In this document: in pieces, positions 1-32,000 of the stretch
Layout of the letters: each line of letters begins with the position of its first letter
Position numbering within the stretch: the stretch's first letter is position 1
DNA from: Cylindrospermopsis raciborskii Cr2010
Lineage (GTDB): Bacteria > Cyanobacteriota > Cyanobacteriia > Cyanobacteriales > Nostocaceae
Assembly (NCBI RefSeq): GCF_003367075.2
Contig: NZ_CP065936.1
Coordinates: 2,754,693-2,786,692, forward strand
Direction of reading: 5' to 3'
DNA: 32,000 nucleotides
Made by a program: the position numbers and the translations under genes
Notes under the pieces: generated by a model
Databases searched by the model: none
Told to the model about the DNA's origin: nothing
What the model saw: only the letters and a program-made list of their open reading frames with translations

Positions 1-2
1 AA

Positions 3-269
3 CAACATCAAGAGTTAATTCGGCGCGCTGTAGGTTTATTAGAAAAAATAGCGGCTAATCACCAACAACTTCATCAAAATGCTTTACTGGCAGATTATAC
101 AGATAACTTCTGCAATGTTTACCAGGAAAGAATGGAGGAAGATGATAAAATTTCTACTGATTTGTTGACTAATTTAGCAGTTAAACTACTGATAGATTTA
201 CTCTTTTATAGCTCTCCTACTGGACATCGCCGACTCTGGTTAACATTGCTAGACCGTTCCACAAGATAA
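3..269 (+). CDS. C-terminal fragment of a conserved cyanobacterial hypothetical protein (5' end outside window; possibly DUF3038 family)
   Basis: Frame-3 reading frame is open from the window edge to TAA at 267-269 (..LLTNLAVKLLIDLLFYSSPTGHRRLWLTLLDRSTR*). It is not in the ORF track because no start lies in the window. It ends 13 nt before the next same-strand gene. The family name is recalled, not verified. Confidence 0.5.
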   Translation, partial: QHQELIRRAVGLLEKIAANHQQLHQNALLADYTDNFCNVYQERMEEDDKISTDLLTNLAVKLLIDLLFYSSPTGHRRLWLTLLDRSTR

Positions 270-282
270 TGGTATTTTTACT

Positions 283-1743
283 ATGCCTGGATCCAATTCT
301 GTTGTTCGCCGTTATACACCGCCCACTTGTACGTTAGAAATTCTAGCGGAAAGCTCACCCTTATCTCGTTGGATGAGTCAAACTGTGGTGGATCAGCTAC
401 GTTTTCAATTGCATTTTGATGATCCAACTTTACCAGAAGATTTGAGAATACCTATTGAGGGTAATCGGGAACAGTTGGAGGTTTTATGTAATGCTGTAAG
501 CAGCTACGTGCAGCAACTTTTGCAAGAGTCATCCGATAGGTTTTGTGTGATTTTTCGGGAATCTACACCTTCCAAACCCCCTACGTTACCCTCGGAAGCG
601 GAAGATATTGCTTCTAGTGCGTCTCCAGCATCTGCTTCCCTTCCCCATCATAGGGATAATACGGGGGTTTTAGAGGCTACTATTTATCTAGAATTCCAGG
701 AGAATCTAACTCATAAACTATACCTAGGTTCCCTAGCTACCCAAAGATCTGGACCGGTGATTGAACTGACTCTATTACAGTTATTTGATTTATCTAGTGC
801 TTTGGATGAGTATTCTGCTGATATAATTGCATTACCAACTATGGGAGCTGAAAGGTTCATAAGTTCCAAATTGCCCAGATGGGCTCCTGTAGCAGCAGTG
901 TTAACTTTGGCTTTGGGTCTAACTCCCTTCACCTGGCAATATGCTAGTAATATGCGCTCGGTGCGAGTAAGTGAGCAACAAAAACCTCAAGAACCTATGT
1001 CAACCGGGGCACCTACTATGAACCCGGATGCTGGTGTTAAGTCACCTGATTTAGCTGACCTACCTTCTGGTTTACCCAATTTTAATTTACCCAGTCCTAA
1101 CCAGGAAAATTTGGATGTTCTTAGATCGGGCACAGTCTTCCCCACACCAACCCCTGGTACAACAGGTAAAAATCCCCTAAAAACACCAGAAATTGCAGGA
1201 GACATTATCCCTAATAGTCCTAATAGCACCCAAGTGCCCCCTAAAATACTGGGATATCCTACAGATCCACGAATACAAGGTAGAATACCTAATTCTAACA
1301 TACCTCCGGGAGATGTCAACAGGTTACCCGACAGTCTACCTAATCCTTCCCTACCTCAGACACAACCATTAAATAGAAGTAATAGAACTGGGGAGAATGA
1401 CACAGCAGGAACTGCAAAACAAGACCTAACCACCATAACCAGTCAGGAAAACAAATCTTACGATACACCCCAAGTAGCAGAAGCAGGGAAGTATCTTCAA
1501 GGTAAATGGCGCCCACCCGCAGATTTTACTCAAACCCTAGAATATAGTGTTACCCTGGAGGTTGATGGCACAATTCAGCGGATTTTGCCCTTAAATCAAG
1601 CTGCTAGAGAATACATTGATAATACAGGTATGCCAGAAATTGGTAAACCCTTTGTTTCTAGTAATAAAGCAGGAAAAACTCTCAGAATTAGAGTTGTTTA
1701 CTCCCCCGATGGCAAAGTCAAAACCTTTACAGAAACTCCATAA
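283..1743 (+). CDS. DUF4335-like cyanobacterial protein with a long Pro/Asn/Ser-rich central region
   Basis: 486-aa ORF. The N-terminus RRYTPPTCTLEILAESSPLSRW matches my memory of DUF4335. It has a central TM-like segment (WAPVAAVLTLALGLTPF), about 200 aa of low-complexity Pro-rich sequence, then a compact C-terminal domain. Confidence 0.65.
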   Translation: MPGSNSVVRRYTPPTCTLEILAESSPLSRWMSQTVVDQLRFQLHFDDPTLPEDLRIPIEGNREQLEVLCNAVSSYVQQLLQESSDRFCVIFRESTPSKPPTLPSEAEDIASSASPASASLPHHRDNTGVLEATIYLEFQENLTHKLYLGSLATQRSGPVIELTLLQLFDLSSALDEYSADIIALPTMGAERFISSKLPRWAPVAAVLTLALGLTPFTWQYASNMRSVRVSEQQKPQEPMSTGAPTMNPDAGVKSPDLADLPSGLPNFNLPSPNQENLDVLRSGTVFPTPTPGTTGKNPLKTPEIAGDIIPNSPNSTQVPPKILGYPTDPRIQGRIPNSNIPPGDVNRLPDSLPNPSLPQTQPLNRSNRTGENDTAGTAKQDLTTITSQENKSYDTPQVAEAGKYLQGKWRPPADFTQTLEYSVTLEVDGTIQRILPLNQAAREYIDNTGMPEIGKPFVSSNKAGKTLRIRVVYSPDGKVKTFTETP

Positions 1744-1748
1744 GTCCC

Positions 1749-3779
1749 CTACTTTCTCATCTCCTCCATGGCCCCCCTGGCCATAGCTGCGATCGCTCTA
1801 TCAGTTGCTTTCGGTAGTTGATAATATTTGCCTCCCGCTGTTTTCGCTAGTTCTTTGGCAAAACCAGTTGAAACAAATTTACTTTCTGTATCTATTACCA
1901 GTAACTGCATCCCGGAAGCTCTAATCCTCCCTGCAATATCTAGGAGCTCTCCCTTAATATCTGGTTTTTCTCCTGGTTCCTGGGACTCCCCTAGGGATCT
2001 GGAGAGCGGTATATTACCTCTACCGTCGGTAATTGCCACTATCACCACTTGTCCAATGTCTCCTCCCATTTGGGCGTTGACACCCACTCTGACCGCTTGG
2101 GTTAATCCATGGGCCAAGGGGGAACCACCTCCACAAGGTAATTTTTCTAACCGGGTTTTTGCTAAAGCAATAGACCGGGTAGGAGGTAATAACACTTCCG
2201 CTTGTTCTCCCCTAAAAGGAATTAGGGCAATTTGATCTCGGTTTTGATAGGATTCAGTTAAAAGTTGCATTACTGCTCCCTTAGCTGACTGCATTCTATT
2301 TAAAGCCATTGAACCGGAAGCATCAACAACAAATACTACCAGGGCACCAGCTTTTCTCACTAACCGTTTTGTTCGCATATCCCCCTGTTCCACTATCACC
2401 CTTTTCCCTGGCTGTCGTAAACGACGCGCTTTTTGATATGGAGCGGCAGCTCTTAAAGTAGCATCAACGGCAATGCGTTTAACCTTGCCCTTGGGTAACA
2501 TAGGTTTGATATAACGGCCCCTATCTTCTGAAAATATCAGACTGCGACTGCCCGATTTTCCTTGTCTTTGAGCCATCTGGGTGAAATATAGTACCTCTGG
2601 ATCGAGAATTACTCCCTCGGGGTCAAAAACAAACTCTTGGGGAATATCTGGAGGTTCCTGTTGCTCCTCTTGTTGTTCTTGTTGTTGTTCCTCTTCTTGT
2701 TGCTCCTCTTGTTGTTCTGGTGAGTCCTGCTGATTTTGGGGTGGTGGTGGTGGTGGTTGGTCTGGTGGTGGAGTTTGAATAACCGTGGTTCTGGGAACTA
2801 TAACTAATTCTACTGCACGGCGTAGGTCTTCAGCACTAACACTATTACGTCCATCCAATGCTGCTGATGCTTTAGCAACACGGACAGCAAATAATTCTGC
2901 TCGGTGTCCTTCCACTCCTGCACGAATAGCTTCGTTGACCAGGTAGGTAATCTGCTCGGGGGAGATAGTTACTTCTTTTAACCATTCCCTGGCCAGTAAT
3001 ATTTGGGTTTTGAGAGAGTCTATATCCTCATTGTATTGCTGTATGAATTCTTGAGGAGATATGGAATAAGCGATCGCCTGTTCAACTGCTTGCACTCTTT
3101 GGTCTAACCCGAGTACTCCGTCTGCACTAAGAGCTATAGCGATTCTATCAAGCAGATGTTCTCTCAGGGGGCCTTCTTCAGGGTTATAGGTAGCAATAAA
3201 AAGGGGTTTACAGGGGTGTTGAAAACTTATCCCTTCCCTTTCTATTTGGTTACGTCCTTCCGAAAGGACGGCCAACAATTGATTACTAATTTGATCATCG
3301 AGCAAATTGATTTCATCTATATATAATACACCCCGGTTAGCGGTAGCTAGAAGTCCTGGTTGAAATACGGTTTTACCTTGTTTGACCGACTGCTCCACAT
3401 CTACTGAACCTAAAAGCCGATCCTCCGTTACTCCCAGGGGTATTTGTACAAAAGGGACAGGTATAATTTCTGTGACTATTTCCTCTGACGTTTGTGCCAC
3501 TAGTTGGTCATCCCAGGATTCTGGTTGTTCTGGATCACAATTGCTCATGGAGTCTTTGACAACTTCTATCCCTGGTAATAAAGCGTGAATACCTCGTGCC
3601 ATAACCGATTTAGCCGTACCACGACGACCAGCAATTACCACACCTCCCAAACCGGGATCTACTGCTGCTAATAGCAGGGCGGTTTTAATTGCCTCTTGAC
3701 CGACTACAGCGGCAAGGGGAAAAGCTGTGACTTTTGGAGTAGTTGTGGGTGTTGGCATTCTCGGTTTAGTGGTTATCAT
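1749..3779 (-). CDS. chlD: Magnesium chelatase subunit D
   Basis: 676 aa. AAA+-like N-terminal half ([14 protein letters not shown]). Characteristic Pro-rich plus acidic Q/E linker ([33 protein letters not shown]). C-terminal vWA domain with MIDAS motif DASGSM. Confidence 0.93.
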
Positions 3780-3864
3780 GTTTTTGAGGATAGCATTTAT
3801 TTGAGTATTTGGATTTTCTTAGGGATATAATTTTCCATATTAAACTTAGGTAAAACCCAGCAAA

Positions 3865-4662
3865 ATGGTAGGAGTGGAACAGGAATTATTTAGAATTTCC
3901 CAGGGACATCTGAACTTAATTGAGAACTGTCCCAGGAAGTTTCAGCATACATGTTTAGATATGCTAACAACACCCACAGATCCTAAACAGGAAGAGTATA
4001 AAACATTGGGTAGTCGTTTTCACTTGCTAATGCAACAGCAAGCCATGGGACTACCGATTGAGAGTTTTATAGGGGAAGATGAGCGACTCAAAAGTTTAAT
4101 ATTGGATTTAACTGGAGTGATACCGGAAATCCTGACAGCGGGAAAGGAGGGGGAGACATTTCAGGAAAGTGAACATTCTAGAAATCTACAAGTGGGAGAT
4201 TATTTAATAACCGTCATTTATGACCTGTTGATAGCCAACAATGAAAAGGCGAAAATATTTGACTGGAAAACCTATCGTCAACTACCAGACTTAAAGGATA
4301 TCAAGTCTTTAGCCAGTCATTGGCAAACTAAACTTTACATGTATGTTTTGGCAGAAACTAGCACATACCTACCCAAAAATATATCTATGACCTATTGGTT
4401 TATCCCAGGAAAAGGGAATTCAAAAAAAATTGAGTTTAGATATAGTAATGTGGAGCATAAAAAAAACGGAAATCAGTTAAAACAGCTGCTGGAGAATCTA
4501 TCTATTTGGCTAGAACAATATAAAAAAAATCAACCATTACCTCAGCAGCCAAAACATAGAAAACTTTGTGAATATTGTCCATATAGCTATCGTTGTTATG
4601 GTGAAATAGACAATCAATTACCGAGGGCAAATATTCAACCCATTCCAGAAATAGAATGTTAA
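3865..4662 (+). CDS. Cas4/RecB-like PD-(D/E)XK nuclease with a 4-Cys (Fe-S type) signature
   Basis: 265 aa. One N-terminal Cys (ENCPRKF) plus C-terminal CEYCPYSYRC (C-x2-C-x5-C). Nuclease motifs IYDLL ... FDWK and QTKLY (QhxxY). Confidence 0.75.
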   Translation: MVGVEQELFRISQGHLNLIENCPRKFQHTCLDMLTTPTDPKQEEYKTLGSRFHLLMQQQAMGLPIESFIGEDERLKSLILDLTGVIPEILTAGKEGETFQESEHSRNLQVGDYLITVIYDLLIANNEKAKIFDWKTYRQLPDLKDIKSLASHWQTKLYMYVLAETSTYLPKNISMTYWFIPGKGNSKKIEFRYSNVEHKKNGNQLKQLLENLSIWLEQYKKNQPLPQQPKHRKLCEYCPYSYRCYGEIDNQLPRANIQPIPEIEC

Positions 4663-4664
4663 AA

Positions 4665-4730
4665 CTAAGTAGCTCCCATGAGTTACCCTACCGCTAACCC
4701 ATCCTATAAATAATCGTACTCCCTACTTAA
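4665..4730. repeat. Short MITE-like dispersed repeat (CTAAGTAG ... CTACTTAA ends), related to the element at 13222-13327
   Basis: Positions 4698-4730 (cccatcctataaataatcgtactccctacttaa) align with 13294-13327 (ggcatcctacaaataattgtgcctccctacttaa), with a few mismatches and a 1-nt indel. The ends are imperfect inverted repeats. Confidence 0.4.
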
Positions 4731-4771
4731 CGGGTGTAATTAAATATAAGTTGACAACATAAATCAATGCC

Positions 4772-7144
4772 ATGAAGTGGATTTTATTAGAAAACATAGA
4801 AATTCCCCAAGATTTTCTGCAAGCAGTTCAAAAACAGTATCACATCCGTCATGGATCGAAATCAAAAGCCAACTTTGTGGCGCAAATCCTATGGCAAAGA
4901 GGAATTAGAACTGAATTAGAACTGGTCAATTTTCTCGATTTTAAAAACTATCGACCTGCAAGTTCCTTTGAATTTGGAGAAGAGATGAATTTAGCAGTCA
5001 ATCGGTTAAAAGCAGCAGTAATCTCCAAGGAGAAAGTAGGGATTTGGGGAGATTTTGACGCCGATGGTATTACATCCACCGCATTACTATGGGATGGATT
5101 AGGAGAGTTTTTCCCTCAGTATGAACAATTAACCTATTACATTCCCAACCGACTAACAGAATCCCATGGGTTAAATTTTGCCGGAATTGAACGTCTAGCC
5201 CAACAAGGTTGTAGATTAATAGTTACCTGCGACACTGGAAGTACAAACATTGACGAGATTGTTTATGCCCAGAAATTAGGTATAGACCTAATTGTCACCG
5301 ATCATCACACCCTACCAACAGAACGTCCTCCCGTCAGTGCTATTATCAATCCTCGTTACTTACCCGAAACACATTCATTATTTCATCTTTCTGGAGTTGC
5401 GGTAGCTTATAAATTAGTCGAAGCATTATATGAAACTTTGCCAGACATACCACAAAACCCCCTGGAAGATTTATTAGATTTGGTTGCCATAGGATTAATT
5501 GCTGACCTGGTACAATTGAAGGGTGATTGTCGCTATTTGGCTCAGATTGGAATTGATAAATTACACCAAGAATCTAAAAAAGGTATCTTACATAGCAGGA
5601 GACCAGGAATCAAAAAACTACTGGAACTGTGCCACAAAAATGGCGATCGCCCCATGGATATTTCTTTTGGATTAGGTCCACGTATTAATGCTGTTAGCAG
5701 GATTCATGGTGATGGAAGTTTCTGTGTAGAGCTATTAACTAGTAGAGATATTAAAAGGTGTGGTCAACTAGCACAAGAGACAGAATTAGCCAATTCTCGA
5801 CGTAAATCATTGCAAAAAGATGTTCAAGAACAGGCCAGAAAAAAACTGGGGGAATTAGATTTATCTACCACCCATGTGATTGTTTTAGTAGATAGTCAAT
5901 GGCCAGGTGGGGTCTTGGGTTTAGTTGCGGGTCAAATTGCTCAAGAAACAGGAAAACCAACTATCTTATTAAGTACAGATTCACTAGATAGTAAAACAAA
6001 CTTAGCTCGCGGATCAGCTCGTTCAATTAACTCTATTGATTTATACCAACTAGTTCAAAAGCAGGCACATTTATTACATCGTTTTGGCGGACATCCCTTT
6101 GCTGCTGGACTAAGTTTATCTGTGGAAAATATCGGATTATTTACCGATGCGATTAACCAACAATTCCGATTATCTGTAGGGGGAATAAACCTCACACCCA
6201 CAGTGCAGGCGGATCTAGTAGTAACTGTGGCAGATTTAGGCAGAGAATTATTTTTAGAGCTGAAACTTATGGAACCCTGTGGTATGGGAAATCCAGTGCC
6301 AAAATTACTAATTAAGAACTGTTGGTTTGAAAATATTTCCCATGAGAAAATTCAAGATTACCAGGGGAATAAAATTCAATATCTGAAAACCAAATTTCTG
6401 ATGGGAGATGATTCTAGTCAACAACGGTTTCCCGGGATTTGGTGGGGACATGATAAAAATGACCTACCCCAGGGGAGATGTGATTGTATAGTGGAAATAG
6501 ATATCAATAACAATAAAGCACAACCAGAGCATCAAATTAGATTAATTGATGTCCGTCCTACTAGTGACTTAGGAATTCACTTGGAAGTTCAATCTCACAA
6601 ATCGGCAATGATTATAGATTGGAGAAATCAACCAAGTGAAAATTACCACGATTCAATATTGACCATTAAACACTGTCCCACCGGCTGGAATGAGGTAAAA
6701 GGTTGGTTGAAAACTGCCATTTCTCATCAAAAACACTTAGCTTTGGCTTGGTCACAGCCCAATTATCTCACACCTGAAGAAATTTGGTTGAACTTGGTGG
6801 GTATTGCCAAATTTTTGAGTCGCACCAATCAAAAAACAACTCGGTTAAAAGTTTTGCAGAAATTGGGTATCAATGACCAGAGCTTACATCTGGGATTGGA
6901 ATCTTTAAAATCTCTAGGGTTTAGGGTTGATGGTGAGGGAGAGTTTTTAAAAATCACTTACCAGAATCCAGTTACTAGTTCAATGGATTATGAATTTGGC
7001 CCTCCAGCTAGTGATTATGGAAATATTAAAACTAAAATCGACTGTTTTTGCGCAGCAATCAGGGAAGAACAATTTCAAAAAGACTATTTTACCACAGTTC
7101 CCCTATCTATCATACAGTCCATTCTTTTAGTACAAATGTTTTAA
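4772..7144 (+). CDS. recJ: Single-stranded-DNA-specific exonuclease RecJ (long form with C-terminal extension)
   Basis: 790 aa. DHH-family motifs DFDADGITS, VTCDTG and IVTDHH, plus DHHA1 motif GGHPFAAG. About 200 extra C-terminal residues relative to the canonical RecJ core. Confidence 0.9.
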   Translation: MKWILLENIEIPQDFLQAVQKQYHIRHGSKSKANFVAQILWQRGIRTELELVNFLDFKNYRPASSFEFGEEMNLAVNRLKAAVISKEKVGIWGDFDADGITSTALLWDGLGEFFPQYEQLTYYIPNRLTESHGLNFAGIERLAQQGCRLIVTCDTGSTNIDEIVYAQKLGIDLIVTDHHTLPTERPPVSAIINPRYLPETHSLFHLSGVAVAYKLVEALYETLPDIPQNPLEDLLDLVAIGLIADLVQLKGDCRYLAQIGIDKLHQESKKGILHSRRPGIKKLLELCHKNGDRPMDISFGLGPRINAVSRIHGDGSFCVELLTSRDIKRCGQLAQETELANSRRKSLQKDVQEQARKKLGELDLSTTHVIVLVDSQWPGGVLGLVAGQIAQETGKPTILLSTDSLDSKTNLARGSARSINSIDLYQLVQKQAHLLHRFGGHPFAAGLSLSVENIGLFTDAINQQFRLSVGGINLTPTVQADLVVTVADLGRELFLELKLMEPCGMGNPVPKLLIKNCWFENISHEKIQDYQGNKIQYLKTKFLMGDDSSQQRFPGIWWGHDKNDLPQGRCDCIVEIDINNNKAQPEHQIRLIDVRPTSDLGIHLEVQSHKSAMIIDWRNQPSENYHDSILTIKHCPTGWNEVKGWLKTAISHQKHLALAWSQPNYLTPEEIWLNLVGIAKFLSRTNQKTTRLKVLQKLGINDQSLHLGLESLKSLGFRVDGEGEFLKITYQNPVTSSMDYEFGPPASDYGNIKTKIDCFCAAIREEQFQKDYFTTVPLSIIQSILLVQMF

Positions 7145-7299
7145 ACATATTTCTTAAAAACCCCCCACCAGTTCAACAAAATGCTATAATGGGGAAGGAA
7201 TTTGGGCCTTTAAAGCAAAGAGTGATCAGGGTAACACCAATATGGTTGTTGATTGTGCGGTAAGGCAAGCAAATTCTAACTCTCCACGCGTTATTAGAG

Positions 7300-8613
7300 A
7301 TGACCTACATGAATCAATCTGCGAAACCTTACTCACCACTGCGTGTAGCCCTAGTTGGTACAATGGTTGCTACCAGTGCTACCCTGTCTTTATTTGGTCA
7401 AGCATGGACTAAACAGGTTAAAGCCGCTTTACAAGACAGTCCGAAAGCACTGGTAGACCAAGTATGGCAACTTGTCAATCGGGACTATGTTGATGGTAAA
7501 TTCAATCAACAAAATTGGCAAGCAATTAGACAAAGTCTATTAAGCAAAAACTACACATCCAAGCAAGAAGCTTATGTAGCCATCAGATCAGCTCTCCAAA
7601 AACTGGAAGATCCCTACACCAGATTTATGGATCCCAAACAATTTGAAGCCCTGACTAATCAAACCTCTGGTGAGGTGACAGGTATAGGGATTCGCATGGA
7701 AATCAATGAGCAAACCAAACGCTTGACTGTGGTAGAGCCTATACAAAATTCACCAGCAGATAAAGCGGGTATTAAAGCAGGGGATGAAATTATTGCCATA
7801 AATGGTAAATCCACTAGTAAAATGAAGATAGATGAAGCATCTAGCTTGATTCGCGGTCCTGCAGGAACTGCCATCACCCTGAAAATATCCAGACCAGGAA
7901 ACAGTTTTCTTGATATCAAGTTAACAAGAGCAACTATTGAAGTACCAACCGTAAGATATATTTTAAAACGAGATAATGGACGTCGTATTGGCTATATTCG
8001 ATTACAAGAATTTAGTAGTCATGCAGCGGAGCAGATGGATCGGGCAATTCGAGATTTGAATAATCAAAAGGTGGACTTTTATGTATTAGACCTGCGTGGT
8101 AATCCTGGTGGTTTACTGCAAGCTAGTATTGAAATAGCACGCATGTGGTTAGATAAAGGCGGTATTGTCAAGACTGTAGATCGGGTAGGCGGTAGCGAAG
8201 AAACCAAAGCCAATGGCACTGCGTTAACTAATAGACCCCTGGCCATATTGGTAGATGGTAACTCCGCCAGCGCCAGTGAAATTCTGACCGGCGCTCTTAA
8301 GGATAATAACCGAGCAGTAGTGGTAGGTAGTCAAACCTATGGTAAGGCCCTAGTACAATCAGTTCATGAGTTAATTGATGGATCTGGTTTAGCAATCACC
8401 ATTGCCCATTATTATACTCCTAAAGGCACGGATATCAACAAAAAGGGTATTACACCCGATATTCAGCTAGATTTAACTCAAGCCCAAGAACGAGAGTTAG
8501 CAGCTAATCCCAATTTAATTGGAACCTTGAGTGACCCACAGTACGCTCGTGCAATTTCCGCTATCTTGGACAGTAAATTTGCCCAACCACCACAAAAAGT
8601 TGAAAATTTCTAG
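7300..8613 (+). CDS. S41 family carboxyl-terminal processing protease (CtpA/B/C family)
   Basis: 437 aa. N-terminal hydrophobic anchor, PDZ-like segment (GIGIRMEI..), catalytic Ser motif GNSASASE and Lys motif TYGKALVQS. The paralog (CtpA, B or C) cannot be assigned by eye. Confidence 0.88.
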   Translation: MTYMNQSAKPYSPLRVALVGTMVATSATLSLFGQAWTKQVKAALQDSPKALVDQVWQLVNRDYVDGKFNQQNWQAIRQSLLSKNYTSKQEAYVAIRSALQKLEDPYTRFMDPKQFEALTNQTSGEVTGIGIRMEINEQTKRLTVVEPIQNSPADKAGIKAGDEIIAINGKSTSKMKIDEASSLIRGPAGTAITLKISRPGNSFLDIKLTRATIEVPTVRYILKRDNGRRIGYIRLQEFSSHAAEQMDRAIRDLNNQKVDFYVLDLRGNPGGLLQASIEIARMWLDKGGIVKTVDRVGGSEETKANGTALTNRPLAILVDGNSASASEILTGALKDNNRAVVVGSQTYGKALVQSVHELIDGSGLAITIAHYYTPKGTDINKKGITPDIQLDLTQAQERELAANPNLIGTLSDPQYARAISAILDSKFAQPPQKVENF

Positions 8614-8689
8614 ATTGGAGGGTGAGAATGACTAATGATATGCTAAGTTATTAGTAATTAGGTCAACGGTAAAATAGGGAAAATTTTCA

Positions 8690-9385
8690 ATGTCAGCACA
8701 ACTGTTACTGGTAGATGATGAACCGGGGTTACGCGAAGCTGTAAAGGAATACTTACAAGAAAGCGGTTTCGGTGTTCGAGTTGCCAGTAACGCCCGCGAA
8801 GGGTGGGAATTAATACAACAAAATACTCCCGACTTGGTAATTTCCGATATTATGATGCCCCAAGTTGATGGCTATCAGTTCCTCAAACAACTGCGAGATG
8901 ACCCCCGATTGGCTTCGCTACCAGTTATCTTTTTAACCGCTAAAGGTATGACGGGCGATCGCATTCAAGGATATCAAGCAGGGGTAGATGCCTATTTATC
9001 AAAGCCTTTTGACCCAGATGAGCTGATCGCCATTATCAACAATTTACTAGAAAAGCGTATTTCCCAGACTACAGTTGCGGGTGAAGACAGTGAAAACATG
9101 GAAATTGCCAAGTTGGCCCATGAGATTGCCAAAATTAAAGATTTATTAACTCCTAGGATCGGTATATCTCAGACTCCACCACCGTTTACAATTGATTTAA
9201 CCCCAAGGGAGCAAAGTGTCTTAAATCTCGTTGCCCAAGGATTAATGAACAAAGAAATTGCTCGTAAGTTGGAAACAAGTGTTCGTAATGTGGAGAAGTA
9301 CGTCAGTCGTCTATTTAGCAAAACTGGTACCAATAGTCGTACGGAACTGGTGAGATTCGCTTTAGAACATGGCTTGGCCCAATAG
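8690..9385 (+). CDS. Two-component response regulator, REC domain plus LuxR/NarL-type HTH
   Basis: 231 aa. LLVDDEPG acidic pocket, phospho-acceptor context DLVISDIMMP, LSKPF. C-terminal LTPREQSVLNLVAQGLMNKEIARKLETSVRNVEKYVSRLFSKTG. Confidence 0.87.
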   Translation: MSAQLLLVDDEPGLREAVKEYLQESGFGVRVASNAREGWELIQQNTPDLVISDIMMPQVDGYQFLKQLRDDPRLASLPVIFLTAKGMTGDRIQGYQAGVDAYLSKPFDPDELIAIINNLLEKRISQTTVAGEDSENMEIAKLAHEIAKIKDLLTPRIGISQTPPPFTIDLTPREQSVLNLVAQGLMNKEIARKLETSVRNVEKYVSRLFSKTGTNSRTELVRFALEHGLAQ

Positions 9386-9468
9386 TGGAATTGGTGGGGG
9401 GTTGGAAGCATAAGCTAGGATAGCGGAAAATTTGCTAGGATGATCCTTCACTATTTGTGTTCAGATTT

Positions 9469-10617
9469 ATGAAATTAATTTGCTCTCAAAGCGATCTTAG
9501 TACCAATCTCGCCCTGGTCAGTCGTGCAGTACCATCTAGACCTACCCATCCCATATTAGCTAATGTACTCTTGCAAGCGGATGTAAATACGAATCAAGTT
9601 AGTTTAACAGCTTTTGATTTAAGCTTGGGTATTCGTACTAGTTTCACTGCGGAGGTGATAGAAGGTGGAGCAGTTGCTCTCCCTGCTAAAATCTTAGTGG
9701 ATATTACTTCCCGTTTACCAGAGGGGGATATTACCCTAGATGACCAATCGGGAGACTCTACTACAGAAGGTATAAATTTTATTCTAAAGCCCAAAAATGG
9801 TAAGTATGAACTTAGGTCCATGGGGGCAGAAGAATTTCCTGAATTACCCTTAATTGAGAGTTCCAATCCTATCCAAATAACCACTGCAGCTCTAGTTGAG
9901 GGTTTAAAAGGTTCATTATTTGCTACTAGTAGTGATGAAACTAAGCAGGTTCTAACAGGGGTACATTTAACAGTTAAACAGGATGTCTTAGAGTTTGCAG
10001 CTACGGATGGACATCGGTTGGCGGTTTTAGAAACCATTAATGAACGTCCCCTGGAAAATGATGAACAACTGGAAGTGACCGTACCTGCTAGGGCATTACG
10101 AGAACTACAAAGAATGCTAAACCATAGTGCTTCAGAAGAGGCAGTATCTTTATGTTTAGACGAAGGTCAAATAGTATTTGCTTGGCAAAATCAACGTTTA
10201 ACTAGTCGCACCCTGGAGGGTCAATACCCTTCCTATAGACAATTAATACCTCGTCAGTTTGAAAGACAACTGGTGTTGGAAAGGAAGCAATTTATCAGTA
10301 CTTTGGAACGAATTGCCATATTAGCTGACCAGAAAAACAATATTGTTAAAATCAGTATGAATACTGGAGACCAGGAAATTACTTTATCTTGTGAAGCCCA
10401 AGATGTGGGTAATGCTACTGAGTCAATGCCCGCACAAATTTCCGGAGAAGATATTGATATTGCCTTTAATGTCAAGTATCTCCTAGAAGGACTGAAGGAA
10501 TTGCCATCTACGGAAATTCAGATGCACTTGAATCAAAATCTCACCCCGGTGATTTTTACTCCCCTAGGTGGTTTAAAGATGACCTATTTAGCTATGCCCG
10601 TACAGTTGAGAAATTAA
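9469..10617 (+). CDS. dnaN: DNA polymerase III beta sliding clamp
   Basis: The ORF track starts at GTG 9457. ATG 9469 (MKLICSQSDLSTNLALVSRAVPSRPTHPILANVLL) gives the typical DnaN N-terminus. Length is about 382 aa, with three-domain clamp-like repeats. Confidence 0.92.
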   Translation: MKLICSQSDLSTNLALVSRAVPSRPTHPILANVLLQADVNTNQVSLTAFDLSLGIRTSFTAEVIEGGAVALPAKILVDITSRLPEGDITLDDQSGDSTTEGINFILKPKNGKYELRSMGAEEFPELPLIESSNPIQITTAALVEGLKGSLFATSSDETKQVLTGVHLTVKQDVLEFAATDGHRLAVLETINERPLENDEQLEVTVPARALRELQRMLNHSASEEAVSLCLDEGQIVFAWQNQRLTSRTLEGQYPSYRQLIPRQFERQLVLERKQFISTLERIAILADQKNNIVKISMNTGDQEITLSCEAQDVGNATESMPAQISGEDIDIAFNVKYLLEGLKELPSTEIQMHLNQNLTPVIFTPLGGLKMTYLAMPVQLRN

Positions 10618-10738
10618 ATTTAGTATTTAACTACTCAAAATCGTAATGACTGTGATATAGTTGGAATAGACTGTAAATAAACTGTCACAAAACCCACGCC
10701 GAAAATTTGATACAATGTGCTGAAGGAGAAGTATTTTA

Positions 10739-11329
10739 ATGACTAGTCTTCGTGTTGGCCAACAGGCTCCCGATTTTACAGCCACAGCTGTGGTAGACCA
10801 AGATTTTAAGGCTGTCAAACTTGCTGAATATCGTGGCAAGTATGTGGTTCTGTTTTTCTATCCCTTGGATTTTACCTTTGTTTGCCCCACTGAGATCACA
10901 GCATTTAGCGATCGCTACGAAGAGTTCAAGAAATTGAACACAGAGGTATTAGGTATTTCTGTGGATAGTGAATTTTCTCACTTGGCGTGGATTCAAGCAG
11001 ACCGCAAATCTGGTGGTGTTGGCGATTTGAACTATCCCCTGGTTTCAGATATTAAAAAAGAAATTAGCACTGCTTACAATGTTCTTGACCCCGATGCTGG
11101 GATTGCTTTGCGTGGTCTGTTTATCATTGACAAGGATGGGGTTATTCAACACGCTACCATAAATAACTTGGCTTTTGGTCGTAGCGTGGATGAGACCCTA
11201 CGCATACTGCAAGCAATTCAGCACGTACAATCACATCCTGATGAAGTTTGTCCAGCTGGCTGGCAACCGGGTGAAAAGACCATGATTCCTGATCCTGTGA
11301 AGTCCAAAGTGTACTTTGCAGCAGTATAG
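10739..11329 (+). CDS. Typical 2-Cys peroxiredoxin (AhpC/TSA, BAS1-like)
   Basis: 196 aa. Peroxidatic Cys motif [13 protein letters not shown] and resolving Cys motif EVCPAGW. AGGAG sits 11 nt upstream of the ATG. Confidence 0.93.
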
Positions 11330-11338
11330 AGTAAAATA

Positions 11339-11372
11339 GACCAGCGGAAAAATTCCTCCGCTGGTTATTCTT
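11339..11372. terminator. Bidirectional intrinsic terminator between convergent genes
   Basis: Perfect 8-bp stem CCAGCGGA (11341-11348) / TCCGCTGG (11357-11364) with an 8-nt loop. It is followed by T-rich sequence on both strands (ttattctt on +, tctatttta on -). Confidence 0.7.
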
Positions 11373-11376
11373 GACT

Positions 11377-12120
11377 TTAGGGGATAGCGTTTCTCAATTG
11401 TTTAAGGGTACGACCAATACCAACGAAACTTGCGTCTTGAGACAGACGTTTGAGAGTAGGTGGTTTACTTTCGATAACAATACCGTTGTAAGCAGTAATG
11501 GCAGCACTGAGCTTGTCAATGTTGACGCTAAATGCCGCACCTGCTTGTGCCACTGTATTATTACCTTTCCAATCCTTAGTGCTAACTAACATAGCACCGG
11601 GTGAAGATGCAGTGGAAGGTGAGAATAAACCGTTCAGCGCATTAACCAGTGCGATCGCCAGCTGGGGACTAATACCCGCCGATGTTAAAGCTGCTGTTAT
11701 TCTTGCAGCAGCTTCCGTTACCCCTGGACGTGCAAGCACGAGGGTGACCAAGTCAGTAGTATTAGCGCTTGTGCCAAGCACTTGAACTATGTTAGGAACT
11801 AGCTGGTTTAGGGCTGATTGAACTTCTTGTGTAACCGCTAGAGTTGCACTTTGCCCCTCTCTGGTTACGATTATGCTCTCTGCATTAGGTATGAAGGTGA
11901 CACCGCTTCCACCACTAGAACCTCCTGGAGTTGTTTTCCCGGTTGGTGGTGGTGGTTGTGTTGGTTGTACAGGATCTTGTGGAATTGATGGTGGTGAAGG
12001 CAATACATTTCCACTAGGACCTCCTGGTGTTGTGCTACCTCCCTCACTGGTCAATTGCAAAGATGCTAATAAGAACGGGACTAGACTTAAGGTAAAAATG
12101 AGACTTTTGGGTTTTAACAT
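11377..12120 (-). CDS. Secreted hypothetical protein, signal peptide plus Pro/Gly-rich spacer plus Ala/Leu-rich domain
   Basis: 247 aa. N-terminus MLKPKSLIFTLSLVPFLLASLQL, then PGGPSGNVLPSPPSIPQDPVQPTQPPPPTGK. I recognise no family. It lies 34 nt downstream of the preceding gene on the same strand. Confidence 0.6.
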   Translation of the reverse strand: MLKPKSLIFTLSLVPFLLASLQLTSEGGSTTPGGPSGNVLPSPPSIPQDPVQPTQPPPPTGKTTPGGSSGGSGVTFIPNAESIIVTREGQSATLAVTQEVQSALNQLVPNIVQVLGTSANTTDLVTLVLARPGVTEAAARITAALTSAGISPQLAIALVNALNGLFSPSTASSPGAMLVSTKDWKGNNTVAQAGAAFSVNIDKLSAAITAYNGIVIESKPPTLKRLSQDASFVGIGRTLKQLRNAIP

Positions 12121-12154
12121 GATGATTATCTAATAAACTATAGTACCTATGTAA

Positions 12155-13141
12155 TTACTTAGGTAAAAAATTGAACCCATAGCTGACGCTCAAAGAAAGT
12201 ATGGTGCCACCAGGGCTATTATTAGTGATATCCGCACCCTGGGCTGTAATTGTTAAAGGTAAGGTAGGTATGGGAACATAGGAAGCACCAAGGTTAAAAC
12301 CCACTCCACTCCAACCGAAACCTACACCCAATTGGGGTTGAACCTGCATACCCACACTGCCAAACACACCTGTGCTAGCAAATTCTTGTCTAAACGGACC
12401 ACCCCCAGCGCCTAAGGAAACGGAGATAGGCATTTTATTGACCTCATCATCTGGCTGTAATAGGGAGTAACTAGTAACCACACCGTAAGCTCCAGAAGGG
12501 GTAACACCATCAGTACCATACTGGGCAAAATAGTTCCAACCTGCGGCCACAGCCACCTGGTTGTTACCCTGGGCATAGACAAGACGGTGAACTTTCAGGT
12601 CAAAGCTGCCATTAGCGCCAAACTTTCTAATACTATTGTTGCTGAAACCCAATTCTAAGGCTGCAAATTTGCTAGATTCCCCTATGCCAGCGCCAAGGTT
12701 AATGCCACCATCATACTGACCATCTCTAAGTTTACCGGGGGTAGTACCTGTTATTCCTATAAACACATCACCCGTGTTAGCACCAAAAGCACTTACACCC
12801 GCAAAAGTAAGTCCAGGGGGATAGGTAGGCTTTTGCACTTCCCGTGGTTTAGTTTTTACCAGAGGTTCAATTAGCAATTCTTGCCGAATTCTTCTTACTT
12901 CTTCCGGACTGATATTCTCAGCTTGTGAAATCTGTGGGGGAATGGACCTGGTTTCGTAGCCATTCTGATTGGTGACACCCTCTCCCGCGAATACAAGATC
13001 TGGAGACAGTACCAAAGTTAAAAGGATACTGGGCAAGGTTAGGGAGAGTGCTGAAAAAACTAAGCCCCGCTGATTGTAACCTGGTGTAAAATAAGGCTGT
13101 GTGTTGTTCAAAATATTACTCCTCACTGGACATTCTACCAT
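12155..13141 (-). CDS. Putative outer-membrane beta-barrel protein (unassigned family)
   Basis: 328 aa. Hydrophobic N-terminal segment (LVFSALSLTLPSILLTLVL). The C-terminal ~230 aa is Gly-rich with alternating amphipathic strands (AALELGFS, FDLKVHRLVY, VAVAAGWNYFA, YGVVTSYSLL, LGVGFGWSG, ILSLSVSYGFNF). The start codon is uncertain. Confidence 0.55.
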   Translation of the reverse strand: MVECPVRSNILNNTQPYFTPGYNQRGLVFSALSLTLPSILLTLVLSPDLVFAGEGVTNQNGYETRSIPPQISQAENISPEEVRRIRQELLIEPLVKTKPREVQKPTYPPGLTFAGVSAFGANTGDVFIGITGTTPGKLRDGQYDGGINLGAGIGESSKFAALELGFSNNSIRKFGANGSFDLKVHRLVYAQGNNQVAVAAGWNYFAQYGTDGVTPSGAYGVVTSYSLLQPDDEVNKMPISVSLGAGGGPFRQEFASTGVFGSVGMQVQPQLGVGFGWSGVGFNLGASYVPIPTLPLTITAQGADITNNSPGGTILSLSVSYGFNFLPK

Positions 13142-13221
13142 AGTAAATGTTTGCCCGGCTATATTTTGTTGCTATAAGTAAGTTGGCGTTAAAAGACCAA
13201 ACTATGTAAAGATAAATAGGA

Positions 13222-13327
13222 TAAGTGGGTGAGTGGAATTAAACGCAAGATGAGCGTAGGTTGGGTTGAGGAACGAAACCCAACGCCCCCATGGGCATCC
13301 TACAAATAATTGTGCCTCCCTACTTAA
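13222..13327. repeat. MITE-like element carrying the 29-bp hairpin core GTAGGTTGGGTTGAGGAACGAAACCCAAC (13256-13284)
   Basis: The core is the exact reverse complement of the core present in each 85-bp unit at 23835-24165. The imperfect terminal inverted repeats are TAAGTGGGTGAG (left) and CCTCCCTACTTA (right). The right arm is homologous to 4698-4730. Confidence 0.45.
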
Positions 13328-13422
13328 ACCTTTGCTTAGTGTATCATTAAAGTACCGGTTCATAAAACCCCTAGGTTTCGTATTTTTGTGTAAATTTTTG
13401 TGATGTTGTTATTTACTTGGAG

Positions 13423-14949
13423 TTATGGTTTAGGTGTTGTTCGGGAATTGTCTGTTGCTGGAGAAGGTTTTTTGGTATAACGACGTTCAAAAATTTCTGC
13501 GGATTTCTGATAATCCACCAGGGCGGCTGAAAAATTCCCAGTCAGAGTATATGCTGTAGCACGATTGATGTAGGCGTTAAAATCATCTGGATCAATTATA
13601 ATTGCTAAGGTTGACACCTTGATAGAAGCAGCGTAGTCCTTTAAATAGTTAAACACATCACTCTGAATTGTATAACCATAACTGTTATTAGGGTCTAGAC
13701 GAATAGCTTGCTTGGAAGATTCCAGTGCTGCTTGATACTTACCCAGCTTAATATAAGCCATACCTTGATGGGCATAAGCTATAGAATAACTGGGATTGAG
13801 GCGAATTGCCCGATTGAAATCCTCAAGAGCGGCCTGATCATTTTGTAACCAAATATAAGTCCAACCACGATTTAGATAACCATCCAAATAATTTGGATCC
13901 AAGGCAATTACCTGGTTAAAGTCGGAGAGGGCTTCTTCGTATCTTCTAAGCCAACTGAGGGCATACCCACGCTTGAAATAAGCTTCTGCATATTTGGGGT
14001 CAATTTTGATTGCCTGATCAAAATCATCTAGAGACTCTTTATAATTAAGCTGGTCTAACTTAGTAATACCTCTAGCATAAAAATCTCGTGCAGATTGGGG
14101 AGAATTTAAGCGTTCCTGTGGTACTTCCCCAGTAGCAGTAGTATTCCTTTGAATTGGCAGCTCTTTGACCAAGGGGTTATTGAAGTTCAAAAAAGTATTA
14201 ATGGGAATGCCAGCATTAAATCCCGTTTTCTGTGATACTATTTCTCCCGTTTCTGTTTTACTCTTAGCTGATGTGTCAGCTAACCCGTGAATTCCCACCA
14301 CCCTACCCTTAATATCAAAAACTGGGCCCCCGCTATTACCGGTAAGAGTTTTAGCATCGTAAATTAAACTATAACCGTTGATAGAAGTTCTACCGCGAGA
14401 AAGAACGATCCCTTTGGTAAAAGTAAAGTCCCTAGCTGAGCCAATTTTATTAAATACAGCTGGAAATCCGCCCACAAACACATCGGATGCTTCCGTCATT
14501 TGGTCAGAATCACCTACATTGGCTGTGGGATATTCCTGTGTAGCTACAAAGCTAACTAGGGCCAAATCAGGATCATTTTTAGTTGACTGTAGGACTACAA
14601 TGTCTTTTGATTTAATAGGGTATTCTTTGCCATCATTTGTTCTTACAGAATAGGTAATGTCTTTAGCGCAGAGGATTTTTCCAGGTCTGTCTATAATATC
14701 ACAGACCACGTGATTGGCGGTTAGTACAGAATAACGATTACCTTGTTTGGCAATAATTACTCCTGAACCCCCAGGGGTAACGTCACCCTCCGTATTAATT
14801 TGTACAGATGTCTTCTTAGCAATTTGTGCTATATCTTGGATACTGATAGTATCAGCAGCTATTGAAGTAGTAGATAAAACAGCTGTTGCAGCAGTGATAA
14901 GAGTTGTTACTAGTAGGGAGTTATTTGTTATTCCAAGTTTAAAATTCAT
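13423..14949 (-). CDS. Exported trypsin-fold (S1, DegP-core-like) serine protease fused to six C-terminal TPR repeats
   Basis: 508 aa. Signal-like N-terminus. Catalytic triad contexts TANHVV (His), DLALVSF (Asp) and TGNSGGPVF (Ser). Six 34-aa TPR units (..AEAYFKRGYALSWLRRYEEALSDFNQVIALDPNY..). No PDZ domain. Confidence 0.85.
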   Translation of the reverse strand: MNFKLGITNNSLLVTTLITAATAVLSTTSIAADTISIQDIAQIAKKTSVQINTEGDVTPGGSGVIIAKQGNRYSVLTANHVVCDIIDRPGKILCAKDITYSVRTNDGKEYPIKSKDIVVLQSTKNDPDLALVSFVATQEYPTANVGDSDQMTEASDVFVGGFPAVFNKIGSARDFTFTKGIVLSRGRTSINGYSLIYDAKTLTGNSGGPVFDIKGRVVGIHGLADTSAKSKTETGEIVSQKTGFNAGIPINTFLNFNNPLVKELPIQRNTTATGEVPQERLNSPQSARDFYARGITKLDQLNYKESLDDFDQAIKIDPKYAEAYFKRGYALSWLRRYEEALSDFNQVIALDPNYLDGYLNRGWTYIWLQNDQAALEDFNRAIRLNPSYSIAYAHQGMAYIKLGKYQAALESSKQAIRLDPNNSYGYTIQSDVFNYLKDYAASIKVSTLAIIIDPDDFNAYINRATAYTLTGNFSAALVDYQKSAEIFERRYTKKPSPATDNSRTTPKP

Positions 14950-15761
14950 TGTTTCTGCTCTTGAATGAAATCAACCACAGTAGCAATGGGGATGGCCCAA
15001 CTTAAGGACTCAATTCTACGGTAATCTGCCCTGTTGGGTTTAGTCCCATCAGTAAAAATAAAGGCATTAATTCCTTGAAAGGGATACTTTAATAACCCGC
15101 TGATACCAACAAGTTCCCCCCGTTGGTTTAAAACGGGTCCTCCACTCATACCTTGGGTAAAATCATTGGTGAAACCCACCTTATAGCCACCAACTAGGGT
15201 TTTACGGAGATACATTTTGATCTTACCCGGTTGTAGCTTGAAAGCACCCAGTCCCCAATCCCGGGTTGTTTCTACTTTGGTGATATTGTCACCATTAAAA
15301 ACAAAATGCCACGCTGGAAACCCAGATACATATACCACTTCCCCCTCAGATATATTTGGCGATCGGGAAAATTGCACAAATTGATAGTTTTCCCCACTGG
15401 TAAATTCCACCAGTGCTAGATCTAAAGAATGGGGATTGACTGTTGGTACTTGCTGTGCTTTGTAAATCTTACCATCAGGTGTTAAAACTTCATAACCACT
15501 CTCAGGACTATCCACTACCACGTGATCATTGGTCAAAACCGTGTAGGTTTGTCCTTCACGGTTGATAATCACTCCTGACCCAGATCCAGATTTAGTAAAA
15601 ATTCTTACTGTTACTTTACTGGCAGTCCTGGCAGCGGCAAATTCAAATCCGGGATGGGGTGTGGAAGCTAGCAAGTTGGGTACAGTATGAGGATACACAA
15701 TGGGGGAAAAAATTGTTGTCAGTAATGCCACAGACAATCTAAAGGATATGGGGTAAAACAC
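14946..15761 (-). CDS. Exported trypsin-fold (S1) serine protease
   Basis: 271 aa. Triad contexts TNDHVV, DLALVEF and TQGMSGGPVL. Hydrophobic N-terminus. Its stop overlaps the start of the downstream protease gene by 4 nt (ATGA at 14946-14949). Confidence 0.8.
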   Translation of the reverse strand: MFYPISFRLSVALLTTIFSPIVYPHTVPNLLASTPHPGFEFAAARTASKVTVRIFTKSGSGSGVIINREGQTYTVLTNDHVVVDSPESGYEVLTPDGKIYKAQQVPTVNPHSLDLALVEFTSGENYQFVQFSRSPNISEGEVVYVSGFPAWHFVFNGDNITKVETTRDWGLGAFKLQPGKIKMYLRKTLVGGYKVGFTNDFTQGMSGGPVLNQRGELVGISGLLKYPFQGINAFIFTDGTKPNRADYRRIESLSWAIPIATVVDFIQEQKQ

Positions 15762-15815
15762 AGCGATTCACTTAAAAAAGGAGCAGTTGATTGATTCTTT
15801 TCATTCGGGTAGAAT

Positions 15816-16433
15816 TTACAGTTTGAACCTCCGATCAGAGTTTGCTGGTGGTCTTATTTGGTCGGAATCCTGGGGTTTTAGGTCATTCTGGTCGAGGACC
15901 TCACTTAATTCAAGTTGCAGACGACTGCTTGTTTCTCGGACAACACCTGCGCTGGAACCTTGTTTACTAATTCCCGTCAGTTGGGCCAGAATCTCATTGG
16001 CTTTCTGAGCATTTTCCGGTTTAAGAGTAAACAATAAATTCTTGTCACTACAACCTGTTCCACTAGTTGTAGAGGCTATACAAATAACCGTCTCTTTGTT
16101 AACACGACCTTTAATTAGAGCTACGTTTTTTAGGCGTCCACCATTTTGTTTCACGGCCTGATTAAATCTAGATGTTACCATTCGGCAACGATTTTGAGGA
16201 GTATAGTTATCTCCAAAATATTTAGAACCCGCGTCTGTCCAAGTAATTACGGTAATTGGACTACCACCAGGACGCTGGCCAACGGTAGCCCAATTGCCAT
16301 TGCCTTGGGAAACACATGTAAACTTGGTGCCATTGTAGGCTTCAGTAGGGGGCTTAGCTTGTACTCCAGTCTGAATCAAAGTTCCTGCTAGGGTTAAACT
16401 AGCAACTAGAACTGTCGTGGATAGTTTCATCAT
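15816..16433 (-). CDS. COP23 (circadian oscillating protein) family paralog 5, exported
   Basis: 205 aa. Signal peptide, then the core YNGTKFTCVSQGNGNWATVGQRPGG..ITWT..YFG..YTPQNRC..VTSRFNQAV..VICIA..GC..LLFTLKPENA with 4 conserved Cys. The family assignment is from memory of COP23 sequences. Confidence 0.75.
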   Translation of the reverse strand: MMKLSTTVLVASLTLAGTLIQTGVQAKPPTEAYNGTKFTCVSQGNGNWATVGQRPGGSPITVITWTDAGSKYFGDNYTPQNRCRMVTSRFNQAVKQNGGRLKNVALIKGRVNKETVICIASTTSGTGCSDKNLLFTLKPENAQKANEILAQLTGISKQGSSAGVVRETSSRLQLELSEVLDQNDLKPQDSDQIRPPANSDRRFKL

Positions 16434-16463
16434 GCATCATTCCCTTTTCCCATTATAATTACT

Positions 16464-17159
16464 TTACAAACCAGGTTGATTACGTCGGTTATTTTGAACT
16501 TTTGGCCTTTTAACAGGTGAAGAGGATGAGCGTCGAGCTGCTAGCACATCACTCAGTTTGACTGTAACCCGTTGGCGACTACTTCTTGTTTCGGTAATCA
16601 CACCTCCTTCCGATCCCTTCTTGCTAATCTCCAGGAGTTGAGATAAAACCTTATCAGGGTTTTTGGCATTTTCCGGTTTCAGGGTAAATAGGGTATTTTT
16701 ATCTTGACAACCATTATCTCGGTCGGAAATTACACAAATAACAACCTGACCATTAACATTGCCACTGGTTAATAAAACATCTTGAAGCCTACCACCACTC
16801 TCTTGTACTGCTGTGTTGAACTTGCGGGTGACAATTTGACACCGGTTTTCGGGGGCAAATTGGCTACCAAAATATTTGGAAGCTGATTGAGTCCAAATAA
16901 TCACAGGTATTGGTTGGCCACCAGGGCGCTGACCAACGGTAGCCCACTTGCCATTACCCTGGGATACACAGGCAAATTTCGTCCCATTATAGCTTTCATC
17001 ACCAGTCGGTTCTGAGTCTGATGGGTTGTCGGATGCAGGAATAGTGGGGGGGTTAGGGGGGTTATCTCCACTTTCCACTGGCACAGCTCTCACCATGCTA
17101 GGATGCCAACCGGCTGATACAGCTATAAAAGTAGCTAAAACTGTTGCTGAAAATTTCAT
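16464..17159 (-). CDS. COP23 family paralog 4, exported, with a Pro/Asp/Ser-rich N-terminal spacer
   Basis: 231 aa. Same core as paralog 5 (YNGTKFACVSQGNGKWATVGQRPGGQPIPVIIWT..NRCQIVTRKFNTAV..VVICVIS..GC..LFTLKPENA). Basic tail ..VKRPKVQNNRRNQPGL. Confidence 0.75.
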   Translation of the reverse strand: MKFSATVLATFIAVSAGWHPSMVRAVPVESGDNPPNPPTIPASDNPSDSEPTGDESYNGTKFACVSQGNGKWATVGQRPGGQPIPVIIWTQSASKYFGSQFAPENRCQIVTRKFNTAVQESGGRLQDVLLTSGNVNGQVVICVISDRDNGCQDKNTLFTLKPENAKNPDKVLSQLLEISKKGSEGGVITETRSSRQRVTVKLSDVLAARRSSSSPVKRPKVQNNRRNQPGL

Positions 17160-17210
17160 AATATCCTGTTATTTTTTACCAAAGAAGTGTGAAAAGTTCT
17201 GAGTTTTCTA

Positions 17211-17870
17211 TCACAGACCACCTGTATTGGGTCTGGGAGTTTTGCGGGTTCTGGGTGTTTGTTGAGGCAAGCGCTTGGCTGCTTTGGAGATAACTTCACC
17301 TAGGTTTACTGTGGCACGAGAACGACCTCTTGTTTCAGTAATAACCCCTGCACTGGAACCTCTAATACTAATTTGAGTCAGGGTTTCTAAAACCCTATTA
17401 GGGTCTTTGGCATTTTCGGGTTTCAGGGCAAACAGGGTATTGTTACCATCACAACCTCCTGTGTCCTTTAAAGAAAGTGCGCAAATAACAGTTTTGTCAC
17501 CGACTTCTCCCCAGGTTAAAACTACGTCGTAAAGATTGCCAGCGCTATCTTCTACGGCTTGGTTGAGATTGGCTGTGACGATTTCACAACGGCTCTTGGG
17601 ATTATAGTTTTCGCCAAAGGACTGTGCTCCTTTTTTTGTCCACACAATTATGGGAATTGGTCTACCACCAGGGCGCTGTCCAACTGTGGCCCAGTTACCA
17701 CCTTGAGCTACGCAAGCAAATCTCGTCCCATTGTATTGACTGGGATCGCTCGGATCAAAGAATGCGTCATCAGATGATTGGGCTTTTAATTGACCATGTC
17801 CTAAACCCAAAATGCTTGATAGGGTTAGGGTGGCTACTAAACACGTGGTTGAGAATTTGCTACTCATCAT
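17211..17870 (-). CDS. COP23 family paralog 3, exported
   Basis: 219 aa. Roughly 90% identical by eye to paralogs 1 and 2. AAGGAGG lies upstream of the ATG. Tail ..KRLPQQTPRTRKTPRPNTGGL. Confidence 0.78.
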   Translation of the reverse strand: MMSSKFSTTCLVATLTLSSILGLGHGQLKAQSSDDAFFDPSDPSQYNGTRFACVAQGGNWATVGQRPGGRPIPIIVWTKKGAQSFGENYNPKSRCEIVTANLNQAVEDSAGNLYDVVLTWGEVGDKTVICALSLKDTGGCDGNNTLFALKPENAKDPNRVLETLTQISIRGSSAGVITETRGRSRATVNLGEVISKAAKRLPQQTPRTRKTPRPNTGGL

Positions 17871-17961
17871 ATTTCCATACCTCCTTATTTTTTGCTGATG
17901 GCGCGTGGAAAGTTTTGGTTATTCCCCACGCGTTCGACACTTTTGCAATATTTGCCAGTCC

Positions 17962-18621
17962 TTAAACAGAACCTTTAGTTGATCTGGGAGTTTTGCGGGT
18001 TCTGGGTGTTTGTTGAGGCAATCGCTTGGCTGCTTGCGATACAACCCTACCTAAGTTTACACTTAAACGACCTCTTGGTTTAGTTTCACTAACAACCCCT
18101 GCACTAGAGCCTTTAATACTAATTTGAGTCAGGGTTTCTAAAACCTTATTAGGGTCTTTGGCATTTTCAGGTTTCAGAGCAAACAGAGTATTGCTACCAT
18201 CACAACCTCCTTCGTCTTTTAAAGAAAGTGCGCAAATCACAGTTTTGCCATCATCAAGTTTACCCCAGGTTAGGACTACGTCGTAAAGATTGCCAGCGCT
18301 ATCTTCTACCGCTTGGTTGAGATTGGCTGTAACGATTTCACAACGGCTCTTAGGATTATAATTTTCGCCAAAGGACTGTGCTCCTTGTTTTGTCCACACA
18401 ATTATGGGAATTGGTCTACCACCAGGGCGCTGTCCAACTGTGGCCCAGTTACTACCTTGGGCTACACAGGTAAATTTAGTTCCGTTGTATTGACTGCGAT
18501 CGCTCGGATCAAAGAATGAGTCATCTGATGATTGGGCTTTTAATTGACCATGTCCTAAACCCAAAATGCCTGATAGGGCTAGGGTACCTACTAAAAACGC
18601 GGCTGAGAATTTGCTGTTCAT
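17962..18621 (-). CDS. COP23 family paralog 2, exported
   Basis: 219 aa. Near-identical core to paralogs 1 and 3. Tail ..KRLPQQTPRTRKTPRSTKGSV. Confidence 0.78.
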   Translation of the reverse strand: MNSKFSAAFLVGTLALSGILGLGHGQLKAQSSDDSFFDPSDRSQYNGTKFTCVAQGSNWATVGQRPGGRPIPIIVWTKQGAQSFGENYNPKSRCEIVTANLNQAVEDSAGNLYDVVLTWGKLDDGKTVICALSLKDEGGCDGSNTLFALKPENAKDPNKVLETLTQISIKGSSAGVVSETKPRGRLSVNLGRVVSQAAKRLPQQTPRTRKTPRSTKGSV

Positions 18622-18676
18622 AATTTCCCCTTGATCTAGTGTTGGTTTTAATGGTGAGATCTTGCTGGAGCAAAAT

Positions 18677-19894
18677 CTACAGGTTACCTGGTTTGGTGGG
18701 ACGCGGGCCAGTTCTTAAAGCTCTGAGTGTGCCGGTAGTAGGATTGTACTCATAAGCCTTAGCGGTTAAGTCTGGGTGGGGACTGACACAATATTGTTTA
18801 TCACCTATAAAGATGCCAATTACTGGAGTAGAGCTGCAGGAAACAGCTGTTAATTGCCATTTTCTTAACAGGGCTAAATTCGGGTCGTTGGATGATACTG
18901 GTTTCCTGTTCCCTGTAATTTGGATTCCATCTATTTCTACTTCACCTAAAATCCCTGAGTCATCGATAGTATTGCCTAATGCGGAAATGGCAACACCAGT
19001 TGTGGCGGCGTTATAAATGTTGTAACGACCATTGTTGACGATGACATTGCCACCTGGATTACTACGAGTACCTAGATCGGGGGAAGAATTAAGAGTGATG
19101 ACTATGCCATCCCGTTCGTTATCCTTAACCACATTGCTGCGTAACAAGGGTTGAGCTGAATCGGTGATAACTATTCCGTCTCTATTATTGGTGATCTGAT
19201 TTTTGGTCAAGACTGGTTTGGAATCGTCATTAATGCTTAATCCAAAGCCACTCTTCTCAAATACATTATTGCTGATTTTCCCCTTGCTGGATTTGGTTAT
19301 GGAAATACCATTGCCATTGTTTGCTGTAAATTGGTTGTTCTCAATGGTAGGATCCCCACCAGCTGTGACAAATATCCCCTCTCGCAAACTCTGAGCAAAT
19401 GTGCTATTTTTAATAACGGGGTTAGTGGACTCTACCCATACACCTGTTCCTCGGTCATTTCTGTTGGTCACGGTTACACCATTAATTGTGCTGTCTTGTT
19501 CCGCCAGAATAGTTACATTTTGTCTGGCAAAACTACGACTGTTGTGGTCACCACCACCGGAAATAACTACGGTCTTTCCTTTAGTCGATTCATCACCACG
19601 CAAGGTGATTCCTTGTTTAAGTTTGATGGGGAAGGACTCATTAGTGTAACTACCGGGAGCTAACTGAATTATGGTTCCCGGTTGGGCTTGCTCTAAGGCA
19701 AAGGTGATGGTTTTATAGGGATTGGTGACGGAGTTGCCAGTGCTGACAATGTTGACACCACTAATGGGATCCACATAGATAACTGGCGCCACTGAAGGCA
19801 ATTGAGCGCCCACGGGAAGTGTAACTGACAAAGATCCGCAGATGGACGCCATAACTACGGAAGATTTTAGATGTGATTTTGATATAATGTTCAT
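18677..19894 (-). CDS. Exported DUF1565-type right-handed parallel beta-helix repeat protein
   Basis: 405 aa. Signal-like N-terminus. DUF1565-like start (NPYKTITFALEQAQPGTIIQLAPGSY). Repeated PbH1-type turns (IENNQFTANNGNGISIT, ISNNVFEKSGFGLSIN, LTKNQITNNRDGIVIT, LRSNVVKDNERDGIVIT). Small 2-Cys C-terminal domain and tail RTGPRPTKPGNL. Confidence 0.8.
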   Translation of the reverse strand: MNIISKSHLKSSVVMASICGSLSVTLPVGAQLPSVAPVIYVDPISGVNIVSTGNSVTNPYKTITFALEQAQPGTIIQLAPGSYTNESFPIKLKQGITLRGDESTKGKTVVISGGGDHNSRSFARQNVTILAEQDSTINGVTVTNRNDRGTGVWVESTNPVIKNSTFAQSLREGIFVTAGGDPTIENNQFTANNGNGISITKSSKGKISNNVFEKSGFGLSINDDSKPVLTKNQITNNRDGIVITDSAQPLLRSNVVKDNERDGIVITLNSSPDLGTRSNPGGNVIVNNGRYNIYNAATTGVAISALGNTIDDSGILGEVEIDGIQITGNRKPVSSNDPNLALLRKWQLTAVSCSSTPVIGIFIGDKQYCVSPHPDLTAKAYEYNPTTGTLRALRTGPRPTKPGNL

Positions 19895-19930
19895 AATGTT
19901 CCTAAATGACTCCCTAATTTTGTTGTGTAC

Positions 19931-19954
19931 ATCCTAGAGAAAATTGACTAGGGT
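19931..19954 (-). promoter_or_regulatory. Inverted repeat ATCCTAG-N10-CTAGGgT in the leader of the beta-helix gene
   Basis: 7-bp arms with a 10-bp spacer, about 40 nt upstream of ATG 19894. It is homologous in sequence and position to 20708-20731. Confidence 0.45.
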
Positions 19955-20021
19955 GGAATTGTGAAAGTTCCCGATGCTGATAACTTCCAATACAGATTGA
20001 CTTCTCCTGGCTGTTACCAAC

Positions 20022-20681
20022 TCACAGAGTACCTTTAGTGGGTCTATTTACGGGAGTTGTGCGAGTTTTGGGTGTTTCTTGGGGCAATCGCTTGGCTGCT
20101 TGTGAGACAACTTTACCCAGGTTTACACTTAAACGACTTGTTGTTTCACGAACAGTCCCTGCACTAGAACCTTTAATGCTAATTTGAGTCAGGGTTTCTA
20201 AAACCTTATTAGGGTCTTTGGCATTTTCAGGTTTCAGAGCGAACAGGGTATTGTTACCATCACAACCTCCTTCATCCTTTAAAGAAAGTGCGCAAATAAC
20301 AGTCTTGCCATCGTCAAGTTTACCCCAGGTTAGGACTACGTCGTAAAGCTTGCCAGCACTGTCTTCTACCGCTTGGTTGAGGTTGGCTGTGACGATTTCA
20401 CAACGGCTCTTGGGATTATAATTTTCGCCAAAGGACTGTGCTCCTTTTTTTGTCCACATAATTATGGGAATTGGTCTACCACCAGGGCGCTGTCCAACGG
20501 TGGACCAGTCGCTACCTTGGGCTACACAGGTAAATTTAGTTCCGTTGTATTGACTGGGATCGCTCGGATCAAAAAATGCGTCATCTGATGATTGGGCTTT
20601 TAATTGACCATGTCCTAAACCCAAAATGCCTGATAGGGCTAGGGTTGCTACTAAAACTGTGGACGGGAATTTGCCGTTCAT
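20022..20681 (-). CDS. COP23 family paralog 1, exported
   Basis: 219 aa. AGGAG lies 8 nt upstream of the ATG. Core as in paralogs 2 and 3. Tail ..KRLPQETPKTRTTPVNRPTKGTL. Confidence 0.78.
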   Translation of the reverse strand: MNGKFPSTVLVATLALSGILGLGHGQLKAQSSDDAFFDPSDPSQYNGTKFTCVAQGSDWSTVGQRPGGRPIPIIMWTKKGAQSFGENYNPKSRCEIVTANLNQAVEDSAGKLYDVVLTWGKLDDGKTVICALSLKDEGGCDGNNTLFALKPENAKDPNKVLETLTQISIKGSSAGTVRETTSRLSVNLGKVVSQAAKRLPQETPKTRTTPVNRPTKGTL

Positions 20682-20707
20682 AAATATCTCCTAATTTTAT
20701 TCCGTAT

Positions 20708-20731
20708 ATCCTAGCAAGAAACCGCTAGGAT
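20708..20731 (-). promoter_or_regulatory. Perfect inverted repeat ATCCTAG-N10-CTAGGAT in the leader of COP23 paralog 1
   Basis: 7-bp perfect arms with a 10-bp spacer, 27 nt upstream of ATG 20681. The flanking ~80 nt are homologous to the beta-helix gene leader. Confidence 0.45.
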
Positions 20732-20935
20732 TTAAGTATGAAAATGCCTAAAGCCGATAATTTTTACTGACCCAACTGCACATTATTATATACTCGTGGT
20801 CTAACCTTCACTACAAAGGCACCTCTTATATTCACCGAACCTGCTCAGGGAGATGACAAGGACTTATCACCTACAAACAAAAAGTCTTTTAACTAGCATA
20901 TAATATTGTGCTATGCGTGAATTTACTCCGTCAAT

Positions 20936-20968
20936 AGTAAAAAGTAGAAAATGCTAAATTTTCTACTT
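20936..20968 (-). terminator. Intrinsic terminator downstream of the DnaJ-like gene
   Basis: 9-11 bp perfect stem GTAGAAAAT (20944-20952) / ATTTTCTAC (20958-20966) with a 5-nt loop. On the minus strand it is followed by TTTTT (A-run 20939-20943). It lies about 75 nt after the stop at 21042. Confidence 0.65.
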
Positions 20969-21041
20969 CGGCAAAAAACACGATCGGTGTTCAGGTTGAT
21001 ATTATTAATAGTTAAGGGTTTGCTCCCCTGGTGAGCTAGAA

Positions 21042-22013
21042 TCAGAATTTAATTTGCTGTAAATGAGCACGAGGATCATAACTACGGATAGCACGCAGTT
21101 TCTCGTAATATTCCCGCTCTTGGGGAGTCAGGTCTTTAGGGGGTACAACGGCAACTTTTACCAACTGGTCACCACGACCGCCCTTGGGTAAGGGCCATCC
21201 CTTGCCGCGTAAGCGCAGGGACTGACCAGAACGCACTCCTGCGGGTAATTTTACGCTTGCATGACCATCAGGTGTGGGAACCTGGATAGTCGCACCTAAA
21301 GCTGCTTCATCTGGTGCGATTGGCACTTCGCAAATTAGTTGGTCACCTTCAAGTTGAAAAAATGAATGGGGTGATAGTTCTGTTTTTAAATATAAATCTC
21401 CCCTTTGTCCAGTCTTAGGGTTAACTGCACCTTTACCTCTCACCCGTAAACGAGTGCCAGTTTTTGCTCCTGCGGGAATACGCACTTCAATGGTTTCATT
21501 TCCTAAACTGAATCGTTTTTGCACTCCTGTAAATGCCTCTGCGAAGCTTAGGGTAATGACAAATTCACTATCTTGGGCACCCATATTCGGAAACCCAAAG
21601 TCTCCAAAACCACCAAAACCACCCGGTCTACCACCGGAGCGAGAAGAAGTTGAACTGCGAGGTCCTACCCCACCAAATAAATCATTGAGGAAATCATTAA
21701 AACTACCGTATTGACCAAAGTCAAAACCACTCATATCTACTCCCGCACCACCAGGAAAACCACCTTCTCCCACTTGTTTCCAATATTGACCATATTGGTC
21801 ATATTTTTTCCGTTTATCTGGATCCGAGAGAACTTCATAGGCTTCATTAATCTCTTTGAATCTTGCTTCAGCTTGTTTGTTTCCAGGATTAAGGTCGGGG
21901 TGGTATTTACGAGCTAGTTTGCGAAAAGCTTGTTTAATTTCTTCTGGACTGGCAGTTTTACTGATTCCTAAAATTGAATAATAGTCTTTAAAATCCGTTC
22001 CAGCCATCCACAA
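21042..22013 (-). CDS. DnaJ-family co-chaperone lacking the zinc-finger domain (type II / CbpA-like)
   Basis: 323 aa. J domain [34 protein letters not shown] with the HPD motif. G/F-rich region, then DnaJ C-terminal beta domains. No CxxCxGxG repeats. The start could be M3 at 22007. Confidence 0.88.
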
Positions 22014-22149
22014 GCCTCCTGTTACAATATAGGCGAAATATAGGTTATGTTTTTTCTAGGATAAGATGATGATCCTAAACTAGCAAAGCATAGCAAAAAT
22101 TCATTGTGGTTGTCGCTCATACATCCAGGGCAATTACCGTACTTTAAAG

Positions 22150-22207
22150 GTTAGGGAGATGATCCCCACAAGCTTGTGGGGATAAATTTGTGGGTTAGTT
22201 CCCTAAC
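22150..22207 (-). terminator. Nested inverted repeats immediately after the glgC stop (possible terminator or mRNA-stabilising stem-loop)
   Basis: Perfect 22-bp palindrome ATCCCCACAAGCTTGTGGGGAT (22162-22183) enclosed by outer arms GTTAGGGA (22150-22157) / TCCCTAAC (22200-22207). No clear U-tract follows. Confidence 0.4.
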
Positions 22208-23496
22208 TAGATGATAGTTCCATCGGGAATAACAGCATTTTTTAAAACCACAACTATACCGCTACGGATGTAGAAACCTTGTTTTTCTCGCTCCGCTTCC
22301 TGAACGTTGTCTTTGTTGATTATCCTGACATTATGACCAATTCGGGCATTCTTGTCAATGATCGCTCGGCGAATAATTGTATCCGTACCAATACCTAAAG
22401 GAATGTCTCCTTTGTCTAGGTTACACACTCGTTCCACGGAAGGCTGATAAAAGTCTGAACCCATAATTAAAGATTCCTCAACTATGGAACCTGACTCTAC
22501 ACGCGATCGCACTCCCAATACTGAATGCTGAATGCGGCAGTTTTTCAAAATACAGCCTTCACCAATCATGGATTCTTTGATATCACAGTCCAATAATTTG
22601 GAAGGTGGTAGGTAGCGGGCGCGGGTATAAATGGGTGCTTCCTCATCATAGAAGCTAAAGGGAGGGACTGGTTGTTGGGTGAGGGCGAGGTTAGCATTGT
22701 AGAAGGCTTCAATGGTACCTATGTCTTCCCAGTAACCATCAAATAGATATGCTTGAACATTGTGATCTTTGGCAGCGTCGGGGATAATTTCTTTGCCAAA
22801 ATCGGTTTTTTCTAAGGACTCCCTCAAAAGTTTAATGAGAACGTCTTTTTTAAAAACATAAATGCCCATGGATGCAATATAGGGCTGTGATCGGGCTTCT
22901 TCGCTGGTTAGACCCAAAACAGTGGTATCTACCTGCATTTTTGCCAGTGCTTCACCTTTGGGTTTCTCACTAAAGTCAATTACCCGACCAGCACTGTCAA
23001 TTTTCATTAAACCAAAATCCGAGGCCCGACGACCATCTATGGGAATTACCGAAAGGGTAATATCAGCATTGGTTTCCCGATGGCGCTGAACAAATAAACG
23101 GTAATCCATCCGATATAGATGATCGCCAGAAAGAATTAGAAATTCATCTACATCCCACTCCTGTAACATCCAAATGTACTGACGCACAGCATCAGCGGTT
23201 CCCTGGAACCAATTGGGGTTTTCCGGAGTTTGTTGTGCTGCTAGTACCTCTACAAAACCATCGCTGAAGCCACTAAAATTGTAAGCACGAGCAATATGAC
23301 GATTTAGGGACGCTGAGTTAAACTGTGTAAGAACATAAATTTTAAAAATCTCTGAATTTATACAGTTACTAACGGGGATATCTATTAACCGGTATTTACC
23401 AGCCACAGGTACTGCTGGTTTAGCCCTGAGCTTAGTCAGGGGGTACAGTCTTGTACCCGCTCCCCCACCTAGAATGATTGCTAAAACTCTTTTCAC
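22207..23496 (-). CDS. glgC: Glucose-1-phosphate adenylyltransferase (ADP-glucose pyrophosphorylase)
   Basis: 429 aa. N-terminal signature [31 protein letters not shown], and C-terminal left-handed beta-helix repeats. Confidence 0.95.
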
Positions 23497-23834
23497 AAAA
23501 TTTCTCCAGACTACCTTTCAACTCTCATCTTTAGTTTAGAACTATGGGTTACAAATGATAAGAGGGGGGGATCAAAGAATGTGAGCCAAGAATTTTCAGC
23601 AATTGATTCAGTGGGTGGGCTAGACGCGGGAAATAAGGCTAAAATGAGTGTAAACTTTCTTGATTATATCCCTTGTTTGGTGTTTACATGTATAAACTAG
23701 TTATATTCTTATTACTTCCAATAAGACGGGACTGATAATCATTTCTGAGCGAGCTTTTTCTGTGTTAATTGCAACTGCTAAATCAATACTTTCTGTCTGA
23801 GGATGTTCTGCTGGCTATTATATATACGGATTTT

Positions 23835-24165
23835 CTACATTAAGGTGAAGGTTTTTAAAAACAGGAGTATTACAACTACCTCTAAAGTGGGTTTGTTGGG
23901 TTTCGTTCCTCAACCCAACCTACATTAAGGTGAAGGTTTTTAAAAACAGGAGTATTATAACTACCTCTAAAGTGGGTTTGTTGGGTTTCGTTCCTCAACC
24001 CAACCTACATTAAGGTGAAGGTTTTTAAAAACAGGAGTATTACAACTACCTCTAAAGTGGGTTTGTTGGGTTTCGTTCCTCAACCCAACCTACGTTAAGG
24101 TGAAGGTTTTTAAAAACAGGAGTATTACAACTACCTCTATAGGAGTATTGGAACTACCTCTAAAG
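23835..24165 (+). repeat. 85-bp tandem repeat array (3 full copies plus a 50-bp partial copy plus a 23-bp sub-duplication)
   Basis: Unit starts CTACAT at 23835, 23920 and 24005, and CTACGT at 24090, so the period is exactly 85 bp. Copies differ by single substitutions. Each unit holds the palindrome GTTTTTAAAAAC, the 22-mer AGGAGTATTACAACTACCTCTA and the hairpin GTTGGGTT-tcgttcctc-AACCCAAC. The 22-mer is re-duplicated at 24141-24162. Confidence 0.9.
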
Positions 24166-24209
24166 TTATGTGTTATGCTGCTGAAAATCTTCACTTTTTA
24201 CCTGGATTT

Positions 24210-25643
24210 ATGCAGATTCACACACCAGACTGGGTCAAGCACGCCATTTTCTATCAGATCTTCCCTGACAGATTTGCTAAGGGTAATCAATTTAAACCTA
24301 GCTTATTAAGTAATCCTCAATGGGAAGATTGGGATGCTTCCCCCACTTTACAAGGTTATAAGGGTGGAGACTTGTGGGGTGTTTTAGAAAAATTAGACCA
24401 TATAGAAAACTTGGGAGTTAATGCTATTTACTTTACTCCTATTTTTCAGTCTGGGAGCAATCATCGTTATCATACCCACGACTACTATCAAGTGGATCCG
24501 TTATTAGGGGGAAATGGAGCTTTTAGAGAGTTGTTAAATGAGGCGCACAAACGCAATATAAAGATTGTGTTAGATGGGGTTTTTAATCATGCAAGTCGAG
24601 GGATTTTCTTCTTCCATGATATATTAGAAAATGGTCCAAATTCTCCCTGGGTAGACTGGTTTAAAATTCAGGACTGGCCACTTGCACCCTATACCAACGA
24701 CGCACCAGCAAATTATGAAAGTTGGGCAGATATTCGTTCTTTACCAGTATTTAATCATGATCATCCAGATGTGCGGGAATATATTATGCAAATTGCCGAA
24801 TATTGGATAAAATTTGGCATTGATGGATGGCGTTTAGATGTACCTGATGAAATTAAAACTCCTGGTTTTTGGCAGGAATTTCGAGAACGGGTGAAAGCAA
24901 TTAATCCGGATGCTTATATTGTGGGAGAGGTGTGGGGTGATTCTCGTCAGTGGTTAGATGGCACCCAATTTGATGGAGTTATGAATTACTTATTTACAGG
25001 TCCTACTATTGCTTTTACTGTAGGAAATCGGATAGAATTGGAAATGATAGAAGGACGTGCTTATGAAGCTTTTCCACCTTTATCTGCAGCTGAGTATGCT
25101 GAGAAAATGCGGGAGTTATTAAACCTGTACCCGTGGGAAATTCAACTAACCCAACTAAATTTACTGGCAAGTCATGATACAGCCAGATTAATTTCTATTG
25201 CTGGTGGTGATATTACATCGGTTGAATTGGCAACCCTATTACTATTGACATTTCCTGGATCGCCCAGTATATATTATGGAGACGAAGTTGGCTTACCTGG
25301 TGGGTTGGACCCCGATTGTCGTCGAGGGTTTCCTATAATTGATAAATGGAACTTAGAAATCCTGAAAACTCATAAACAGTTAATTTCTTTGCGTCATCAA
25401 TATGCTGCTTTAAGGATAGGAGATTATCAAGTTATTTATGCGGATACCACATTATATGTGTTTGTCAGGAGTTGGGAAGATCAGGAGTTAATGATTGCCA
25501 TTAATATAGGAGAGGATGGAGTTAGAGCTAGTCTGGATAGCTATAAACCAGCCAAGTTGTTGTATGGTAATGGAGAAGTATTATGGAGTGGAGAGAAGAT
25601 TGAGATCAATATTCCTGCACGCAGCGGGGCGATTTTTGGTTAG
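24210..25643 (+). CDS. Glycoside hydrolase family 13 (alpha-amylase family; neopullulanase/cyclomaltodextrinase-like core)
   Basis: The ORF track starts at 24168, inside repeat-derived sequence. ATG 24210 (MQIHTPDWVKHAIFYQIFPDRF) is the typical N-terminus. GH13 conserved regions are DGVFNH, GWRLDVPDE, EVWG and LLASHD. Confidence 0.88.
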   Translation: MQIHTPDWVKHAIFYQIFPDRFAKGNQFKPSLLSNPQWEDWDASPTLQGYKGGDLWGVLEKLDHIENLGVNAIYFTPIFQSGSNHRYHTHDYYQVDPLLGGNGAFRELLNEAHKRNIKIVLDGVFNHASRGIFFFHDILENGPNSPWVDWFKIQDWPLAPYTNDAPANYESWADIRSLPVFNHDHPDVREYIMQIAEYWIKFGIDGWRLDVPDEIKTPGFWQEFRERVKAINPDAYIVGEVWGDSRQWLDGTQFDGVMNYLFTGPTIAFTVGNRIELEMIEGRAYEAFPPLSAAEYAEKMRELLNLYPWEIQLTQLNLLASHDTARLISIAGGDITSVELATLLLLTFPGSPSIYYGDEVGLPGGLDPDCRRGFPIIDKWNLEILKTHKQLISLRHQYAALRIGDYQVIYADTTLYVFVRSWEDQELMIAINIGEDGVRASLDSYKPAKLLYGNGEVLWSGEKIEINIPARSGAIFG

Positions 25644-25649
25644 AGATAG

Positions 25650-25672
25650 GGGACTTCCATAAAGGAAGTTCT
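25650..25672. terminator. Stem-loop between convergent GH13 and U32 genes
   Basis: ACTTCC (25653-25658) / GGAAGT (25664-25669) with a 5-nt loop, extendable with G-U and G-C pairs to 25650-25672. It is followed by ctatttatta on the + strand. Confidence 0.45.
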
Positions 25673-25679
25673 CTATTTA

Positions 25680-28256
25680 TTAGTGATCGGTTAATGCACC
25701 ACGAGTTACACCTAGTTGATTTTGTAATTTTAAGGTTTTCCAAACTTGTGAACCGGTGATTTCTCCTTGGATAAGTTGTTGGTAATAATTGATGGTTTGG
25801 GTAACCTGTTGTGGTGTTTCATGGAGAAATTCGATTCTAAAATTCTTCAACCCCACACTAATTAGTTTGTGTACATATTCTGCTCCAGTTTGTGCAGCAC
25901 TGTTATATATAGTATTTCTACATCCTGTATCTGCTTTTACTATATGCTCGCTACCTACTCTATCTCGAATTTTTAATTCCTGTTTTTCACAAGGACGACC
26001 ACAATTGGTGTAATCTGTTCCCTGGGAGAGAAAGGCACAAAATACACAGTGTTCTATATGGAACATGGGGATGTGTTGATGTATGGTCACCTCTAAAAAT
26101 TGCGGTGTGTAAGTGGTGATTAAATCTATGAGTTGATTAATATTCAAGTCATAGGAAGCAGTTAGACGTTGTAGGTTAAATTGTTTTTGAAAATAGTCCG
26201 CACTCAAAGGGTTAGCGATATTTAAAGAAAAATCACCAATACACTGGGCGTCAGCGAAATATTCCAGGTGATCATAATTTCTAACTAGGTAACCATCTGC
26301 TTGGCATTCTTTTAGCTGTTTCAAAATCCAATTTTCTCCCGGTTTAGTAATACGAGGAGGTGCAATATATAGGTTCACAGATTTCTCGGTATCTCGACAG
26401 AGTTTTACTGCGGCTTGATATTTATGAGGATCTTCAAATTCACAATATATTGTTTCAATATTTGTATCTAACACAGTCAAGAGTTGTTTCATGCTCCTGA
26501 CTAGTATTATCAAAGAAACGCCTGCATCGGTTACACTCTTATCATCTCTGACAATCTTGAGCAGATCTTGCCATTGATGATCATGATTTATCTGCCAAAC
26601 TTGGGGTTTACTTCTAAGAATTTGCAATCTTGTGACCAGTTCTCGACGCATTCTATTCAACTCACTCACAGGTAAAATCACATTACCCATAATTTTGTTT
26701 TCTAAAGTTCCTAAATGAAATGGTGTATTCCCCAAACGTCCAAATTGTTCTTGCAATTTTTCTGTAGTTAAGGGTTTAGTATGAGCCTCAACTAGCAGTA
26801 TTTCTGATTCTATTTTGACGATATTACCAATTTCATCCCCAACTATAGCTATTAATTTTTCTCCTGTTTCCCCAAATAATTCTAGATGAATTGGTTTGGT
26901 AAAATGGGGATTTTCTCCTGTGTAGGTTTGACGAATTGCTTTATCTAATTCTGGATCACTGGTTTTCCAAATCTTATCACCTATATGAATTTTCCTGGGA
27001 TTGATAGCATCCCTACCAAAAGTTAAAACTACTTCTTTTCCTTTTTGTGTGACTGTGTACACCCTCCCTCCCTCTTCTGGTAATTCTGGATGTCCACAGT
27101 CAAATACTACCCCGTCACCAGCTTTAATAGGTGCGACTATTTTTAAAGTTATTTGTTCATTTTTAATTCGCGTTACCTCTCCCACATAAACCCCGCGTTT
27201 TTTGCCAAAATTTGCATGTACCAATTCTTGATTATTAATACCTCTCAACCATCCCGTATAAAGTCCACGGGAAAAGGCCATCTCTAGGGGATACTTGTTA
27301 TAATTTTTGTAATCTTGTTTATATGTAATGTTGTGAGATGTGGCGCTTATCTGACTATTGCCTGGTTTGGCAATTTTGTCCAATGCTTGTCGATAAACTT
27401 GAGTAACGTTAGCAACGTATTCTGGTGTTTTTAATCTACCTTCAATTTTTAAAGATGTTACTCCACAGTTTACTAGTTCCGGTAATACCTCTATTCCAGA
27501 AAGATCCTGGGGACTAAGTAAATATTTGCGATTACCTAGGTCAACAATTTTTTCGTCTGCTATTAAATCATAAGGCATTCTACAAGCTTGAGCACATTCC
27601 CCTCTGTTCGCAGAGCGTCCTCCTAACGCTTCACTGGTTAAACATTGTCCAGAATAAGCAACACACAATGCACCATGTACAAATATTTCTAAAGGTAAGG
27701 GGATGTTTTTGTCTAATATTTGTTGTTGAATTTTATTAATCTCCTTAATTGAACACTCTCGTGCTAAAACAACTAATTGACATCCCAGAGATTTAGCAAA
27801 ATTCACCCCAGCAGCACTGGTAATAGTCATTTGGGTTGACCCATGAATAGGAAAATCACTAGAAAGATGACGAATCAGACGACAAATACCCACATCCTGA
27901 ACAATCACAGCATCTACACCAGCAGTAATCATGGTTTTGAGGTATTGCTCCACTTCCTGGAGTTCTGAAGTGAAAATTAAGGTGTTTAAGGTGACGTATC
28001 CCTTCACTCCCCGTAAGTGTAAAAATTCTATTAATTCCGGTAGGTCACTAATAGTAAAATTTTGCGATCGCATTCTTGCGTTAAATTTGTCTAAACCAAA
28101 ATAAATTGCATCCGCACCATTTTCTACTGCTGCTTTTGCGCATTCCCAGTCACCCGCAGGTGCTAGGAGTTCGGGGAGTTTGATGTTTTTGATGTTATGG
28201 TTTTTCATTAAGGGATTTTGATTAGAGGATTGCTGACAAAAATCTATCATACCCAA
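25680..28256 (-). CDS. U32 family protein (annotated family name: peptidase U32), long two-module form with two 4-Cys clusters
   Basis: 858 aa. U32 signature EIFVHGALCVAYSGQCLTS, giving CX6CX15CX3C (C VAYSGQ C LTSEALGGRSANRGE C AQA C). A second C-terminal cluster is HCVFCAFLSQGTDYTNCGRPC (CX2CX11CX3C). An alternative start is ATG 28208 (MKNHNIKNIKLPELLAPAGDWE). Confidence 0.85.
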   Translation of the reverse strand: MGMIDFCQQSSNQNPLMKNHNIKNIKLPELLAPAGDWECAKAAVENGADAIYFGLDKFNARMRSQNFTISDLPELIEFLHLRGVKGYVTLNTLIFTSELQEVEQYLKTMITAGVDAVIVQDVGICRLIRHLSSDFPIHGSTQMTITSAAGVNFAKSLGCQLVVLARECSIKEINKIQQQILDKNIPLPLEIFVHGALCVAYSGQCLTSEALGGRSANRGECAQACRMPYDLIADEKIVDLGNRKYLLSPQDLSGIEVLPELVNCGVTSLKIEGRLKTPEYVANVTQVYRQALDKIAKPGNSQISATSHNITYKQDYKNYNKYPLEMAFSRGLYTGWLRGINNQELVHANFGKKRGVYVGEVTRIKNEQITLKIVAPIKAGDGVVFDCGHPELPEEGGRVYTVTQKGKEVVLTFGRDAINPRKIHIGDKIWKTSDPELDKAIRQTYTGENPHFTKPIHLELFGETGEKLIAIVGDEIGNIVKIESEILLVEAHTKPLTTEKLQEQFGRLGNTPFHLGTLENKIMGNVILPVSELNRMRRELVTRLQILRSKPQVWQINHDHQWQDLLKIVRDDKSVTDAGVSLIILVRSMKQLLTVLDTNIETIYCEFEDPHKYQAAVKLCRDTEKSVNLYIAPPRITKPGENWILKQLKECQADGYLVRNYDHLEYFADAQCIGDFSLNIANPLSADYFQKQFNLQRLTASYDLNINQLIDLITTYTPQFLEVTIHQHIPMFHIEHCVFCAFLSQGTDYTNCGRPCEKQELKIRDRVGSEHIVKADTGCRNTIYNSAAQTGAEYVHKLISVGLKNFRIEFLHETPQQVTQTINYYQQLIQGEITGSQVWKTLKLQNQLGVTRGALTDH

Positions 28257-28395
28257 GATTCCTTCAGTGAATTCCCAATTTTCAATATTCAGTCATTTTT
28301 TTTAAAAAACAGTGTAAATACTGTACATAAAATCCCCGTCAAGAGATAACAATCTATATTAGATACGTTAGATATATTAAGTTTATCCAATTAAG

Positions 28396-28417
28396 CCAAT
28401 TACTCAAAAGTAATTGG
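28396..28417 (+). promoter_or_regulatory. Perfect 8-bp inverted repeat CCAATTAC-N6-GTAATTGG just upstream of the hpsA ribosome-binding site
   Basis: Seen directly in the sequence. GGGAGGGGG follows at 28422-28430 and the ATG at 28435. Its function (operator or 5'-UTR hairpin) is unknown. Confidence 0.3.
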
Positions 28418-28434
28418 GTTAGGGAGGGGGACTC

Positions 28435-31400
28435 ATGGTTATGACTAAAAAGTGTTATTCTTACCGGATCATCACCAAAAAATATGCCAAGGTGGTTGTT
28501 CAGTTTTTGCGTATTTTACGAAGAACTACAAAAAACCTAATAAGATTGTTTTTAAAAATTATTTTGAAATCTCAAAGGAGACGAAACTTAAAAAATCAAG
28601 GCTTTGTGTTGCCCACAACAACCATGGTTATCCTGGTGGTAATGTTACTAACAATGGCAATTGTATTTCGCTCCTTTGAAAGAGCTAAACATGCCCATAA
28701 TACCAAGATTAATCAAACGGTAATCAATGCAGCGACTCCTGCAATAGATAGGGGAAAAGCCAAGATTAACCAAATGTTGGCAGATCCTAGAATTACCCAA
28801 TTTTTACCTTCAGATCAAGACTTATATAATAACCTAATTAATTACCTAGACGAATATACCTTTGGTGATGAGACTAATCTGACCCTCAACTTGCAAAACT
28901 ACGAACCCTTAAAAACCGCTTGGAAATTTCCCGTAGACACTAATAACAATGGTAAATTTGACAGCTATACCCTTTATGGTATTTATTTTAAAAATCCTCC
29001 TCAAAGCAATCAGCAATACGTGCGAGCTAGAAACACTTTAGAAGCTAGATCTTTACCTATCAACCCAATCGATTTTAATTCTCGATGTCAGGATTTTACT
29101 TCAATAAGTAAAAACTTGGAAAAATTAGTAGATACAAATGGGTGGTTAATAATTGGTGGACAAATGAGAAAAGCCTTTTTTGTTTACACTGCTACAGTTC
29201 CCATTACTAGCCAGATGACCATACCCACACAAAATCAAATTAACTATGAAATATCCCCAGAAAATAAAGCATTTTATGCTTTAGAATATAAGCAAGAGAG
29301 AATTCAAATTCCATCTAGCAACAACGCCATTGTTTATGAAGATGACTTACAAATTACTGGCAATGAAGACTTCAGAATTAATGGCAGAATTTTTACCAAT
29401 AGTAACTTGTTAACCGGTTCAGCTTCCCGATCAATTAGACTCTATCAAATTAGCAGTCAGAGTTCTTGCTTTTACGAACCGGAAAACTCTAAAATTATTG
29501 TAGGTGGGAATTTAGCAGCAGGTGGATTTACAGATAATAAAGATCTATCCACAGCAACCACAGTGGATTTATTTAAGGATAAGGGCGTAAATCCACAAAC
29601 AATAGCAGGATACAACCCCAGAATTACAGACCATAAATCGGTTACCAACTCACCACAGAATATAGCCTATAATAGTTTAGCTTATATGAAAAGAATCAAT
29701 AAGTTAGTTGATAGGCAAATGGCAAATTATTTGACCACCGATCCTCAAGAAGTAAAACAGGGAATTATCAAAAAACAAAAGCAATTAGGAACAGCATATA
29801 CAACTGATCAATATGACCAAATTCGCCGTAAAGAATTGGAACTCTATTTTCAAAAACGTACCCGCCGCGTACCCTTTCAAGAAGTACCCTTTGGTAGTGA
29901 ACAGAGTGATGTAAATAAGATCGATAATCCCTTACAGAGTACTGGTGATACCCTGCGTCCCATAGATCCATGGATTTATCCATTTGCTAGCGATGGAATC
30001 ACGGGAACTAGTCATAGTCAACTATCATTAAACATCAGTGGTAATTTACTCAAACCCAGTGCAACAGAACCCATGGACCAACTACAAAAACAACTAGGGG
30101 GAGTAGAGCAGTATTTAGGAGACCGGGTTATAGTTGGTCATAATCTACCCCAAATGTGGTGGAATTATCCACAAAATCGCTTTTTTAGCACCGATATTAA
30201 CCACACTCAAAACCTCAAAGATATTAATTGGGATCTAGGTAATGAACCAAGAACTCGTTATACCACCCTGCATAACTTAGCTGGTTTAGCTGCAATAGAA
30301 AGGGATGGAGATTGGGAATATGCAGCAGCACAAGTACCTGAAAATCCACAACAGGAAAATTTCATTGGCGGTTTGCGCGTGGTGACTGGTTCTGGAATAT
30401 ATTTACCCAGAAATCATAATGCTTCTAGCACTAACTTTCTAGATGTTTCAACAAAAATTTGGTCCGATATCTTACCCATACCACAAACATCTACAGAATA
30501 TGTAAACACCACCATTAACCCCTACTGGATGTATGATTCATCCCTGGGGTTTACTTTGCCCAAACTATCTGAAATGGACATTACAACCCCCTATTTAAAA
30601 ATGCGAGCTACGGTGGTTTACCACTATAAATCTAGCAATTATCATCAGAACAATCCCACCCCCATAGCTTGTATTAGTAGTTTTTATCTTCCTACAAACA
30701 GCAACACAGCGACAAATATGATCACATTACCTAATGCGGTAGGAATAGAAAAATCCTCTCATGGACTATCTAACAATGGTATCGTTTATCCACCTCCCAC
30801 TAGAAATGTTAATGCTTATGCAAATTTACTTACATATCAAGCCCAGTTGCAATACCCTAATGGACGTTGGGTAAATGAACCTTTGAGAAATGCTTTAGCA
30901 AAAAATAACTATACCTTATCAGAAAAATCCGCTATAGATACTGCCTTATGTGCTTTACAAATCATGGATGGTAGTATAAGTCCTCTGAGTAACCCTCCCA
31001 TTCCCCATGGTGCAATTAAGGAAATAGCTTTTTTAGATTCCAGAGAAATCAGAGCTAATCAAACCTCAAATCAGGTGGATAGTAATTTACCATACGATTT
31101 ACCCCTGAGAGATAGACAACCGTTAGAAATTCGTGCTACGGTCATAGACTTAAATCAGCTACGCACAACCAGAATATCAACCGATGAGTATTTATTACCA
31201 AATAGTGGAATTATTTATGCGACTCGGGATGATGCTCTACCAGATATAAGTGGAGGAATATCTGCTAAATCAGAAAGTTCTGTGGATTATAAACTTGATC
31301 CTACTCGTCGTCCTAATGGGATCCTAATTACCACTAGTGATAGTTCACCAACTAAACTTTTCCGTAGTACAAGTAATACATTTAGAAGAGAGGAAAAGGG

Positions 31401-32000
31401 CTTGATTTTGGCTTCCAACTTACCGGTTTATATTAAAGGTGATTTCAATAGACATACCCAAGAAGAATTTACCAGTACCTTAGCAGCTGATTGGAGTAAT
31501 TTTTACAATCGTAGTCAAATAAATCATCAATTTGCTTGTCGTCCTAGTGATTCTAAACTACCCAACTGTACTGTGGGTGATGAGTGGCGAAATGCTGCCA
31601 TATTAGCAGATTCCATTACCTTACTTTCTCAGAACTTTCGATTTGGTTTTCGCAATGAAGGAGACTATGATTGGAATAATTATATTGGTGATACTGCATC
31701 CTTCAATAATCGTCCTACGAATTTTGAATATAACACTTATGCTCCCACAATAACCCAGAATTATGATATCAATGGCATACCGAATATCGATCTGGATCCC
31801 GTAACCAATGGTATACAAGGTAGTTCCTATTTTCACAACTTCGTTACCCCCATAGTTAAACAGATACCAGCTAGAGAATTTCTGTTAGAAGTTTGTCTAG
31901 TTTCTAATACTGATATATGTAACAGTGACCCAACACAATGGGTAATTAGTAGATTTTCTAGAAGTGAATACAATGGACAACCAGAAAGTAATATCGAAGG
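28435..32000 (+). CDS. hpsA: Hormogonium polysaccharide secretion protein HpsA (N-terminal >1188 aa; 3' end outside window)
   Basis: I read every codon from ATG 28435 to the window end and found no stop. In-frame stops lie at 28411 and 28420. There is a strong SD. The gene is absent from the ORF track because it is open-ended. The N-terminus has a basic leader then a pseudopilin-like hydrophobic segment (RRRNLKNQGFVLPTTTMVILVVMLLTMAIVFRSFERA), followed by a very large Asn/Thr/Pro-rich extracellular-type sequence (..IYATRDDALPD.., ..ILASNLPVYIKGDFN..). The family call is from memory of Nostoc HpsA. Confidence 0.7.
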   Translation, partial: MVMTKKCYSYRIITKKYAKVVVQFLRILRRTTKNLIRLFLKIILKSQRRRNLKNQGFVLPTTTMVILVVMLLTMAIVFRSFERAKHAHNTKINQTVINAATPAIDRGKAKINQMLADPRITQFLPSDQDLYNNLINYLDEYTFGDETNLTLNLQNYEPLKTAWKFPVDTNNNGKFDSYTLYGIYFKNPPQSNQQYVRARNTLEARSLPINPIDFNSRCQDFTSISKNLEKLVDTNGWLIIGGQMRKAFFVYTATVPITSQMTIPTQNQINYEISPENKAFYALEYKQERIQIPSSNNAIVYEDDLQITGNEDFRINGRIFTNSNLLTGSASRSIRLYQISSQSSCFYEPENSKIIVGGNLAAGGFTDNKDLSTATTVDLFKDKGVNPQTIAGYNPRITDHKSVTNSPQNIAYNSLAYMKRINKLVDRQMANYLTTDPQEVKQGIIKKQKQLGTAYTTDQYDQIRRKELELYFQKRTRRVPFQEVPFGSEQSDVNKIDNPLQSTGDTLRPIDPWIYPFASDGITGTSHSQLSLNISGNLLKPSATEPMDQLQKQLGGVEQYLGDRVIVGHNLPQMWWNYPQNRFFSTDINHTQNLKDINWDLGNEPRTRYTTLHNLAGLAAIERDGDWEYAAAQVPENPQQENFIGGLRVVTGSGIYLPRNHNASSTNFLDVSTKIWSDILPIPQTSTEYVNTTINPYWMYDSSLGFTLPKLSEMDITTPYLKMRATVVYHYKSSNYHQNNPTPIACISSFYLPTNSNTATNMITLPNAVGIEKSSHGLSNNGIVYPPPTRNVNAYANLLTYQAQLQYPNGRWVNEPLRNALAKNNYTLSEKSAIDTALCALQIMDGSISPLSNPPIPHGAIKEIAFLDSREIRANQTSNQVDSNLPYDLPLRDRQPLEIRATVIDLNQLRTTRISTDEYLLPNSGIIYATRDDALPDISGGISAKSESSVDYKLDPTRRPNGILITTSDSSPTKLFRSTSNTFRREEKGLILASNLPVYIKGDFNRHTQEEFTSTLAADWSNFYNRSQINHQFACRPSDSKLPNCTVGDEWRNAAILADSITLLSQNFRFGFRNEGDYDWNNYIGDTASFNNRPTNFEYNTYAPTITQNYDINGIPNIDLDPVTNGIQGSSYFHNFVTPIVKQIPAREFLLEVCLVSNTDICNSDPTQWVISRFSRSEYNGQPESNIE

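What the first reader, a model, noticed from the sequence alone, without database searches (positions are those of the whole stretch)
13423..20681. Island of eight exported proteins: five tandem COP23-family paralogs, a DUF1565/beta-helix protein and two trypsin-fold proteases
Seen in sequence: eight consecutive minus-strand genes run from 20681 to 13423. The gaps between them are 127, 55, 91, 51, 30 and 54 nt, then a 4-nt ATGA overlap. Every product begins with a signal-peptide-like hydrophobic segment. Five products (219, 219, 219, 231 and 205 aa) share the core YNGTKF-C-V.QG..W.TVGQRPGG.PI..I.WT...FG....P..RC..VT...N.AV..G..L....G...VIC....GC...LF.LKPENA, with four invariant Cys (probably two disulfides).

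Established knowledge: this is the COP23 family, named after a circadian-oscillating peripheral membrane protein of Cyanothece. No biochemical function is known for it.

Inference: a multi-paralog family of small disulfide-rich exported proteins sits beside a carbohydrate-binding/lyase-type beta-helix protein and two translationally coupled proteases. That arrangement looks like a dedicated extracytoplasmic module, either a substrate family plus its processing enzymes or an envelope/sheath-remodelling set. To my knowledge it has not been characterised.
Basis: partly seen in the sequence, partly recalled or inferred. Interest (0 to 1): 0.72.

Follow-up and report, generated by a model that had tools for sequence, protein, structure and literature searches.

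The report
COP23 genes with dedicated protease pair
A row of exported cyanobacterial proteins of unknown function (COP23) proves to be linked, across distant cyanobacteria, to its own pair of serine proteases and to partner proteins that share a previously undescribed small domain, which gives a first concrete lead to what COP23 does.

Summary
Eight minus-strand genes (20681-13423) encode five COP23 (PF14218) paralogs, a DUF1565 beta-helix protein, and two S1 proteases, one with TPR repeats. All have signal-peptide-like N-termini.

The "dedicated module" reading is supported by comparative evidence:
- The order COP23 -> short S1 protease -> S1-TPR protease recurs in Nostocales, Pleurocapsales and Oscillatoriales with unrelated flanking genes. 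It holds in 16 of 22 informative non-redundant loci.
- The two proteases are ancient paralogs, and all 39 distinct copies keep the His-Asp-Ser triad.
- In another lineage DUF1565 and COP23 are fused into one protein, and that gene is followed by two S1 genes.

New points:
- An unannotated ~65-residue two-Cys C-terminal domain ("CTD") is shared by the beta-helix protein, many S1-TPR proteases, and small proteins just upstream of COP23.
- The family has a conserved extreme C-terminus (Gly + Ile/Phe/Leu/Trp) that co-varies among module members.
- Two further unknown exported genes (11377-13141) probably belong to the island.

No paper found links COP23 to proteases. The mechanism is inferred: a periplasmic protease pair dedicated to processing or turning over COP23, with TPR and CTD as recognition modules. 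Function remains untested.

The parts
20022..20681 (-). COP23 paralog A (219 aa), upstream of the beta-helix gene; ends ..KGTL
   Evidence: Pfam COP23 E 1.8e-24. It is 91% identical in DNA to paralog B. An orthologue sits at the same position in R. brookii L001.
18677..19894 (-). Exported DUF1565 / right-handed beta-helix protein (405 aa) carrying the C-terminal CTD; ends ..PGNL
   Evidence: Pfam DUF1565 E 1.5e-36, Beta_helix, NosD. The AF2 beta-helix core has pLDDT ~90. Foldseek matches are Pel9A, AlgE4, alginate epimerase/lyase and polygalacturonase.
18701..18910 (-). CTD: an unannotated ~65-70 residue domain with two conserved Cys (residues ~329-398 of the beta-helix protein); motif D.N.ALL..W.L...C....V.I..GK.YC..P..L...Y.Y
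   Evidence: Cross-hits between my own HMMs. Alignments A5 and A6 show 13 invariant columns among 12 copies. There is no Pfam model. The domain is also found on S1-TPR proteases and on small proteins upstream of COP23 in other loci.
17962..18621 (-). COP23 paralog B (219 aa); ends ..KGSV
   Evidence: Pfam COP23 E 2e-24.
17211..17870 (-). COP23 paralog C (219 aa); ends ..TGGL
   Evidence: Pfam COP23 E 4.8e-26.
16464..17159 (-). COP23 paralog D (231 aa); ends ..QPGL
   Evidence: Pfam COP23 E 1.6e-32. AF2 model: core residues 60-170 at pLDDT 85-93. No PDB fold match.
15816..16433 (-). COP23 paralog E (205 aa); ends ..RFKL
   Evidence: Pfam COP23 E 8.1e-31.
14946..15761 (-). Short S1 (Trypsin_2) serine protease, 271 aa (260-261 aa in public annotation), no PDZ or TPR
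   Evidence: Pfam Trypsin_2 E 4.4e-23. H/D/S triad intact. It belongs to the 'short S1' clade conserved across orders. The closest solved relatives are HtrA/DegP/DegQ/HhoA protease domains, E 1e-6.
13423..14949 (-). S1 (Trypsin_2) serine protease with C-terminal TPR array, 508 aa; its start overlaps the stop of the previous gene (ATGA)
   Evidence: Pfam Trypsin_2 E 9.9e-22 and TPR_1 E 2.1e-36. Triad intact. It falls in the S1-TPR clade. Overlap read. Unlike many orthologues it lacks a terminal CTD.
12155..13141 (-). Unknown exported protein (328 aa; called as 318 aa in public assemblies), Gly/aromatic-rich conserved C-terminal half; probable additional island member
   Evidence: No Pfam, NCBIfam or PDB hit. 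Homologues, paired with the next gene, sit directly upstream of DUF1565 in L012, L015 and L018-L023, and downstream of S1-TPR in L009 and L053-55.
11377..12120 (-). Unknown exported protein (247 aa): signal peptide, Pro/Thr/Gly-rich linker, conserved C-terminal domain; probable additional island member
   Evidence: No family hit. It always pairs with the 328-aa family. A strong terminator-like hairpin follows it at 11365-11340.
20905..20966 (-). Likely 5' boundary of the island: a hairpin plus U-run (20944-20966), probably ending the upstream DnaJ-like gene's transcript, then a sigma-70-like TTGACG-N18-CACAAT (20934-20905)
   Evidence: Promoter-like match (not above chance for the region as a whole). 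The segment is conserved with R. brookii. The hairpin folds at -10.8 kcal/mol, z -2.55. Inference only.

Best explanation
The island is one instance of a conserved cyanobacterial extracytoplasmic module.

Composition:
- Core: one to five COP23 proteins plus an ancient pair of HtrA-like S1 serine proteases. One protease is short. The other carries a TPR array and, in many lineages, a small CTD domain.
- Accessory members vary by lineage and are marked by the same CTD. Here the accessory is a polysaccharide-enzyme-like beta-helix protein. Two further unknown exported proteins probably belong as well.

Proposed working, with each step marked:
1. All products are exported by Sec. This is shown only as signal-peptide-like N-termini and conserved Cys. 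The detection of Alr2313 in the Anabaena exoproteome adds support.
2. The two proteases work together as a non-redundant pair (inferred from ancient paralogy with both triads kept).
3. They act specifically on or with COP23, either maturing it or degrading it. That would set the amount of this abundant envelope-associated protein (inferred from conserved adjacency).
4. Recognition uses the TPR array and/or the CTD. The conserved Gly-hydrophobic C-terminus of COP23 and the CTD proteins is a candidate ligand. This would parallel PDZ domains of DegS/DegP reading C-terminal hydrophobic residues (speculative).
5. The beta-helix enzyme is brought to the same site through its CTD. In other lineages it is fused to COP23 outright (inferred from the fusion).
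For: - Domain content.
- Same gene order with unrelated flanks in Sphaerospermopsis, Dolichospermum, Stanieria, two Phormidium lineages and a metagenomic lineage only 35% identical.
- Tally: 16 of 22 informative non-redundant loci have S1 next to COP23, and no S1 hit occurs elsewhere in 660 kb.
- Triad intact in 39 of 39 distinct proteases.
- Identity is 45-46% within each protease type across lineages, but 28% between the two types in one locus.
- DUF1565-COP23 fusions fall in two separate 50% clusters, have no internal signal peptide, and one is seen in two samples and followed by two Trypsin_2 genes.
- The CTD is shared by the beta-helix protein, S1-TPR proteases and proteins upstream of COP23.
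- C-terminal tail: 77% of 117 diverse COP23 proteins end in I/F/L/W against ~25% of background, and the penultimate residue is Gly in 41% against 10%. The tail type is shared within loci.
- Literature: Alr2313 was found in the exoproteome (PMC4390845). A synthesis/degradation rhythm of COP23 in strain RF-1 is cited in 10.64898/2026.04.23.720389.
Against: - No experimental or structural evidence that the proteases touch COP23.
- Six of 22 informative COP23 locus clusters have no adjacent protease (L031, L032, L044, L045/47, L050, L058), so COP23 can function without a neighbouring protease gene.
- The tail motif is missing in some protease-linked loci (L033, L034, L036, L056) and present in loci without a nearby TPR protease, so a TPR-tail pairing is not supported by co-occurrence.
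- The window's own S1-TPR lacks the CTD.
- The only COP23-S1-TPR fusion (P0263) is a singleton from a 2x-coverage contig. It keeps an internal signal-peptide-like segment and is probably a read-through artefact.
- Loci were found through COP23 similarity, and many are related Nostocales, so the counts are not phylogenetically independent.
- Operon structure is not shown; the promoter and terminator scans are at chance level.
Confidence: 0.45

Rival explanations
1. COP23 is not the substrate. It is a scaffold, anchor or regulator (for example an inhibitor or activator) for the enzymes. CTD-bearing enzymes would dock on envelope-bound COP23, much as dockerin-bearing enzymes dock on cohesin scaffolds, and the proteases would act on other envelope proteins.
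For: - A CTD protein directly upstream of COP23 is kept even where no protease is adjacent (L041/42, L045, L047/48).
- In the DUF1565-COP23 fusions COP23 occupies the place of the CTD.
- COP23 also occurs as the outer domain of a membrane-spanning GUN4 protein (P0145).
- COP23 copy number expands from 1 to 5 while the proteases stay at 1-2.
- COP23 is reported as highly expressed in diazoplasts, which suits a structural protein.
Against: - No fold or sequence resemblance to any known inhibitor, cohesin or anchor.
- CTD-COP23 binding is untested, and the CTD could not be modelled (pLDDT below 35).
- Many protease-linked loci show no detectable CTD (L029, L033, L034, L036, L037).
Confidence: 0.25
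2. This is an envelope or sheath polysaccharide-remodelling set. The beta-helix enzyme would be the effector, the proteases would mature it or other exo-enzymes, and COP23 proteins would be structural components of the layer being remodelled.
For: - The beta-helix model matches pectate lyase Pel9A, mannuronan C5-epimerases, alginate lyases and polygalacturonase.
- In one Dolichospermum locus rhamnose-nucleotide genes lie just upstream.
- An SLH-OprB porin follows the proteases in L056/57.
Against: - The beta-helix gene is absent from most non-Nostocales loci, which still keep COP23 + S1 + S1-TPR, so it cannot be the central effector.
- No glycosyltransferase or export genes are consistently nearby.
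- Catalytic residues of the beta-helix were not assessed.
Confidence: 0.15
3. The genes are neighbours only because they share regulation or an export route. The products would not interact functionally. Alternatively the module serves nitrogen fixation specifically, as the COP23 literature suggests.
For: - COP23 transcripts or protein are diel- or nitrogen-regulated in UCYN-A, diazoplasts and Anabaena.
- COP23 gene clusters are missing from the candidate non-diazotrophic Trichodesmium species.
Against: - The gene order is conserved across three orders with unrelated flanks, and a true gene fusion exists; both argue for interaction.
- R. brookii D9 has no nitrogenase genes (PMC9435057) but keeps the cluster.
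- No NtcA-type GTAN8TAC site lies in the cluster's promoter regions.
Confidence: 0.1

Closest known systems
COP23 of Cyanothece/Synechococcus RF-1 (Pfam PF14218)
   Same: - All five paralogs match the family model well above the cutoff.
- They share the four conserved Cys and an N-terminal signal peptide.
   Different: - Here there are five tandem copies in a filamentous Cylindrospermopsis/Raphidiopsis genome.
- Rhythmic expression and membrane association were not tested.
- The family is not restricted to diazotrophs: R. brookii D9 keeps the cluster.
- The protease linkage and the terminal Gly-hydrophobic motif are not part of any published description I could find.
HtrA/DegP/DegQ/DegS periplasmic S1C proteases
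   Same: - Trypsin_2 fold with a His-Asp-Ser triad.
- Exported.
- These are the closest solved relatives by sequence (E 1e-6).
- DegS and DegP read C-terminal hydrophobic residues of client proteins, which is a possible parallel to the conserved Gly-hydrophobic termini here.
   Different: - No PDZ domain; one paralog has TPR repeats (and elsewhere the CTD) instead.
- Scores are far below every NCBIfam HtrA-type cutoff (58 against 416 bits).
- The proteases occur as a fixed pair next to a dedicated partner family.
Magnetosome MamE / MamO / MamA set
   Same: Two trypsin-like proteases plus a TPR component working in one compartment. Sub-threshold NCBIfam matches to MamO, MamE and MamA.
   Different: - Scores are far below cutoffs (40 against 800 bits; 67 against 200 bits).
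- No magnetosome genes are present.
- The TPR array is fused to a protease here.
- This is a resemblance of domain content only.
Right-handed beta-helix enzymes acting on polysaccharides (Pel9A pectate lyase, AlgE4/AlgG epimerases, alginate lyases) and NosD/DUF1565 proteins
   Same: Pfam DUF1565, Beta_helix and NosD hits. The predicted fold matches these enzymes.
   Different: - Only 11-17% identity to them, and no PDB hit by sequence.
- Catalytic residues were not assessed.
- It carries a C-terminal CTD not seen in those enzymes.
Cohesin-dockerin enzyme docking (cellulosome)
   Same: A small shared C-terminal module sits on different enzymes, next to a multi-copy partner family. This is a functional analogy only.
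   Different: - No sequence or fold relation: CTD against COP23 gives hhalign probability 0.1%, and COP23 has no PDB fold match.
- Binding is untested.

Membership tests
COP23 (PF14218) | Match to the Pfam model above the gathering score | tested here: met
   86.4-112.6 bits against a cutoff of 27, for all five ORFs.
COP23 (PF14218) | Conserved four-Cys core and N-terminal signal peptide | tested here: met
   C52/C94/C130/C140 are invariant in the five paralogs. They are invariant or at least 90% conserved in 117 diverse members. Hydrophobic N-termini are shown.
COP23 (PF14218) | Circadian oscillation and peripheral membrane location (the properties the family is named for) | not testable with these tools
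   Needs expression and fractionation data. The only literature support is for other species.
HtrA/DegP family (S1C with PDZ) | Trypsin-like domain with His-Asp-Ser triad | tested here: met
   Trypsin_2 E 4e-23 and 1e-21. The triad is present in both window proteases and in 39 of 39 homologues.
HtrA/DegP family (S1C with PDZ) | One or two C-terminal PDZ domains | tested here: not met
   No PDZ hit in either protein. The 508-aa protein has TPR repeats instead.
HtrA/DegP family (S1C with PDZ) | Score above NCBIfam family cutoffs (degP_htrA_DO, HhoA_HhoB_HtrA and others) | tested here: not met
   58 bits against 416; 43 bits against 450.
DUF1565 / right-handed beta-helix (CASH-type) | Pfam DUF1565 and Beta_helix matches, and a parallel beta-helix fold | tested here: met
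   126.5 bits against 20.3, and 85.6 against 25.9. The AF2 core has pLDDT ~90 with regular short strands. Foldseek probability is 1.0 to beta-helix enzymes.
DUF1565 / right-handed beta-helix (CASH-type) | Catalytic residues of a lyase, epimerase or hydrolase | not tested
   The alignment to solved enzymes is only 11-17% identical, and no active-site mapping was done.
Magnetosome MamE/MamO/MamA | Score above NCBIfam equivalog cutoffs | tested here: not met
   MamO 40 bits against 800; MamA 67 against 200; MamE 19 against 800.
Conserved COP23-S1-S1/TPR module (defined here) | COP23 gene followed on the same strand by a short S1 and an S1-TPR protease of the two conserved clades | tested here: met
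   The window has the same order as L002, L004, L006, L008, L012, L015, L025, L029, L033, L037 and L051. Both window proteases fall in the respective clades.
Conserved COP23-S1-S1/TPR module (defined here) | Co-transcription of, and physical interaction between, the members | not testable with these tools
   No transcript data and no multimer modelling were available.

The most novel reading that the evidence does not exclude
COP23, the CTD and the Gly-hydrophobic C-terminus would together form an unrecognised periplasmic recognition system in cyanobacteria. CTD-bearing enzymes and a TPR-armed protease pair would dock on, and time the destruction of, an abundant envelope protein. This would be the machinery behind the synthesis/degradation rhythm of COP23 reported for strain RF-1, and behind COP23's strong diel and nitrogen-dependent regulation in marine diazotrophs and diazoplasts.
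Probability: 0.2. Interest if true: 0.8.

Novelty: new variant of a known kind. Interest (0 to 1): 0.62.

Why it matters
- **An open question.** COP23 has had no known function since it was described in 1996. It is reported as the transcript with the largest day-night change in UCYN-A. [quoted passage not shown]
- **A testable lead.** A large part of the family is linked across cyanobacterial orders to its own pair of catalytically intact serine proteases. That turns "unknown function" into a concrete question: do these proteases process or degrade COP23, and do they set its rhythm?
- **New handles.** The work adds an unannotated small domain and a conserved C-terminal motif. It also shows that the family is not confined to nitrogen fixers.
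- **Context.** The organism group (Cylindrospermopsis/Raphidiopsis) forms toxic blooms, so envelope biology there has practical interest.

Tried and rejected
- **Database-wide search for the CTD.** No hit reached significance for so short a domain, so there is no census of CTD architectures beyond the fetched loci.
- **CTD against Pfam and PDB.** Only sub-threshold chemokine (IL8-family) matches, E 0.001-0.07. I treat these as chance or convergent.
- **CTD against COP23 profile comparison.** Unrelated, probability 0.1%.
- **COP23 model against the PDB.** No match, best E 0.15 and TM below 0.2. The COP23 profile against PDB sequences found nothing.
- **Structure job with locus-derived orthologues.** The substitute 4-row alignment modelled the beta-helix well but not the CTD.
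- **NtcA-type sites.** None lies in a promoter region of the island, and the window count is below chance.
- **Promoter and terminator scans.** At chance level.
- **Rfam.** No RNA family in the window.
- **COP23-S1-TPR fusion P0263.** Rejected as probable read-through on a 2x-coverage contig.
- **Idea that the 1.42-Mb contig carrying P0269 was UCYN-A.** Rejected, because phycobilisome genes lie nearby.
- **TPR presence against tail presence across loci.** No clean correlation.

Full report
**What is there**

The window holds eight consecutive minus-strand ORFs from 20681 to 13423. Pfam assigns five of them to COP23 (E 1.8e-24 to 1.6e-32). One is assigned to DUF1565/Beta_helix/NosD, one to Trypsin_2, and one to Trypsin_2 plus a TPR array.

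The five COP23 paralogs share four invariant Cys. These Cys are invariant or nearly so in 117 diverse members of the family. Three of the paralogs are recent duplicates, 88-91% identical in DNA. The two proteases are 35% identical to each other over their BLAST-aligned region, and both have the His-Asp-Ser triad. All eight N-termini look like signal peptides by a hydrophobicity heuristic.

The source is a Cylindrospermopsis/Raphidiopsis genome. The locus is 94% identical in protein to R. brookii D9, and identical proteins occur in three public assemblies. Base composition shows no sign of a foreign island.

**Is the arrangement more than chance?**

I fetched COP23 loci from named genomes and from metagenomes, and annotated them with HMMs built here.

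- *Named genomes.* The order COP23 -> short S1 protease (~270-310 aa) -> S1-TPR protease (~450-650 aa) recurs on one strand. It is found in Sphaerospermopsis, Stanieria, Phormidium pseudopriestleyi, Phormidium sp. CCY1219 and a lineage only 35% identical. The flanking genes are unrelated. Dolichospermum has the same order but only the S1-TPR protease.
- *Non-redundant tally.* After collapsing 60 loci into 25 clusters, 22 are informative downstream. Of these, 15 have an S1 gene immediately downstream on the same strand, one has it on the opposite strand, and six have none.
- *Background.* All 69 S1 hits in 660 kb of fetched DNA lie inside COP23 clusters.
- *Solitary members.* The COP23 genes without a protease are mostly the more divergent ones (27-44% identity). 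So the family has a protease-linked branch and solitary members.

**The proteases**

A distance tree separates all short S1 proteins from all S1-TPR protease domains. Identity is 45-46% within a type across lineages, but only 28% between the two types in the same locus. All 39 distinct sequences keep the triad. The duplication is therefore old and both copies have been kept in working order, which argues for non-redundant roles.

By sequence they are distant relatives of HtrA/DegP/DegQ/HhoA protease domains. They lack PDZ domains and fall far below every NCBIfam HtrA cutoff.

**Gene fusions**

An exhaustive profile search found 723 COP23 clusters at 50% identity. Four of the 150 best representatives have informative multi-domain architectures.

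- *P0153 and P0236* have a DUF1565 beta-helix followed by COP23, with no internal signal peptide. P0236 occurs in two samples, one assembled at 32x coverage. Its gene is followed at once by two Trypsin_2 genes and an SLH-OprB porin. This supports the link between beta-helix, COP23 and the protease pair in a separate lineage.
- *P0263* (COP23-S1-TPR) I discount. It is a singleton on a 2x-coverage contig and keeps a signal-peptide-like segment between the two parts.
- *P0145* has COP23 outside, a membrane helix, a coiled coil and a GUN4 domain. No contig was on record for it.

**A shared, unannotated domain**

My DUF1565 model cross-hit the ends of S1-TPR proteins, and my TPR-tail model cross-hit the beta-helix proteins. 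The cause is a ~65-residue module. In the window it covers residues ~329-398 of the beta-helix protein (18701-18910). It has two conserved Cys, a Trp and a GKxYC motif.

It occurs in four settings:
- at the end of the Nostocales beta-helix proteins;
- at the end of many S1-TPR proteases, in one or two copies;
- in two to three copies in a 338-358-aa protein just upstream of COP23 in two Phormidium lineages;
- in 141-263-aa proteins (in the four whose sequences I read, a signal peptide then a Lys/Glu/Ala-rich repetitive segment that looks coiled-coil) just upstream of COP23 in four lineages, two of which have no adjacent protease and one an S1 gene on the opposite strand.

Pfam has no model for it. 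The only PDB hits are sub-threshold chemokine matches, which I regard as chance. It is unrelated to COP23. The window's own S1-TPR lacks it.

**A conserved extreme C-terminus**

Among 117 diverse COP23 proteins, 77% end in I, F, L or W, against about 25% of background ORFs. The penultimate residue is Gly in 41%, against 10%. The motif follows a variable low-complexity linker, and no membrane helix follows it.

The CTD proteins upstream of COP23 end the same way in nearly every lineage. In some lineages both proteases do too. The terminal residue type is shared within a locus: G-L with G-L, G-F with G-F, and M-F with V-F/M-F. Relatedness of the loci could inflate this pattern. The motif is also absent from some protease-linked loci. 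It therefore remains unexplained.

**Other structural information**

The COP23 core is predicted with confidence (pLDDT 85-93) as a mixed alpha/beta domain. It has no match among solved structures. The beta-helix core is also confident. It resembles Pel9A, mannuronan epimerases, alginate lyases and polygalacturonase, all of which act on acidic polysaccharides.

**Extent of the island**

The two next minus-strand ORFs (12155-13141 and 11377-12120) have signal-peptide-like N-termini and no family assignment. Homologues of both, as an adjacent pair, lie directly upstream of the DUF1565 gene in Dolichospermum/Aphanizomenon-type loci. They lie downstream of S1-TPR in the Cylindrospermopsis loci. 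A pair that keeps company with the module while changing position is probably part of it, which gives ten genes (11377-20681).

Upstream of the first COP23 gene, a hairpin with a U-run and then a sigma-70-like site are conserved with R. brookii. A strong terminator-like hairpin follows the last gene. These boundaries are inference.

**Literature**

- COP23's function is described as unresolved.
- Reports cover strong diel transcription in UCYN-A (PMC6315102).
- They also cover high expression and ammonium repression in diazoplasts, a synthesis/degradation rhythm in RF-1, and induction of Alr2313 after nitrogen step-down (10.64898/2026.04.23.720389).
- COP23 gene clusters are reported missing from the candidate non-diazotrophic Trichodesmium species.
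- Alr2313 was detected in the Anabaena exoproteome (PMC4390845).
- No paper found mentions a protease, DUF1565 or TPR link.
- The statement that COP23 occurs only in nitrogen fixers does not hold. R. brookii D9 has no nitrogenase genes (PMC9435057) yet keeps the cluster, though two of its genes are split.
- No NtcA-type site lies in the island's promoter regions.

**How it most likely works**

Shown here:
- the domain content;
- the conserved adjacency;
- the ancient, intact protease pair;
- the beta-helix-COP23 fusion;
- the shared CTD;
- the terminal motif.

Inferred: the products are exported, and the protease pair is dedicated to COP23, for maturation or turnover. TPR and/or CTD would serve as recognition modules, and the beta-helix enzyme would be recruited to the same place. 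The parallel with DegS/DegP, where a peptide-binding domain reads hydrophobic C-termini, is suggestive but untested.

The main rival is that COP23 is a scaffold or regulator for CTD-bearing enzymes rather than a substrate. The CTD-COP23 pairing in protease-free loci and the position of COP23 in the fusions favour that view. I cannot separate the two with the tools available.

**Verdict**

The parts belong to known families, but the module as a unit, the CTD and the terminal motif appear undescribed. I rate it a new variant of a known kind: a periplasmic HtrA-like protease system with a dedicated partner family. Interest is moderate to high for cyanobacterial envelope and diazotroph biology.

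Noticed in passing
window 11377-13141 (minus strand): Two unannotated exported proteins (328 and 247 aa) with no family or PDB match. Homologues occur as an adjacent pair directly upstream of the DUF1565 gene in Dolichospermum/Aphanizomenon-type loci (two copies in L012) and downstream of S1-TPR here. They are probably part of the island.
   Followed up: partly
window 23835-24139: Tandem repeat of an 85-bp unit, 3.6 copies, 98% identical, in the intergenic region between the GlgC-like gene and the ORF starting at 24168. The unit contains a GTTGGGTT...AACCCAAC inverted repeat.
   Followed up: no
window 28257-32000: About 3.7 kb with no ORF longer than 75 aa, no tRNA, no Rfam match even at a permissive threshold, and no internal repeats. 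GC is 35-39%. Its nature is unknown.
   Followed up: partly
window 20905-20966 (minus strand): A hairpin plus U-run (GTAGAAAAT-N5-ATTTTCTAC, z -2.55) followed by TTGACG-N18-CACAAT, conserved with R. brookii D9. This is likely the terminator of the DnaJ-like gene and the promoter of the island.
   Followed up: partly
L001 13502-14277 and 15877-17398 (R. brookii D9): The orthologues of COP23 paralog D and of the S1-TPR protease are each split into two ORFs. This is either early decay in a strain without nitrogenase genes or sequencing errors in an old draft assembly.
   Followed up: partly
L056 3725-5419 / L057 4028-5722: An SLH-OprB porin gene directly follows the two S1 protease genes in the lineage with the DUF1565-COP23 fusion.
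   Followed up: no
P0145 (621 aa, no contig on record): Architecture: signal/anchor, COP23, membrane helix, long coiled coil, GUN4. COP23 would be the outer domain of a membrane-spanning protein with a cytoplasmic tetrapyrrole-binding-type domain. It is a singleton cluster.
   Followed up: partly
L058 3957-11001; L004 13403-15553: Ser/Thr protein kinase genes lie beside COP23 loci. A double-COP23 protein (P0269) has one directly downstream and another two genes upstream. A kinase gene also lies on the opposite strand right after S1-TPR in Stanieria.
   Followed up: no
window 14946-15761: The start codon is uncertain. The longest ORF starts at GTG (271 aa), whereas public assemblies-261 aa. This changes the stated 54-nt gap to about 84 nt.
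   Followed up: partly
CTD alignment A6 (window 18701-18910 and homologues): Local similarity of the CTD core (V-V-x-I-x-x-x-G-K-x-Y-C-x-x-P-x-x-W-L) to the beta2-beta3/Cys region of CC chemokines. Pfam IL8 gives E down to 9e-4 in 6 of 18 members, and PDB chemokines give E 0.01-0.07. It is sub-threshold and probably chance or convergence.
   Followed up: partly

What the first reader, a model, noticed from the sequence alone, without database searches (positions are those of the whole stretch)
15816..20681. Shared basic Pro/Gly/Thr-rich C-terminal tails on the COP23 paralogs and on the unrelated beta-helix protein
Seen in sequence, the C-termini are:
- Paralog 1: ..AAKRLPQETPKTRTTPVNRPTKGTL
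- Paralog 2: ..AAKRLPQQTPRTRKTPRSTKGSV
- Paralog 3: ..AAKRLPQQTPRTRKTPRPNTGGL
- Paralog 4: ..SSSPVKRPKVQNNRRNQPGL
- Beta-helix protein: ..LRALRTGPRPTKPGNL
- Paralog 5 (looser): ..IRPPANSDRRFKL

Four of the six end in G-x-L or PGL after an R/K/P/T-rich stretch. The TPR-protease also ends in a similar composition (..KKPSPATDNSRTTPKP). The beta-helix protein has no homology to COP23 otherwise, so a common tail suggests a shared function rather than shared ancestry.

Inference: the tail could be a sorting or anchoring tag, for example binding an anionic sheath, polysaccharide or outer-membrane component. Alternatively it could be a propeptide removed at Arg/Lys by the adjacent trypsin-fold proteases. 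There is no hydrophobic segment, so it is not a PEP-CTERM or GlyGly-CTERM type signal.
Basis: partly seen in the sequence, partly recalled or inferred. Interest (0 to 1): 0.68.

Follow-up and report, generated by a model that had tools for sequence, protein, structure and literature searches.

The report
Shared C-terminal tag on secreted cyanobacterial proteins
Unrelated secreted proteins in a conserved cyanobacterial gene cluster (COP23, a beta-helix protein and, in other species, the neighbouring proteases) all carry a floppy tail ending in the same two or three residues. These end residues change together from lineage to lineage, which points to an undescribed C-terminal recognition tag.

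Summary
**Observation: confirmed.** The six C-termini read exactly as reported. The similarity among paralogues 1-3 is simply ancestry (84-88% identical proteins; tail DNA 79-85% identical).

**What is conserved.** The real signal is narrower than "basic Pro/Gly/Thr-rich". It is a flexible linker ending in [small, usually Gly]-hydrophobic-COOH.
- Nostocales COP23 homologues: 105/120 end in GL.
- Beta-helix orthologues: 41/46 end in GL. SLH-bearing DUF1565 paralogues: 0/74.
- Family-wide COP23 representatives: 115/150 end in I/F/L/W/Y/M/V, against 21% at neighbouring tail positions. Their linkers are mostly not basic.

**Context.** COP23 sits in a cassette conserved across cyanobacterial orders. 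The order is a protein carrying a new ~57-aa two-Cys module, then COP23, then an S1 protease, then an S1+TPR protease.

**Covariation.** The terminal residue matches between unrelated cassette proteins within a lineage (L, F, I, W or W-x-L) in 9-10 of 11 lineages. A strict tail definition fits 88/181 cassette ORFs but only 4/380 neighbouring ORFs.

**Best reading (inferred).** The tail is a tethered C-terminal ligand read by a co-evolving receptor. The most likely receptor is the TPR domain of the HtrA-like protease, which sits where HtrA carries a PDZ domain.

**Rivals.** An envelope sorting tag, or a ligand for a housekeeping PDZ protease.

**Known signals.** No known sorting signal fits.

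The parts
20025..20108 (-). C-terminal tail of COP23 paralogue 1 (residues 192-219, ..AAKRLPQETPKTRTTPVNRPTKGTL), ending G-T-L
   Evidence: ORF. Lies beyond the Pfam COP23 match 49-191. Orthologues P0003/P0004/P0008 keep ..KGTL.
18680..18715 (-). C-terminal tail of the DUF1565 beta-helix protein (residues 394-405, RTGPRPTKPGNL)
   Evidence: Of 46 orthologues, 45 end in L and 41 in GL, after variable linkers (29 distinct 12-aa linkers). AF2 pLDDT is below 50 for the tail.
18716..18886 (-). 'Cdom': an undescribed ~57-aa two-Cys module directly upstream of the beta-helix protein's tail
   Evidence: No Pfam hit. HMM built here finds it on DUF1565, S1-TPR proteases, PPC-like proteins, small proteins and Ser/Thr kinases; except on Nostocales S1-TPR proteases (terminal Cdom) and the L015/L016 proteases (extra domain), it is followed by a linker plus small-hydrophobic end. 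AF2 gives a helix plus 4 strands at pLDDT 77-88. No PDB fold match.
17965..18042 (-). C-terminal tail of COP23 paralogue 2 (residues 194-219, ending G-S-V)
   Evidence: Recent duplicate of paralogues 1 and 3 (CDS 88-91% identical).
17214..17291 (-). C-terminal tail of COP23 paralogue 3 (residues 194-219, ending G-G-L)
16467..16541 (-). C-terminal tail of COP23 paralogue 4 (residues 207-231, ..SSSPVKRPKVQNNRRNQPGL)
   Evidence: Orthologues end ..N-Q-[PRT]-G-L (P0011-P0017, P0025). AF2 gives pLDDT below 50 from residue 178 onward, with the tail not docked on its own domain.
15819..15893 (-). C-terminal tail of COP23 paralogue 5 (residues 181-205, ..IRPPANSDRRFKL); net charge +1
   Evidence: Orthologues end ..DRGFKL (P0015, P0016, P0018, P0037).
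14946..15761 (-). 271-aa secreted S1 protease (HtrA-like core, no PDZ, no tail in this genome); candidate partner of the tails
   Evidence: Trypsin_2 at 4e-23. Triad H80/D114/S206 intact. Nearest solved relatives are all HtrA/DegP/DegQ/HhoA. Follows COP23 directly in the large majority of loci with enough flanking sequence (exceptions: many Chamaesiphon loci and Microcoleus L052). Orthologues in Phormidium, Leptolyngbyaceae, Oxynema and L050 carry the lineage's own tail.
13423..14949 (-). 508-aa secreted S1 protease + TPR domain; overlaps the upstream protease gene by 4 bp; candidate receptor for the tails
   Evidence: Trypsin_2 plus 5-6 TPR repeats. Triad H80/D128/S206. Orthologues are 567-661 aa with 1-2 terminal Cdom copies, or carry the lineage tail.
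12155..13141 (-). 328-aa signal-peptide protein, Gly-rich, no family hit; linked to the cassette in Nostocales only
   Evidence: No Pfam or NCBIfam hit. Orthologue next to the cassette in L002-L010.
11377..12120 (-). 247-aa signal-peptide protein of unknown family; linked to the cassette in Nostocales only; followed by a terminator-like hairpin at 11365-11340

Best explanation
Each tail is a disordered tether whose functional part is its last two to four residues: a small residue, usually Gly, followed by a hydrophobic residue with the free carboxylate. In this genome that is G-L or G-x-L.

The tail marks the secreted proteins of one conserved periplasmic cassette. The cassette comprises COP23 paralogues, proteins carrying the Cdom module such as the beta-helix protein, and, in other lineages, the two proteases themselves and a Ser/Thr kinase ectodomain.

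A receptor pocket that co-evolves with the tag reads it. This is why all cassette proteins of a lineage end alike and why the ending switches between lineages (L, F, I, W, W-x-L).

The most likely receptor is the cassette's own protease pair. Both have HtrA-like catalytic cores and lack the PDZ domain that HtrA enzymes use to grasp hydrophobic C-termini. One has a TPR domain in that position, and TPR is a fold known to clamp C-terminal peptides. Capture of the tail would tether the tagged protein to the protease for processing or turnover, or would activate the protease.

Shown here:
- The tag exists, is under protein-level selection, is specific to the cassette, and co-varies by lineage.
- The genes are syntenic across orders and occur as domain fusions.

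Inferred:
- That the tag is a binding ligand.
- That the TPR domain or the protease is its receptor.
- That the outcome is proteolysis.

The basic linker is a local (Nostocales/Chamaesiphon) flavour, not the core signal.
For: Conservation of the extreme end with variable linkers:
- Searches give 105/120, 41/46 and 115/150 with the conserved ending, at p about 1e-48.
- Linker length after Cdom ranges from 4 to 85 aa.
- Synonymous codon variation at the terminal Gly and Leu.

Specificity:
- A strict tail definition fits 88/181 cassette ORFs and 4/380 other ORFs in the same loci (odds ratio 89, p 6e-46).
- SLH-type DUF1565 paralogues: 0/74.

Covariation of the last residue across unrelated cassette proteins:
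- Nostocales L/L; Phormidium A L/L/L/L; L013 L/L/L; Phormidium B F/F/F; Chamaesiphon F/F; L044 I/I; Oxynema W/W; L050 F/F; the L016/L042/L056 group shares W-x-L.
- 8/8 identical at the first count. Independence gives 2e-5 and permutation gives 9e-4.

Synteny and fusions:
- Synteny of COP23, S1 and S1+TPR across orders.
- Fusions: S1+TPR+COP23, DUF1565+COP23, kinase+Cdom.

Proteases:
- Catalytic triads are intact.
- Nearest solved relatives are HtrA/DegP/HhoA. There is no PDZ; TPR is present instead.

Structure predictions:
- Tails are low-confidence and not docked on their own domain in AF2, consistent with a tether that acts in trans.

Literature:
- COP23 of Cyanothece RF-1 is membrane-associated and oscillates through rhythmic synthesis and degradation (bioRxiv 10.64898/2026.04.23.720389).
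- The Anabaena homologue Alr2313 is found in the exoproteome (PMC4390845).

From established knowledge, not tested here: PDZ domains of DegS, DegP and Tsp bind hydrophobic C-termini, and the TPR domains of PEX5, Hop and CHIP clamp C-terminal peptides.
Against: - No binding or cleavage evidence of any kind. I could not model a tail-receptor complex: only monomer AF2 was available, and tailed proteases were not admissible inputs.
- In several lineages the proteases carry the tag themselves. That fits a common sorting tag at least as well as a substrate tag, unless the proteases self-regulate or oligomerise through it.
- Many Chamaesiphon loci and Microcoleus (L052) keep tagged COP23 without an adjacent protease.
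- Some COP23 proteins lack the tag although the proteases are adjacent (L015, L055 proteases untagged).
- I/L mixing occurs within L014 and L054. In L053 the S1 protein ends ..LGHL while COP23 ends ..DSI.
- A signal-peptide DUF3747 protein outside the cassette carries the local tag, hinting at a wider client set.
- The TPR domain matches only generic TPR structures.
- Lineages are not strictly independent, so the p-values are approximate.
Confidence: 0.4

Rival explanations
1. Envelope sorting or anchoring tag. The [small]-hydrophobic-COOH end directs a set of Sec-exported proteins to a common destination, such as the outer-membrane inner face, the cell surface or sheath, peptidoglycan, or export to the medium. 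It would act through machinery encoded elsewhere, or in Nostocales through the linked 328-aa and 247-aa proteins. The cassette proteins share the tag because they work in the same place.
For: - The tag sits on all cassette members in some lineages, proteases included. Suites of unrelated proteins share sorting signals in the same way.
- Lineage-specific variants are typical of sorting signals.
- A DUF3747 protein outside the cassette carries it.
- The Anabaena COP23 homologue is in the exoproteome.
- PG_binding_1+COP23 fusions exist, and amidase or VanY genes are neighbours.
- Two further unknown secreted proteins are linked in Nostocales.
Against: - No dedicated sorting enzyme or transporter is conserved in or next to the cassette across lineages.
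- The signal is only 2-4 residues with no hydrophobic helix or folded domain, unlike every curated bacterial sorting signal. No NCBIfam sorting-signal model hits.
- Membrane-anchored Ser/Thr kinases carry the tag on their ectodomain. These cannot be relocated.
Confidence: 0.25
2. Ligand for a housekeeping PDZ protease. The tails are C-terminal ligands for the PDZ domains of the general periplasmic proteases (HhoA/HhoB/HtrA, or the Ctp C-terminal processing peptidases), not for the cassette's own PDZ-less proteases.
For: - A hydrophobic last residue with a free carboxylate, and W-x-L or x-M-F endings, resemble PDZ ligands such as the OMP Y-x-F that activates DegS (established knowledge).
- An S41+PDZ peptidase is encoded in the window at 7300-8613.
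- Tagged COP23 occurs without adjacent cassette proteases in Chamaesiphon and Microcoleus.
Against: - The S41 gene is not syntenic with the cassette in any other locus.
- This does not explain the near-universal COP23, S1, S1-TPR adjacency or the fusions.
- The strict tag is almost confined to cassette proteins in the loci examined. A general PDZ quality-control signal should be widespread.
Confidence: 0.12
3. First reader's main idea. The basic Pro/Thr/Gly-rich tail binds an anionic sheath, polysaccharide or outer-membrane component electrostatically.
For: - Tails in this window carry net charge +5, +7, +6, +6, +1 and +3.
- Linker charge correlates between COP23 and partner tails per locus (Spearman 0.59, p 0.0014, 26 non-independent loci). 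Charge is therefore not random within a lineage.
Against: - Family-wide the median tail charge is -1, 96/150 are negative, and only 16/150 are +3 or more.
- Phormidium, Leptolyngbyaceae and the L044 lineage have acidic or neutral linkers with the same terminal rule.
- Paralogue 5 of this window is nearly neutral.
- Charge cannot explain the invariant hydrophobic last residue.
Confidence: 0.07
4. Transpeptidation site. A cassette serine protease attacks the bond before the terminal hydrophobic residue, releases that residue, and passes the acyl-enzyme on the preceding Gly to an amine, for example peptidoglycan meso-diaminopimelate or a protein Lys. This would anchor the protein covalently, by the logic of sortase, DD-transpeptidase or Atg8.
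For: - Gly is enriched at -2 (36% against 8%) and -3 (23%).
- The serine proteases are always adjacent.
- Peptidoglycan-related fusions and neighbours occur.
Against: - Gly is not universal before the last residue (..DSI..PSI..NEL..WAL..SMF).
- No precedent for S1 enzymes in this role.
- No evidence of covalent products.
Confidence: 0.05
5. First reader's alternative. The tail is a propeptide removed at Arg/Lys by the adjacent trypsin-fold proteases.
For: - Nostocales tails are rich in Arg and Lys.
- The 271-aa type has a conserved Asp six residues before the catalytic Ser (TNDxxxGMSGGP; consensus, Ser position). This is the same spacing as trypsin Asp189. It is a lead only.
Against: - Most lineages have tails with few or no Arg/Lys.
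- The strongest constraint is on the very last residues, which a discarded propeptide would not need unless they serve for recognition first.
- The closest solved relatives are HtrA-type, not trypsin-specificity, enzymes.
Confidence: 0.05
6. Chance resemblance of low-complexity C-termini.
For: Within the window alone only about four independent tails exist, and they are not alignable beyond composition and the last residues.
Against: (see above).
Confidence: 0.01

Closest known systems
HtrA-family proteases reading hydrophobic C-termini through PDZ domains (DegS activated by OMP Y-x-F-COOH; DegP/DegQ PDZ1; Tsp/Prc and Ctp PDZ)
   Same: - Periplasmic serine proteases with an HtrA-like catalytic core.
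- Partner proteins end in a hydrophobic residue with a free carboxylate.
- The peptide-binding module is C-terminal to the protease domain.
   Different: - Neither cassette protease has a PDZ domain. One has TPR repeats instead and the other has nothing.
- The tag is genome-encoded on folded, dedicated partner proteins at the end of a long disordered tether. It is not exposed by misfolding.
- The tag varies by lineage.
TPR carboxylate-clamp recognition of C-terminal motifs (PEX5-PTS1 'SKL-COOH'; Hop/CHIP/TOM70 with Hsp70/90 'EEVD-COOH')
   Same: - A 2-4 residue motif at the extreme C-terminus of a flexible tail, shared by unrelated proteins.
- A TPR protein is encoded alongside.
- In this genome the last Leu is preceded by basic residues, much as PTS1 is.
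   Different: - The setting is bacterial and periplasmic, and the TPR is fused to a protease.
- Clamp residues and binding were not tested.
- The TPR matches only generic TPR structures.
NlpI (TPR adaptor) with Prc tail-specific protease in E. coli
   Same: A TPR module cooperates with a periplasmic protease that selects substrates by their C-terminus. NlpI is among the sub-threshold NCBIfam hits of the TPR region.
   Different: - In E. coli the TPR and the protease are separate proteins and a PDZ reads the C-terminus.
- There is no family of tagged clients.
C-terminal protein-sorting signals (PEP-CTERM/exosortase, GlyGly-CTERM/rhombosortase, LPXTG/sortase, T9SS CTD)
   Same: A C-terminal tag shared by unrelated secreted proteins, with lineage-specific variants.
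   Different: - No transmembrane helix, no basic anchor after a helix, no folded CTD.
- No cognate sorting enzyme nearby.
- No NCBIfam model hit.
COP23 (circadian oscillating polypeptide, Cyanothece/Synechococcus RF-1; PF14218)
   Same: The five paralogues are bona fide family members. The family is cyanobacterial, exported, and of unknown function.
   Different: In the literature I could search, nothing describes the C-terminal tag, the protease cassette or the domain fusions.

Membership tests
COP23 (PF14218) | Match to the Pfam model above the gathering score (27 bits) | tested here: met
   86-113 bits for all five paralogues
DUF1565 / right-handed beta-helix | Match to PF07602 and PF13229 above the gathering score | tested here: met
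   126.5 and 85.6 bits
PEP-CTERM (exosortase) signal | Pro-Glu-Pro motif, then a hydrophobic transmembrane helix, then a basic cluster at the C-terminus | tested here: not met
   No NCBIfam hit on any tail at E<=0.01. Tails are 9-18% hydrophobic with no hydrophobic run.
GlyGly-CTERM (rhombosortase) signal | Gly-Gly followed by a transmembrane helix and basic residues | tested here: not met
   Gly-Gly is followed by a single Leu and the stop codon. No helix.
LPXTG (sortase) signal | LPXTG motif, hydrophobic segment, basic tail | tested here: not met
   No motif and no hydrophobic segment
T9SS C-terminal domain | Folded ~80-100 aa beta-sandwich CTD | tested here: not met
   No NCBIfam or Pfam hit. 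The tail is predicted unstructured.
Type I secretion C-terminal signal | No N-terminal signal peptide; usually RTX repeats; ABC/MFP genes nearby | tested here: not met
   All cassette proteins begin with a signal-peptide-like hydrophobic N-terminus (inspection). No RTX repeats and no transporter genes in the window.
Outer-membrane beta-barrel beta-signal | Terminal aromatic residue as the end of the last strand of a beta-barrel | tested here: not met
   The COP23 core is a small alpha/beta domain and the tail is unstructured. The terminal residue is aliphatic in many lineages.
PDZ-type C-terminal ligand (HtrA/DegS/Tsp systems) | Hydrophobic last residue with a free carboxylate, accessible on a flexible end | tested here: met
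   115/150 family representatives; 114/120 and 45/46 in Nostocales. Tails are low-confidence in AF2.
PDZ-type C-terminal ligand (HtrA/DegS/Tsp systems) | A PDZ domain in the partner protease | tested here: not met
   No PDZ in the 271-aa or 508-aa protease. The only PDZ protein in the window (S41, 7300-8613) is not syntenic elsewhere.
TPR carboxylate-clamp ligand (PTS1/EEVD type) | Short motif at the extreme C-terminus, shared by unrelated proteins, with a TPR protein as partner | tested here: met
   Motif shared across COP23, DUF1565, Cdom proteins, proteases and kinases. A TPR protease is co-encoded across orders.
TPR carboxylate-clamp ligand (PTS1/EEVD type) | Physical binding of the C-terminal peptide in the TPR groove through clamp residues | not testable with these tools
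   Only monomer AF2 on admissible sequences was available. Tailed proteases could not be submitted.
HtrA/DegP (S1C) proteases | Trypsin-fold catalytic domain with a His-Asp-Ser triad | tested here: met
   Triads present. Best PDB relatives are all HtrA/DegP/DegQ/HhoA. NCBIfam HtrA models hit below their cut-offs.
HtrA/DegP (S1C) proteases | One or two C-terminal PDZ domains | tested here: not met

The most novel reading that the evidence does not exclude
The [Gly/small]-hydrophobic-COOH ending is a new kind of bacterial C-terminal tag. It defines the client set of a cyanobacteria-wide periplasmic module built from PDZ-less, TPR-bearing HtrA-like proteases. The tag and its reader co-evolve like a lock and key. 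In the boldest form, the protease uses it as a transpeptidation site to couple clients covalently to the cell wall or to each other. Either way it would give COP23, a protein known for 30 years only as 'circadian oscillating', a concrete biochemical handle for its rhythmic degradation.
Probability: 0.12. Interest if true: 0.85.

Novelty: new variant of a known kind. Interest (0 to 1): 0.68.

Why it matters
COP23 is one of the most highly expressed and most strongly regulated proteins in diazotrophic cyanobacteria and their endosymbiotic descendants, and it still has no known function.

This work shows three things:
- COP23 belongs to a conserved secreted cassette with two HtrA-like proteases.
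- The cassette's unrelated members share a minimal C-terminal tag that co-varies by lineage.
- The modules occur fused to one another in some species.

This turns "function unknown" into testable questions: which domain reads the tag, and whether the tag drives the reported rhythmic degradation.

It would also add a tag to the short list of bacterial C-terminal recognition signals. This one works without a PDZ domain, a transmembrane helix or a folded C-terminal domain. The matched L, F, I and W variants from different lineages offer a natural specificity-swap experiment.

A by-product is an undescribed 57-residue two-Cys domain (Cdom) that travels with the tag.

Tried and rejected
1. A 50-sequence COP23 alignment (A2) was too diverse for the search for related loci. 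A 12-sequence alignment worked.
2. My last homologue search used a mixed alignment of tailed S1 and S1-TPR proteases, to obtain admissible sequences for AF2. It returned almost only large tandem-S1+TPR paralogues. I therefore could not test whether a native tail docks onto its own protease or TPR domain.
3. AF2 of COP23 paralogue 4 gave a confident core (residues 56-177). Foldseek against PDB found nothing significant (best E 0.28).
4. AF2 of Cdom plus tail gave the same outcome (best E 0.67).
5. Sequence search of the TPR region against PDB gave only generic TPR hits (consensus TPR, OGT, TOM70, Hop), with no pointer to ligand type.
6. I looked for a Cdom remnant downstream of the truncated 508-aa gene and found none.
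7. I checked whether the S41/PDZ peptidase in the window is part of the system. It is not syntenic elsewhere.
8. Literature searches for COP23, Alr2313, DUF1565, and COP23 with proteases found no description of the tail or the cassette.
9. Gene conversion as the source of the beta-helix/COP23 tail similarity is rejected. DNA identity is at the shuffled level.
10. A DNA-level element (terminator or RNA) as the reason for 3'-end conservation is rejected. The terminal codons and the stop codons vary.

Full report
**What is in the window.**
- By best hits the window comes from Cylindrospermopsis/Raphidiopsis (Nostocales).
- Between 20681 and 11377 the minus strand carries these genes in order:
  - COP23 paralogue 1
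  - a DUF1565 beta-helix protein
  - COP23 paralogues 2-5
  - a 271-aa S1 protease
  - a 508-aa S1 protease with a TPR domain
  - two signal-peptide proteins with no family hit
- Intergenic gaps are 30-127 bp, and the two protease genes overlap by 4 bp.
- Terminator-like hairpins lie at 13299-13282 and 11365-11340.
- All of these proteins begin with a signal-peptide-like N-terminus (my inspection; no predictor was available).
- Both proteases keep a His/Asp/Ser triad. Their nearest solved relatives are exclusively HtrA/DegP/DegQ/HhoA/HTRA1-2, and neither has a PDZ domain.

**The observation.**
- The six C-termini are as quoted.
- Paralogues 1-3 are recent duplicates. The proteins are 84-88% identical, the CDS 87-91%, and the tail DNA 79-85% against about 57% for shuffles. 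Their likeness is ancestry.
- The beta-helix protein is not homologous to COP23 (best E 6.4). Its tail DNA is no more similar to the COP23 tails than shuffled sequence.
- Within the window the case therefore rests on about four independent tails that share composition and a hydrophobic last residue. Chance for this is about 5e-4, which is suggestive only.

**Orthologues settle it.**
- Of 120 Nostocales COP23 homologues, 105 end in G-L and 114 in L, with 44 distinct 12-residue linkers in front.
- All 46 full-length orthologues of the beta-helix protein have the same build: beta-helix, a small conserved domain, a variable Ser/Pro/Arg-rich linker (29 variants), then an end that is G-L in 41 and L in 45.
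- None of 74 SLH-bearing DUF1565 paralogues ends this way.
- The terminal Leu is encoded by TTG, TTA, CTG and CTA, the Gly by four codons, and all three stop codons occur. Selection therefore acts on the protein end, not on a DNA element.

**The rule is family-wide, and it is not "basic".**
- I examined 150 COP23 representatives, none more than 50% identical to another, taken from 803 proteins with E<=0.001 in 1.8 billion.
- The last residue is I, F, L, W, Y, M or V in 115 of them. Hydrophobic residues make up 21% of tail positions -2 to -30 (binomial p about 1e-48).
- Gly is 36% at -2 and 23% at -3, against 8% background.
- The preceding 25 residues are enriched in Pro and Ser.
- The median net charge is -1, and only 16 tails are +3 or more.
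- The conserved feature is thus a flexible linker ending in [small]-hydrophobic-COOH.

**A conserved cassette.**
- I collected 41 genome loci and 15 further contigs, called ORFs with a script and searched them with the window's proteins.
- COP23 is followed directly by an S1 protease of the 271-aa type, and usually then by an S1+TPR protease. This holds in Nostocales, two Phormidium groups, Leptolyngbyaceae, Pleurocapsales, Limnoraphis, Oxynema and several uncultured lineages.
- COP23 is usually preceded by a protein carrying a ~57-residue two-Cys module that I call Cdom.
  - In the window it lies at 18716-18886.
  - It has no Pfam hit.
  - AF2 predicts a helix plus four strands at pLDDT 77-88.
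  - It has no PDB fold match.
- Cdom sits on the beta-helix protein here. Elsewhere it is found on PPC-like proteins (three copies), small coiled-coil proteins, the S1-TPR protease and transmembrane Ser/Thr kinases.
- Almost every Cdom protein continues with a linker of 4-85 residues and the small-hydrophobic end.
- Domain fusions tie the parts together:
  - DUF1565+COP23 (P0283, P0355)
  - S1+TPR+COP23 (Oxynema aestuarii AP17, L047)
  - PG_binding_1+COP23
  - kinase+Cdom
- The window's 508-aa protease is a shortened version. Dolichospermum orthologues (567-661 aa) continue from the Lys/Pro/Ser-rich stretch into one or two Cdom copies. The "similar" tail ..TTPKP is therefore a linker stump, not a tag.

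**Specificity and covariation.**
- I applied a strict definition: the last residue is I/L/F/W/M/V/Y, Gly or Ser is at -2 or -3, and at least 80% of positions -18 to -4 are polar, small or charged.
- This fits 88 of 181 cassette-family ORFs and only 4 of 380 other ORFs of 100 aa or more in the same loci (odds ratio 89, p 6e-46).
- One of those four is a signal-peptide DUF3747 protein whose end echoes the local tag.
- Within a lineage, unrelated cassette proteins end alike:
  - Nostocales: GL on COP23 and the beta-helix protein.
  - Phormidium CCY1219 and FRX01: ..GSGL, ..GGVL or ..DSGI, ..RRGL or ..QGGL, and ..DLGL or ..EGGL on all four proteins.
  - Phormidium OSCR and willei, and Oscillatoria HE10JO: ..GGSMF, ..PLVF, ..PGFMF.
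  - Chamaesiphon: ..TGF and ..KGF or ..GGF.
  - L044: ..GGI and ..GPI.
  - Oxynema: ..QGW and ..PGW.
  - L050: ..GGF and ..TGF.
  - The L016/L042/L056 group: ..DWAL or ..DWSL on COP23, and ..DWAL or ..NWKL on the kinase.
- At the first count, 8 of 8 lineages matched. Independence with family-wide frequencies gives 2e-5, and permutation among the eight gives 9e-4.
- With later loci the tally is 9-10 of 11. The exceptions are I against L within L014 and L054, and a short conserved ..LGHL on the S1 protein of L053.
- Linker charge also tracks between COP23 and its partners (Spearman 0.59, p 0.0014 over 26 non-independent loci).
- The lineages are not strictly independent, so these p-values are indicative.

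**Mechanism.**
- A terminal motif that needs its position at the very end, sits on a tether of arbitrary length and composition, is shared by unrelated proteins, and switches in concert between lineages is what one expects of a ligand for a co-evolving pocket that reads the last side chain and the carboxylate.
- AF2 does not dock the tail on its own domain, either for COP23 or for Cdom. This fits recognition in trans.
- Within the cassette, the only canonical peptide-binding module is the TPR domain. It is fused C-terminally to an HtrA-like core, at the place where HtrA enzymes carry the PDZ domain that binds hydrophobic C-termini.
- TPR domains of PEX5, Hop and CHIP are the textbook readers of C-terminal motifs (established knowledge, not tested here).
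- COP23 of Cyanothece RF-1 is reported to oscillate through rhythmic synthesis and degradation, which a dedicated protease plus tag would explain.
- I therefore favour tag capture by the cassette protease or proteases, leading to processing or turnover.
- My confidence is about 0.85 that the tail is a functional C-terminal recognition motif. It is only about 0.4 for this particular receptor and outcome.

**Rivals.**
- A sorting or anchoring tag is the main rival. The proteases themselves carry the tag in several lineages, a non-cassette DUF3747 protein has it, the Anabaena homologue Alr2313 is in the exoproteome, and peptidoglycan-related fusions and neighbours occur.
- Against sorting:
  - No sorting enzyme is conserved nearby.
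  - The signal is far smaller than any curated sorting signal, and none of the NCBIfam models hits.
  - Membrane-anchored kinases carry the tag on their ectodomain.
- Housekeeping PDZ proteases remain possible receptors. The window's S41/PDZ gene, however, is not syntenic elsewhere.
- Electrostatic anchoring and Arg/Lys-directed propeptide removal fail as general explanations, because most lineages have non-basic tails.
- A transpeptidation reading (Gly|hydrophobic as a leaving-group site) is not excluded but is weakly supported.

**Novelty.**
- No Pfam or NCBIfam model and no paper that I could search describes the tag, Cdom or the cassette.
- In kind, it is a C-terminal recognition tag. That is a known principle, here in a new form and setting.

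Noticed in passing
window 18716-18886 (-); also L003 11688-13673, L012 8924-9940, L031 2987-3529, L056 5560-6855: Undescribed ~57-aa two-Cys module ('Cdom'). The motif is DPNLxLLxxWxL..C..(12-14)..YC..P..L...Y.YN..TG.L. It has no Pfam hit and no PDB fold match. It occurs in 1-3 copies on beta-helix, PPC-like, coiled-coil, S1-TPR protease and Ser/Thr kinase proteins, and is nearly always followed by the linker plus tag.
   Followed up: partly
window 13423-14949 (-): The S1+TPR protease is truncated relative to Dolichospermum/Anabaena orthologues (567-661 aa with 1-2 terminal Cdom copies). The Raphidiopsis brookii D9 copy is shorter still (461 aa). No Cdom remnant lies downstream.
   Followed up: yes
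L047 10019-12466 (Oxynema aestuarii AP17); P0283, P0355; P0348/L034 9419-10513; P0267: Natural domain fusions: S1+TPR+COP23; DUF1565 beta-helix+COP23; two PG_binding_1 domains+COP23; COP23+GUN4-like.
   Followed up: partly
L016 13304-15493 (-); L056 5560-6855 (+): Transmembrane Ser/Thr kinases next to the cassette carry an extracytoplasmic C-terminus ending ..DNSDWAL or Cdom+..NWKL. This is the same W-x-L ending as the local COP23 proteins and hints at a link to cytoplasmic signalling.
   Followed up: partly
window 10739-11329 (+); L002-L009 about 600 bp after the S1-TPR gene; Chamaesiphon loci directly after COP23: A peroxiredoxin gene is adjacent to the cassette in Nostocales (2-Cys AhpC type). 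A distantly related Bcp-like one directly follows COP23 in Chamaesiphon. COP23 has four invariant cysteines.
   Followed up: no
window 7300-8613 (+): S41 C-terminal processing peptidase with a PDZ domain lies about 5 kb from the cassette on the other strand. It is not syntenic with the cassette in any other locus.
   Followed up: yes
window 14946-15761 (-), residues ~198-209: The 271-aa protease type has a conserved Asp six residues before the catalytic Ser (TNDxxxGMSGGP). This is the same spacing as the specificity-determining Asp189 of trypsin. The S1-TPR type instead has the HtrA-like DAxxxxGNSGGP.
   Followed up: no
P0402-P0502: Large (800-1000 aa) Nostocales tandem-S1+TPR paralogues mostly end '...AMALLKGL'. 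This is again GL, but directly after the last TPR helix rather than on a linker.
   Followed up: no
L011 13026-15938 (Cronbergia sp. UHCC 0137): Five small ORFs (97-128 aa) just after the cassette, with 'LSxEQQExLxGG'-like leaders and Gly-rich cores ending in F or L. They look like an array of RiPP precursors.
   Followed up: no
window 12155-13141 and 11377-12120 (-): Two signal-peptide proteins without any family hit stay linked to the cassette throughout Nostocales but on the other side of it (upstream of the beta-helix gene in Dolichospermum, downstream of the proteases here). The 328-aa one is Gly-rich and ends ..SYGFNFLPK.
   Followed up: partly
L052 4777-6600 (Microcoleus), L044 11541-12974: Cell-wall enzymes lie next to COP23 loci: Amidase_3+SH3 in Microcoleus, and VanY+PG_binding_1 in L044.
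   Followed up: no
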